NCBI GenBank assembly: GCA_027923505.1
Contig: BROI01000002.1
Location: 1,054,001 to 1,118,000 of the forward strand
Source: Mayamaea pseudoterrestris
Taxonomy: Eukaryota
Reading direction: 5' to 3'
DNA: 64,000 bases
The notes below the pieces were generated by a model. It made no database searches. It saw nothing but the letters and a program-made list of their open reading frames with translations, and was not told the origin of the DNA. A program made the translations under genes and the position numbers. Numbering within the stretch: the first letter of the stretch is position 1; the number at the start of each line of letters is the position of its first letter. This document shows, piece by piece, positions 1-64,000 of this stretch.

Positions 1-574
1 CAGTATCAAGACCTGCTAAAGTCGGAACAGTACTTGGAGATGTAGCAGCCGTTGGAGTGCTTGGCATGGGTATATTCGTAGTCGGTGCTGCAAATGAAGA
101 AGTGAATGTTAGTCTCGCAAGTGTAATTTGCATCGGCAGTATGTGGTGGGCGGTGGCGTCGTAATGCTACGTACCGGAAGGGGTTGCAGCTGGAGCTGGA
201 GCGTGTATAGGTTCTTCACACTCCATAACATGCTTAGGTGCTTTAAGCGAATGCACTTTGTCCTTGCCAAGCGGTGGCTCTTTTGGCTCCTTGAGAGATT
301 TCGGTGTTGGCGGGCAACCCTTCAATCCTTTAGAGGCACCCTTGACTGTTTTGGATGCACCTTTTACGGATGTGACCGCTACTTTCTTAAAACTCCCAAG
401 GGGCATACTGAAACTCATCATGCTCATGCTCATGTCTTGTTGAAGGCTCCGCACAGCTTGCTCATCGATCATTGAGAGCATGGCGTTTGCGCGAGACGAA
501 GAAGATACTAGCAGCAGCACCGCTATGGTCAGGATAGACATCGATAGATGAGGCAACATTCGTATACGCGCCAT
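1..574 (-). CDS. Secreted Lys/Pro/Ser/Thr-rich protein, silaffin-like or cell-wall candidate (3' end lies outside the window)
   Basis: Hydrophobic signal peptide (ILTIAVLLLVSSSSRA), RSL (RXL) motif, KXXK motifs. The ORF stop at 167 lies in a predicted GTACGT..CAG intron 174-88 with a CTAAC branch site; the spliced frame continues APTTNIPMPSTPTAATSPSTVPT to the window edge. Confidence 0.7.
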
Positions 575-806
575 GATTACGAGCGAGTTGGTCGCAATAG
601 TATATGGTCCTTAAAAGGTGCCCCATGGCACCATGATCATCCGATCCCGTCGCACGACAAGGACGACGAAAAAGTGGCGACCAAAATTCTTCGCATCCAA
701 CGCTTAAAATGTGTACCGGTCGGACTTTCAAAGTCTGTACCGGTCAGACGCGTGACAGCATACATCATCGCATACATTTTCTGCCGTCACATTTTGTGTT
801 GTCGCC

Positions 807-2186
807 ATGGTAACTCATCAATCGCTGCAGCCTTTCAGCTTGTTCCAAGAGGCGAATAACGCCAGTCAGCTTGTCATGGAGAAATGCGCACGTTCAGTTT
901 TGCGCCAAGTCGTTCTGGAAAGTCTCGAGCAGCTCGTCAATCTCAACGAGCCGCAGCCGCAGCCGCAGGTAATTGTCACCCACGAACATTTATCCATCGT
1001 TCGACAACAATGTCGGAACCTAGCCGACGTATGGTGTAACAAGCTTCAAGAACGAGGACATTTTCAAGCAGCTGCGTCAGTGCGAGCAGTTGTGGAGCGA
1101 GAAGAAGACAATTTCTACTATGACGTCGACGACGATTTGATCCGACAACCGACAACAACCTCTGAAAAGCCAGCGATTGCCTCGCAAGAGCCATCAACAG
1201 TCACCGATGATATGCAAGTCCGATATCCAAGCAAAACTGCTCTTGCTCGTATACGTCAACTTACAAAGCAAGACATTATGAGACCCGAGCCGCAGGATAA
1301 AGATGCGCTGCTGGCTAGCGCTAATGAACAGCTCACACAGTATGGACAAGCGCAACAAACTGACTGGCCTTATTCGTGGAAACTCATTGAGCGCGCTGTC
1401 CAAAACATTCCTAATAGATTATACAATACGAAGCAAGGTACTCCAACAATCGAGCTGATCCCAAGGTCAATCTGGGAGAAGCAGCAGGAGCAGCTGCTGC
1501 TGGAAAGTGATCCTGATGTTATCGACAAGCCGGAGTACAATAACGAAACGAGACAACTCATTCTCCGACGACGACGAAGACGGCGCAGCACCAACACTCG
1601 CGACCAACATATTGCCAAGCGTTCAAGAGTTGCTTTACTCATTGTGGAAGAGACTCCACGCGTTGCATCGACGCAGCCAGCGCGAGTTCAATTATCGCTT
1701 AATTCGCATGATTTCGTCGATCATGACATTGATCAATACGTTCACGCAGAAGATGTATCTGCAACGGACCGTATCGACGCTTGCTTACTGGCACCTCTGC
1801 TGAGCATTGGCCATACACACTATACACGGCAAATGCTCGTTCATGCACCTTGTACAAGCACTTGGAGCAACCGGCAATGGAAACTTGCGCAGCGCAAGGC
1901 ACGCATGGAACGACTAGGTCCACATTCTGTGTGCAAAGATGCTGACGAATCCAGATCGAAAGTGAGACGGACCGTCGATGCGAATGGTGTGTTTTGGATG
2001 GATTTTGATTTGGGAAGAACCATGCTTGAACTGGGTCCTGCGGAAGATAAGCGATTGTATGTTTTCGAAAGTGTAGAAGCTATCTTGCTGGACGAAGAAC
2101 AGAATGATGCTTTGAACGATGCTGAGGCGGATGACGAGGACAGCGATGACGCTGGATATAATGACAATGACGAAAGCGGAAAATAA
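807..2186 (+). CDS. Hypothetical protein (459 aa) with poly-Arg basic patch and acidic C-terminus, possibly nuclear
   Basis: Long uninterrupted ATG-initiated ORF; LRRRRRRRS NLS-like run; D/E-rich tail; no family recognised. Confidence 0.75.
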   Translation: MVTHQSLQPFSLFQEANNASQLVMEKCARSVLRQVVLESLEQLVNLNEPQPQPQVIVTHEHLSIVRQQCRNLADVWCNKLQERGHFQAAASVRAVVEREEDNFYYDVDDDLIRQPTTTSEKPAIASQEPSTVTDDMQVRYPSKTALARIRQLTKQDIMRPEPQDKDALLASANEQLTQYGQAQQTDWPYSWKLIERAVQNIPNRLYNTKQGTPTIELIPRSIWEKQQEQLLLESDPDVIDKPEYNNETRQLILRRRRRRRSTNTRDQHIAKRSRVALLIVEETPRVASTQPARVQLSLNSHDFVDHDIDQYVHAEDVSATDRIDACLLAPLLSIGHTHYTRQMLVHAPCTSTWSNRQWKLAQRKARMERLGPHSVCKDADESRSKVRRTVDANGVFWMDFDLGRTMLELGPAEDKRLYVFESVEAILLDEEQNDALNDAEADDEDSDDAGYNDNDESGK

Positions 2187-2276
2187 ATGTAGTTGAAGTG
2201 CGAGCAAATTTTATACTTATTCATCCTGAAGCCAAATTGCGACCCTCTACGTGCAAAATCGATAGTTATACACATT

Positions 2277-4445
2277 TTACCGTCCAAATGACATTCGAAC
2301 TGCTGGAGCTGGTCGCTTCCTCGCTTCCTCTTGCAATTTAATCTCTAGCCCACGAATGGCTCTCGACACATTGACAAACATGCTGGTTTTCCCACGCTCC
2401 GTCTCGACTTTTCGACGTTTTGGTACCGGTGTTGCATTCTCTGCTCCATTCGATGAGTGCTGATCTCCTATGCCACCCTTATCCACATCTGTCACAAAGT
2501 AGCATGCTGGGTTGCGAAAGCTACCAAATTGTTTGAGCCAGTAGTCACACTTTCGTAGCAGCTCCAAGTACAAATCTCGTCTCATGCCATCAGTCAACGT
2601 ACGATTACCTCCTTCATACTTTGGTGTGTTCCACTCTCCGTAGATTAACGGAAGAACCACATTAATCCAGTCTCGAAGTGCAACGTGCGGTGGTACCGAC
2701 AGCGGATGCGACGCATGATACCCGACTTGCTCATACCGAAACCGAAATTCGAGTGGCAACCTCATCATTGGATTCGACTTTTTGTCGAGTTCAGACTCGT
2801 CAATGTTTTTAAACAGTTCGTGCTCCACTTTTGGCTCATCGACCAACTCCCACTGTGGTGTCGTCCTGTCCGTCCCAAGCAAAGATCGAAAATTGCGGCG
2901 GCGAAAATGAGGCGACTCGGCCGGCTTGTCGTCCCAGCGAATCGATGAAACTTCTGGCAGCCTATGAATGATAATGTCATTGTCAGCGAATCCTCGTAAG
3001 CACCGTTCGACCAAATCATAGTCGGGCATGTCGCCAAAGCCCAGGGTGGCCAAGTGCGCAAAAACTTCCCGCAGCAGTCCAATCCGCTTGGAATCCTTGT
3101 ACAAAGCGAGCGGCTCGGGCAATGTTATGGTCACCTTTTCTTCATTGAAACCAACTTTGGCTAGTTGCTGGTCTCGTTTGAATTTTGCAACATGATACTC
3201 GTCACCCATGAGCAATAGTTCCGTCTGATCCGGCTGTTGCCCACTTGCTGTTCCAAGCAATTCTGTTGCACTTGCGTTACTCAGTCCATGAACAAGTTCC
3301 TTGAGCTGCTGACAGGCCAATCTGTCCCTATGAGCGGCATGCGACATCCACGGTAAGCCTCCCGAAACCAAGTCGCAAAAGACATACATCAAACTCCAAA
3401 TGTCATCTCGAAACGAATAGTCTTGCAGTTGATGAACCCGTAACGACGCATACATTGAGGTTCCACGAAACTCGGCGCGATCGCGTGGTACGCGAACGCA
3501 AGCAGCTGCTGGAGACGACGGCGATGAAAGAGTGGCTTCAGAAAGATTTGCCGTCGCCGTCGTCGCCGATTCATCAGGATTCAACCAAGCTTGCCCATCA
3601 GGCCAAGGATGCGAATGATCGGCCAGTGGCGATTGCCTGTGAACGATAATGCTCTTGGAAAGACCAAAATCTACAAGACTAAACTCCTTGTCATGTTGGT
3701 TGCTTGTTTTGGAAATGGCGCGAACGACGTTGCTTGGTTTGACGTCACGATGCACCACGCCAACAGCGTGCACATTCTTTAGCAACGGTAAAAACACCGA
3801 TGCACAAAGGTAAACTGCATCTTCTATTGTCATACGTCTGGTAGTGAGATTGGATGGGAGTGCGTCCCGCAGTTGATGCATGTCGGATCCGGCCAAGTAT
3901 TCCATAAACAGAGCTGCGAATTGCTGGGGAGGCTGCTGTTCCTTTTGATGGAATGGTAGCTTGCTAGAAAAGTCAATGGATGATGGTGCTGCAGTAGATA
4001 AAGCAGACGCGTTGGATGTGGCCGTCGCCTTGTAGTAGCCATAGTACTTTGGAACCGTCCCTTTTGGGGTATTCTTGTGCAAGAAATCCAGTAGAATCGC
4101 TTCCTGATCCAATACACCGGATTGTTGAAAGGATTCCAACTCCACTTTTGCTGCCGCTACCGATAAATTCGACATGTGAATACTCTTGTGAATGCTGCTA
4201 AAGGTGCCTTTGCCTAGCTGGCCAAGGCAGAAAAAGGGACCCAGCGTGCTTCCAACCTGCGGAAACGACCCGCTGCAAGTGACAAGACTGGGACTTCCAT
4301 ACGCCAAGTTCTTGTGAGAATCACTGCGCTTCTTGTGACTTGATGAAGCATCATATTCTACGCCGCAGGACGATGCGCCCAAAGTAGGCTCAGCGGGTGT
4401 ACTTGCTGGTGGCTGAGCTGCTGCTCTTGCACTATTGGAACTCAT
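2277..4445 (-). CDS. Ser/Thr protein kinase, casein kinase 1 / tau-tubulin kinase-like
   Basis: LGKGTFSSI Gly-loop, VAAAKVE, HRDVKPSN, VDFGLSK, FRGTSMYAS, RDDIWSL, GGLPW and PDY motifs typical of the CK1 group. First ATG (MSSNSA) at 4445. Confidence 0.88.
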   Translation of the reverse strand: MSSNSARAAAQPPASTPAEPTLGASSCGVEYDASSSHKKRSDSHKNLAYGSPSLVTCSGSFPQVGSTLGPFFCLGQLGKGTFSSIHKSIHMSNLSVAAAKVELESFQQSGVLDQEAILLDFLHKNTPKGTVPKYYGYYKATATSNASALSTAAPSSIDFSSKLPFHQKEQQPPQQFAALFMEYLAGSDMHQLRDALPSNLTTRRMTIEDAVYLCASVFLPLLKNVHAVGVVHRDVKPSNVVRAISKTSNQHDKEFSLVDFGLSKSIIVHRQSPLADHSHPWPDGQAWLNPDESATTATANLSEATLSSPSSPAAACVRVPRDRAEFRGTSMYASLRVHQLQDYSFRDDIWSLMYVFCDLVSGGLPWMSHAAHRDRLACQQLKELVHGLSNASATELLGTASGQQPDQTELLLMGDEYHVAKFKRDQQLAKVGFNEEKVTITLPEPLALYKDSKRIGLLREVFAHLATLGFGDMPDYDLVERCLRGFADNDIIIHRLPEVSSIRWDDKPAESPHFRRRNFRSLLGTDRTTPQWELVDEPKVEHELFKNIDESELDKKSNPMMRLPLEFRFRYEQVGYHASHPLSVPPHVALRDWINVVLPLIYGEWNTPKYEGGNRTLTDGMRRDLYLELLRKCDYWLKQFGSFRNPACYFVTDVDKGGIGDQHSSNGAENATPVPKRRKVETERGKTSMFVNVSRAIRGLEIKLQEEARKRPAPAVRMSFGR

Positions 4446-4709
4446 AGCCACACAACCACTATATGCAAATGGCAAATTCAAAAAGAATGAGCGTACAACT
4501 ACTGTATAGCAGTAGTCTGTTCTTGACCACAAAATGAGGTCGACCGATTTGGCAGAACTTTTGGATGCTGGCAGGCATAAATTGGGTACCGGTACGACTT
4601 GTGGGAATCAGTCAAGCAGTCATGCTCGCCAAATAGTTTCAAAAAGTGAACGCGAAAAGCAACCATTTTGTAGCACTGCTACCATGCTGCTGGAGTATAG
4701 AAGTACTAC

Positions 4710-6311
4710 TCATTCTCTAGTTAAATGTGTTGGATGCACGAAGAAGAGCGCCGCCGTCAGGTAGGCTCCAGCTGGCCATGCAACCGGCGACTGCGTGTGA
4801 CAGGATGCCGCTCCCGACACACGCATCAGAGTCACTTGTCGACCTGCAGCTAAGGCAGCTCCATGAACCATGTCCAAAAAACATTGGCCGCCGTCCTTTT
4901 GCGTCATGGCTGCCGAGCATGTACACGTCAAGAGCAAACCACCATGCACTTGCGAGACGAGTTTGATCGCGTCGCGATTAATGCCATGATACTTTCGCCG
5001 GGCCTTTTCCAGCAACTTTTCGCTCGGCGCCAGTTTGGGAGGATCCAAGACAACCACATCAAAATTCTCGTCGCGTCGAAAGGCTGCTTGCATCCACTCT
5101 GTTATATCCGCGTGCACCAACGTAGTCTTGTCGATACAATCGTTCAAGTGAGCATTCTCTCGACAGACGGTAATGGCATCGGCACTAGAATCAACCAATG
5201 TTGCTTCTTTGGCTCCTCCATTCACAAGGGCATTGAGAGCAAATCCTCCGTGGTAACAGCAAAGATCCAAAACCCGCTTATCGTTGCATAGTTGCGCGAG
5301 GTTCCAACGATTCTCTCGCTGGTCGCAATATACTCCCGTCTTTTGTCCAACAGACGCAAACGGATGCGTTTGATACTTGATGCCATTCTCCATACATATA
5401 ACAGAACCATTCATAGCAAGTTTTTGCTCTGCTATATCCAAAGATCCCTCGCCATCGGCAGTGGTAATGTGTGAATCACCGTCATCGACTGGAGCATAGC
5501 CGTCCTGCAGCAGACGACTTGGCGTTGTCTTCCACACAATGGTGGGCGTTTGCTTTGATTTCGACGTTGCCAATACCTCCTCCAGCGCTCGCTCAATGGT
5601 TTCGCGATGCACTTGACACCATGCGGCCGAGCTCATGACCACAGCAACATTTGGACCAACAATGTCCACGGCCAAGCCAGACAAGCCATCTCCTTCACCA
5701 TGCACCAGTCGAAATGTATCGGTAGATGTAGCGCTGTCATTGTCGCCAAGCCCCAAGGCCAGTCGCTTGATCCGTGCCATGGCCAGGTGATGCTTCAAAA
5801 TAAGCGACAGCCCATCACTTGGCGATACCGACAAGACTTGCGCGTATAGCTGAGGCTGCATGTATCGATGGCATAAGATGCGAATCTTGTATAGTGACTC
5901 GGGATTATAGACGCCAAAGCCAATGCCATGTGGAGATTGATCCGGTTTGTCCGGCTCGACTAGGACATGCACAAGATCGGCAATTTTGATGCTGCTGGAG
6001 CCTTTTAGAGTGATTTGCTGCTTGATGGCACGAGTGAAAACCAGAGGATTTCCGTTTCGAAAGGCCTTGGATTGTTTGCTGCGCTTCAATATAATGGAAG
6101 GTTGATGGGGAGAGGATGGACTTGGATTGTTGACAGTAAACGATGCCAAAGAGGAGGAACCCGATTCACTGTCCGTCAATGTAGAGGCAGAGGCGAAGTA
6201 TCGCCATACTGGAAATCTTTTGGCAGCCCGACAGCTCTGAAAAGCAAGATTTGAATGCGCGATGACAAGTAGCATGCCGCTTACACTCAATGCTCGTCGC
6301 AAGGCTGTCAT
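4710..6311 (-). CDS. RlmI-like SAM-dependent rRNA m5C methyltransferase (PUA + MTase), probably organelle (plastid) targeted
   Basis: [54 protein letters not shown] and LLLTCTCS match RlmI/YccW. N-terminal hydrophobic stretch ends in NLA-FQ (ASAFAP-like). Confidence 0.88.
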
Positions 6312-6485
6312 GCTTGGTCAATTTGTTCCACCAAGTCGGGCTCATTTTTACATCCAATATCGATGGTTATCCTGGTGTAACGCTAGTTTCGGTAAGACAT
6401 CATGACGTTTTGAAGACTAGGCCACGTTGCGCGACGGCGCGGCATTTCGCTGCAAACCTTTGGCTTCCACGATCACCATCCGACA

Positions 6486-8123
6486 TGATGAACATTATTT
6501 TTGTCAAGAGCTTTAGTCCCTGGACTAAGCAGATTGTGGTTCAGTTAAACAGTAAAGGGTCAGCCAATTCCTTTTACAGAAATAGCAAGCTACGAACCAT
6601 GTCTTCCACTACAGCTGCAGATATTGCCGCCTCCCTTCCTTCTCGGGTTGAATCGGATTCCATGGGCCAGCTACAGGTTCCAGCTGCAACACTTTGGGGT
6701 GCTCAGACACAGAGATCTTTGGAAAATTTTCCGATTGGCGGCCCTGAATCACGCATGCCGCTAGCGATTATTAAATCCATGGCTGTCGTCAAAAAGTGCT
6801 GCGCCTTGTATCACGCGAAGGAAAACCTCATGGATCAATCCATTGCCGACGCGATTGCACAAGCAGCGGATGAAGTTGTGCAAGGCGAGTTGGATCGTCA
6901 TTTTCCACTCTGCGTCTTTCAGACTGGATCGGGTACACAAACGAACATGAACGTAAATGAAGTCTTGTCGAACCGAGCGATTCAAATCATGGGAGGCGAT
7001 GTCGGAAGCAAGGTGCCCGTCCATCCAAATGATCACGTTAACAAGGGACAATCAAGTAATGACTCCTTCCCGACTGCAATGCACATGGCGGCTGTCGAAC
7101 TCATTCTGTCCAAGACGCTTCCTGGCTTGCGCACACTCAAAGAGTCACTCGATGTAAAGGCAAAAGAGTTTGACGCTATTGTGAAAATTGGAAGGTGCGT
7201 CAAGACAGTATCGAGATGGGCTGAGTGGACGATAGAGCATTGAATGATTATTCTAACGGGAGTGTTCGTAACTCATGTACGACAGAACGCACTGGCAAGA
7301 TGCCACGCCGCTGACGCTTGGCCAAGAATTTTCTGGCTATGTTCAGCAAGTCGAATACGGCATGGCGCGCCTCGAATCAGCCTTACCCTCCTTGTATCGA
7401 CTCGCACTGGGCGGTACGGCTGTCGGGACAGGTCTCAACACCAAAGTGGGTTACGCCGAAGCGATTGCCGAGGCGATTGCCAAGGAGACTGGTCACGCTT
7501 TTGTTTCGGCCCCAAACAAGTTTGAAGCGCTAGCGGCGCATGACTCACTCGTTGAAGTATCAGGTCAATTGAATACGATTGCCTGCTCTCTTTTCAAAAT
7601 CGCGAACGACGTTCGCTTGCTCGGCAGTGGACCGCGGTGTGGTCTTGGCGAGTTGAGCTTACCAGCGAATGAACCTGGATCAAGTATTATGCCTGGAAAG
7701 GTCAACCCGACACAGTGCGAGTCGCTCACCATGGTTTGCGCCCAAGTTATGGGAAATCATGTTGCCATTTCATTTGGGGGCACGCAGGGGCACTTTGAAT
7801 TGAATGTCTACAAGCCCGTCATGGCGAGCAATTTGCTTCATTCATGTACCATTCTCGGAGATGCGGCGGCTTCGTTTGCGGAGCGTTGCGTGGATGGAAT
7901 TGAAGCCAACTCTGATCGAATTCATCAGTTGCTCCATGGGAGTCTCATGCTTGTGACGGCGCTCAATCCACACATTGGTTATGACAAGGCAAGTGAGATT
8001 GCCAAAAAGGCGCACAAGGAAGGTACGACATTAAAAGAGGCGGCCGTTGCCACTGGCTACTTGACGGCTGAACAATTTGATGATTGGATTGTACCGGAAC
8101 GTATGATTGGTCCGACCGAATAG
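6486..8123 (+). CDS. fumC: Fumarate hydratase, class II
   Basis: [67 protein letters not shown] signature. GT-AG intron 7195-7285 rejoins [12 protein letters not shown]. Start is uncertain (6486 with a presequence, or 6599). Confidence 0.95.
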
Positions 8124-8465
8124 ATGGTGCGATAGACAGTGCAGTGAAAGGTGGAGAGTTTGCAATGTGTTTGCAGGCAAGCTAATGCGGATCGAAAATG
8201 TTTAAAAACTACAGCACTGTATTTTTCATTGCCTGCTACATCTTACTGTATGCTGTCGCTTTAACAAGGACGACAGTACTTGCTAGACTTGATTTCGTAG
8301 CTATGCGCTTATTGGGGTATCCAGGATAGCTAAGGGGGCAGGAAAACGGACGGAGTTTCTTGGAAGATCGTTTCAAAACGTCACACATCCCTCATCCCTT
8401 TTGTTCCTCCAAGGAGCAGCGCGCGTCGCACAAAACGCCGTTCCTTGTGACAACCTTTCAATACC

Positions 8466-10079
8466 ATGATGATTCGATCTACTCTTCGTTCACCTCGTTT
8501 GCATGCGGCTGCTTTCAGTTCAAGGCTAGCCAGTACGGCCATGAGCTACGAGAGTAGTTTGGGCGATGTCGGCAAGGCCATGAAAAAGTCTGGAGTTTCG
8601 GAGGCAGCCGCTCGGTGTATCGTCCTCGAGGAGGAGTATGGATGTCACAACTATCATCCACTACCAGTCGTCTTACAAAGTGGAAAAGGAACCAAGGTTT
8701 GGGATGTTGATGGGAAGGAATATTTCGATTTCCTTTCAGCTTACTCGGCGGTGAATCAAGGGTACGTCCTGACATGCTTGGAGATTTGAAAATTCACTGC
8801 TCCTTGATGGATTCGCATTACGCTTGCTTCGTAAATGGCAAGCACCTCAAGGGCAGACGGGCTTGATATGAATGCCACGCAGGAAAAGGAATCATTTTCA
8901 TGTCACTCATCTTATTCCGACTTGTTTTCGCAGCCACTGCCACCCGAAGATTACGCAGGCCCTTGTCGACCAAGCACAAAAGATTACCCTTACGAGCCGA
9001 GCCTTTCATAATGACGCTCTTGGCGAGTACAGTCAATTCATAACAAACTATTTTGGCTACGACCGCGTGTTACCCATGAACACTGGCGTGGAAGGGGGAG
9101 AAACAGCCATTAAATTGGCTCGCCGCTGGGGATATTCAGTCAAAAACATTCCGAATAACAAGGCGCGCATATTGTTTGCGAATCAAAACTTTTGGGGACG
9201 AACCTTGGCTGCCATTTCAAGCAGTAACGACCCGACTGCCTTTCGAGGGTTCGGTCCATACATGCCGGGCTTTTCGCATGTTCCATTCGGTGACTTGGGG
9301 TCACTCGAAATGGAGTTTGAGAAAGATGTTCGTATTGATGCGAGACAGGTCTTCTGTATTAGCAAAGTTTATGTTCTCACCTGTACCTTATTCATGCACA
9401 GGCCGCTCACATTGCAGCGTTCATGGTGGAACCGATTCAGGGCGAAGCTGGAGTGGTTGTTCCTCACGACGGATACATGGCTGCTGTTAAAAAGCTCTGC
9501 GAGCAGCATAATGTGCTACTAATCGCCGACGAAGTACAAACAGGCATTGGGCGCACTGGCTATGAACTTGCTGTTGATCACGACGATTGCAAACCAGACT
9601 TGGTCGTTCTTGGAAAGGCGCTTTCGGGTGGTGTGTTGCCGGTTTCTTGTGTACTGGGTTCGGATGAAGTCATGCTTCAACTAAAGCCTGGCGAGCATGG
9701 ATCAACCTATGGAGGTAATCCGCTAGCCTGCAAGGTTGCACAAGCCGCACTGGAAGTTGTACGCGATGAAAACTTGTGCAAAAACTCGCTCGACCGTGGC
9801 GAGCAGCTTCGCAAGGGTTTGAAGAAGCTTATAGGGCATACCTGCATTGAAACTGTGCGCGGACGCGGTCTACTAAATGCCATTGTCATTGATCAGCCAC
9901 GAGGGTCTTACGGAGCGACTGGGATGGCGTGGGAATTGTGCTTGAAGATGATGAGGAATGGGCTTATCGCCAAGCCGACCCACGGCAATATTATTCGCTT
10001 CGCTCCACCACTGACAATCACAAAGAAGGAGATTGACGAGTGTTTGTCAATCATTGAAAAGAGCGCCAAGGAGATGTAA
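8466..10079 (+). CDS. OAT: Ornithine aminotransferase (PLP-dependent, class III), mitochondrial presequence
   Basis: [72 protein letters not shown]. Introns 8762-8933 and 9328-9401 restore the frame. Arg/Ser-rich N-terminus. Confidence 0.95.
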
Positions 10080-10345
10080 ATGATTATAAGTATATTACGT
10101 AGGCTTCGTAATGACAGTATATAATAGCTCTTGTTAATAACACTCGCCATTACAACAATGCTGTTCTCGCTTTAAGTGACAAGTTTACAGATCTCTTTCC
10201 AAACGCACCCATCTGCTACAGTATCTTGCAACAGCTTGTTCGAAATATGGCAGACCATGTTCGGATTTGTCATTACGACGGGGATCATAACGGCTTTCGA
10301 CACGTACACAAAAACGAGCATTCCACTCATATGGGTCCAATACAA

Positions 10346-11455
10346 CTATGAGCTCGACTGGTTCCTTCGTCGTCTCTTAATCGTCGCGTCGACCGCATTG
10401 GCAGCAGCATTACCGCCCGCGTCTCCGTTTGTCGAATCCGTAGCCGATTTGCGCTTGCCGCTGGCACTCCGAGAGGCCGCCTTTGCAGCAGCATCGTCCT
10501 CGTGATCATCATCATCCGCAACAACGATAACATCATCTATAGGTTGCGGAAGCGCTGCTGCAAGCTGTTGTATTTGTTGCTGTTGTACTTGTTGAACGTG
10601 TTGTTGTTGCGACGCCGCCGTGGCATCCGACGAAACTGAAACCAAACCGTTGCGCTGTCGAGCCGACTTGTGCACCCGAAAGCCAAACACGCGGGGCACG
10701 TAGCTGAGAAGAAGGAAGGACAGATTTTGCGTGAGATGTATCGTCGATTATTAGTCCAGAGTCAAGATCATTGTGAATACTTACGCAGACTCCGCAGGTA
10801 GTGGATCAGGCACCAAGTTGCTAAAGGTCATGAGAAACAAGTGCGGAAAGGTCGTTCCAAAGGCTGCTCCATCCACTCCCGACGCATTTCCACCCCTACT
10901 CCTTGTCGGCGGTGGATGGTATACTTGATTACACTTTGGACAAAAAATCTTGACAGTATCAGCTCCCATTTCATCCTTGAGACCGACGGGAAGAACAGGC
11001 TGCCCTCCGCACTGCACCAATGGACACGTCATAAAGTCCTTGTTTGCGTACTTATTGTACATGGCATCCAATCCGTGAGCCGTGATGATATATCTTGCAT
11101 GAATGAGACCGTATAATGTACATGCACTCTGCGTCAAGTGCGAATCATCGGAATCGTCCGGCCCAATCCGATCCAAAATCAGATCCATGCAGTCGGAAAA
11201 GTTGCTCACGCATGCGCGGAGACCATAGAGATTGAATCCGTCTTCAATGTATGAACGCTCTACTTCGCAAAACATTTCATGGCCCTTGAGTCCGCAGAAC
11301 CTGCCAATCGTAAGCGACGAAAGGCGATTTGAATGAGATGGTGTCGAGACGACGGGACGGGCGCACGCAAAGATTCATTTCTATTTTTTCATTGCTTACC
11401 ACTGGATCCAGGGCTCATCATGACCCGAAGCGGACGAGTCTTCGTTAAAGGACAT
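10346..11455 (-). CDS. CKB: Casein kinase II regulatory (beta) subunit with Gln-rich/acidic C-terminal extension
   Basis: [42 protein letters not shown], zinc finger CPLVQC...CPKC, DGAAFGTTFPHLF, YVPRVFGFRVH. Introns 11399-11301 and 10784-10704. Confidence 0.95.
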
Positions 11456-11756
11456 GCCGCAGTGATGGTAATTGTTGAACGTGGATACACTGCTTTGATA
11501 ACAATGGTCGACAGCAGCAGGAGGCAGCAGTAGCAGCAACAAAAGAGTTCGTTTCGATGCGTGCTTGGTGTGCGGCGGTCAGCTTACGGGAATGATGAGT
11601 CATGAATTCTGCGTCTCATGAAACTGGTGGTTGTCAACCTTCCAATCCGTGTCGCAGTGACGAGGAAGATACCTCACGAGTCGTGCGAAATCATCTCTTG
11701 CGACGAGGCATGGACCATCACCATCATTTATATTCTCTTGCGTTGCTCCTTGTAGC

Positions 11757-13574
11757 ATGAGCGACTCCCATCTTGATGATGAATCCGGCAGCTTACTCGA
11801 GCAGGCTTTAAACCACGAAAGCCATCTAGTGAATACAGTCATTGTTGATGTCTTCATCTTGACGCCGCCGCCGCAGCACATGCCATCCATTGCGGAGGAT
11901 GTGGATCACTTGCTCGCCTTGGCAAAACTTGCAGTCGCTCTCAATCAGTATACTCTAGCGCAATCTTACCCATGGATCTCTGGAGGAGATGGGCCCGTAT
12001 TTGGGGCCCACACGACTGGAGGCATTGCTCATTTGCGAGCGTCACATCATTATGCTGCGTCAGTGGCCGACGAATGGTTTCTTATTGGACTTGTCATGCA
12101 ATTTACTCTCAACTATCATGACAAGAATATCGTCGCATCTTGTTGGGATTGCGATGACGGGCAAGTCTTGCTAGTGCAGAGTGCGCACGAGCTGCCCACT
12201 TGGGTGGATGACGTTGGACCGGAGAATTGTTTGCATCGCTGCTGGATTCGAAACGGAGGTGTTCACCTGAATCCGCCACGCGCAATGAAGACACACGCCA
12301 GCAAAAATGCTACCAAGCTATCACTTTCCGAAGCATTGAGCAGTCTACGTTCGAGTAGTACGTCGCTATATGACTCAAACGTCTCGGCCGTCATTCAAGA
12401 GACGGTCCGTCGCACCCAAACAAACTCGCGTTTCCATACGTCGGCAGTTGCTTTGCCTCGATCTGCCGCGAACCTCTTTTACCATCGACCAGATCTAATC
12501 GGAGCAGCGGCTTATGCGTTTCAGTATCACGTGAATGAGCAGTCGCCATTGCCGAATGAGGACGCTTCAACTCTGCTGGCAGGAACTTGTCATGACTGGA
12601 TCGTCATAACCATCCCCGTGGGCAGGACTCACTACGCCATGCTTCGAACATTGGAGTATTCACCTCATTGGATGGCAAAAGCTCCGGCGATTGATAGCGC
12701 GACAAATTACAGTAACGTTCCACCCATCTATAGCTCGATTGAAGTTAAACGGTTGAACCAGACTATGCAAACGGCCGAACACCTTCATCACGCGGTTCCG
12801 CTTGGAGTGAAACTGGTCATTGGATTGGAGTATCTGCTGAAACTACCTGATGCAGCTCGTTCGCTGACTGTTTCAATGACGGAGCGACGAATCTTGCAGC
12901 ATTGGGTACAGATTGCTCGAGATTGCGGTAGTGGTAAAACTGATCACGGCAATGATAATGATGCTGGAAAATGGATACAAGAAGCGTGGACGGCGGGGCC
13001 GAACCGCTCGGATCACAATCTAGAGCACTTATGCAAGTGCTTAGTTTTTGAAAAGGAACTAATGTCCGAGGATCTACTATTTCATCAGCCGCTAACCCCG
13101 GTGTCGCATCCAGAAACGAGCGTTCCGACGCAGATTCGGAAAGAGCTGCACTCAGCGGAGCGATTAAAGATTGGCGACTCGCTGCCCTGTGCGTCGAAGG
13201 TAGATGCGGATGATTGGTTGAAATTTCCTAATGACGATGAATTGCAGCTCATGACGGAGCCCGTTAGTGCAACGCGTGCGCTCGACACGATGCGACAAGG
13301 GGTCACGTCATTGCTTAAAGGCCAGATCGAAGGGAGTGGCAACGAGACGCGTCAGCACATTCATCCCCAACTTCCTGCGACAAGTATTAGTCCCGACGTG
13401 GCACTCGGTTTATTGCACATGACATTAAAGGCCAAGAAGTTGGATGATATACAATGTCCAAGGAGCAGCGAGTACGCCGTTGACGATGCGTACTTTACAA
13501 AAGAAGACTTTGATATGGAAGCAGCTATTGGCAAGGAGAATGGAGGCAATGGAAGTGACAAGGAGGACGACTAG
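11757..13574 (+). CDS. Ecdysoneless/SGT1 (ECD) family protein, C-terminus possibly truncated
   Basis: YPWIS...ADEWFLIGLV...WDCDDGQVLLVQSAHELPTWV...ENCLHRCWIRNGGVHL resembles the ECD/SGT1 N-terminal domain; LGVKLVIGLE and DADDWL also fit. Confidence 0.75.
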   Translation: MSDSHLDDESGSLLEQALNHESHLVNTVIVDVFILTPPPQHMPSIAEDVDHLLALAKLAVALNQYTLAQSYPWISGGDGPVFGAHTTGGIAHLRASHHYAASVADEWFLIGLVMQFTLNYHDKNIVASCWDCDDGQVLLVQSAHELPTWVDDVGPENCLHRCWIRNGGVHLNPPRAMKTHASKNATKLSLSEALSSLRSSSTSLYDSNVSAVIQETVRRTQTNSRFHTSAVALPRSAANLFYHRPDLIGAAAYAFQYHVNEQSPLPNEDASTLLAGTCHDWIVITIPVGRTHYAMLRTLEYSPHWMAKAPAIDSATNYSNVPPIYSSIEVKRLNQTMQTAEHLHHAVPLGVKLVIGLEYLLKLPDAARSLTVSMTERRILQHWVQIARDCGSGKTDHGNDNDAGKWIQEAWTAGPNRSDHNLEHLCKCLVFEKELMSEDLLFHQPLTPVSHPETSVPTQIRKELHSAERLKIGDSLPCASKVDADDWLKFPNDDELQLMTEPVSATRALDTMRQGVTSLLKGQIEGSGNETRQHIHPQLPATSISPDVALGLLHMTLKAKKLDDIQCPRSSEYAVDDAYFTKEDFDMEAAIGKENGGNGSDKEDD

Positions 13575-13855
13575 CACTTGAGAATATCTTGCAAACAGTA
13601 ATCACGAGTAGCAGCATTGACAATTACCGGGCGAAGCATACGCAGCCGCGAGCTCTCATGACCAATGCAATGTTCAAGATGCTCACGTGCCGAAGTTAAG
13701 TTAACTGGTCCGGTTGATAACCTTTGGCGAAAGCTTGAGGTTCAGCCAGTTTGGAGGCCGATGAATGATGAAAACGATGTGGCTGAAAACAAAATAGATT
13801 GTTATTATTCTATGCATTTTGTAATAAATTCGCCCAATGAAGTGTACGCGCTAAT

Positions 13856-15886
13856 TCAGATTTGCTGCAGCTCAATGAAGCTCGTCGGCCTAAGTTTATT
13901 AGGTACTTTTGAAGCTGACTGAAGGCTTTCATAAATTGACATTTCAATGAGACCCTGCCAAACAAGAACAACCAGCAGGAGAAGCGAATAGAAGGTACAA
14001 AAGACAACCGTGTATTGCCACGCAATGGGGAAGCACGTGAAGAGAACCTTGGTGGCGCAAGTGACAATGAGTATTTCGAAAGGTAGATGCAGCTTGTACA
14101 GCTCGGCCCGAAACATTTCAGTGAATGACAACAAGGTTAAAACCCTGCCCTCCAAATGTTCTTCTTCCCGAGCCAGCGGTCCGAGGTCCAGCAAGGCAAA
14201 CGCAAGCATCGCCGCATGTGAACTGCGCGGTTCTGTTGCTGCACTGCAAGAAGAAGTATTCGTCAACGGCGTTGTCTCAGATGGGCTCCACGACACTGTC
14301 AGCTGTGAAACGTCCCCATTCTGAGATGTGTTAACAATAAGGTCGTCTATCGGAGCCGATGAACCTCGTGGCGCTGGTTCAAACAAGTACAAATGCATAA
14401 CTATCAAGCTTCCTGCGACACTCCAAAGCACCGTTTGTTTGAGCGACACCGCGACCAACTGCAGCCATGGCCCAGCAGCAACCCACAGAAGCAAAAACTC
14501 AATTCCAAAAAGACAAAAGAGCGTGACGAGATGAACAAACTCTTGCTTGGCCATCGCCTGCGCATTCACTTGACGAAAGGCTCCACCGGCTAATACGTAG
14601 GGCAAAATGTGCAAGGCAAACATCTGCACTGATGCCGCCACGTATGCAAACCAAGCGATAATGGCTGCTCGTTGACCCCAATCGTAATACGACATATTAA
14701 TGAGATACTTGTGAACCACTCCTAGGCATGCGAAGAACAAAACACCGTGTATGACGCAGTAGCTCATGTTTCGCCATGAGACAGGATTTCTTCTGGCAGA
14801 CGACGAGTTCGACGCTTTTGATCGGCCAGCAATGAACAGTCCTAAATACCATGCATGTAGCAATGCCCGTGAGCCGAAAAAAAGAAAGGCTGACATAGCC
14901 AAGTGACAAGCAACGGTTGCATATTTTTGCGCCAATTTGTAGAAGTCGTGTCCCTCGCGCATTCTACGTTCGGCCAGACTCTCATTGCCCACCTCCCACT
15001 CCTCTTCTCGTTCCTCTTCGTTCAATAATTCATCTTTAACCTTGACCAGATATTCAGCAGACGCATTATAGGCATTTGACTCTTGGTGAAAGACGCGCGA
15101 CTGGTTTTCGAAGTGCATAGCCATTGCCTTCAAATGCTCGCTCGTTTCATTGTAGCGGCTGGCCTGCTGCGAAAACGCCTGCGCGACAAGCCCATCCATA
15201 AATTGCTTCTCAAATAGCGTTTCCTTGCGTTTCTCTTGCTTCTGAAGCAACTGTAAATCCTGATGAATTTCGAGACTCTCCTGATCAGCTTGTCTTTGCA
15301 GATCGACGGCGCCTTCGACGGCGTTACAAATGGCTGAAAATAGATTCGTCCCGCAAAGACCTTGATGAACAGGTCGTAGCTTTTGTTGACGTTTGTGTAG
15401 TTCATCTACTTCCCGTTCTGTTGCAGACATATTGGCAATGAGCTTTTCGTAAAGTAATTCGTCGTGTTGGACTCGCTGCTTGGCTTGGTGCGCCTGTGTA
15501 TACTCTTGCTGCGCCAATTGCTCAAAGTAGTCTGAACGACGTTGTTCTCGTCGAGCAAGTTCCTTCTCGACTTGCGCATCATGAGAATAACGTCTTGCTT
15601 GTCCAGCTTCTTCCTCCGCCTTGGTTTCCACATTCATAGCCTCCAAATCCAAAACATAGGCTTCCATGTCCTCAATGACTGCCATAGTATGAAGCTGGAG
15701 CGCACTTCGAGTATAGTTCTTGACAAGCTCCAACGCCTCGATTGTTCTATAGCGATACCTGCCAGCTAGAGCGGCTGCCAGCAAGAATACAAGGTAGAGA
15801 ATTCTGGAAGCAACAGCGATACCGATACCGCCGGCGGCGTCAGAAGAAGAAGATTCGGTTGATTGAAAGGAGTAAGAGTTCTTCAT
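13856..15886 (-). CDS. Hypothetical multi-pass membrane protein with a large coiled-coil region
   Basis: Long ORF: N-terminal TM segment, ~250 aa of E/Q/K/A-rich heptads, then about 7-8 hydrophobic segments. First ATG at 15886. Confidence 0.75.
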   Translation of the reverse strand: MKNSYSFQSTESSSSDAAGGIGIAVASRILYLVFLLAAALAGRYRYRTIEALELVKNYTRSALQLHTMAVIEDMEAYVLDLEAMNVETKAEEEAGQARRYSHDAQVEKELARREQRRSDYFEQLAQQEYTQAHQAKQRVQHDELLYEKLIANMSATEREVDELHKRQQKLRPVHQGLCGTNLFSAICNAVEGAVDLQRQADQESLEIHQDLQLLQKQEKRKETLFEKQFMDGLVAQAFSQQASRYNETSEHLKAMAMHFENQSRVFHQESNAYNASAEYLVKVKDELLNEEEREEEWEVGNESLAERRMREGHDFYKLAQKYATVACHLAMSAFLFFGSRALLHAWYLGLFIAGRSKASNSSSARRNPVSWRNMSYCVIHGVLFFACLGVVHKYLINMSYYDWGQRAAIIAWFAYVAASVQMFALHILPYVLAGGAFRQVNAQAMAKQEFVHLVTLFCLFGIEFLLLWVAAGPWLQLVAVSLKQTVLWSVAGSLIVMHLYLFEPAPRGSSAPIDDLIVNTSQNGDVSQLTVSWSPSETTPLTNTSSCSAATEPRSSHAAMLAFALLDLGPLAREEEHLEGRVLTLLSFTEMFRAELYKLHLPFEILIVTCATKVLFTCFPIAWQYTVVFCTFYSLLLLVVLVWQGLIEMSIYESLQSASKVPNKLRPTSFIELQQI

Positions 15887-16194
15887 CTTGCGCAGTAATC
15901 TGTGTATGATCAACTGTAAATAGCTATCTTGAGTTGTATGTCGAGTAGATGATACAGTATCGAATCACATCATCAATCGACCCATCAGCCGCGCGTCGTT
16001 CTTTTGGATGCGAAATCACCGCGCGGCGCGGCAGCTGAGTGACTCGGTACCGGAGCGACGCAGTGATAACCGGAGGGACAGTTGGGTACCGTCAAACCGC
16101 CGCGCGCGCGATAGCATCAACGACATCAAGAAACAGCGACGAGCGAGAGAAGGCATCATACTTCATGTATATATTCGTGTCTCTGCAACTCACC

Positions 16195-18515
16195 ATGGCC
16201 GACCAAAACCGAGTAAGTGACGAATACTAGACAGATAATTGGAACAATGTGTGCAGAGATGGTTTGCGCTCGTCTGGATTGGCTGCAGTGCAGCTGCATC
16301 AGCAGTGCGCCAATGCTGCTGCTGCTGCAGCGACGCTGGCTGCTACTTGGAAACATAGCGTCAAGAATTCCCATGGATGTTCAAAAGATTGATGCTTGCT
16401 TGCTTATAACTATTCACCTCATACTTGCCTCTCGTCTCTACGTTTTAGACGGCGCCGATCCACTGCGGACGAAATGTGATCAAGCGCGAGGAGCTTGATC
16501 AGCTACTGGCCAACTGTATAGCTGGTAATTGGAATCTTGCTCTTGATCAAATCAAGAACGACCCTCGTCTTGCTGCGACTCAACTACATCGCAAGGGTTT
16601 TGGTCCAAAGACAACTGTCCTTCATGAAGCAATTTACAACAAGAGCAGTAACCTTGCAAACCTTGACGATCGAATTGCTTTTATCAAAGATGTCTTGAAG
16701 GTCAACGGAAGTGCTGCTTGCTTGGAGAATCAATGTAAGAGACTCCCATTCGAAACTCTCTTCAAAAATCAGAAATTGACAGCGAAAGTAATGCCAGATG
16801 AGAAAAGGTTGGAGATTGCACAAGTACGTCGCACCTGCTACGTTCAAGTATATTTGGCATCTTGCTTTATCGTTTCTCATAATTTTGCCTTTCCACAGGC
16901 GCTAATGGAAGCCAACACAGTCGATTTCTTGCAGGATGAAAACAATGACACTTTTTTGCATCGCGTTTTGGTGCGCCAAGATGCAGTCTCTGACAAGATT
17001 ATTAAATACTTGGTTGAGATGCACAATGGTGCTGCTTGCTTTATTGAGAACAACAAAGGTTATCTCCCAGCGCATGTTGCAGCAAAGAGCTGCTATTCTA
17101 TCCTCAAAATGGACATTTTGCTCGATTCGAATCCAGAAGCCATCATCTGGATAACTAATGATGGCAAGACAGTTGCTATGCTTGCAGAGAATGGTGATCG
17201 ACCCAGCTCAAACTTGACAAAGCATTTAAAGGCTCGTGAGGCGGAGTTTTACGCGAATACGTCGATTTCTTTAGCGGAGCCACCCCTTCTGCAGAGTGAT
17301 TTTGACGTTCGACAGCCGTACCCGCTTGGCTTTTCTGGTCCGCCGCAAATCTGTCGAGGCTTCGGACAGCCGACCGCGCATGACATTGCTGGCGCAAAGC
17401 CATTTCTTCTCCGCGGCTTCGAGCACTTTGACGTTGATGACTCTCGTGGCGCGACCTCCAAAATGCCTTATCATCCGCCTTCCACGAATCGTCGAGTTTT
17501 TGAAAAGCCGATCGCGCATGGCATTGCTGGCGCGAAACCATTTCTTCACCGCGGTATCGAACATTTGGACGTTGAAGACTCTCGTGGCGCGATCTCCAAC
17601 ATGCCTTATCATCCGCATCCCACTTCTCGTCGAGTCTTTGCGCAGCCGATCGCGCATGACACTACGGGCGCGCCGCCAATCGTTCACCGGGGCTTCGGAC
17701 AGTTCGACGCTCATGACACTACTCGTGGCGCGACATTAAACATCATGCCTCGTCAGCAAGCTCCCGTCACTTTCAACGCGCCACCAACTTTGAACACGAC
17801 CACACCGCTTTACGATGGAGTTGGACAAAGTTTGAATAAAACCTTTGGCAAATACAGCAAGACCAAGTCAGACAGTCCTCATGGGCTTCACAAGGATGGC
17901 GGACGTTATGCTGCTTCGTCAAGTTTCACTTTGCCGCGTCTTCATAACGGCGCTGACGTTCGCGATGACGAAGACGACATAATCTGTAGCGAGCTTGCTG
18001 GCCTTCGCATGGACGGTCCAAGCTCTCCCTTTGGAAGCTACCACGACGTCTTTACCCCAAATAACAAGGAGTTTGTTGATCAAGGGGAACCAGCTTTGAA
18101 AATCAAGACGGCACAGTTCTGCCGACTTCTCGGCGGTGTTAACTTGGCAGTTTCCCCCATTGTATGCGGCGCCAAAGATATGGCAAAGACTACCGGTAGT
18201 CTGGACAACGACAAGCCGGTTGAAGAGTCGGACGCCGGGTGTGCCGCTTCCGACGGGCTATTTGTTGCTGCATACAAGGAATCGTCGGAGGATGAGACTA
18301 AGGATGGTACATTCCTCTTTGGTCCTGCTGTACCTGCCGCCAAGGATTTGTCGATGACTATGTTGGACGACGACAAGATGTCTGAAAAGTCGATCGCTGG
18401 GTATGATGCTGCGGATGAATACAGTACCTCATACGAGGAATCGTCGGAGTATGAGTCGTCGGATATTTCGTCTGATGTTGACCCGGAAGATTATCTTCCA
18501 CCAGACTCCCCTTAG
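16195..18515 (+). CDS. Ankyrin-repeat-like protein with 46-aa internal repeats and acidic tail
   Basis: TTVLHEAI, DTFLHRVL, GYLPAHVAAK and DGKTVAMLA are ankyrin-like motifs. Micro-exon ATG at 16195 (MADQNR), GTAAGT..TAG intron 16213-16448 in frame with the ORF, and a stop-free in-frame intron 16824-16898. Confidence 0.72.
17367..17750 (+). repeat. Coding tandem repeat, 138 bp (46 aa) unit, about 2.8 copies
   Basis: Units begin at 17367, 17505 and 17643 (QPTAHDIAGAKPF.../KPIAHGIAGAKPF.../QPIAHDTTGAPPI...). Confidence 0.9.
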
Positions 18516-19540
18516 TTGTTCAAATATTTTGTGTGACAATGTTGCATTTTGGCCACCAGTGTAAGGAAACTTGGCACGAGGGCGACTTCTTGAAGAGTAT
18601 GCTAGCGCATGAACGAATAAACTCTTTGATAGCATACGTCTTAGATAGAAAAGAATGCTTTTATGTGTACACACTGCGAGTGGCCTAAACATTCGCGTCC
18701 CCTGACAAGTATCATCTTGTGTTTGTTACCAGTAGAGTTCGTCGTCATCGATACTCGTGCATTCGGAACGCGCCCGTCTCGTGAAGCGCTTAGTGTGGTC
18801 AATATATTATGCTAGTAGGTGGCTGGATTCATCCAGCCGGCTCTTCGGCCTCTTTCAACACATTGTGCAATCTCAAGTCCTGGTGCTCCATGCATTTCAT
18901 CATGCGGAACCCCCAGCATCTGGGTAATGCACAGACCTACGACTTGCGACAACCCAGGTGTCTCTGTTATCGGTGAATATGCCAGTCGTGGCGTCTTTTG
19001 CACCCGCATTTTGTCATTAAATTGCAAGGTTGACGACAGCATGGACCTTTATGACAACAACAAACAGTGATTTCACCATGTCCATGCCGATGCCATTCAA
19101 TGACGTTGGCATTACTTTGCGGGACGAGCATATTACGATCGAAATGGGCACATTGTATCAAAGTTATCAGCCGTTCCAGACACTTGAATATGGCTCCGCT
19201 TGTAACCACACAAGTAGTGCCGCCGATGGCATCCGTTTCCCGTGGCCATCGGCTCATAGCTCATAGTCGCATCGCCGCCCAGCTGCAGTGCCGTCGAGCG
19301 GGAGCAAAGTGCGGCGAGAGAAATGGCCTGCTTTGAGTAATTTCAAAGTAGCGACTCCTTCTTTACTGTTAATCGGTTCAGTTTCAGTGGAGCGATAGCT
19401 GTACGCCGTCGCGCGTCGTCGGTCGCCGACCAAAAGGACGATCCGAGCTTGATTCAGGGTTAACTGTAAACAAGGTCGGCTGCCGCCGTTAGCACTGACC
19501 CAGCCTTTGGAGTTGGATGACAGGTTGGCCTATCAGTGGG

Positions 19541-19727
19541 CGGTTGGGTAGCTATCCGACTATGGCCTGCACACAACTGCCGTAGCTATCAGCCTTGTGC
19601 GGGACCTGTTCGCAAGAGGCTCTTCCTAGTACTGTTCGCAAGAGACAGCGGTCGGGTAGCTATCGGTCTATTGCCTACATACGCATCACGCCTACAGTTC
19701 GCAAGATACAACGGTTGGGTAGCTATG
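19541..19727. repeat. Degenerate non-coding tandem repeat (~63 bp period) built from CGGTYGGGTAGCTAT and GTTCGCAAGA modules
   Basis: CGGTYGGGTAGCTAT at 19541, 19649 and 19712; GTTCGCAAGA at 19608, 19634 and 19697; an extra GTAGCTAT at 19582. Confidence 0.8.
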
Positions 19728-20196
19728 TGACATTAAATGTCGCAATGGGTTACGCACTCACGCACACATGGACGGCTAAAACTTTTAATTCACTGAGCCC
19801 GTTCCGGGTCAGTGATTCGACCTGAATCATGTAAAGGAATGTTGCTTGGACACCTTCTACTGTAGTTGTTGGATAAATGAGGCAGAGCGTGTAAATACTG
19901 TTTCATCACATGCGATCACATGCGATCGAATTGTCGGATGAAGGTTGATGCTGCTTGATTATGCTGATGCTTGATGCGATTATTTTCTAGTATAGAAGAC
20001 ATGCGAGGGACCGACGAGGGACCACACCGGTACGACATCATTTCCGTCTCTGCGGTATTGACTGAAGCGAAAACGAACGATGCGCGCCCCACGAAAGAAT
20101 ATAAGTCGGCGAGCACTTTCTGCGTAAATACCATGTTCACTAGTAGTCATACTAAACATAAAAGGCATTATAACGTCCCCTAAAATTCATGTAGGT

Positions 20197-20815
20197 TTGC
20201 TAAGCTGGGAATATATGGCCCCAATAGAATTCTTCGATGACTTGAAAGGATCCTTGCTAGTCGCGTCCGTTTGCTTTGCAGCTTGCCATTTCGCGTTGGC
20301 CAATGCTCGCAAGGTAGCGTGCTCAATTTTAGAGGCGCACACTTGCACACTTTTCAGCCACTGCAGCCCCATGTGGCCTTCAAATGACTTACAGTGAGGT
20401 TGAAATCTGCCACCGTCAATTTGACGCCTGCCGGGCCTTGGAAAACCTTCAAACCAAAACCGGCGACTCGATTGTTCCAGCGGGTGGTACATCCTGTAAT
20501 GGCAAGGTACCACTGGGCCCCAACAATGGCATGAAAGTATCTGTGTGGGCCTAAAACCAGAGCAGCGGCAAGGATGGGAGATGGGAGTGTATATCGGCCA
20601 ATTTTTTAAAGCAATCAAGCACTTTAACAGTAAAGGAGGATCAGCAGTCCAAGTGAGCCGGTTATAACCATTGCCATGAAAAGAAGTATTACTTGCCTGA
20701 ATGTAATGAGCAAGGAAGATGACCGAAGGGAGAATGGCTCCAGCAACTTGAAGGTCTGCAGCGCTGCGGCAGCTGTGTCTGCTCCATGACGGTGGCCATG
20801 GCGAAATGCACTTAA
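20197..20815 (+). pseudogene. Possible decayed coding sequence (unknown gene or TE relic)
   Basis: Protein-like frames broken by isolated TGA/TAA stops and a frameshift near 20396; adjacent to a CpG-decayed duplicate. No family recognised. Confidence 0.3.
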
Positions 20816-20924
20816 ATCAATCTTATTTCCTTGTCAATAGCAGCATTTGAGGCGGCTTTAAAAGAATCAAAGAACAAGTGTTATTGTTAGCAACAACAGT
20901 TGGGGCTGCTTGGAGGAGCTTGCC

Positions 20925-21335
20925 CTTTTTGCTTGTTAGTTTGACGAACGTTTGATGCTGCTGCAGCTGCAGGTTCATTTTGGCACATTGGCACAATTTT
21001 ACTTGATTTAAATATATTTACTTGTTGTCATTGCCTTTGTTTGTCGCTACATGGGTCGACTGCATGTTGTCTGCTAGAACGTTCGACTTTCGACGTTCGA
21101 CTACCGCTGGGCGTCGAGCGTCGATGCTTAGGCGCGCCATTCATGTTGATTGCTGCGCTAGAGGTGCGTCACACTATGATGTGTTGCCATGTTGCCATGG
21201 AGGTGCGGTAGTTGTTGTCGCCTTTTTCAATTCTCTTTTTGCTTGTTGTGTTTGTTGTCGAACGTTCGATGCTGCTGCTGGTTGCTGCTGGCTGATGCTG
21301 GTTGATTTCGACACATTGAAACGATTTTGTATCGA
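20925..21335 (+). repeat. Diverged direct repeat pair (about 20925-21008 vs 21235-21335)
   Basis: Shared blocks CTTTTTGCTTGTT..CGAACGTTYGATGCTGCTGC..GGTTSATTTYGRCACATTG..ACRATTTT..TYGAT. Confidence 0.75.
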
Positions 21336-21374
21336 TGGCTGTTCAGGCACGCACGTCGCTCCATCTCCCGAGTC

Positions 21375-21450
21375 AGCGGGCGCCCGCTCGCGCGCTTCGA
21401 GGGACCTGCGGTCCCCCGGGGGACCGTTCCGGTCCCTCCCAAAAAAAATT
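21375..21450. other. GC-rich nested palindrome cluster followed by an A8 tract
   Basis: Perfect 14-bp palindrome AGCGGGCGCCCGCT (21375-21388); perfect 18-bp palindrome CGGTCCCCCGGGGGACCG (21409-21426) flanked by inverted arms GAGGGACC (21399-21406) and GGTCCCTC (21431-21438); A8 at 21441-21448. Confidence 0.9.
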
Positions 21451-21757
21451 TCATTCGTCTCCCCCTATTGAAACGTCATTCTGTCGTACAACAACTGAAA
21501 GATCCGAGCTCGATGGCACGATCGCGTCGACTCCTTTTCAGCTGCAACAATCCAATCAAACAAGAAACAAGTATTTCGCACGAGCGCGTCGATGCTTTTT
21601 CATCTGCCGCCAGCCAATCAGAAACGGTCGAGCAAAGTTTCAATGGCCTTGTTCTTTCAGCGGCCTTCCGGCGGCAACATACAAAAGGGTGCATTATTGC
21701 ATGCCTTGACCGAATCATATCTTTAAGCGAGGCTACCGGTAGAACCTATTCTGAAAG

Positions 21758-23048
21758 ATGACGGACACCAATTTGAACGTATCGGGAATTTCAAGCCTTT
21801 CCAGCTCAGTGGTTGTCGCAGAAGATGAGCCAAGTGATTCTGGTTCTGCCGCTGCCCAGGTAAGGATACCGGTACGCGAGCATTGAACGGATTGAACGAA
21901 CAAGCGGCAGCGACAATGAAACAATGATTGAAGAAAGAAATTCTCACAGCGATTGTTTCCTGAAACATTGCTGCTTTCTCCTTCTCGCATAGTGGAAGAC
22001 GAACAAGGACTCGAACGACGAGGAGTTGGAGAAACGTGTCAAGTATCTCGAGGGTATTCTCGAAGCGTTGACGATGGAGCTGCGGAACGAGGTCAAAGTG
22101 GAGCTCCGTGAGGCCAAGGCGGAGCTGAAAGAAGTCAAGACTGAACGAGACGAGGCCAAGGCGGAGCTGAAAGAAGTCAAGACTGAACGAGACGTGGTCA
22201 AGGCGGAGCTAGACAAGGCCAAGACTGAACGAGAGGAAATGGAATCTGATGTGATCCTGGTTTGCAATGGCTTTTCCAACGAGCTCATTAGCACCAAAAC
22301 TGAGCATTTGATTGAGCTAAAACTACTCAATTCTAAACTGACAGCTTTGCAAGAAGCGTATGAAAAGCTCAAGGCAAAATTGGATGAACCTTTAGATTAT
22401 AACATCAAGTCGTTGGACGTCAAGCTGATGGGTGTCATGCAACTCGAGGTTGATCTCGAAGAAGCTCGACGTGAGCGTGACGAGGCGCGATTCGAGGTCG
22501 GGCGCCGCGACGGTGACATTAACATTTTGAATGCCAAGCTTGCCGAAAAAGAGGCTCTACCGGAAAAGCCAGCCTTCAAGCATTTTCGAAGTCATGTGGT
22601 CAATGCCAAGCTTGAAGCTCTCCTCAAGAAGTCTGAGCTTGAAGACGTTCAGCTCGCCTCGTTCCGCGACTTGAACGTGTTTCTCTTGGATCAGCCTACC
22701 AAGGCTTCGTATGATGCGGCTCTGCTGGATTGGAAAAATTTCGACTTGGTACAGCGCGAGGAATTACTCGACGAGGCACAGCGCGAGTATAACGAAGTCG
22801 TTCGATTGGGCATTAAGGACCATTTGAATATCAGGGCCAGCGAGCTTCGTAGACATCCGCCTGTTGTGTCTTCAATGAATACACTTGTCTTTGGGCCGGC
22901 GAAAGAACTGTCGGCCGCAGACTTGAAACGTTTGGAGAAACAGCGCGCGGCAGCCCTCGAGGAATTTCGTTCTTCAAAGGGGGTTGTTCCCGAGGATTTA
23001 GGGGATCATTTTGGTTCAGAATTTCCTTGCTTGAACATGGAAACTTAA
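21758..23048 (+). CDS. Orphan coiled-coil protein with 14-aa tandem repeats
   Basis: Exon 1 from ATG 21758 (MTDTNLNVSG...AAAQ); phase-0 intron 21860-21992 (alternative donor 21872) joins in frame to the ORF containing 22026-23048; E/K/L heptads. Confidence 0.65.
22110..22235 (+). repeat. Coding tandem repeat, 42 bp x3
   Basis: GAGGCCAAGGCGGAGCTGAAAGAAGTCAAGACTGAACGAGAC is identical at 22110 and 22152, with a diverged third copy at 22194. Confidence 0.92.
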
Positions 23049-23319
23049 TCGTTTAGAATGCAACTTGAAACTGTAATGGTAATTTATCATGGTTGTTTAC
23101 GAAGACCTAACAACTGTTTCTACAATGTTTATACGACGAATTGAGTGCGCCATCATAAAGCGTTTGGCACTTGGTCGATAGTTTTTGAACCATGAGTCGC
23201 ACCATTACTGACAAACCGATGCGACATCCTTGTGTTACATCGCGCGAGAGACGAGGGCGACCATGAGTGAAGACACTGCATCCACACGAACTGACGGCAT
23301 TTGTCACTAAAGAAACACC

Positions 23320-24237
23320 ATGACTCGACTCCAAACAGTCAATCTACTCCTTCTGCCATGTCTTTTGTTTCTGCAATTCCCGCGAACAACGTTTAGCTAT
23401 CCCCTCATTGCAGTGCTGGACGACAACCAAGAGCGCTGCTTTCGCTTCAACGTTCCACTCCATGACGATGCTCATGTAATGGCTGTCGTTTTACCGGGCG
23501 AGGACGAGCTACCTGATCAATCATTGCTGGAAACTTGGTATGTGGACCAATTGCTTACCATGGCCAAAGGAAAGTCGAGCCAGAATCACAATCTGCTGCC
23601 GCTCCAAATGGTGGATGAAATTCCTTCCGACGTGAACGCCAAGCAGTCGCGATACTTGGAGGATCGACAAGGAACGCTACCGGATGTGAGAGTCAGGATT
23701 TCTAATTCTGCCGTCGGTGATGACAGACCAGTATATCAGCATGACGTGAAGGCAACCTACTTTAAGGCAGTCGTTGTCAATCAAGTCGTGCGCATCTTGT
23801 CGGGCAAGGCAGGGTCAGATGCGGACATTACCAGTGAAGACAAGGACATTGCCAGTCTTCATGGCTATGGCTTGTGCTTTCAAAATCCTGACCCTGAATA
23901 CTCGGTTCACATCATCTTTGACATTATACTAGCGAGTGACGACTTGTCCTTGTACGACGAACCTGTCAAGAACAAGAAACCGACGACGGACTTTGACAAG
24001 GATCGTCACTTGACGCCGCTGGAGCGCACGGTTGACATGTCCATCAACGCGGCTCGATCCGTCTTGAGGGAAATGAAGTACATGGAAAAGCGTGAGTCGC
24101 GCATGCGCGTCACGGCGGATAGTATCAATTCGCGGGTACGATGGTTTGGCTACCTGAGCGTTGGAGTATTGCTGCTTGTCACGTATCTGCAGGTTACTTA
24201 CTTGAAACGTTATTTTCACAAGAAGAAACTTATGTAA
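23320..24237 (+). CDS. p24/emp24/gp25L (GOLD domain) cargo receptor, delta-like
   Basis: Signal peptide; ERCF...YGLCFQN GOLD cysteines; EMKYMEKRESRMRVTADSINSRV coiled coil; C-terminal TM followed by YLKRYFHKKKLM dilysine tail. Confidence 0.9.
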   Translation: MTRLQTVNLLLLPCLLFLQFPRTTFSYPLIAVLDDNQERCFRFNVPLHDDAHVMAVVLPGEDELPDQSLLETWYVDQLLTMAKGKSSQNHNLLPLQMVDEIPSDVNAKQSRYLEDRQGTLPDVRVRISNSAVGDDRPVYQHDVKATYFKAVVVNQVVRILSGKAGSDADITSEDKDIASLHGYGLCFQNPDPEYSVHIIFDIILASDDLSLYDEPVKNKKPTTDFDKDRHLTPLERTVDMSINAARSVLREMKYMEKRESRMRVTADSINSRVRWFGYLSVGVLLLVTYLQVTYLKRYFHKKKLM

Positions 24238-24490
24238 AAATAGAGTTTTACTTTATGGTTGTCAAGTATATGTTGTTGTTTGTTGTTATAGTGTGGCGTG
24301 TGTGAGTTGAGTATTTTACAAGCCAAGATTATATACTGTAAGTATTGGTCATTTTTTAGCAGCGTCGGCAACAAGTGATTGTTTCAAAACAATATGCGTC
24401 AACGTATGTATCATATTGCGCGAGTATGTGAGCTGCGTCCCTGTGAGATATACAGCCACTTCTACGGCTGCAAGAGTCGCTCGAACTCGA

Positions 24491-26325
24491 TTACGATTGC
24501 CCAAATCGTCGCAGCACATCGGCTGCGAAAACATCATCTTCAGTCTTGAGCACCGTCCCTTTTTGTGCCGCATACTTTTCCTTTTGACGCTCCCGACAAC
24601 GAACACACTTCGTTGCCAGCACCTTGTCTCCAAATGCTGGCCATGGCCTAAAGTTTTTGCAGCCCTTGCACCACTTGATCTCCAACTCCTTACGTTCCGC
24701 GTCGGGGTCTTCGGATGGTGGCGGACCACTGTTTGACGCCACCACCCATACGGCAACATCGCAAGCCGTGCAAACTCCCTTGTTTTGACGAGGAATAATG
24801 TGCGTCGCTGGTTCCAGCTGACTCTCCACCAAGTCACTTCGCTTGGTGGAACCACGTCCAACCAATGTACTCGACGTCGACGCCCTCGCACGTCCGCACA
24901 TGACGCAATGCTTCATACCAGTCTTTTCATGGGCAGTACTTCCGCTCGTGTTGCTGCGTCCGCGCGCCAAGTAGTCGGGATAGTTGACGAGCAAGTGGAA
25001 ATCTGGCACTTGAACGGAGTCGACTTCCAGGCAACGTTGTCTGTAAGAAAAAGGAGGTGAAGGTGTGAGCACAAAGATCAAGTCGAATGTCACATTCATT
25101 ATCATCTCCAAACTAATTAAGATACATACCGCCAATCAAGTGGAGGATACAAGTACTTTCGCGGGACGCATCGATTCATACTCTGGGCCGCTTCTTGCTC
25201 TCTCCCCTCTTCGTGCTGCTGCCGAACCATTTCCGAATACTCTTCCTCGCTCTTGACCTCGGTCTGTTTCTTTGGCAGCGTCTTCATAGCCTTTGGACTT
25301 GGTGGCTTTTTCACAGTTGCCTTTGCTAAGGTTGCAGCAGGTTTGCCATGTGCTTTTGGTTTTGTAGAGGATTTAGTAGCTGGGCGCACCGTCGAAGCTG
25401 CCTTGCCGGTAGTCTTTGCGGATGTAAATCGCACAGCCGATGGTGGATGCGCCGGATGCTGCTGCGGCGGTGGTGGCATGTATGGAGAATGAGCGTACAT
25501 GACATGAGGATGCATGCCGTAGGGATATGGAGAAGCATAAAAGGCATGCGCGAAGGAGTAGGGCGGTCCATATGGCATGGGAGGATAGCCTTGCTGCTGC
25601 TGTTCGGCTGCACTGGTTGGGGGAGAAAACAGGCAATGGGGAGGACCATGGGAAAACATATTGTAGCCGTGCTGATTCTTGGAATGAAAGTCTTTGCTTG
25701 CTTTTGCTTCGTCTTCCTCCGACGAATCGTCGTCTGGCTTGGTTTCAACAGGTGAAATGATCCGCTTTGGTTCGCCGCCGACCAAATCTCCGTCCATGGC
25801 GAGAGCAGCAATTGCATGCTCTGCAATATTATTATTGTTATTATTATTGTCCGTCGGCCGACCTCGCTTCGGTGATGGAAGACGATTATCTGCGTCCAGT
25901 GATGAATCCGCTTCTGGTAGAGGTGCATGTCGTTTGCTGCCGTTACTTCCAGTGATATTCGCATGATCCACTGCTGGTCGCTCCGCACTGACGGCCCGCC
26001 GCGTTGCTTGGCCTCCGCTATTACTAGCGCGAGGAGGCGTCGATGGAGTCGAAGTGACGGAGGAAGATGATGGACTGGACGCATGCTCAGCCGCTCGCTC
26101 GGCAAGGGAAAGCAGCAAGTCGGCGTCGCCGCTGCTTTCGAGACGCGGCGGCGGAGAATTGCACTGCCGCACCTCCGTCATGCTACCGCTATTTGCGTCC
26201 TGCATCGACATGCGATTCGACTGCAGTTGCACCTCTGCTGCAGGAACAATAATAGCAAGTCGCGCTGCTGTAATCGTCGGCTGCTTGTTCGAATAAATAT
26301 TTGGAGAGGGATGGCGAGATCTCAT
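24491..26325 (-). CDS. Low-complexity protein with a C-terminal Cys-rich (SBP-like) zinc-binding domain; putative transcription factor
   Basis: Intron 25129-25041 joins the two ORFs (DWR-QRC). HCVMCG...CTACD...KWCKGCKNFRPWPAFGDKVLATKCVRCRERQKEKY; Pro/Tyr/His-rich and Asn-run N-terminal half. Start at 26325 or 26211. Confidence 0.75.
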
Positions 26326-26924
26326 TCAACCGAAGCGCCAAACTAATTAGGCGATTCGAGCACCGCTGGCGCTAGACTCAAATTTTTGCTTCTTAATTGT
26401 CGAGGAAAACGAACGCCGCTGCTGGAGAAGGACTTTATTCTCAACGCCCGAAATGGAGGTGCCAGCGATCGCGAGTCATCTGGCGAGCGAGCGATGGAAC
26501 CGACAAGCGTCCGTTGAGGATGGAGGCACACAAACTTTTTCCGAATCAACGACAGCCAATCGATTTCGAAGAGCTTCGTGCAATACAAGGTGGTTGCGCT
26601 TTTCCTTTCGATTTCGAATGCGTCAGCCGAAAAGTCATCCACGAATCACAATGGTCGTGCGTAAAAACGTCAAAGTCATGGCATTACTGTACAGTATATT
26701 ACATAGTGCCCCGTTCTTGTCAGCTATCATATCGATACATAGATTATACTACTACTTTTTTAATTTTTAGATGCTTGGTATACGGCCAAACTTTTTCTCT
26801 TTGCGACAATGTAACAATGCCGTTTTATTGCAATCATTACAGCACTACCAGTCCAGTGGAACATGCACTTGAACTGCGACGAAGCATTCAGTAGATGCTG
26901 TTGCACAACCTAACGTAATTTCAT

Positions 26925-28503
26925 TCAACTTTGTTCATCCACTACACAATCGTCAACCTCACGAAAATGACGAAAGAATCCTTTGAACAGCTCGACACCA
27001 TGCGTCAAGTCGGCAATGCCCATGACTTCGCGACAACTATGCATGGAAAGCTGCGGCATGCCTGCATCCACTGTTCGAATTCCCGTCAAGGCGGAAATGG
27101 TTGGCCCAATGGTGCTTCCGCATGGGCAGTCATTGCGGACTGTATAGATGGAGAAGAAAAACGTACAGTATGGGTTAAGTTATGCACAACGGATCGCACA
27201 CCGCGCATACTCTTTCAAACATACCACAAAACTCTTGAATAGGCACATCCGCCTTGCGAGCAACTTCGCGCAACATAAAACCAGTCGTCGAGTTGGTGGT
27301 GTATCGCTGGTTGCTGTTTGTTTTGATGACGACGCCGTGATTCATGAGCGGCGAGTGCTGGGCGTCATGCTTGGAAGCATAATTGGGATGCAAAGCATGG
27401 GCCTGGTCAATGGAAAGAATAAAACTCTTCGCAATCGTGTCGGCATACAAGTCGGGCGAGTCATTTTTTGTGTCGTGGAAGCAAGCACCCAAACGACGAA
27501 CAGCTTCCTCAATGACGGGTGAACCAGCGCCATGTGAGGACACAGATCCAACCTCCTCGTGATCAAAAAAGCACATCATGTTAACATCCGTCGACGACTC
27601 TACCAAGCCCATGGTTTCGCCGTCGACCATGGCTTCCACAGCGGCAAATACAGTCGCCAAGTTGTCCAGTCGGCCCGAGTACAAAAATTCTTGGCCCAGG
27701 CCACCAATCGAAGCTGGCTGGGTATCGTAAAGATTCAGCTCAAAGTCGGCAATATCGTTGACGTTGCATCCAAGTTCCTGGGCGAGCCGGGTTAACAACA
27801 GAGGCTCCTGACCTGCAAGCCAAGCGTTGCTGGTAACGCCTCCAGTAAGTTGCTCTTGAATCTCTTGCTCAAGTTCCTCGCTGCCACTCTCGCTTGGCTT
27901 GGCTTGCTCCATGCCAATAATGGGACTGGTATGATCTTCCTTGTTCACTTTGAAAGCAAGCCGTTCCTCGGGCGACTGCAAGTGAATGCAAAGGGTGGAC
28001 ACTCGTGCGACGGGGTCCTTTAGCTGCACCAGCTTGTGACGAATCTTCGAGTCAGCGTCGCGCACCAAAACCTTGCCGGAAATACTCAAATCGCGGTCAA
28101 AGAAGGTATGCCATAGTCCACCTCCGTAGCATTCGACACCGAGTTGAATAGTTCCTGCTTTGGGCGTCTTTTTTGTCTTGGGTTTAACCTTCAAAGTAGG
28201 ACTGTCCGTGTGACCACCAATAATCAAAAAGCCGCCCTTGCCAGCCTCGTACTGCTTACCAACGGTAAAGGCAACAAGCGTCGAATGATGAACCGTGTAA
28301 TAGTACTTGCCGCCCTTTTCAATACTCTGCGATTGGAAAGATTTGTTTTGGACGCGAGTAAACCCAGCAGACTCAAGTTTTGTGATGGCGGCTCGAACGG
28401 CGTGAAAGGGATCCGTCGCGGACGTAAGAAAAGCGCATGCACGCTCCGCCAGCGGCAAGTGGCGAGCATATGAGCTGACTACAGCTGTAGTCGTAGGAGA
28501 CAT
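26925..28503 (-). CDS. DNPEP: Aspartyl aminopeptidase (peptidase M18)
   Basis: [63 protein letters not shown]. Intron 27224-27140 gives [13 protein letters not shown]...QLSMHSCRE; stop at 26925. Confidence 0.95.
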
Positions 28504-29167
28504 TCTAATAGTGTGTTTCAAGGCTGCGTTGTAATTGACGGAGAACGAAGGAGGCAGGAGGTACGAATTGTGGTCGACAGCTCGATAGCGAAATCGAATC
28601 AGGTTTGGATGTCTTCCCAATATCGCAGCGGTTAACAAGGCTAGCTATCGTATTAGTCACAAGAAAGATCTGTCTTGATTCCAAATGCTTTTGCTAGCAG
28701 TTGCTGGTGCTAATGCAAGCGTCGAAACCATGAGGCCTCGATTAGCAGGCTAGTAGTTAATCGGCACGTACACTTTGACCGACGTGTCCGGCGAATGTTG
28801 GAAATGAAGTGGCGAAGCTAAGCCGAACTGGTTGTGTCGATGAGCGATTGCGATCTCAAGTAGGTGAACAACCATTTAGAATCGTTGGTGCGTAGGCTTG
28901 CCTCCGCGACTCTCAGTTTACTTTAGCAAGCAAATTGTAGCTTGCTGATTGTTCGTGGCACCATGCAGTCACTTGCGTTGTGCCGTTCCTATGCGGCGTC
29001 AGCTGCATTGTAGAATCTGGGGATGTAACTGATTTTACGCCGCTCCGCCATCAATTGAAACAACGAAGGAATCGATCCCAACTGGCCGCTCAAAATCGCG
29101 AATCACGTCGGACGTAAAACTGAGCGAAACTAAGGGCGGAACGATCCAGCATCTATAAAATCCAGAT

Positions 29168-30988
29168 TCAGGCACTCGCTGGGTGACGAGTCGCCAGCTG
29201 CTGGTAGCTGCCTGAGACAGATCGTTGATAATGCGCAACGACGATGCGATCATGCACTGCTTTCCCCGTGTGATCTGCTGGCAAGAGTAGAGGAGCAATT
29301 GCACCAACCAAAAGTGTCAGCGCTGCCACCAGAAGGAGTCGCACGGGCTGCCGGAGAAGCGCGCCATTAATAAATTGCGCCAGCATTGCTCCGATTCGTC
29401 CCGACGCTGTGCAAACGCCCATGCCCGACGCTCTCACCACGGTTGGAAATAGTTCACCTGTCAGTACGTCAACCGAATTCCACGCTGATATGGAAAAGCA
29501 CTGAAACAAGCAGGCCGCTGTTACTATAATGCGAGCTCGCTTATGCGATTTGTCGATTACAATCTCGTCTCCTTCTGTTGCCATCGTTGCTTGATCAGTG
29601 TCTGACATAAATACGGCTTGTGCAAAAACCAGGAGCGACGCACTCGCCAGGAGTATACTTCCAATCAACAATTTAGTTCGTCCAACTCGATCCATAAGGA
29701 TTGCCGAAAACAGATTGCCCGGAAGGTTGGCCAGGGCGAACAATAGAGCATTACGATAGATATTGTTTAAGTGAATCTGCACAAAAAGTGTATTGATCCA
29801 AGTCAACAAACCATAGCTACCAAATGATAAGCTGAACCAAATCACTTGTAAAAGCATTGTTGTACGTCGGAGTGATGACTGTGTATATAATTGAGTGACT
29901 GATTCGAAAAAGTCCGAGCAAGTTGACTGGATAAACTCGCCAAAAGTTTGATCCGTCGGCTGAGTCGCGACGTACCCCCTGACGGACAGGTACTGCTTGT
30001 TGCATTCGTGCTCTGATGATTGTTGCGTATGTATGTTTTCAAGCAATATGTCATGCTCCCGCAACTCTTGCTCGGTCATTGCATCGAGACGCGACCCCAT
30101 GCAATCCGCCAGATAGTTGGCTATTGCAGCCGCTCGGTCATATCGGCCATGCAGCAATAGAAACCTCGGACTCTCGGTCACAAACAAGTACACCATGAGC
30201 CATCCAAGGGCACTCGGCAATGAGCATGCCAGAACAAACAATCGCCAGGAATACCCATAGACTTGCAGCACGACCCAGCCGACGATGGCTACGTAAATGC
30301 TTCCCACCATCCAAAAGCTTGCGCAGACGGAAACCCAAAATCCTCGATCCCGTGCGGATGGTAGCTCACTGCATAGCGTAAAAAGTGGAGGAACCGTCGC
30401 TCCAATACCAATTCCCGCAAAGAATCGTACCAGGCACAGGAAATATAAATGCGGCGAACAAGCCGATAGTATGCCTGCCCCGCAGTTGATCGCCAATCCA
30501 ATCAGCAGCATCGGTCGCCGACCTCGATAGTCTCCAAGTGACCCAACTAAAAGTCCTCCCAATAGCATGCCGCCAAAGACAGTAGCCGCCAAAACACCGG
30601 CGCCATGCGAGTGTAGAATTTGTGATTGAAAGTCTGGCAGCGACAAGACATAGCTAATGCAAAGGATTTCAGAAGCGTCGGAAGAGTTCGCCACGCCAAG
30701 TGACAAAAATATGAGACAATACCGCCATGGAGTCGTCTTGTTTGTAGGTAATTGTCCCGATGCCGACGATGAAGGTGATGAAGAGGATGCTGCAATAAAA
30801 TCATCAAGTGATCGAGGATAGCCGAAAGGCGTACGTTGCTGATTCGTATCACTGTCACTGCTGCTTCGACGTTCCGAAGTGGCGCTTAGTGAATCTTCGG
30901 TAATGTCAGGATCCATGGTTCGTCGTAATCGTAACGGACCTGTACAAGTAGCGAGAGGCATGACCGTCGGTCGTCCCATGGTCATCAT
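29168..30988 (-). CDS. MFS transporter, SV2/SVOP-like
   Basis: GSLGDYRGRRP and MDRVGRTK MFS motif A in both halves, ELPSARDRG, ESPRFLL, ELFPTVVRASGMG; about 12 TM segments. Confidence 0.9.
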   Translation of the reverse strand: MMTMGRPTVMPLATCTGPLRLRRTMDPDITEDSLSATSERRSSSDSDTNQQRTPFGYPRSLDDFIAASSSSPSSSASGQLPTNKTTPWRYCLIFLSLGVANSSDASEILCISYVLSLPDFQSQILHSHGAGVLAATVFGGMLLGGLLVGSLGDYRGRRPMLLIGLAINCGAGILSACSPHLYFLCLVRFFAGIGIGATVPPLFTLCSELPSARDRGFWVSVCASFWMVGSIYVAIVGWVVLQVYGYSWRLFVLACSLPSALGWLMVYLFVTESPRFLLLHGRYDRAAAIANYLADCMGSRLDAMTEQELREHDILLENIHTQQSSEHECNKQYLSVRGYVATQPTDQTFGEFIQSTCSDFFESVTQLYTQSSLRRTTMLLQVIWFSLSFGSYGLLTWINTLFVQIHLNNIYRNALLFALANLPGNLFSAILMDRVGRTKLLIGSILLASASLLVFAQAVFMSDTDQATMATEGDEIVIDKSHKRARIIVTAACLFQCFSISAWNSVDVLTGELFPTVVRASGMGVCTASGRIGAMLAQFINGALLRQPVRLLLVAALTLLVGAIAPLLLPADHTGKAVHDRIVVAHYQRSVSGSYQQLATRHPASA

Positions 30989-32052
30989 GGTCGACGTTTC
31001 GTCACGACGTATGCGTCGTCGCAGTGTTATCAAATCTTAGCTATGGTGTAACAGCCTGAGTTTCTTACTTCATTGTCATTGCCTGAACACGTATCTATTA
31101 ATAACTCACCGAAGAAGTAACTCCACTGCTCGTGCTAGGATATACAATACTATACAGCGTTTACATTCCATTTGCCCTTCGCATACTATATAGTTGCCTT
31201 TCAAGCTCAACCTCTGCATTTGGTGCCAGGACCCAAATATGGCAAACTTCCGAGCCGAGTAGCGCTGTTCGCCAGCTTTCAAAAGGCGACTCTGCGCTGC
31301 TGACTCTCGGATGCTTGAGCGCGTTTCAGCGATGTTGAAACGTTGTTTTCTCGTCGAGCTGGATGCGTACTATCTCTGAGGGGGCATGTGACTGCTACAC
31401 TGCTACGTCCTATTGGGCACCAGTAACTCCATCTGCAAGATGCATGACACATGTCGCAGTTGCATACAAAGCAATGACGATCTGAAGTCTGGAAAGAAAA
31501 CGATTCGCAGTGCAAGTAGATGGAGCCTACCGGTAGGCGCAAGCGATTCATCAGCAGAGCAAGGTGTACTGCTTGCGAAAAAGCTGATCGTATCAATTGC
31601 GAATAGTTCGCCGCCAAACAGATGCGTCACCGCTCAGCGACGCTTCGTCATGATAGACGCGTTGTCGACGTATGACGAAAAAGGAGGCCGTAATGCCGCT
31701 ACGTAGCGTCCGTTTATGTGTCAGTTCTGTCTCGACTTTCCGCATTGGAAGCAACGGAATTCGAGCGGCTGGTCTCGTACAGCTGCTTATTGATAAGACA
31801 ATTGCGAGCGCGAGCTGTGCAGCGTTGTACAGCAATCAAAGAGGAGTGTTCCTTGTGACAGCAACAGTCGCTTCTACTTTCGTTGATACTTACTTGTTAG
31901 CGCATGCTAATACTTTTCAAGCGCACATGCATAAACGTGTCAATATTCTTGTTATGATCTTTGTCGTTTATAGTCCTGTATGTATGGCTTGGGAAGAGAA
32001 CGAGATTAACCACATTACCTAGCTTACCGTCAGATAGCTACTACTAGCTATC

Positions 32053-35000
32053 ATGAAAGAAAAGGTTGAAGATAAAGTATCCACGGACGTCGGACAGGCG
32101 ACCATGGCGATTCCTGCCGTCGCTGATGCAAGTCATTTTCTCTTCGCCTTGTACACTGCTTTGTTTCTTTTATTCTATACTCTTGGTGTCATGTTTGGAG
32201 GACTAGAGATAAAGAGCGCCGCATCTACAGCTAAAGGAAAAAACAAGGATACCGAAGCAGCCTTGAGTAGCGACGCATCATCATCCTCGGCGACTGCACC
32301 TTCCTCGGCCTTTGGTTTTTTAAATAGCAGCAATGGAACGAGTACTGCTCCTGCACCGAGCGCGTTCTCCTTCATGAGTGAAGCAGACGAAAGCAGCCCT
32401 GTTACAGATGTAATGATTGCGATTGCTAGTGAAAGTGTTGAAACTGGAGGAGCAACTGCTGAAGGAGGAGCTTCGGCAGCATCGGCCTTCTCCTTTCTGT
32501 CATCTACCACGGAGCCAGCTGCAGCAGAAGCAAAACGTACGAGGAATGCAGCAAAGGAGTTTTCGTCAGATGAAGCTGCCTCTTCTGCCGGTTTTGGATT
32601 TTTGACGTCTTCAGCGACAAACATTCCGAGCCCGACCGAAACATCGAATGCGAACAACGATTCCATACCTCCACCACCTCCTCCAGCGGAAGACTTGCTC
32701 TCATCACCTACGATATCGTCGTCCTCATTTTCTGGAGCACCAGTGTTGGGATCTAGTATTGTTTTTGGACAGCAGGCAGTGGGCGGCAACAGTAAGACAA
32801 TAATTAAGCGAAGAAATCGTACAAACAAGATTGGACAAGGAACGCCAGCAGTTTCTTCGACAGGACTTCCCGAGCCAGCCGCAGTGACATTACCAGCACC
32901 GTCCTCTCTGGCGGATAATAATCAGCATATATTCAAATCTACCAGCAAGTCGAACATTTTAACAGCTGCGGAACAAGCGACGCAACGAGCTGAGCAATTT
33001 TTGCAAGCTGCGCAAACGACTACTGGTAGCAATGATCACGACATTGAAGATGATGACCGCAGTAGGTCCATTCGTTCTGTTCCATCCGATGATTCAGTAT
33101 TGCAAAAGGCAAAAGCAGCTGCCATGGAAGCGCAGGAAAAGATCATGGCCGACTCTGCTTCATCATCCAATGCATCGACTGGGAACAAGTACTTTGCCAG
33201 TCGAATTGGAGGACTGTTTCGACCACGCCAGAGTGAATCCGGATCGTCCGCCAACAGCAGTAGTCATGGAATTGGTACTAGCAATGGAAGTCATAATTTA
33301 AGGTCCAGCAGTTCGGCGTCAAGCATGGAATCTGGCGTTCATCACAAGCATCAGCAATCAGCAGTGCCTCGGTCCATTCTTCCACCGACGCAGCAGCAGC
33401 GCAAGCCGCCAATGGACGAGACCTCTAAGAGATCCGACAACATTATTGGTGCCGGAAGCATGAATTTTGTGCCGCCGCCAGTTCCCGACTTGGACCGCGC
33501 CATTTCTGCTCCTATCAATCTACAACCCCTATCGGCTCCGCACACGCCAGATCCATACGGTAATGCAATGGCCACCGCTCTAGCTCCGATACCAGCTCGC
33601 AGAAGACTCAAGACACCGACGGACCGCTTCCACGATATGCTGCAGGAATTCCGTGACAAGGTGATATCGTACATGGACCAAATTACGCGACTTCGTCAGC
33701 ATCGCTCTGGCCTGTTGGAAGAACGTTTTGTGACACTTGCGAAGGAACGTCTGGTTGTGCAGCAGATTCAGGCAGCTCAAGCGCAGCAGCAACTCGCGGC
33801 TGAGCAGGAAGATTTTGATTTGGCGGAGCTGCTGCAGACGGTGATACGAAACCATGAGCGCGAGCGCATCGAACTTGCAACAGTTCGTGACAGTATTGCC
33901 CAGGCGTTGGAGCAAGTTGACGACCAGCGACAACACATCATTGACGCCGTCACTATGGAGTTTTCTCGTATTCAATTGAAATTGGAGGAGTTTGAAAAGG
34001 AGCAAAACAGTCTAGAGTGCACACACGCGGCGGAACATGTGGCCAAGTTTACCATTGTGGCGAAGCAGCTCAGCACTGAGCAGGAGAGACTTAACCACGA
34101 TTTGAAGCATTTAGAACGAGACGCTAAGCTTGTGACGGAGGAGCGCAAGGAGTTAGAAGCGGCCATCTCGGAGCAAACAAGTGAGATTGAATTGATGCGA
34201 GATGACGCCAAGGTTAAACTCAAGACTGTACAGGAGGAGATCGAGGAACTGCGTAGGCAACTGGCCGCGAAGCAACAGACTGCTGCACAATTACGTACCG
34301 AGGCGGCTGGCCATGAGGAGGCAATCTTAAAGGTGCGCGTCAAGTTTGCTCGACAGCTTACGCGCGTGCAGCGGAAGGAAATGTCTGTCAAGGATGCCAG
34401 AGAAGAGTGGGAACAAGAGAAACAAACGTACGACCGAAACAAGGAAGAGCATGATAGGAAAATGACGGAGCATTCTGAGCAATTGCTGGCACAAGAGCAA
34501 CTGCGAGCGTCGCTCAGCAAGGAGATGGAACTGGCCGAAACATTTGGTGAAATAATTGCCAAGGAGGTCGGCCTTGGCTTCGTATCTAGTGATGACGAAG
34601 TCGAGAATGGTGACTTGGCGCAAATGCATACCGAAGTGGTGAAGTGTGAGGCGGCTGTAAGCGAGGCTAAGACAGTACTCAAAACTACTTCGGCAACCTT
34701 GAGCAACATGGAAGACGAGATCAAGACACTTGAAACGCGAATTCCCTTGCTAGAAGAGACCAAGAAGGAATGTGCAGCGAAGCGAGACTTCAAGGGTGCC
34801 GGCGTTGCCTCGAAGGAGATTAAAGAGGCGATTAGTCGTGTCAACGAATGTCGCGATGCCATTGACGACGTTCGCGCACGCCAAGTTTCGTCGGAGGAGA
34901 TTGTCGTGCAACTTGAGGAAGAACTTGCAGGAAAGCGTCTCATTGCACAGGAGTACGAGCTTGAAACGAACTTGGCTGTGATGGACCGTCTCGCTGATAA

Positions 35001-35967
35001 GATTAAACGCTTAATGTCGACGAAGGAAAACGTTTGCAGTAGTACTGATGATTTATCTGTCAAAGGTGTCGGTGCCTATGTTCTTCAAAGTCAGATCAAA
35101 GCTTTATACGCAGAAGGACATGCTCTTGGTGAAAAGTGTGGTGGCTGGAGCGAGCGCATGGCGAGTATAGGGTTCTCGAACGACATGAAAGAGTCGAACG
35201 CGAAGCTAGGCGCAGAAAGTGTTGCCGAATGTAGGCATTCTTCTCCAACGGCAGCAGACGGAGCACCGAGAATGGTCCATGAAGAAAAGGAAGCGTCAGA
35301 GCCTGTCAACCAAGACTCGATTAAAGAAAAACAAGCCAGGTATCGTGGGCTCGCAAGTCGCTTGGGTGCTGTAGAGTCTGACATTGAAGCAGCGGCGGAA
35401 GCTGAGGATTTTGAAAAGGCTGCGGAAATGCAGGAAGAGCTTGACAAACTGCTTGTGGAGTTACAAGGGCTAGATCTTACTGATGAAGAGATGGAGGCAG
35501 CCTTGGTAGATGGTGATGGACCAATAGATCCGTTGCCTGCCAAAAACGATGACGCGATGGAGTCGACTGTGAATCCAGATTTTCCAGAGGAGCCTACACA
35601 AGCGGAAGTGGACTCCATTGCTACATATAGCGACGAAGAAGGGCTTTCTTGCACCGAAAAGGAAGTTGCAGACGAACGGCAGCAAGAGGACCGGTCACTC
35701 GACGATACGGGCGGTGAAGAGACAACCAAAACCACGCCAACTGAAGTACATGCCTCATCAGTGGCAGCGGTTAATGAGGCGGAAGACTCGCCGGCAGTGA
35801 TGGCGAATGAGTCCGATACAAGGGACCCAGCTAAAGATACGTACGCAGCGATTGAGGCCGATAGTAGCGATGACTCGAAAGGTGAGACGGCTTCGCCTCC
35901 CGCCGAGGACGACGAACCTACGGTCGAGGGCGACGTTCATGAAGAAGATGTAGACAAAGACATTTAA
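32053..35967 (+). CDS. Large coiled-coil protein with UVR (UvrB/C)-like helical motifs and a disordered N-terminus
   Basis: 1304-aa ORF with extensive heptads; AAEQEDFDLAELLQ, AAKRDFKGAG and AAEAEDFEKAAEMQEEL are UVR-like motifs. The real start may be ATG 32191 (MFGGLEIK). Confidence 0.8.
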   Translation: MKEKVEDKVSTDVGQATMAIPAVADASHFLFALYTALFLLFYTLGVMFGGLEIKSAASTAKGKNKDTEAALSSDASSSSATAPSSAFGFLNSSNGTSTAPAPSAFSFMSEADESSPVTDVMIAIASESVETGGATAEGGASAASAFSFLSSTTEPAAAEAKRTRNAAKEFSSDEAASSAGFGFLTSSATNIPSPTETSNANNDSIPPPPPPAEDLLSSPTISSSSFSGAPVLGSSIVFGQQAVGGNSKTIIKRRNRTNKIGQGTPAVSSTGLPEPAAVTLPAPSSLADNNQHIFKSTSKSNILTAAEQATQRAEQFLQAAQTTTGSNDHDIEDDDRSRSIRSVPSDDSVLQKAKAAAMEAQEKIMADSASSSNASTGNKYFASRIGGLFRPRQSESGSSANSSSHGIGTSNGSHNLRSSSSASSMESGVHHKHQQSAVPRSILPPTQQQRKPPMDETSKRSDNIIGAGSMNFVPPPVPDLDRAISAPINLQPLSAPHTPDPYGNAMATALAPIPARRRLKTPTDRFHDMLQEFRDKVISYMDQITRLRQHRSGLLEERFVTLAKERLVVQQIQAAQAQQQLAAEQEDFDLAELLQTVIRNHERERIELATVRDSIAQALEQVDDQRQHIIDAVTMEFSRIQLKLEEFEKEQNSLECTHAAEHVAKFTIVAKQLSTEQERLNHDLKHLERDAKLVTEERKELEAAISEQTSEIELMRDDAKVKLKTVQEEIEELRRQLAAKQQTAAQLRTEAAGHEEAILKVRVKFARQLTRVQRKEMSVKDAREEWEQEKQTYDRNKEEHDRKMTEHSEQLLAQEQLRASLSKEMELAETFGEIIAKEVGLGFVSSDDEVENGDLAQMHTEVVKCEAAVSEAKTVLKTTSATLSNMEDEIKTLETRIPLLEETKKECAAKRDFKGAGVASKEIKEAISRVNECRDAIDDVRARQVSSEEIVVQLEEELAGKRLIAQEYELETNLAVMDRLADKIKRLMSTKENVCSSTDDLSVKGVGAYVLQSQIKALYAEGHALGEKCGGWSERMASIGFSNDMKESNAKLGAESVAECRHSSPTAADGAPRMVHEEKEASEPVNQDSIKEKQARYRGLASRLGAVESDIEAAAEAEDFEKAAEMQEELDKLLVELQGLDLTDEEMEAALVDGDGPIDPLPAKNDDAMESTVNPDFPEEPTQAEVDSIATYSDEEGLSCTEKEVADERQQEDRSLDDTGGEETTKTTPTEVHASSVAAVNEAEDSPAVMANESDTRDPAKDTYAAIEADSSDDSKGETASPPAEDDEPTVEGDVHEEDVDKDI

Positions 35968-36030
35968 CCTACGGTATGGCGTACAATATTTATTTTTGAC
36001 TGTAATAAATGATCATATAAATTTTTAAAG

Positions 36031-37038
36031 TCACGTCGTCGTATACGCCACTGCAGCTGCGTAACTAACGCTTGACTCGTGCACATTCTGGACTGGCAAG
36101 CTCTGCGCATAGCTGACAAAGCTGACCGTCATCAAGTCCTTGCTGTTATTGTCGTCATTAGCTGCAGCTACGGCGTGTAACCAAACCGCGACGGCGTTGC
36201 GTCCGCAAATGGTATTACGCGTCTCTGTCAGATATTGCGCAAAGGCACCAGGCTGCTGCAACTCAATGAGGCTCATGCCTCTCCTGTCCATTCGTCCAAT
36301 AAAAGTGTGAATGGGAATATCATTTGTAGTCGGCATCGGATTAAAACCAAACCGCGAGCCCCAGTGGCAAAAGTCGGTTGACACAACCGTGAGAACAGAC
36401 GGACGCGATACTACGCTAGCGAAGAGTCTTCCAAACGTTACAGAGTAAGCATCCGAGAGCTGACCAACCATGACTGGCAAAACATCAATCTCATGGTTTT
36501 GTTTGCAATCCCGAATAACTTTGGCCAAGAATGGAAACTGCATTTCACCCGAATGCTCGTGTTCATCCACTCGCTTGTTCATGGTCGTAACGAGGGAAGC
36601 CGACGTGGCTGTTGCCAGAATCTCTTGTCGCAGTGCGTCATTTACGACCAAATCTCCCAATGGTGTCTCAAGACGCGTCACTCCAGATACGGCGCATTGG
36701 TTGCTCATGGATACATGGTGCGAAGGGTGCAAGACAAGAATCGTCCGAATCGGCGTCAATGGATCAGCAAGTTCTTGAGCGACGTGGCGATACGAGTAAG
36801 CGGCAGTCGGACCCGAGTAGCTGTAACCAGCATGAGGACAAATGACAGCTCGTAGTCGTCGTTGCTTTGTGGTTCCTTCATTGTCGAGAGATTTATTCGC
36901 CTCGTCGGAAGCAGCATCTGCTAGAAAACCTGAAAGTTGCTGATCAAGTTCATCGGCCGAGTCGGAATACCAGCTTCCGGCATGATGAGCCTTGCGAATA
37001 TAGGATGGAATTGATGAAGACGACTGATGACTTCCCAT
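36031..37038 (-). CDS. MEMO1: MEMO1 / AmmeMemoRadiSam protein B homolog
   Basis: RKAHHAGSWY, PHAGYSYSG, HPSHH, DEHEHSGEMQFPF, STDFCHWG, NTICGRN, SSVSYA. Confidence 0.93.
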   Translation of the reverse strand: MGSHQSSSSIPSYIRKAHHAGSWYSDSADELDQQLSGFLADAASDEANKSLDNEGTTKQRRLRAVICPHAGYSYSGPTAAYSYRHVAQELADPLTPIRTILVLHPSHHVSMSNQCAVSGVTRLETPLGDLVVNDALRQEILATATSASLVTTMNKRVDEHEHSGEMQFPFLAKVIRDCKQNHEIDVLPVMVGQLSDAYSVTFGRLFASVVSRPSVLTVVSTDFCHWGSRFGFNPMPTTNDIPIHTFIGRMDRRGMSLIELQQPGAFAQYLTETRNTICGRNAVAVWLHAVAAANDDNNSKDLMTVSFVSYAQSLPVQNVHESSVSYAAAVAYTTT

Positions 37039-37248
37039 GCTGAAAGGTAAATGAAGGCATTAACAGTAAATGAGCGAACAAATTTGGAAACGGATCGCGA
37101 TGGCGAGAGCGTGACATGATTCGATGTCGCATCGGTTCACAAAAAAACCGACATGAACGAAATGCATGCCATTGTCGCAGCTGCTCAACGGCTATAGCGC
37201 TCCTCTCACAGTCAATACAATAACTACAACTCAATCTACAGCAGCAGC

Positions 37249-37959
37249 ATGTTTGGTGACGCTTGGAATCGAGTCAAAAATGAAGGCGCCAAGGCAAAAC
37301 TCCAAGCAGAATTGAAACTGTTAGACCGAGAGGTCAACAAGCGCCAAAAACTGTTTGGAGTCGACCTTTACGATTTACTTTCGCAGCAAGCGAAACTAGC
37401 ACCCGCTTTCATGTCCAAACTGCAAGCGCAAGTGAAAGAGCCGTATGATCAAGCGAAGCATGACATTACAAAGCTACAAATGGACCGATTGCATCTGCAG
37501 GAGCAGATTGACTTGGTACAATGCAATGCCGATCGAGCTAGACCGGCCTACACAACCAAGGGACACTTGATAAAGGCTGGACAAACAATCAAGGATACCG
37601 GAATTGAAGCAAAACTACAGGCTCAAGTGGTTCTACTGGATCGAAACATCAAAATGCGCAAGGAGACGTTTGGCGTTGATGTGTTTACGCTACTGCAAGC
37701 CAATCCGGAAGCGGCCAAGAATAACTTGATTGGTAACATGGCAGCGAAACTTTCAAGTCGAGAGCAGGAGATACAAAAATGTATCGAAAAGGCCAAGCAT
37801 GATGTAAGTAATACTGATTCCAAATCATGTCGCCTGCCGAAGCGAGACCCTCCCATCTTGTCTCTCATCCATTGCATATGACGACAGGTAACCTTTATCA
37901 TAAAAAAGAAGGAATACAAGGAGCGAGAAATCAAGGAACGAAGCTCTGGTACTTGGTAG
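37249..37959 (+). CDS. Hypothetical helical protein made of two homologous halves
   Basis: KAKLQAELKLLDREVNKRQKLFGVDLYDLL and EAKLQAQVVLLDRNIKMRKETFGVDVFTLL. Intron 37804-37887 (GTAAGT..CAG) gives a VTFIIKKKEYKEREIKERSSGTW* end. Confidence 0.78.
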
Positions 37960-38272
37960 CAAATGACGGTGGAAATGCAACCGCAATGCATGGTGCAAGG
38001 TAGGTGTTGTTTGTGCATCCAAACGAGTCTCATTAACTCCATGGCGACAGGCCAAGAGTCGTTTGTCCACTAGAGCACTGCAGTTACATGCCTTTATACA
38101 AAGTTGCTTATAAGTCTACAATGTTCATGCGTCATGTGGATTCTATACGCATCGAACGTCGTGGACGTGTTTAGTACAACGTCTGTGATCAGCATGGCTT
38201 TCATCCGCAAACGAATGCATCTACCATCTATGCAATAACATCCGTATCAGTACACAATCGTCTAGTTTGAAG

Positions 38273-39166
38273 TTACAATACACTCCTCTTGCTTGCCGTA
38301 TTCTGGTATGGCCGCAGCAAGTACTCATTTTCCGCCTCCTTTTGCTCCAAGGTACCAAGGCGAATCTGGTAGAGCTTCATTTCAAACCGCGGTCCCACCT
38401 CATGTAGTGCCACTTGATCATGGGCTGGAAGACTGTACATGTGATGCCGAAACGAAATGAAATCATTGTTATTGGAAAAGGTAATGACGCGCTTGCTGTC
38501 GGCCCGAGGGACAGGAAAGAGGCACTTCAAAATGGTTGCCACTCGCTGACCCAATGTTGAGTGCAGATTGTTCAAAATCAAGTGCGGATACGCCTCACTC
38601 ATGGGAGCAGCAGGCGGATGCAAGTCATGCCGCAAAACCGCTCCCGAAAGAGAAAAGAAAGCCGTTGGTCCGAGTGGCAAGTGACAAATTACCAAGCCAT
38701 CCGGTTCACCTCTCGTCTCCTGGACAATCACCACATCGGTAAACTCTTGCATGCGACAGGATTCCATGAGATTATCGACTCGAGAGTTTCCGCGATTCAG
38801 TCGTGTACTGTTCGGAAACAGAATGCGAAGTTCTTTGGCAAACTGCGCGAGCCGTGAGGATGGATCCCGACTCGTCGTGATGCAGACGCGTGGCTCCAAC
38901 CATCCAGCTTGCGCATACTCATCATCGATATGTGAATGAACTTCTTGCGTTCTGGTATCTTCTGCATCAATCTGCGGCTTGAGCTTGTCGTAGGACGCTC
39001 TCACTTCGGTTGGAAGGATTGTTCCGGCCGCCAAGGCTTGTCGAACCAGTCGCTTTTGCTCGTATTCAACTTTCTCCCGTCCTTCCAACGACTTGCGATA
39101 CAAGTACTCACGGCGAAGACGAGTCTGCCGACGACGAGACGCTGATTCAGAAGAAACGGGAGGCAT
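38273..39166 (-). CDS. IMP4: U3 snoRNP protein IMP4 (Brix domain)
   Basis: RRQTRLRREYLYRKS, DDEYA, ITTSRDPSSRL, RGEPDGLVICHLPLGPTA, SEAYPHLI, ISFRHH, EVGPRFEMKLYQI. Confidence 0.95.
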   Translation of the reverse strand: MPPVSSESASRRRQTRLRREYLYRKSLEGREKVEYEQKRLVRQALAAGTILPTEVRASYDKLKPQIDAEDTRTQEVHSHIDDEYAQAGWLEPRVCITTSRDPSSRLAQFAKELRILFPNSTRLNRGNSRVDNLMESCRMQEFTDVVIVQETRGEPDGLVICHLPLGPTAFFSLSGAVLRHDLHPPAAPMSEAYPHLILNNLHSTLGQRVATILKCLFPVPRADSKRVITFSNNNDFISFRHHMYSLPAHDQVALHEVGPRFEMKLYQIRLGTLEQKEAENEYLLRPYQNTASKRSVL

Positions 39167-39371
39167 GTTACTATATGAGTGATGAAGTAAATAATGATGC
39201 AGAAATGTGAGAATCGGCGCGGCGACGAGCGACGGTTGGCTCTCGAATCGTGTCGCTTTGAAACCGCTACGACTCAAGTTCACGTCGCGGGACTGACTGC
39301 CCACCATCCGCCGTCACGCTTTCGCTTGCTTGCGACCATGACGATCCGTGCACACATTGCCTTGCATAACC

Positions 39372-40238
39372 ATGCCTCCATCTCCAAGCCGAAATGAAGA
39401 ATTAACAGTAGAAGAACATGTGAGACTGAAGAAGAGCATCAATGGCCCGATCACGCAGGAAGGTGATCGCCCGCAGAAGAAATTCTATCGGCAACGCGCG
39501 CATTGCAATCCTTTGAGCCACAATGATACACTCGACTATCCGATTCGACCTTCCGACATGGATTGGACGACGGAACTTTATCCAAGTCTAGATGCAACGC
39601 AAGCTCCTACAGTTCTTGATGTTGGTTGCGGATTTGGCGGACTCTCCATGGCGCTCGCGACACTGCTACCCGACCACATCATACTCGGCCTTGAAATTCG
39701 CGTCAAGGTGACCGAGTATGTCAGACTCCGCATCGCCCATGCCCGTCAACAAGAAAATACGCATCATAACTGCAGCGTTCTTCGAACGAACTCCATGAAG
39801 GTTCTTACCAACTACTTTGCGCAAGCATCCATTCACAAGTTGTTCTTTTGCTTTCCGGATCCTCAGTTCAAGCGCAAGAACCATTGTCGTAGAATTGTCA
39901 CTGACAGATTGCTTTCGCAGTATGCCTACGTTTTGAAACCAGGCATTGGTCGATTGTATTGTATCACCGACGTAAAGGAGCTTCATGACTGGCACGTCAA
40001 GCACTGCGACGCGCACCCATTGTTTCGACGAATCGTAGTCGACGATGAGGGATTAACTGTAAACGATCAAATTCAAAGCGACGTAGATCCATGCATTGAA
40101 GTGATGCGAACCGCGACAGAAGAAGGGAAAAAGGTGGAGCGAAACCAAGGAAGCAAGTACTTTGCTGTGTACAAGAGGATTGCCAACCACGAGGCGAGTA
40201 AAGTTACGGCAAGCAACTTTTTTGGTATGAAAGCGTGA
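39372..40238 (+). CDS. TRM8: tRNA (guanine-N7)-methyltransferase catalytic subunit
   Basis: PQKKFYRQRAHCNP, DVGCGFGGL, GLEIRVKVTEYV, FFCFPDPQFK, TDVKELHDW, TEEGKKVERN. Confidence 0.95.
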   Translation: MPPSPSRNEELTVEEHVRLKKSINGPITQEGDRPQKKFYRQRAHCNPLSHNDTLDYPIRPSDMDWTTELYPSLDATQAPTVLDVGCGFGGLSMALATLLPDHIILGLEIRVKVTEYVRLRIAHARQQENTHHNCSVLRTNSMKVLTNYFAQASIHKLFFCFPDPQFKRKNHCRRIVTDRLLSQYAYVLKPGIGRLYCITDVKELHDWHVKHCDAHPLFRRIVVDDEGLTVNDQIQSDVDPCIEVMRTATEEGKKVERNQGSKYFAVYKRIANHEASKVTASNFFGMKA

Positions 40239-40353
40239 GTGATTCTTGTTTACTTAAACATGTATCGACAAACACTTTATTTATCAACACTAGACATTAA
40301 TCATATTCCATTTAAAGCAGCAGCCACATTCACTATTAACATATCCCCTTTCT

Positions 40354-42462
40354 TTAGTCGAGATCAAAATCCTCTTCAGTCTGCTGCGTGACACTGTCAT
40401 TCAAAGTCGCGGCTGCAACTTGTTCGTCACTGCTGACTTCATCTGTATTCCTTGTGGCAGAGGCAAAAGAAACATTCTTGTCATCTGATCCCTCGCCATT
40501 GCTGGCCGCATGTGGACCCATATCTTTAGCCGACCCAATATGATCACCAGCAGCTCCAGCTCCAGCTGCTGGATCAGTAGAAGAGACGCCATCAGGAGAC
40601 GCAGCGGCGGGGGTAGCCACATCGTCGCGGCGCCAGGCGTACTTTAATATGATTGAGTTCGTCTCAAACTCATGCTCGGCATCCATTAAAATTAGCCAGA
40701 TAACTCTCATCAGAGCCGTTTGCGCTTCGTTCAAGCCTTCGTGTTGCCACTTGTCAGAGTGTAAAAAGCTTTTGGTTCGTTTTAAAGCTGACTTTAGCTT
40801 GGACGGGTCAATTACCCGAGTTTCAGCTATGAGGAGGCTTTCGTATTCGATTGGCCGAATCTTGGAGAAGTAAGGATGCCACAACGGCGCGTCCGCAGTA
40901 GGTAGAAAACGTGGTAAAAGACAGACAAGCAGCTCAAGGGGATGGAGGATTGGTGCGGCATGGTCGAGAGCATAAAAGGTGGCGATAATTTCCACATCCA
41001 CGGGCGTCAGGTTTTCGTCATTGATCCTCTTGGAAGTCCAAACCTTTGGAACAAATTGCCATGGACCCGTAGACGAGTTTTCTTCCTCGTCTTGCTCTCG
41101 ACTTTGTCGTTCTTCATGCTCTCGCCTTTGCTGTTCTTCCCGTTCTCGCTCTTGGGCCTGGAAGCGTCGTATTTCCTCGGCGGTCTGGGCATCAAGAACA
41201 CTTATAAACCTGAATGTTCCGACCACGAACACTAACGCTAGGCAACAAAACACGGATTCAAAAGAATCTGTGGCCATTCTCGCCAATCCAATTCCAGCAA
41301 GTAACAAAAGCTGCAATAGCCAAATGCAAATATGGGGCAAGACAATCACCTTTCCGGCCAGAAAATCGACCGCTCGATGCAACTGACTACCAATCGCAAT
41401 CACAAATTCTTCTGGCGTCGTGGTCCGAGGAGCATTGCTGCTCGACTCAAGGATTGGACGTTGGAGCGTGACTGGAGTCGCGAGCGGACTACCGGTAGTG
41501 TTGGCGCATACATTGTTGCTTCGAAAGTTGTAAACAATCAACTCCTTGCCGGCTGCGTCGGCCTTTGCATTTGCAGCTTCCTTGGCGCGAAAAAAGAGTT
41601 CCGTCGTCACCGCCTTGTTATGGTCCGAAAAGGCCACGAAATTCGGGTCGTGAATGGACTTGTTGACTGCCACAGCCTTGGAAACATAGAATGCTGATGA
41701 TGAATGGTCTGCAGGTATCCAGACCATATTTCCATCGGCATTGTCGAATTTTGACAACGGAGGCTTTGCCTTGTTGGGTGATTGGGAAGCGCTTGCATGA
41801 TAGAAGGTAACGTTTGCTTCAATCGCGTCAACGCCCGATGGAGCGTCTAATGGTTCCCACACTTTTTCCATTAGGGTGATTGTCATCGTCTTGGCATGTG
41901 TGGACGGGACATGGCGTGTGTGCGCTTCGTGCAGTGCAAAGAAACGAGGGACCGAAAAGTAGACAAAGGCGTTCGCCCGAGCTCGCGCAGTCGGATCGTC
42001 CAGCAAGCTAATCTGCGACTGGTGCCAGAACAATGGTCCGCCAGAATCAAGCGCGAAATAGACTGGGAGCGCATCGTAGAGTGCAACGTGAGTGGAGGTT
42101 GAATTACTCGTGGAGTAGACTCGTTTGTTGGACTTGGTGTCGTTGTTCGTAGTAACGGTAGCCACGACTGTCGGCGCTGAATCAGCTCCGCTAACACGAC
42201 TGGTCTGAGTGTGGAACTTGCCAGTCGGAGGATCGCTTGTAGCCGCAGCGGCTCCGTAGCGATAGAGACGCGTCGTGTTGTTCGCGTGTGAAACGCAACT
42301 GCAGCTGCAGCTGCAGCTGGTAGCTTGACGAGAAGCTTCAACAAAGGAGTCTTGAGTATTTTCAATCGCCGCCGTTAGCGCTCCTGGCATGAAAACAAGC
42401 AGGAGGGCCATGGCCATGACGGCAATCGTCTTGGCGCTGATAGAAATCTTGGTTCGGAGCAT
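40354..42462 (-). CDS. Signal-peptide/membrane protein with a degenerate auxilin-type J-like domain
   Basis: N-terminal hydrophobic leader, two central TM segments, charged coil, then YFSKIRPI...KLKSALKRTKSFLHSDKW...LMRVIWLILMDA. Confidence 0.65.
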   Translation of the reverse strand: MLRTKISISAKTIAVMAMALLLVFMPGALTAAIENTQDSFVEASRQATSCSCSCSCVSHANNTTRLYRYGAAAATSDPPTGKFHTQTSRVSGADSAPTVVATVTTNNDTKSNKRVYSTSNSTSTHVALYDALPVYFALDSGGPLFWHQSQISLLDDPTARARANAFVYFSVPRFFALHEAHTRHVPSTHAKTMTITLMEKVWEPLDAPSGVDAIEANVTFYHASASQSPNKAKPPLSKFDNADGNMVWIPADHSSSAFYVSKAVAVNKSIHDPNFVAFSDHNKAVTTELFFRAKEAANAKADAAGKELIVYNFRSNNVCANTTGSPLATPVTLQRPILESSSNAPRTTTPEEFVIAIGSQLHRAVDFLAGKVIVLPHICIWLLQLLLLAGIGLARMATDSFESVFCCLALVFVVGTFRFISVLDAQTAEEIRRFQAQEREREEQQRREHEERQSREQDEEENSSTGPWQFVPKVWTSKRINDENLTPVDVEIIATFYALDHAAPILHPLELLVCLLPRFLPTADAPLWHPYFSKIRPIEYESLLIAETRVIDPSKLKSALKRTKSFLHSDKWQHEGLNEAQTALMRVIWLILMDAEHEFETNSIILKYAWRRDDVATPAAASPDGVSSTDPAAGAGAAGDHIGSAKDMGPHAASNGEGSDDKNVSFASATRNTDEVSSDEQVAAATLNDSVTQQTEEDFDLD

Positions 42463-43179
42463 GACGGTTATGATTACCAGCGCAATGACGGACTGGGAGT
42501 GAGAGGACAAATGGCTTGGAAGGCTTGCTTGTCGTACTTGATCGAGCGAAATGAACTATGAATACTTTGCGCTGTCGGAAAAGTGAGCTGTACGAGTATA
42601 CTGCCTGCGACGAGCTTGGGACTGGTCGATCGTGAAACGACCCGTCGTCGTGATGAGCGAAAGAAACGGACCGCACGAGCCGTTGGAATGACTCGTGCTT
42701 CATGGCGAAGGTGCGGGTCATTGCTGAGGTATGAATGCAGTAGTAAGATTAACTGCTTGAGTGTCTTGTCAATTGTAAATTTATTTCTGTAGCTGGAATC
42801 GATACTATTGGGAGCTACAGCCGAGAAGCCGTCGCAGCATTTCCATCATGGTCGAGTCGATTTTTGTGACGATTCCCGATGAGTCGTGGTGAGACGCTTT
42901 GTATGTGTTTTGGCGATTGCCGCGGAAATGGCCGTATGACGAAAGAGGTGCCTTCGGTGCTACAACGCTTGGTATAACATACGTCGATTGGATGCCTTTT
43001 ATACACAATGGAGATCGAACAGATAGTAGTTCTTGATCTATATGCAGAGCTAGCGGGTCATCGCACGACCGTATCGTCATGCAGTGCCAATAAACTACTT
43101 CGCCTTGCAGCAATGACAGCTCCATCACAGTCACAGTCGCACAAGTATATTAGAATCTATATTCTATACATAATTCGTA

Positions 43180-43838
43180 TCATGCATGGTTTCCTTGCGT
43201 GTATATCCAAGCAGCATTGTGGGGTGCTTGACCTGGCCCAAGCGCTTGGACTGGACATTGCACTCCGATAAACTGCCAATGCGCATTATGCAGAAAGATG
43301 CATGAGTGAATGACTGCGACACAAGCGTTGCGATACCTTCAAGCCAAGGTAGATCGTTGCGAGTCATGTTTATACGTACATACACCGTCTTGTTCGCTTC
43401 GTTTCGCAAGGGCGAGAGGAAGAATTCGTTGGCAAACGGTGTACCATCCTTGCGATAGTTCAACAGATTGACCTCGACAGACTCTTGGTTCTGAATGGCT
43501 TTTCGGATCCTCTCAATGTCGTTCTTGTTGGTTTCGTCACCTTGAAGGAAGCGACAGTTGCGACCTTCGATTTCTGTCGACGAATAGCCAGTCAACTTGC
43601 AGAATCCATCGGACGAGAATATGATGGGTAAATCTTGCTTGGATGGATCACATACACAGTAAGCCACACTCTCATGTCCAGGACTATTGAGCATGGCAAT
43701 CAAAGTGGCGTCCGTCTCACTTAGCTCATGGGTCGGGTTGAAGGCTTTGGCTGTAAATGGTGTCGACAAGGATGGATCGGGAGAAAGGATCGAGCCAACG
43801 AGCGTCGAGATCATGCCGGATACGTCCGAGATTGACAT
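43180..43838 (-). CDS. Short stand-alone LOV (PAS) domain protein, putative blue-light sensor
   Basis: DPSKQDLPIIFSSDGFCKLTGY...GRNCRFLQG...LLNYRKDGTPFANEFFLSPLR. Intron 43379-43273 (GTACGT..CAG) restores YFIGVQC and ends GPGQAPHNAAWIYTQGNHA* at 43180. Confidence 0.92.
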
Positions 43839-44255
43839 GCTTGTGAAGAGAAAACCTAGGTTTTAGATTAAGATACGTCGACCAACTGGCAATGCAAGTA
43901 TAATTGATCCTTGTGGTCATTGGCGTACTTCCAATGGCCTTGCTGGTGTCAAGGGAGGATTCGCCGTCGATTACCGCTACGAGTTCATCTGCTGAGTGAA
44001 ACGAAACGTGCACTCGTCGCCTGAGCGTGCAACCTGCAGTAGCTTCTAGAACAAGAAGGAATGTGATGGATAGTTACAACATGATCATCGAAGATAGAAT
44101 TAGCAGCGACGAAGCTTACCGCTTTGATGCCTCCCTCAACGTCGATCTTGCGGGGAATCAAAGTAATGTCGCAGTGGTGATCAAGTCGCTACTCCTATAC
44201 GGTTTTGATTTTCGCAGCCATCAACACATTCGTCGCGTTCTTTCCAATTTTGACC

Positions 44256-46274
44256 ATGCAGTCCAGATCAAGTATAGCAAGTCAACGACAGCGCACGGCC
44301 CGACGACCAGTACAGATAAAATTACTTGTCGCATGTCTATTTCTACTGGCGGAAAGAGCGACAGCTTTCACCAGTCGCCTCGACCTGGAACGACTTGCTG
44401 ACCGACGAAAAGCTCGGTCGATTCGCGGCTGCTCGACAAAGTCTTCCAACACAGACGCTTCACCTCCGCTACAAGCTACTAGTGCAGATACTGTTTCGCC
44501 TCATCTTTCAGCTGCCGTAGCGTCATTCGTTGCCAAGGTACAACTTGCTTTGGAGGTAACTATCGACAGTCATGTTGCCAGTCAAGAGCGACACGAATCG
44601 TTTGTTTCCCTATCGCTCATTGGCCGATCCAAAAAGGATGTCAAAGAACAAGTTTTAAAGCACCAAGAAGAAGGAGAATCAAGTTTACAGCTACGGGGCA
44701 CTCTACGAACTCTAGATGCGAGATTCATTATAGCAGGAGACTCAACGTTGACGTTGCAAGTCACGTTTAAATATCATCTTGCTACAGACATTGTCAAGAA
44801 TTGGCCACTCGACACTACTGCTCACCGACTACAAGCGATTCTGCTTTTGAAAGACATGGATGACGAACATTTACCGCATGTTTCGAACGAATGGGAGTCG
44901 CTCACTGACGATCAGCCACCGTCTGTTGGAAGCGCGTGGGGCATTCAGTTTGCACTATTGGAAACGAACCAGTGGACTTATCGACAAGAATTTACAAAGC
45001 CTTTCAAGAGCAGCAAGAAGAATGCTACAAGTAAAATGCTTCAGCAAACTACCTTTGTTCAGCAGCAGCATGATCGCGTCAAGCAGGGACCACTGCTAAA
45101 TTTGCTTACTGCTCAACAAGTGGACGGCAACACTCGCTCATACTTGCAATCCCTCGGCTTGGTCGCGCCAGACGGAAAGCCGCGACCAAAGCAAGCCTCC
45201 AAGCTCAAGCAGTGCAACAAAATTGTGGAAATTGTCAGTGGACTCATTGATGAGCATCAGCAGCAGCAGCAACAACAACTGCAACGACGATCAAAACGCG
45301 AAAATGACGAAATGTCACGGCGAACGCAGCGAATATCAATAATTGACATGGGCTGCGGACGAGGCTACTTGACATTTTCATTGCATGACTACTTGACTAC
45401 CAAAATGAGAAAGCAATCTGATTTAAACGCAATAATTGTGCAGACCAAGGGAGTTGATATTCGTCCAAAACTGGTCACGGAGTGCAACAACATTGCGAGG
45501 CAGCTCGGATCCGAGTTTGATGGACTGATGTTTCAACAAGCTACCATAGAAAGCTTTTGTGATGCAGAAAGTGGCAGCGCCTCTGGCCTCAATGTGTTTG
45601 AATGGACGATGCTACATTCACCTACGGTAAGCGATGGCATGGCCAGTGACCCAAACGAAGAGGCCGACAAAACGTCCACTAGCATTCCGTCACAGGATAA
45701 CGATCCGCTCAAGATACTCATGGCTTTGCACGCTTGCGATACCGCTACTGACGACGCACTATGGGCTGGCATTCGTCACGGCGCCGATATAATTGTTGTT
45801 GCACCGTGCTGCCACAAGCAGCTTCGTCCGCAAATCAATCAGCTCGCCCGAAACATTGCCAAACAACATCAATCGATTGAAATGCATCACTTGGCCGACG
45901 TACTCCGACACCCAATCTATCGCGAGCGCATGGCTGAAACAGTGACGGATTCGTTGCGAGCCTTGCTACTGGAACATGCCGGGTATTCGGTTCAAGTATT
46001 TGAGTTTATAGGAGGCGAGCATACGTCCAAAAATTGCATGATCACAGCAGTGCGGCAATCGACGAAACGAAACTCGTATGCGAATAACGAATGGCTTTCG
46101 GAAAGTAAAAGGGCAAATGCTTCGAGTAATCGCATACAGCAGCTAGCCTCCTTTCATGGCGTCGCTGCGCATAAATTGGCCGAGCACATGGGCATGCCTC
46201 TTGGCGATGCCGCGGAAAAGAACATTGTTTCGGCGGCTCCTTTATCTGCTCGAAACATGCCTCCAATGAAATGA
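44256..46274 (+). CDS. SAM-dependent methyltransferase (bacterial-type, Methyltransf_32-like), probably plastid targeted
   Basis: HDRVK, KLKQCNKIVEI, IDMGCGRGYLTF, GVDIRPKLV, MALHACDTATDDAL, APCCHKQL, TDSLRALLLE, EFIGGEHTSKN. Leader LLVACLFLLAERATA-FT is ASAFAP-like. Confidence 0.85.
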   Translation: MQSRSSIASQRQRTARRPVQIKLLVACLFLLAERATAFTSRLDLERLADRRKARSIRGCSTKSSNTDASPPLQATSADTVSPHLSAAVASFVAKVQLALEVTIDSHVASQERHESFVSLSLIGRSKKDVKEQVLKHQEEGESSLQLRGTLRTLDARFIIAGDSTLTLQVTFKYHLATDIVKNWPLDTTAHRLQAILLLKDMDDEHLPHVSNEWESLTDDQPPSVGSAWGIQFALLETNQWTYRQEFTKPFKSSKKNATSKMLQQTTFVQQQHDRVKQGPLLNLLTAQQVDGNTRSYLQSLGLVAPDGKPRPKQASKLKQCNKIVEIVSGLIDEHQQQQQQQLQRRSKRENDEMSRRTQRISIIDMGCGRGYLTFSLHDYLTTKMRKQSDLNAIIVQTKGVDIRPKLVTECNNIARQLGSEFDGLMFQQATIESFCDAESGSASGLNVFEWTMLHSPTVSDGMASDPNEEADKTSTSIPSQDNDPLKILMALHACDTATDDALWAGIRHGADIIVVAPCCHKQLRPQINQLARNIAKQHQSIEMHHLADVLRHPIYRERMAETVTDSLRALLLEHAGYSVQVFEFIGGEHTSKNCMITAVRQSTKRNSYANNEWLSESKRANASSNRIQQLASFHGVAAHKLAEHMGMPLGDAAEKNIVSAAPLSARNMPPMK

Positions 46275-47392
46275 CGCATAAACAAGCTCTGACGTTGGAG
46301 TCGGGTTGAACCTTTGGACTGCCTTTGTTTTCTTTTAAACCTGCGCATTCGCCAATCCATCGTCGCACTGCTGCTTGCTAGTACGAGCTGACTCTGACAA
46401 GACCGCGATTCATTGCTTCGAGTCCGTTGGTCACCACTTGCAGTAGCTGCGACCGCCAAGCTCCGTCGCGTTTGACACTGCATCTGAATGACTTGCTTGG
46501 GTGTGCTCTCAATGGTGTAAATGCATTGACAGGAACAGCCGAGAGACGGCGGGAAGCTACACTATGTGATTAACTAAAGCATTAGTAGGTCCTTGTCGAC
46601 ACGCTTTTGCTTCATCCTTTAGTGCGCAGCAGCAGTGTCTTAGATATTATCCTCGCGAAATCAGCTAAATGCTCACGAAAGTAATTCTTGAATGCTGCTT
46701 GGATAGCTAAATAATGTCGCGCCAACTTGTCGATCCTGAACGTCCCATCGGTACTACCGGAAGTGGGAGGCAAGCGCGTCGATGGGATTCGTGACACGAA
46801 ACTTCCGCGTCCAGGCTATTCATGGGCGTTTCTAAAGTTACTCCGAAGAACAACTTACTGCGATTAAACGGACGCTTGAGAGCAAGCAATCGCAGCTTCC
46901 CAAACGATCAAGGTCGAGCAGCTGCTGTCACGCGCAACAAGACGACCCACTCATTTTCGACAGCTTCCAGCATTTACAATTACACTTGATCGTGTACAAA
47001 GCAAAGACTTTAGAGGTAAGACGATGATGAGAGAGAAGAGTGACATTGGAGCGATGATTGAGGCGATGAGACTCGACTGTCGTTGAGCAGCAAGCAGCAG
47101 CAGATGGATCTTGTTGCAATGGAACGCACCGCCATGACGATTTGCTTCCGCGCCATGCGACTATATGTTAATGAGAAGGTGCTTGCATGACATACATGCA
47201 TGGATAAGCAGTGTGACCGGATGAACAAGGAGGCTCGTTCATGGTCATAAGTGATTGACGGAACGCTTCCGCCAAAGCGACGAGGGACCAAGGGCGAATG
47301 GCTCGTTACATCCTGTTCCATCTGCTTTTTCTCTTCCTAGCTGACATTTGCATCTTGTCTTATCCTGTCATACAGAATAAACATTAAGAATC

Positions 47393-49868
47393 ATGTTGAC
47401 ATCCTCCTCCTCCAAGACTGCCACTCGTCGCAGCCTGCTTTTGGCTCGCCAAGTCCAGCAGCAACACTCCAGCAGTCAGCGCCGCACCTTTTTGGGAATT
47501 TCCAAGGCGGTCGACAAGCGCTTTTATCGCATGGCCAAGTCGGTCATGCCGGCCATTTCTGCTACCGAAAGTATTGCATTGGCCTCTGGAACCATTGGCT
47601 TCGATCGAGACATTTTCACTGGCTCTCCGTCACTCAAGCATTTGGTGTCGACCTATCAGCCGAAGTTGACTCAAGCCGAGCAAGACTTTATCAATACGGA
47701 AGTCAATGAGCTTTGTCGCTTGATCAATGACCATGAGACTGTTACCAATCGCGATTTCAGCAAGGCGGCATGGGACTACATGCGTGACGCTCGCTTCTTT
47801 GGACTCAAGATTCCTGTCGAGTGGGGCGGCAGAGGCTTTTCCACCCAAGCCGTGTCGCAAATTCTTGCCAAGCTTGGTACACACTGCATGGACGCCAATG
47901 CGACTGTTGCTGTTCCAAACTCACTTGGACCGGGAGAATTGTTGGCGCGATATGGAACGCCAGAACAAAAGGAATACTTTTTGCCAAGACTGGCCGATGG
48001 AACACTCATTCCATGCTTTGGATTGACCGGACCGCACTCGGGATCGGATGCCACGAGCTTGATTGGCAGTTATGGAACTGTGGAGGAACGCAATGGCGAA
48101 CTTGGAGTTGTTGCCTCCTTCAAGAAGCGATACATTACCCTAGCGCCAGTGGCTGGCGTTGTTGGACTTGGATTGAACTTGAAGGATCCGCATGGCTTGC
48201 TCAAGGGCACTGGCATGGAAGGATTCTCCGTGGCACTGCTGGAGCGAGACCATCCAGGTCTTCGCATGGGTCCTCGTCACAATCCATTGGCGGCTGCCTT
48301 TATGAACGGTACTGTCGAAGGTGACGATGTATGGATTCCCATGAGCATGATTCTTGGTGGACAGGAAAAGTGCGGCTTCGGATGGAACATGTTCGTCGAG
48401 TGCTTGGCGGAAGGAAGAGGTGTTTCGCTTCCAGCTGGGTCGGTCGGAGCTGGACGGGCCGTTGTCAGTGCGGTTGGGGCCTATGCACGCGTCCGCAAGC
48501 AATTTCGTGTTCCCATTGCCGAGTTTGGAGGCATTCAGGAAGGTACGTTATTGTTTGTGTTGTGTATTTTGGTTTTCGTTTGCGTGTGGATTAGCCTTGC
48601 TCATGTGTTGCGTTTTCTTGGTTTCGACAGCACTCGCACTCGCTGGCAGTGACTCACTCATTTGCGTCGCTGGAACGGATCTTATGAACGCCATTGTCGA
48701 TAACCACGAGGCGCCCATGGTTATTTCGTCCGTCATGAAGCAGAATTGTACTGAGCGTGGCCGTCGCATTATGGAGCGAGGCATGGACATTGCCGCTGGT
48801 TCGGCCATTTGCCGCGGTGACAAGAATTATTTGGCAGCCGGATACATGAGCATGCCCATTGGTATCACTGTCGAAGGGGCAAACATTATGACGCGATCCT
48901 TTCAAATTATCGGACAAGGCTTGACGCGTTGCCACCCACACATGCTCGAGTTGATTCAATCTCTCCAGCTTCCAAAGGGCGAGGAGGACAAGGGAACGGA
49001 GATTTTCGTCAAGCAGTTTTACAAGGTGGTCGGGCATGGATTGACAAACTTTGGACATTCCATCACTCGGGGTCTTGGTGCAACCTTTTCGACCATGTTC
49101 CGGTCCAAGAATGCGTACAAGAACGGTGATAAGCTACTTGACTACCACGAAAAGCAGCTTCTTCGACTCAGTGCCAACTTTGCCTTGACGGCGGATCTTT
49201 GCTTTTCGCTTGGTGGTCGCTTGAAGTTTGAGGAGCTTTTAATGGGTCGCTTGTCGGATGCCCTTGGTGCCATCTTCCTTGGATACGCGACGCTTCACCA
49301 CTACTCACGCAAGCGCGGCATTGAAGGTCTTGAAGCGTTTACCGAGCATGCCATGCTTCGTCTCGAGACTGAAGCACAAAAAGCTCTCAAGGATGCGTCG
49401 GACAACTTTCCAGGTGCCCTTGGCCCTGTTGCCAGTACGGTAATGAAGTTGGGATGCTTTCCGCTCGGCAACTTGACCCGTCCCTACTCGGAGCCCCATG
49501 ATAATTTGACAAAGGAAGTATCCCGTCAGATTACAAATCCGTCGGCCATGCGCGACTTTTTTAGCGAGGGCGTCTACATGGCCCCTGAAGGAACAGTGCA
49601 CCAAATTTCCGACTTGGTCCGCGCCTTGCCCATTTGCGTCGAAGCGGACAAGATTGCTTCCAGCCTGCGCACGAGCAAGCGCGAACCAACGGCCGAGGAG
49701 GCGGAAAAGCTTGCCCGCGCCGAGGCGTTGCGCGACGTGTTGATCCAGGTGGACGTCTTTGATCACTTGACGGATGCCGAGGGCGCCAAAGATTATGTTC
49801 GCCCGGCACTTCTTGGGACAGAGGAGCGAATGGCTTCCTTGGAGCGCAAGAGCTTTGCCGCCGCGTAA
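47393..49868 (+). CDS. Long FadE-type acyl-CoA dehydrogenase, mitochondrial presequence
   Basis: VPNSLGPGELL, LPRLADGTLIPCFGLTGPHSGSDA, KRYITLAPVA, ECLAEGRGVSLP, ARVRKQFRVPIAEFGGIQE, PIGITVEGANIMTRS, IQVDVF. Intron 48543-48630. Confidence 0.92.
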
Positions 49869-50373
49869 AATTGGACGTAACGCAATGCATATAATTTAGT
49901 AGTTAACACGCAAGTACGGTACTTTACCTGTTGAGTTTTATACCAGAGTGTCTGCCGGTAGGTCCGATCAGCGTGTGTCGTCAATATTAGTTATACATAG
50001 AAAGGTACCTACCGGTACCGGTGCACGAAACCAAAACTATGTCCAGTTGACCGATGCTGCGCAAGACGAGGATCATCAGGACGCTTCAAATGATCACCAA
50101 TTGTGTATTTGCTTGATACTTCAGCAACTACATCATTGCACAAAGGTTCAGTACAAGCCAAGACTTGTGTCGACAACGTACAAGTAGTAGTCAGCAACAT
50201 ATAACGCTACGGCTTGTGTCTTGCTGCATTTGCCCATTTAAAAAGTGCACTGAACAGCATATTCTTTGAAATGAGTTGGGCTTTATCAAACTCGTAACAA
50301 AACATTCATAAACGTACGCTACGAAATCCATGTTGGTGCTACGAAGAATATCGTCATTAATGAACTACAGTAT

Positions 50374-51463
50374 TTACAGAGCCTTCATGCCCATGAACCC
50401 ACGCAATTGCTCAAAAATGACAAGTTGGAGTGTAGTCGTTGGCGCGAATCGACTCCAGATTGGCATAAAGCCGCGCCAGAAGGTCAGAGGACCTTCCTGT
50501 CGAATGATCTTCATGGCACAATCAACAGCGTTGTTGTAAATCTTGGCGTCCACTGGCTGGTTCATGAGTCGCGTACGAATCATGTCAAAGGGTGCGACGG
50601 TGCACGTCATGAAAAAGCCTGCCGTCACGGCCGAAAGAAACTGCGTAATCAACGAGCTCTTGTGTAATCCCGTCAGTTCGACCACGTAGCCTTTGGACTG
50701 ATCGTAAACTCCCATCTTTGTTCCGTTCAGCACCATGGCGCGCATAATGTTCGAGTCAATTCCGCGGTAAAATCCGCCAATGCCTTGGCCCCGGAATAGG
50801 TCGCGGCCAGTCTTCATAATGGAAGGCGTCTCGCGACCCCTAGACACCATCATTTGTGTCTTCAAAACATCAAAAGGATTTCCAGCGAGCGATCCAATTG
50901 CTCCAGCGGCACTACCCGCAAGAAATTTTTTGGCAAAGGTGGCATCCGATCCAGTTGCACCAAAGACAATCTTGATGGGCTCGTACAAACCGAGGCGCAA
51001 CGATGTGTACGATGCCTCTCGCAGCCAAGCTGCATTGACTCCCTTCCATAGCGATGTCATGCCTTCATCGCTGACAATTTTGCCGACCGTTCCAAACATG
51101 CCAAGCGATGAGTATTCCGATGAGATTTGAATGCGAGTCTGAAGAAAGAGCGAGAAGATTCGCGCCATGAGATTCTGTTTCACTCGTCAAGCGAAAGACA
51201 CTGCTATCGACGGCGCCCATCACACCGCCAAGTGAAACTTACTTTTACAACATCGATGGGATGAATGAAGGTGACTGTAATGACGGCGGCTGCGAAAAAG
51301 GAGCGAAAAGAATAGTAGAGGTACGTGTGTAAATGTGTGAGTATTAGAATTGCTTCTCAGACATGACCATCACTCCTTCATTCACTGCAAATTCCTTACC
51401 TGAACCTGCCATTCCAACCTGCGTGAGGAGTGAAGGAGCGGCTGCTGCTGGCGACGATGCCAT
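50374..51463 (-). CDS. Mitochondrial carrier (SLC25), oxoglutarate/dicarboxylate/UCP subgroup
   Basis: Three PX[DE]XX[KR] motifs (HPIDVVKTR, NPFDVLKTQ, APFDMIRTR), REASYTSLRLGLYEPIK, RAMVLN. Introns 51399-51290 and 51242-51139. Confidence 0.92.
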
Positions 51464-52015
51464 GATTGTTTGCTTGGTGTACGAGTTCATGGTGCAATGC
51501 AGTGCGGTTCGTCGTCGTTCAGCGCGATTGTGGAGATTCCGTCTCGTGGTCCTCGAACAACCAACAACCGATGGAAGCAACGGCTGATGGAAGGCATGAC
51601 GATAGACAGCCAAGCATCGTGTCGTTGGCTGACCAATTGCCACATCGTCGTCGTGGCCAACGTCATCGAAATCTCGCCAACGAACACAATGCTTGGGCGC
51701 GTACGTCACCCTCAATGGCGCGGCACTTCCGGAACGCGAAGGAAGCAAAGGCCTGACGAGTCCAGCTGGGCTTGAAAAGGCCTTTACTGTCAGTATTCAC
51801 TCTTGTCTCGGCTGGACCGGTATTAACTTAACTGTAAATAAATAATATGTTTTCATGGAGGAAGTTGATGAGAGCTGTCTTGGCGGCTGTGATCACTATC
51901 ATAGTATGTTAATCAAACAAGACGACAGGTGAAACCAGCAGTCTACGTTTAGTCAGTATCAAAGTCATTGATTCTGTCCCTCTCGTACTCATCGTAGTTG
52001 CCTCGCTCCTTAAAC

Positions 52016-53272
52016 TCACGCAATTTCATTCACCATGTCGGACAAGACTTGTTCCATGGCTTGTTTAACCTGCTCGTCACTGACTTTACCGTCGCCATGT
52101 GCATCATCACCCGTCGTCGCGGTTGTCGTCTTGAGCAACTGGTAGGCTTCACCAAAGACTCGTTGCGCCGCTCGTCGCTGTCCAATCAACGACGCGTCAC
52201 TCAAGACTAGTTCGAACCGATGCATCGTCGGAACGTAGTTGACTGTAGGCGCTCTTCCTTCCAGCAAAACAACAACACCCTGCGCGGCCAAGACTTGTAG
52301 AGCCTTGGCGCAAATGAGAATGACTTCACCTTGAGTCGCTTCCGCAACGGTTGGAATGTTTTGTGAAACGACGGGGCTCTTCAAAAGCGTGTTTTGAATC
52401 TCGCTGACGCGGCCGACGTTTCGAATAAGAATGTCGAACGGTGTATTTGGTGTCGTATCTTCACCATTGCTCTTTGTCGTAATAGAAATTTGTTCCATGA
52501 ACACTGTCAACTGCTCCTTGGTCAAAACATCAGCGAGAGGAATCTTTTGCTCCTCGGCATAGCTAGTTGCAAGTAGCGTTAGCGCCCGAAAGACATTGCC
52601 GTTGCTCCAAGTGACAACCGACTGCCGCTGGTGCGAAAGCTTGTCCACCAACTGAGCGACGGTCGTTCCTTTGCCAGTACCTGAGCGACCGACAATGACA
52701 ATGACGTATCCAGAGCTCGTTCCATCGGATGCCGTACTGCCATGATGATTCTCGTTGTTCGTAGCTTGAACATGATCCAGTATGAGGTTCGCTACTTGCT
52801 CGGGCGTCTTGCCCAAAACGTCAATGGCAACGTATGGCGCAGGCACCAGATTTGCATCAATGACTCCCTTGGCTCTTGCAATATTGATTCCAGCTTGAAG
52901 CTTTTCGTCGTCTTCATTGTCGCGCGACTCCGTCAGAGCGCCTTCAAACTGAGCGAGTTTGATAAAGTCGGGGTTTTGTTGGAAGCTTTGAATGACAGCC
53001 GAGGATGTTTCGGCATTTTGAAGTGAGAGGAGCGCGAAGGAAACGGTTCCTTTTGCGGCCTCACTAGAATTTAAATTCGACATGCCTTTGTAAATTGGAT
53101 AATGAGTCAAATGATATACAGGTCGTAGGCCCTTGGTGGCTTGAGGACAGACTCGTCGAAGCGAGGACGAGTGGCTCATGGTCCTGGTGCAAATTGACCG
53201 ACGAGTAGTGCGAATAACGCTACGACCCATTTCTTCAGCCATCGATTCAACGCGATGGAGGAGACGCACCAT
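52016..53272 (-). CDS. Cytidylate-kinase-like P-loop NMP kinase, apparently circularly permuted; Arg/Ser-rich presequence
   Basis: VIVIVGRSGTGKGT, SNGNVFRALTL, VLLEGR and GQRRAAQR follow Cmk motif order, but the Cmk C-terminal motifs appear N-terminal to the P-loop. Confidence 0.78.
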   Translation of the reverse strand: MVRLLHRVESMAEEMGRSVIRTTRRSICTRTMSHSSSLRRVCPQATKGLRPVYHLTHYPIYKGMSNLNSSEAAKGTVSFALLSLQNAETSSAVIQSFQQNPDFIKLAQFEGALTESRDNEDDEKLQAGINIARAKGVIDANLVPAPYVAIDVLGKTPEQVANLILDHVQATNNENHHGSTASDGTSSGYVIVIVGRSGTGKGTTVAQLVDKLSHQRQSVVTWSNGNVFRALTLLATSYAEEQKIPLADVLTKEQLTVFMEQISITTKSNGEDTTPNTPFDILIRNVGRVSEIQNTLLKSPVVSQNIPTVAEATQGEVILICAKALQVLAAQGVVVLLEGRAPTVNYVPTMHRFELVLSDASLIGQRRAAQRVFGEAYQLLKTTTATTGDDAHGDGKVSDEQVKQAMEQVLSDMVNEIA

Positions 53273-53382
53273 GGAGATTGGAGTAATTCTTTGACGTTCA
53301 GCTATCGACAGTTTGAATCATTCGTTCAAAGAATTGATTATCTGAAAGCATAGTAACTTGTTCAAGCAGTTCACATTGAATC

Positions 53383-54692
53383 ATGACAACTTGCGCGTCA
53401 CCGTCCTGCACAAACACGACGGTCGCCAAGCTGGCTTGTCCAAAATGCATTCAACTTGGATTGCCACCAACATTCTTTTGCTCGCAAGATTGCTTCAAGG
53501 CCAACTACAACGTTCACAAGCAGATTCATGCATTGGCCAAGACAATTAAAAATAGTTCCGGCGACGATGGAATCACGGCTCCGCTCGACGCGCCACTCGA
53601 ACAAAAACTGGCTCCTCCAGAGTGGGCACATAATTACTCCTTCACTGGAGACTTGCGACCGACTCGATTGTCGCCTCGCCGGGCTGTTCCAGCCAGTATT
53701 CGAAAACCAGATTACGCATCTGATTCAACTGGCCGCAGTGAGTCGGAGGAACGGGACAAGCGGAGTGGAGCCTTTATTCCGGTTTATACGCCGGACGAAC
53801 TAGACGCCGAGCTTGGATTGCGACAAGTCAATCGCATGGGACGACAAGTACTGGATCTTGCGGGAAGAGCATTGAAACCTGGCGTCACGACGGATGAGAT
53901 TGACCGCATTGTTCACGAGGCATGCTTGGAACGAGACTGCTACCCGTCGCCTTTGAACTACTACAACTTTCCCAAGAGCTTGTGCATTAGTGTGAACGAA
54001 GTCATTTGTCATGGCATCCCTGACTATAGAGAGATTAAAGATGGAGGTCAGTTGGTCTTGTTTGCGAGGGACGGCGGAAGTGATACTTGAGGATGCGCGA
54101 CTCTTGCGTTCCATGCAACCGTTTTACACTTCACACTCACTCTTTCCATACCTTTACAGACATTGTCAATTTAGACATTTCCGTCTACAATCGCGGCGGA
54201 TTTCATTCCGATTTGAACGAAACATACATGGTGGGATCCGTTGACGAGGATGGCAAGCGGCTCGTCAAGACTGCCTTTGACTGCCTGGCAGCCGCCATGC
54301 ATCTCGTCAAGCCCGGCACCTTGTATCGCGACTTGGGCACGGTCATTGAGCGAACTGCCAAGTCCAACCAATGCTCCGTCGTCAGAACATACTGCGGACA
54401 TGGCATTGGTTCGCTCTTTCACACGACACCAAACATTCCGCACTATGCCAAGAACAAGGCCAAGGGCACCATGAAGGCTGGCCACATTTTCACAATTGAG
54501 CCAATGATTAACCTTGGCAGTCATGTTGATCGAACGTGGGATGACAACTGGACGAGCGTCACCAAGGATGGTCAACGTTCGGCGCAGTTTGAGCATACCA
54601 TTCTCGTGACGGACAGTGGCTACGATATATTAACGCAACGAGAAAATGAACCAATCATGATGTGGAACGAGGAGTTGAATACTAGATTTTAG
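53383..54692 (+). CDS. MAP1: Methionine aminopeptidase 1 (type I with N-terminal zinc finger)
   Basis: CASPSC...LACPKC...FCSQDCFK zinc finger, [55 protein letters not shown]. Intron 54047-54159. Confidence 0.95.
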
Positions 54693-55262
54693 TTGTTGCC
54701 ATTCCTTGATCTTGTATATAGATACGTTTTGCTCCAAATGGACAGCAAGTATTGACGACAATATCGCATATCTTCATTTGCTATGTACGCATACGTCCCC
54801 ACCTCGTGATACTCGCGAATTTTGTTGATTGAAAGTATTTGCTCGGGCGGAGTAGTATCATCCAAAAAAGACATTTCTTTCAACATAGTGCATTGCTTGA
54901 ATACGCGTCGGCGTTGCTACTATCCTTACGTCTGCAACTATAACGGTAAACATGGTGGAGCACTAATCACGTTTGCCAAGGCGCTCTTCGTTCTTCCAAA
55001 CGTACACCACCATGTATAATGATTAGCTGAGAAGGTAGCAGCACAACTGCTACCGGTATACACAACTCTACACGAGGCGACGACTTGTGATACGTGAAAA
55101 GATATGACAATAATAAAAATACTGAAACTAATGTAATCGCTTTATCAGGTGCTACGCGCTGACAATTGTCAACTAAGGCCATGATTCAAAGCACACCCAT
55201 CCACTCGCCTTGCCGAGTTCATCAAGCCGTTCTGCAAACTCCTGTTCACCAACGCAAGTTAT

Positions 55263-56566
55263 TCACAAGCTTTGAAGGTATTCACTGCAAAGAGCTTCAG
55301 TCGCTGTAATGCGGTGGATTGGATTCGTACAACATGGATGCAAGTAGATCCGAGGCATCCAGCGCAAGAGCGCCCCAAAACTCCAAATCATTTGCCATTT
55401 CCTCTGCATCTTGCTTAGAGCCACCCAACAAAAGGTATAAGCACACCCCGACGCTCCACATATCACACTCGACGTCATATGCCGGTTCCTCCACTTGGAC
55501 CTCTAGCGCGTTGCACAAATGAAGGTTACAAGATGTAGTAAGCCCGTTCGGACAAGGCACTAGTTTGGCAGAAGAGAGATCAACAATCTTGACGGTTACA
55601 TCCGTTCCTCGGTGGAGCAAAAGTGTTTCTGGGCATAGGTTGCAAAGAGCAACCCGTCGATTGTGACAGTGCTCGACAGCTTTCAAAACGCAGCTCAGGA
55701 TCTTGCGAACGTCATCGCTACCGATGCTGCCTTCATGGATGCTGTGAGATAGAAAGCCACCAGATAGGCGCTCCACAACAAAGCCCATACGAGTGTCCAG
55801 GACACCTGCCAGCTTGATAATACCAATTCCACCGGACAGTAGACGAAGCACATTGAGTTCAGCTTCGAAGTCGCTTGCTTTCGAAAAAACCTTGGCCGAT
55901 AATGTATCTTGCCCGCTCGTATAATCGTACCAGGCAAAATCATTAGACGCGGAGAGCATATTGTCAATACCTTTGGAAGGCAATGCAGTTTTGCCAGCAT
56001 CATCATCGCTCGTGCACTTCATCCATGCGCACCCCAAGGCATCGGAAGCAGAAAAACGATGCTCGGCGGATGTGTTCAAAAGACCTTGAATCAAAGGGTG
56101 CGGCCCATATTTTTTGGGGTTTTCCATCGGTTGCATTTTCTTGTTCTTGATCAAGTTGAACGATTTCGAATAGTCATCGTCGTCTGGTTGTGTTGGAAAA
56201 GGAAAGTCTGCGGTCTCCAACGTATACACGAGGACACCAAAGCTCCACACGTCAACGCGATGGTTATATGCGGCGACTTTTAAAAGCAGTTCAGGAGCTA
56301 AATATTGGGGAGTCCTGAGGCGAGTCGTAAAGTATCCAGGCTTGTCTGGTAATTTCTTGGCAAGTCCGAAATCGGCAATTTTGACGTGCATTGTACCACC
56401 ATTGCCGTAAGTCACGAGAATCTGTGCAAAAGCCAAGAGTTAGATCATTATTCAATATCGAGACAGGTCTCACTTGTCGTCGTCATTCTACTTACATTGC
56501 AACCTTGATGTCTCGATGAGCAATCTTCTTCTCCTCGTGTAGGAACAACAGACCCAGCAGTAGCTG
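55263..56566 (-). pseudogene. Disrupted tandem-domain CaMK/MLCK-like protein kinase
   Basis: QLLLGLLFLHEEKKIAHRDIK exon is out of phase with the KIADFGLAK..YLAPE..DVWSFG exon. The second domain is degenerate (ALCNLCPETL, DLS). The C-terminal TNPIHRITATEALCSEYL lies in another frame (shift near 55330). No N-lobe or start was found. Confidence 0.72.
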
Positions 56567-56793
56567 ACTCAGACCACACCCATCGACAGACGAAAGTGTA
56601 CCATGCCAATCGCATTCATCCACATTGGTAGCACGGTGCCATGGTGATTACAAAGCGCCTGTTCGTGCGCCAACAAGTGGGCCAGCAGCTTGCCGCGCGC
56701 GCTGGTGCTCAATCCACATTTCCTCCGCGCGAACTCAGACCACACCCATCGACAATCGAACGTGTACCATGCCAGTCGCATTTATTTACAATG
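56567..56793. repeat. Direct repeat, 61 bp x2 (56567-56627 and 56733-56793)
   Basis: ACTCAGACCACACCCATCGACA...GTGTACCATGCCARTCGCATT; 8 mismatches in 61 nt by manual alignment. Confidence 0.9.
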
Positions 56794-59317
56794 TCAACGC
56801 TCGCTTGTGTATCTCATGCATGGCATGGTATTAATCAAAAGTAGTATCGCATCGCTTTGTGTTGCAGACCAACTACCAGTATTGTTTGAACAAAGACAAG
56901 TGTCGAGCAATGGACTCCTGCCTCATCACAAAAAAATACTCTGATCGCGCGGCTAAAATCAAATAAATAGGCCGTCGGCCAACGTTGATCCTCTCACGAC
57001 ACATATTCTATGCCAATGACTAGTAAGGTATCAGTGGAATGGCAAGACGGGCGAGTTTCCATCCAAACCTGCTGACGCACCTTCTGCAGGGTGCGTGCAT
57101 AAGCGTGACAGTGCAGCCTCTTCTACTGCAGCGCCAAGCTCCTCTATAAGAATCGCTTCCAGACTAACGTACGTAATCCACCTTTATCCTGCCCTTGTGC
57201 ACGCGGCTACGGCACCGTCACGCCATCACGGAGTCTAGGCGCATAAATACCAGCCACTTTGTAAGTAGTGCGTGCCTCGCCTATCCAAACTACACGCACC
57301 TGATTCTTGGAGACGTTTCCATCATCAACTTGAAGAATGAATGTCTTAGCAAGTCAAAATTTGTTCCGAGATCGACAGTTTGATTTATCATTGACAATGG
57401 GTACGCATCATTCGTTCGGCCGTTTGCTGAAATGGTATGCCAATGCTGCAGCTCCTTGCCAAAACTCATCATTCGCGACAAGCGCTGAGCGTCTGAATGA
57501 TTGCATCTGTTGACTGCCGACGTCTTGCCTTTTCACAGGAGCCTGCTCGTAGCAGCAATCCATCTGTTCATCATTGCATTAGGACCGCAGCAACAAAATT
57601 TCAAAGCGCCGCCATCAAGATCCTTGACGCGCGGCGACACCGCCACAGTTCATTGGTTTGTCCGCGACTGAGCGATTTTGCTTAGCGAACACTATACCGA
57701 TGCGTTCTTCTCGCAGTCGAGGAGGCGCCGCAGCTGTAGCTTGATACTGCCATCCAATAGTGCCAGCAAACATATTACCTCCTCGGAAGACTTGGCAATC
57801 CAACCATGACACCGAACTTGGGAAAATTTGGTGGACAGCATAAATCAATCCAGCACAAAACGGCGTGGTTGTATTATATGCGTCGGCATCACATGTAGGT
57901 GTCACGACATCATATCGGACCCATCGCGCTACACGCATGAATGCCGCAACCATGTACGGTCAATGTTCGAGACCTTAAAAGTTTCGTAATAAGTACGTCA
58001 AGTGTTTCCGTCAAACATTTTACGGACGGCCGTCGCGTCGTCGGAGTCCTTGAATTCTTAGGACAACGGAGCCTTTACGTCAATTATTCATTGTTCAGTT
58101 TTCAGTCTGCGAAGCGGCGTCCATTTTGCACTCAAGCTAGCGAAGAACGTGAAACGTGAACTTAAATATAGTTGGACGTGAAGAATCAAGTGGTTTCCTT
58201 GCTCATTACGCGATGCTGCTCAATCCATTCTCCGCTTGCATCAAACGCCTTGGCATGAGCTCATGAGCTGATTCGGTCGCACCCGTCGAGGTACTGCGTC
58301 GTGTCGTAACAGTCCAATGTTTTGTGTCGAAAATCACTCCCTTTTGACTTTCCTGACAGCTGGGACGACGTAAACGAAATTAGTTGATTGTCGTTTGCCA
58401 TTGCCCATCAAGTTGACAGGTCGGGTGAAATGTCCCTCGCGGCGACAGCCGGTACACAAGACTGCTGTTGTAGCTGCTGCAGCAGCAGCAGCGGGCCTCC
58501 GTTAATGGCAGCTTCAAGTCTTGCTTCTATTTACTAAAAAACGTCTTCATAGAGAGTCAGCCAAATTCCAAATTGCAGGGCCATTAATTCTTTGAGTCGC
58601 AGCGCGCATATTAGCAACCACAATGCAGGATGATGACCTTTCCTGCGTCGGTCAAGTACTAGTCAGTCGTCTCGCCTTCAATTTGGTAGGAGTAGAAAGG
58701 TATAAACGTCCGAAAGGTGGAGCATCACTTTGTGCGGCGTTTGCTTCATGGTTTAGGTTCGTCGAGTGGTAGCGGCTGTCGCACCGCAACCTCAGCTAAC
58801 ATCGACTGCCCTATTCTACCCATCCATTTCTGTCCTCGTTGCTTTGGGCTACGTGCAAATACATATCAGAGTGCGACTCAACCAATATGATGTCAATGCT
58901 AAACTTGATTGCCTACAGGTGACTACTGGTGGATCCGTGGCACGGCGGATGAAACGGCGCGTGGCGCCAGCTATCAGTAGCTAAGCTTCCTCTCCAAGAC
59001 ATACAAAAATGGCCAAAATAGGGCATGCTTTTGTGTGTGCATGCCGGTAACTGATTTGTCTAGATGCATCATCAGGCTGCAGACGACTTGCGAAGAACCG
59101 CGATGCATTCCAGTTGAAATTTATACATATCTGTTTGGTAATTGATCGCCGTATGTAGAGTATAATGTATGAGGAATCGGCTCAATCCACAATCATGGAC
59201 GATAAAGGTTTTGATACAAGGATAGATTTATTTCTCTTTACAGCGTAGCTTCACTGGAAATGCATACACAGGCCTCAGTTGCAGATCATTCGTATAATAT
59301 ATATACGCTCGCTACGA

Positions 59318-61171
59318 TTACTTTCCAAACTTGATCACATTCACAATGCCCTTGACCTTTTGCCATAAACTCTCGCTATACAAAATCTGCACAAGCGCGG
59401 ACGCAAATGGAAAGCCTTTGGTTTTGTCAATCGGATAGTCAATGGGTGATGGAATCGAAGTTCTCACACCAGGAATTCGATCCGTCAATATGGATCGCTC
59501 CAAGCACAAAGCCCGCAAGCCTTCAACGCCACCGAATCGGCCAAATCCAGACTGTCCGACTCCACCAAACGGAAGACTTTGGACCAAATAATTGGATCCG
59601 AAGTCGTTGATGCAGCACATACCGGATCGTATTTTAAGACCGAGAGCCAGCCCACGCTTTTGATCGCCACAGTAAACGGATGAACCAAGGCCAAACTCGG
59701 AATCGTTAACCAGTTCAAGGCAAACCTCGTCGCTGTCACCAACCACCTTGACAATGGTCATGACGGGTCCAAACACTTCTTCCTGGTAGATGCGCATCTT
59801 TGGCGTGACATCAGCAAGAACTGTCGGCGGATAAAACTGACCATTGTCATTGCTGCTCTTGTCGATGCTGCCCCCGACAAGCACACGAGCACCCATCTTG
59901 ACCGCATCATCCACCAACGCTTGAATATGATTTAGCTGCGTTGCCATTACCATGGATCCACAATCAACGCTGCCATCCGAACCGCAGGCTGCCAATGGAA
60001 CTCCCTGTCTCAGCGCCTTGACCTTGCTAGTGACAGCATCAATAAACTCGTCGTACAAGCTTTCATAAACCAAGACGCGCTCAATTCCAACACAATTTTG
60101 GCCACAGTTTTGAAAGCATCCACGCATGACCCATGGCACCACGTCCGCTAACTTGCAGTCGTCCATGATAACCATGGCATCCTTGCCGCCGAGTTCCAAA
60201 ATGACTGGTGTCAATGTTTCGCTGCAAGTTTTCATGACAAGTTTGCCAATGGCCGGTGAACCAGTGAAGATGAGCTTGTCGACCAATTTGCAGCGACAAA
60301 GTGCTTCACCAGCTTCCGGTCCCCCCGTAACGGTTTGCACCAAATCTGGATCGTGTCCGTTTACAATCAATGCTTGCTGCACCAGTCGGGTAAAGAGATT
60401 AGCGCTGGACCAGCTCGTGTGTTCACTGACTTTGGAAACCAAGGCATTACCCGAAAGCAAGGCACTGACGACGTGGTTCATCATGTTGTGAAACGGATAG
60501 TTCCATGGAGCGATGGTAGCTATTAATCCCAATGGAACGTATTCTACCATGGCCGTCTTGTGCGCCATAATTAAACCAACTGGACGCGATTCCGGTTGCA
60601 GCCAAAGTTCGCCCCAGTAAACCAGGCAACGAATCTTTTCGCAGGTAGTCAACACCTCACCCAGCAAAGCATCGACGGGTGGCTTGCCGGAATCGCGAGC
60701 CGACACACGACAAACTTCGGTCGTGTGTTGAACAATGTAGGCTTGCAGCGTGCGTAGTACTAATCGACGCTGGGCAAAGGTGGTTTGGCTCCAAGCGACT
60801 TGAGCGTTCTTGGCCTTGCGGCAAGCGTCTTCCACTTGCTCAGGAGTCATGCGAGGAACCATTCCAAGCAGCTGACGCGTCGATGGATCATAGCAATGAA
60901 TCACGTTTGGTTGATTCGCTTTGAAAATGCTTGTATCGTCAGAAGGTTCGCCAGAAACGCCATCATCCGTTGCTTCCGAAGGTTCCAAAGCAACTTTGAG
61001 GATTGGAACGCTGCGATGAGTGATTAACAACTCGAAATAGATCCTGATCCAGTAAAATACATTGTAGGACAGTAGCTGCTGCACCAAGAGCCAAGAAACA
61101 ACGACGAGAAAGAGCGTGAAGGTCGTTGGACTCGTCACCAAGTGCGTGGCGAGAGCGTCGGACAAAGTCAT
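59318..61171 (-). CDS. Aldehyde dehydrogenase, ALDH22/MSC7-like, N-terminally membrane anchored
   Basis: N-terminal TM, CYDPST, DSGKPPVDALLGEVLTTCEK, APWNYPFHN, KVSEH, FTGSPAIG, LELGGKD, FQNCGQNCVGIER, EEVFGP, LPFGGVGQSGFGRFGGVEGLR. Confidence 0.93.
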   Translation of the reverse strand: MTLSDALATHLVTSPTTFTLFLVVVSWLLVQQLLSYNVFYWIRIYFELLITHRSVPILKVALEPSEATDDGVSGEPSDDTSIFKANQPNVIHCYDPSTRQLLGMVPRMTPEQVEDACRKAKNAQVAWSQTTFAQRRLVLRTLQAYIVQHTTEVCRVSARDSGKPPVDALLGEVLTTCEKIRCLVYWGELWLQPESRPVGLIMAHKTAMVEYVPLGLIATIAPWNYPFHNMMNHVVSALLSGNALVSKVSEHTSWSSANLFTRLVQQALIVNGHDPDLVQTVTGGPEAGEALCRCKLVDKLIFTGSPAIGKLVMKTCSETLTPVILELGGKDAMVIMDDCKLADVVPWVMRGCFQNCGQNCVGIERVLVYESLYDEFIDAVTSKVKALRQGVPLAACGSDGSVDCGSMVMATQLNHIQALVDDAVKMGARVLVGGSIDKSSNDNGQFYPPTVLADVTPKMRIYQEEVFGPVMTIVKVVGDSDEVCLELVNDSEFGLGSSVYCGDQKRGLALGLKIRSGMCCINDFGSNYLVQSLPFGGVGQSGFGRFGGVEGLRALCLERSILTDRIPGVRTSIPSPIDYPIDKTKGFPFASALVQILYSESLWQKVKGIVNVIKFGK

Positions 61172-61435
61172 ACTTGCAAGCTTGCTAAGTGAATAGAACA
61201 AAGCAAGTAATCAATCTGTTCAAACAGACTCTGTTCTTTAAATGCTACTCGAGTATAGCTACTTGTAAAGAGTGGTCAAGAGAGTCGGCCAAGGTGCCCT
61301 CGCTCGTCCAATTGCATGGATGATCATGGCCGAGCGAGTGGTCAATCATGACAGTACAGCTGACAGTGCTATTTGAACCATAGTAACTTTTCTTTGATAT
61401 TTCACAGCTTCTGGTGTACTGTTTAGCTCAGAGTA

Positions 61436-61572
61436 CCAAAAACTTTGATTTTTATCAAAGTTTTTGGACTACACTCTATCGCATAGTGCCAATTACTTTG
61501 ATTTTCAAAGTTTTTGGCACTACTCTTTATTGTACAGTGCCAATAACTTTGACAAAAATCAAAGTTATTGGC
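61436..61572. repeat. Array of three homologous AT-rich palindromes (hairpins) spaced 53 and 51 bp
   Basis: CCAAAAACTTTGAT-tttt-ATCAAAGTTTTTGG (61436-61467); TAGTGCCAATTACTTTGA-ttt-TCAAAGTTTTTGGCACTA (61484-61522); GCCAATAACTTTGA-caaaaa-TCAAAGTTATTGGC (61539-61572). Confidence 0.93.
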
Positions 61573-61839
61573 TTTCTGTCTGACGTATACTACTCGAAGC
61601 CAAAATTGTCATTGACGTTTTAGAGTTCGCTTTTGCTGTTTGGTGATTTGCGAGCGAGCGAGCGAGTGTCACCATGGCGTGGTGAACAACCTTCGCCCTT
61701 CGCTGCCCGCAAAACCGCAGACTACTGTAGCCGAAAATTTGAAGTGAATGTGATCATTGAGGCTACGGAGTCTTGATATTCCAATCTCATTGACATTGCG
61801 AACAAATCTACTGTCGCAGAGTATCTTTCAGAGCTCAAA

Positions 61840-64000
61840 ATGAACAGATCAAGAAGCAGTGCGGCGAACGAACAGCAACGACGCAGCAACCTTCACAATG
61901 ACGACTGCTTGGAGTTTTTCGCCAGCGATGACGATGACGAGAAGAAGGATGAATCGTTATCGTATAGTAGCACGAGCAGTAACATGAGCTTGCATAGGTC
62001 GAGTCAAGAAACGATGGCGAGTACTGCCGATGGCAGCAACAACTCGTCGTCGCCAGACAATTGTCAAGCACGACGAGAAACAGCAACGTTACCTTCGAGC
62101 AGCAGCATCAGTACCTCCTCGCCATCAACGAGCAGTAAAGGTCAAGTCGAATTGAAGGAACAGATGTTCAAGGCTCGGGAGCAATCTTTTTCAGTGTCGA
62201 GCCAAGCGGAGGATGGTTCGGCTGCATCGCAAAGCGCCACCAACTCAGCTTCTCTGACAATAAGGAGAGGCTTGAATGAGCCTTTGGAAAGCAGCATTAC
62301 AGACGAGCAATTGCAGCTAGCTAGTCGAGGAAACAGCAATCAACAAAGCGAAGACGACAGTCAACATTCAAGGTCGTCGCTCATACAAGGCAGACATGTG
62401 CGATTCAGTCAAGACAGCAGCAAGCTTGAAGATTGTAGCCAGGAGAGCCATTCTAGCAGTATGAGTAAAAATGGAAGCGAGTCTACTAGTCGAGGAAGCA
62501 GACGCGACGGTTGCAGTCAGAGTCCTGCGACTCATTCCAGTCAAGTCTTTCCAGCCTCCAGGCGCACCAGCAGCAGTCAATCTACTAATGCATCGATGAC
62601 TAGCTCTGCGTCGTCACTGCAATTGGCAAATACACAAAAGAATGTACCATGTCCTGCATTCATGGGCAATGCCGTATATGGTGCGGCACGCACGCCGTCG
62701 GCTCGAGCAAAACTCAAAGAAATACAGCAAGAGCAGGAGCGAATGCATCGAAAACAAGACGAGCAAGAATCATCTTTGGCCGACGAGACATTAGCATCAA
62801 TCAAAGCAAGGACGGATGCAGCAGCAGCCGCTTCGTCAACCCTTCCAATTTCAAGGGCGGGTCGACCACCTCGTCCGCCAGGATTGGCCAAGGCTTTAGC
62901 AACGTCTTCAGTTACACAAACAAGTCCGAGCACGTCCGCCACCTCTCGCAAACGCAAGATTCGGTTGTTTCCAACAGAGCAGCTGCCGCCTCGAGTGCAT
63001 CAAATGCCCTCAACACATTATTTTCGTAGCATGCGCGCCGCCCAGCGAGCTGGCTCCTTTGAACTGCTTCGCGACGATGTAAGCGACATGATTGACACGA
63101 TTGTTTCATGCAGCGCCAGCTTGACCGATATCACGGTTTCTTTGACGACTCGCCGAAAATTACATGCGCTGAAACAAATGACTGCAGCTGCAACGGATCT
63201 GGCATTACTCGTCTCGAATCAGCAGAATCGCGCATGTCTGCATCGTGATATACGCATCATTGACCAGCTGCTCCAGTCGGTCTTGCCGGCGTTGGCGGAA
63301 ACGCTTGTAGATCAGCAGCAAGGACTTTGCCAGGCAGACGAAAACAAATCTGATTATGGAGACGCTGTTGGCATTGCCTCGCCTGGATCTATAAATGCTG
63401 AGGGCGATGAGTCGTCCACGGACACGAACCTTTTCAAGGAAATCGCCGAACTATACAAGTATACATGTTGTTTACTCCATTTTTTGACATTGGATTGTAC
63501 CTTGTCGCAGTTCAGTGTATCTGGCGATGGGGCTGGTCGGATACGTGATCTTTTTATGAATAATTCCGCCGTCTTGCAGGCAGTGGCCCAAATTGTCAGC
63601 ATTGATCCATTGCTCAGGAGACTACGCGGCAGAACTCGATCAGCATTGTCATCAACTGCCCTGTGTTCGCATGATTGCTCCATGCATATCGGTGGAAGTC
63701 AAGATAGCAATGGGAGTGGCCAGTATAGTCCGACGGCGTCGGCGTCGCCTTCTCCATCAGTGACGTCCTCACAAGCGAGTGACGATCCAACTGTTTCTGG
63801 ACGCATGCGGATTCGCGAACGTAAGCGTCAGCGACTTGAAGGCAGCAAAAGAGATGATTTAGACGACGACTTGAGCTTCAAGTCGGATTCTCCGGCACGC
63901 AGTGTCTCCGAGCTAATTGTGCCGACTCACGAGTCCAAAAACGTCGATACGATCATGATGCGTGTGGAAAGGTCTTTGTCGGTCGTAAGGACTTCCCCAG
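61840..64000 (+). CDS. Large protein, WAPL-like (cohesin release factor) candidate; runs off the window
   Basis: Frame appears open from ATG 61840 to the window end (absent from the ORF track because it has no stop). Ser-rich disordered N-terminus, then STHYFRSMRAAQRAGSFELLRDDVSDMIDTI and helical repeats, reminiscent of the start of the WAPL domain. Confidence 0.55.
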   Translation, partial: MNRSRSSAANEQQRRSNLHNDDCLEFFASDDDDEKKDESLSYSSTSSNMSLHRSSQETMASTADGSNNSSSPDNCQARRETATLPSSSSISTSSPSTSSKGQVELKEQMFKAREQSFSVSSQAEDGSAASQSATNSASLTIRRGLNEPLESSITDEQLQLASRGNSNQQSEDDSQHSRSSLIQGRHVRFSQDSSKLEDCSQESHSSSMSKNGSESTSRGSRRDGCSQSPATHSSQVFPASRRTSSSQSTNASMTSSASSLQLANTQKNVPCPAFMGNAVYGAARTPSARAKLKEIQQEQERMHRKQDEQESSLADETLASIKARTDAAAAASSTLPISRAGRPPRPPGLAKALATSSVTQTSPSTSATSRKRKIRLFPTEQLPPRVHQMPSTHYFRSMRAAQRAGSFELLRDDVSDMIDTIVSCSASLTDITVSLTTRRKLHALKQMTAAATDLALLVSNQQNRACLHRDIRIIDQLLQSVLPALAETLVDQQQGLCQADENKSDYGDAVGIASPGSINAEGDESSTDTNLFKEIAELYKYTCCLLHFLTLDCTLSQFSVSGDGAGRIRDLFMNNSAVLQAVAQIVSIDPLLRRLRGRTRSALSSTALCSHDCSMHIGGSQDSNGSGQYSPTASASPSPSVTSSQASDDPTVSGRMRIRERKRQRLEGSKRDDLDDDLSFKSDSPARSVSELIVPTHESKNVDTIMMRVERSLSVVRTSP

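Follow-up and report, generated by a model that had tools for sequence, protein, structure and literature searches.

The gene at positions 52016-53272 on the reverse strand of the window (the whole 64-kb stretch of DNA that was analysed) most probably encodes a naturally circularly permuted relative of the bacterial-type cytidylate kinase (Cmk), which, judging from its sequence and predicted structure, would be an active ATP-dependent phosphotransferase. In this explanation, the best we can offer, the part with which a normal Cmk ends, namely the LID helix with its R-D-x-x-D motif, strand beta5 and the last helix, would be the first to be encoded (aa ~101-175). It would be followed by a low-complexity linker (aa 176-188) that ties the former C-terminus to the former N-terminus, and then by the P-loop core (aa 189-386). 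The new chain ends would lie inside the LID region, each carrying extra helices (aa 79-97 and 399-417). In the working enzyme, the P-loop would bind ATP, and a nucleoside monophosphate (NMP) would be held by its phosphate and ribose through R229, R340, R117 and D121, with F228 stacked on its base; the N-terminal helix would act as the LID, closing over the site.

Gene structure and domain order

The gene is a single uninterrupted frame of 418 codons plus a stop, opening with ATG (Table 1). In-frame methionines occur at residues 1, 11, 15, 32 and 64, and the database protein P0002 begins at Met32. Alignments with homologues start at about residues 72-80 and cover the frame from residue ~72 to 418. 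The putative organellar presequence proposed by a sequence-only reading of this DNA would lie in residues 1-71. The divergently transcribed methionine aminopeptidase gene has its ATG only 110 nt upstream of Met1, and its split near position 54090 is presumably an intron. The genes flanking the kinase-like frame are eukaryotic.

All motifs quoted by the sequence-only reading occur where it had placed them in the 418-residue frame, and the chain does end soon after QRRAAQR, with 47 residues left. That reading had set these motifs against the layout of bacterial Cmk, and what it stated of the latter is accurate: the P-loop lies near the N-terminus (residues 12-20 of the E. coli K-12 product), and the E. 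coli C-terminal string that it quoted matches the K-12 cmk translation exactly. The window protein departs from this canonical order, with its P-loop at aa 195-203 and an RDxxD motif, a strand and a helix ahead of it at aa 117-175.

Table 1 Features of the kinase-like protein and of its neighbours in the window (residues of the 418-aa protein; E and H, strands and helices in model numbering)
Feature	Residues (aa)	Position	Strand	Remarks
Type-1 methionine aminopeptidase gene		53383-54689	+	Neighbour; zf-C6H2 + Peptidase_M24
N-terminal extension	1-71	53060..53272	-	Basic, Ser-rich, non-conserved; absent from many homologues
Two short family-specific helices, 'QNAETSxAII' stretch	79-97	52982..53038	-	Putative new N-terminus; model helices H8-13, H16-26; conservation
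Long helix, putative Cmk LID helix equivalent	101-134	52871..52972	-	F103, R117, D118, D121 invariant
ESRDNEDDEK	115-124	52901-52930	-	N-terminal to P-loop
R117-D121 motif	117-121	52910-52924	-	R117, D118, D121 on E. coli Cmk R181, D182, D185; K124 on R188
NLVPAPYVAIDVLGKTPEQVANLIL	141-165	52778-52852	-	N-terminal to P-loop
Sole N-domain beta-strand	148-151	52820..52831	-	Putative Cmk beta5 equivalent (E. coli 'ALVLDS'); model E77-80
Helix	157-175	52748..52804	-	Putative equivalent of last Cmk helix
N/H/S/G low-complexity linker	176-188 (N/H/S/G-rich ~170-188)	52709..52747	-	Lower pLDDT; length varies among homologues
Cmk-like kinase core	189-386	52115..52708	-	beta1 through RR-motif helix; hhalign, Foldseek, VIA
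P-loop GRSGTGKGT	195-203	52664..52690	-	K201 invariant
SNGNVFRALTL	223-233	52574..52606	-	Counterpart of Cmk D35-S36-G37-x-x-Y40-R41; N224, F228, R229 invariant
beta-Hairpin insert of NMP-binding domain	262-283	52424..52489	-	Strands E191-195, E208-212; aligned to Cmk 'LDVRF...LEVIL'
Q314 codon	314	52331..52333	-	Invariant 43/43; placed by hhalign on Cmk Arg110, a cytosine contact
LLEGR	336-340	52253..52267	-	R340 invariant, = Cmk R131; next residue (D132 position) variable
QRRAAQR	365-371	52160..52180	-	R366, R367 on Cmk R157, R158
Family-specific helix	399-417	52022..52078	-	Putative new C-terminus; no counterpart in native-order Cmk
Mitochondrial carrier gene		50377-51183	-	Neighbour

The kinase core and bacterial-type Cmk

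Against a Cmk profile built from 113 aligned sequences, all from proteobacterial (Pseudomonadota) loci, the kinase part of the family gave an hhalign match (Prob 96.9, E 1.8e-10). Here SNGNVFR falls on DSGAIYR, EGR on DGR and the RR pair on R157-R158, and the hairpin insert lines up with that of Cmk. We modelled aa 72-418 with AlphaFold2 from an alignment of 43 diverse family members (A1), which is also the basis of our conservation counts, and obtained a pLDDT of 91.7 and a pTM of 0.87. Foldseek ranked Cmk chains in places 1-19 for this model (best E 9.2e-5), and Cmk likewise took the top 17 VIA rows, with APS, dNMP and thymidylate kinases below it. In an independent scan of 48,161 PDB representatives, Cmk chains filled the top five places, and none of these representatives fits the full native-order topology of the model better than Cmk. 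The model also contains the Cmk-specific beta-hairpin insert in its NMP-binding domain, which hhalign aligns to the E. coli insert. By homology and by predicted fold, we assign the kinase core to the Cmk superfamily.

Curated models and single-sequence searches gave weaker matches. The protein missed the gathering cut-off of PF02224 (15.4 bits vs 26, over profile positions 1-73 of 211; 15.9 bits for the kinase part alone) and the cut-off of the (d)CMP kinase equivalog TIGR00017 (15.2 bits vs 135.55, positions 3-85 of 217). A tandem homologue, P0007, reached 36.8 bits against PF02224, with a best stretch spanning only positions 3-44. Searches with the single sequence against Pfam, NCBIfam and the PDB (phmmer) returned P-loop-level matches only, as did hmmsearch of the PDB with the family profile. 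With ABC transporters and FtsY standing above Cmk, we set these searches aside.

The N-terminal domain and the Cmk C-terminal segment

In native order, VIA aligns the window model only from residues 115-118 to 287-311, with Cmk from its start to residue 145-181 (Z 7.1-10.0 over 134-162 residues). The kinase part of the model taken alone is without beta5 and without the LID contacts, both common to every Cmk. The sequence-only reading had held that its proposal would fall if the C-terminal tail completed the core sheet in normal order, or if the N-terminal segment failed to align with the Cmk C-terminus. The tail of the window model does not do so: it consists of two helices, with no strand after beta4 (E280-285 in model numbering; aa 351-356). 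The sole strand outside the kinase part belongs to the ~100-aa N-terminal domain (N-domain; E77-80 in model numbering), where a helix follows it. The N-terminal segment, in turn, does align with the Cmk C-terminus, in profile-profile and in three-dimensional comparison.

An N-domain profile of 43 sequences found its best match in Cmk 168-223, with a score of 22.2 and a P of 0.0045 at an hhalign probability of only 7.8. The alignment puts R117-D118-x-x-D121 on R181-D182-x-x-D185, and matches the strand and helix that follow to beta5 and the final helix. When the columns of the N-domain alignment were shuffled 150 times, scores averaged 12.1 (sd 2.0) with a maximum of 18.1, and 0/150 reached 22.2; the reversed alignment scored 14.0 against the Cmk profile. 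A profile from 11 tandem rows only gave a P of 0.038. Examined separately, the kinase part matches Cmk by hhalign and the N-domain matches best on Cmk 168-223; the N-domain alone had no Pfam match at E<=10. The sequence support for homology of the N-domain to Cmk is modest.

It could be argued from these data that a C-terminally truncated Cmk-like kinase has been joined to an unrelated N-terminal accessory domain, whose RDxxD motif and strand-helix unit arose by chance. Such a view can draw on the low hhalign probability and the empty Pfam search, on the pairwise similarity of the N-domain to Cmk, which is non-significant (aa 109-140 vs Cmk 171-204, BLASTP E 5.2), and on a collinear profile in which a kinase domain precedes an N-domain (K1+N2, described below), whose hhalign score against Cmk was 61.9, no gain over the 62.1 of the kinase domain alone. 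We nevertheless think it quite unlikely, given that the best N-domain match is exactly the Cmk 168-223 stretch, with invariant residues falling on R181 and D185 and a score equalled by no shuffle, and that the truncated kinase would be left without beta5 and LID contacts present in every Cmk. The natural de-permuted fragment considered next also speaks against chance.

A natural tandem homologue as a de-permuted chain

Homologues of ~620-715 aa are N-K-N-K tandems, in which an N-domain (N) and a kinase domain (K) each occur twice. As de-permuted test sequence we took L116:497-1426, unaltered, from a metagenome-collection contig that encodes a tandem protein 99% identical to P0007; in this stretch N-domain 2 comes directly after kinase domain 1 (K1+N2). 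This is a homologue and not the window protein itself, being 39% identical to the query by BLASTP over 83% of the query. Its alignment (A2) comprises the L116 stretch with tandem and single-unit relatives, and is 11-12 rows deep in the N2 part. The AlphaFold2 model of K1+N2 had a pLDDT of 88.4 and a pTM of 0.79, with values below 50 only in the linker between the units.

When K1+N2 was compared with the PDB, Cmk again filled the top 17 VIA rows, at Z 12.9-15.9 and with 184-216 residues aligned. The alignments extend over the Cmk chains from their first residues to their last. Individual matches include 2cmk (Z 14.4, 212/221 residues, chain 3..223), 1q3t (Z 15.3, 216/223) and 4die_D (Z 15.9, 187/200). 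Relative to the native-order alignment of the window model, Z rose by ~5-6 and ~50 more residues were aligned, and the best Foldseek E improved from 9.2e-5 to 6.5e-7, with alignments spanning ~307 columns; the structural evidence consists throughout of AlphaFold2 models, from a method whose training included solved Cmk structures. Since K1+N2 folded alone aligns to whole Cmk chains, the N-domain is best equated with the Cmk C-terminal segment, and in predicted structure it can occupy that segment's place. The central claim of the sequence-only reading, that the Cmk fold has been circularly permuted with the cut in the LID, is supported by the profile-profile comparisons together with the K1+N2 model of this homologue.

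Family distribution and domain order

A sequence search with the window protein yielded 1010 matches among 8000 scored candidates, and an exhaustive search returned 472 clusters at 50% identity, of which 129 lie at E<=1e-30. The family is large and eukaryotic, with members in diatoms, a dinoflagellate and probably haptophytes. Named diatom members come from Nitzschia, Seminavis, Epithemia and Cylindrotheca, in addition to MMETSP transcriptomes; a tandem member is represented by one transcript assigned by taxon id to the dinoflagellate Gymnodinium catenatum, and Haptophyta is the commonest phylum of a sister cluster in Atlas. A cluster look-up of ten distant members yielded no further names. 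The source annotations read 'cytidylate kinase' for some members and 'hypothetical' for others.

The order of N-domain, linker and P-loop kinase domain recurs in the 43 aligned members. Invariant columns of A1 comprise F103, R117, D118 and D121 in the N-domain block, and the P-loop, N224, G225, F228, R229, Q314, E338-G339-R340, G364 and R366 in the kinase block. The shared order, for which the sequence-only reading had suggested a survey of protist homologues, is seen more widely: among 252 fetched proteins carrying SNG[ND]xFR, 229 have an RDxxD upstream, and the remaining 23 are mostly N-terminally truncated. We also searched shorter proteins for kinase-only forms and obtained 190 matches. 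A separate canonical or split kinase-only form was rejected, as each of the eight entries inspected starts within the P-loop or directly behind it, which marks them as truncated gene calls.

That gene callers yield such truncated K-only fragments, and that tandem forms exist, lends some colour to the idea that the order itself is an artefact, produced by a mis-called gene model or by a mis-assembly that cut a tandem Cmk array out of register. This is very hard to credit. The window frame is uninterrupted and bounded by a stop and by neighbouring genes, and tblastn with E. coli Cmk, the window protein (P0001) and the family member P0056 detected no second Cmk-like piece within the 64 kb. The N-then-K order moreover recurs in the 43 aligned members, some of them from MMETSP transcriptome assemblies and metagenome-collection contigs, and the tandem proteins, because they read N-K-N-K, are duplications of the permuted unit.

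Active site and phosphate acceptor

Passages of a report on Cmk describe Arg41 and Arg131 as binding the acceptor phosphate, Tyr40 as stacking on the base, Asp185 and Arg188 as contacting the nucleotide from a segment that orders upon binding, and Arg110, Asp132 and Ser36 as bonding to cytosine (PMC3603445). According to the same passages, R110A and R188A abolish the activity of the Yersinia enzyme, and R131A is also inactive (PMC3603445). In our family, the equivalents of Cmk K18, Y40 (as Phe), R41, R131, R157, R181 and D185 are invariant (43/43). Arg181 of Cmk we take to be a ribose contact. By the hhalign mapping, the phosphate, ribose and stacking counterparts R229, R340, R117, D121 and F228 are unchanged in every one of the 43 members.

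The base pocket looks different. Asn occupies the Cmk S36 position in all 43 members; Gln occupies the R110 position, again in 43/43, in a mapping that adjoins an hhalign gap and is less secure; the D132 position is variable (Glu in 17, Ala in 10, Lys in 5, others in the rest); and the R188 position is Lys in 28, Arg in 2 and another residue in 13. As all four cytosine-contacting positions are altered, the acceptor may not be CMP.

The changes at 4/4 of these positions would also suit a permuted, Cmk-derived protein that is no longer a nucleotide kinase, be it a pseudoenzyme, an ATPase or a kinase of a non-nucleotide substrate. The heterogeneity of the fusion partners points the same way: a Pfam scan of 15 long homologues found APH phosphotransferase, PTP-like phytase, DUF2470, SH3_3 and a faint protein-kinase match, once each, and no Pfam domain in 10/15. 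Since merged gene models may account for some of these fusions, we rejected them as evidence on function. A loss of nucleotide kinase activity seems unlikely to us, in view of the P-loop Lys, the phosphate-binding Arg pair, the R157 equivalent of the RR pair, the ribose-contacting Arg and Asp, and the stacking aromatic that 43/43 members retain; such a pattern of invariance is expected of an enzyme still binding ATP and a ribonucleoside 5'-phosphate. From conservation and the models, we infer instead an active ATP-dependent NMP kinase with a re-modelled base pocket, for which (d)CMP or UMP is possible as acceptor. CMP kinase activity of the family is doubtful; the acceptor may be CMP, dCMP or UMP, and another base is about equally likely.

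Discussion

In the study of protein folding, engineered permutants of adenylate kinase have served as a classic model. The open full-text literature that we searched held no report of a natural circular permutation of Cmk or of any NMP kinase, and no paper on the algal permuted Cmk-like family. In the accessible part of a general paper treating cytidylate kinase, permutation concerns fold groups only, and none of the papers retrieved on circularly permuted P-loop kinases concerns NMP kinases, to judge by titles and abstracts. What the profiles and models support is a natural permutation of Cmk that extends through a family and goes with a changed base pocket.

A bolder proposal, which we offer tentatively and which is somewhat more apt to be wrong than right, is that a bacterial-type Cmk gave rise, through circular permutation, to a protist-wide family whose acceptor then changed, making it a kinase of undescribed specificity for an NMP or a nucleotide-like metabolite. 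In that case the phosphate and ribose contacts would have stayed invariant as the cytosine contacts were replaced, mostly by invariant residues (Asn, Gln), and the termini and extra helices placed in the LID could gate its closure. The N-K-N-K tandems of today would then show at first hand the duplication route through which permutations come about and can be undone.

The permuted Cmk-like architecture that we favour would matter in several ways: (i) Fixation of a permutation. The rearrangement appears to be fixed across a whole family, in ecologically dominant phytoplankton, and its tandem members may offer a natural system in which to study permutation by duplication. (ii) Annotation. Pfam and NCBIfam have no model of the permuted family, and pipelines say 'hypothetical' or, from P-loop similarity alone, 'cytidylate kinase'. 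Recognising the permutation would explain the failure of the curated models, and a correct domain map for annotation would follow from it. (iii) Metabolic reconstruction. Since the base pocket is unlike that of a true Cmk, reconstructions of diatom pyrimidine salvage that count the gene as a CMP kinase may be wrong.

Bacterial-type Cmk (PF02224/TIGR00017; 2cmk, 1kdo, 1q3t, 4die, 2h92, 7l4a) supplied the top structural matches in every structure search. It has in common with the algal family the P-loop GxSGxGKGT, the NMP motif in which Arg follows an aromatic residue, the beta-hairpin insert, the (D/E)GR motif, the RR helix, and the LID helix with R-D-x-x-D, beta5 and final helix. Unlike Cmk, the algal family encodes the equivalent of Cmk 168-223 first, carries additional helices at its two new chain ends, has a longer LID helix, and differs in its base pocket, where Ser36 is replaced by Asn and Arg110 by Gln, Asp132 is variable and Arg188 is mostly Lys. 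If the algal family uses CMP or UMP as acceptor, its reaction would be of the kind carried out by eukaryotic UMP-CMP kinase, a member of the adenylate-kinase family (PF00406). That enzyme, however, represents a separate NMP-kinase family with canonical order and without the Cmk-type insert; the matches observed to it were only P-loop-level (7e9v, E 0.29; ADK below cut-off). Circularly permuted P-loop GTPases form the YlqF/YawG/RsgA class. Like the algal family, they have a P-loop NTPase fold that was circularly permuted in nature and is kept so across a whole family, but they belong to another P-loop class, with reordered GTPase G-motifs, and are not NMP kinases, so that homology between the two exists only at the level of the fold class.

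Genomic context of the kinase ORF

Two genes flank the permuted kinase ORF (window 52016-53272, minus strand). The coding sequence of the methionine aminopeptidase is split over two overlapping ORFs in different frames, which points to a short intron near 54090. Only 110 nt separate this gene's ATG from the Met1 codon of the kinase ORF, which is read from the opposite strand. The mitochondrial carrier gene lies downstream on the same strand as the kinase ORF and, since its listed ORF begins with GTG, its 5' part is probably located in another exon.

Genes flanking the kinase ORF
Gene	Window position	Strand	Domains
Type-1 methionine aminopeptidase	53383-54689	+	zf-C6H2 + Peptidase_M24
Mitochondrial carrier family protein	50377-51183	-	three Mito_carr repeats

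Elsewhere in the window, a strong bias towards purines marks positions 34001-38000: the GC skew is 0.19 and the AT skew 0.23 in 34001-36000, and the AT skew is 0.15 in 36001-38000, values far exceeding those in the remainder. A long coding region of repetitive or low-complexity sequence may lie here.

Possible fusions and tandem duplication of the permuted unit

In the homologues P0164, P0178 and P0156, the permuted kinase unit is joined to an APH-type phosphotransferase, a PTP-like phytase domain or DUF2470. Each of these combinations is a single case, and they may represent merged gene models or real fusions.

Tandem homologues, in which the N-domain and the P-loop kinase domain (N-K) are repeated as N-K-N-K, occur in several lineages (P0006, P0007, P0016, P0021 and P0022; fetched loci L116-L120). 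Together with the close likeness, judged by eye, between both repeats of one protein, this distribution suggests that the permuted unit has been duplicated repeatedly and recently. In Epithemia clementina, the locus tags of the family members P0059 and P0076 (ACA910_012225 and ACA910_012226) are consecutive and their longest-contig size is identical (819,934 bp), so the two are probably adjacent paralogues.
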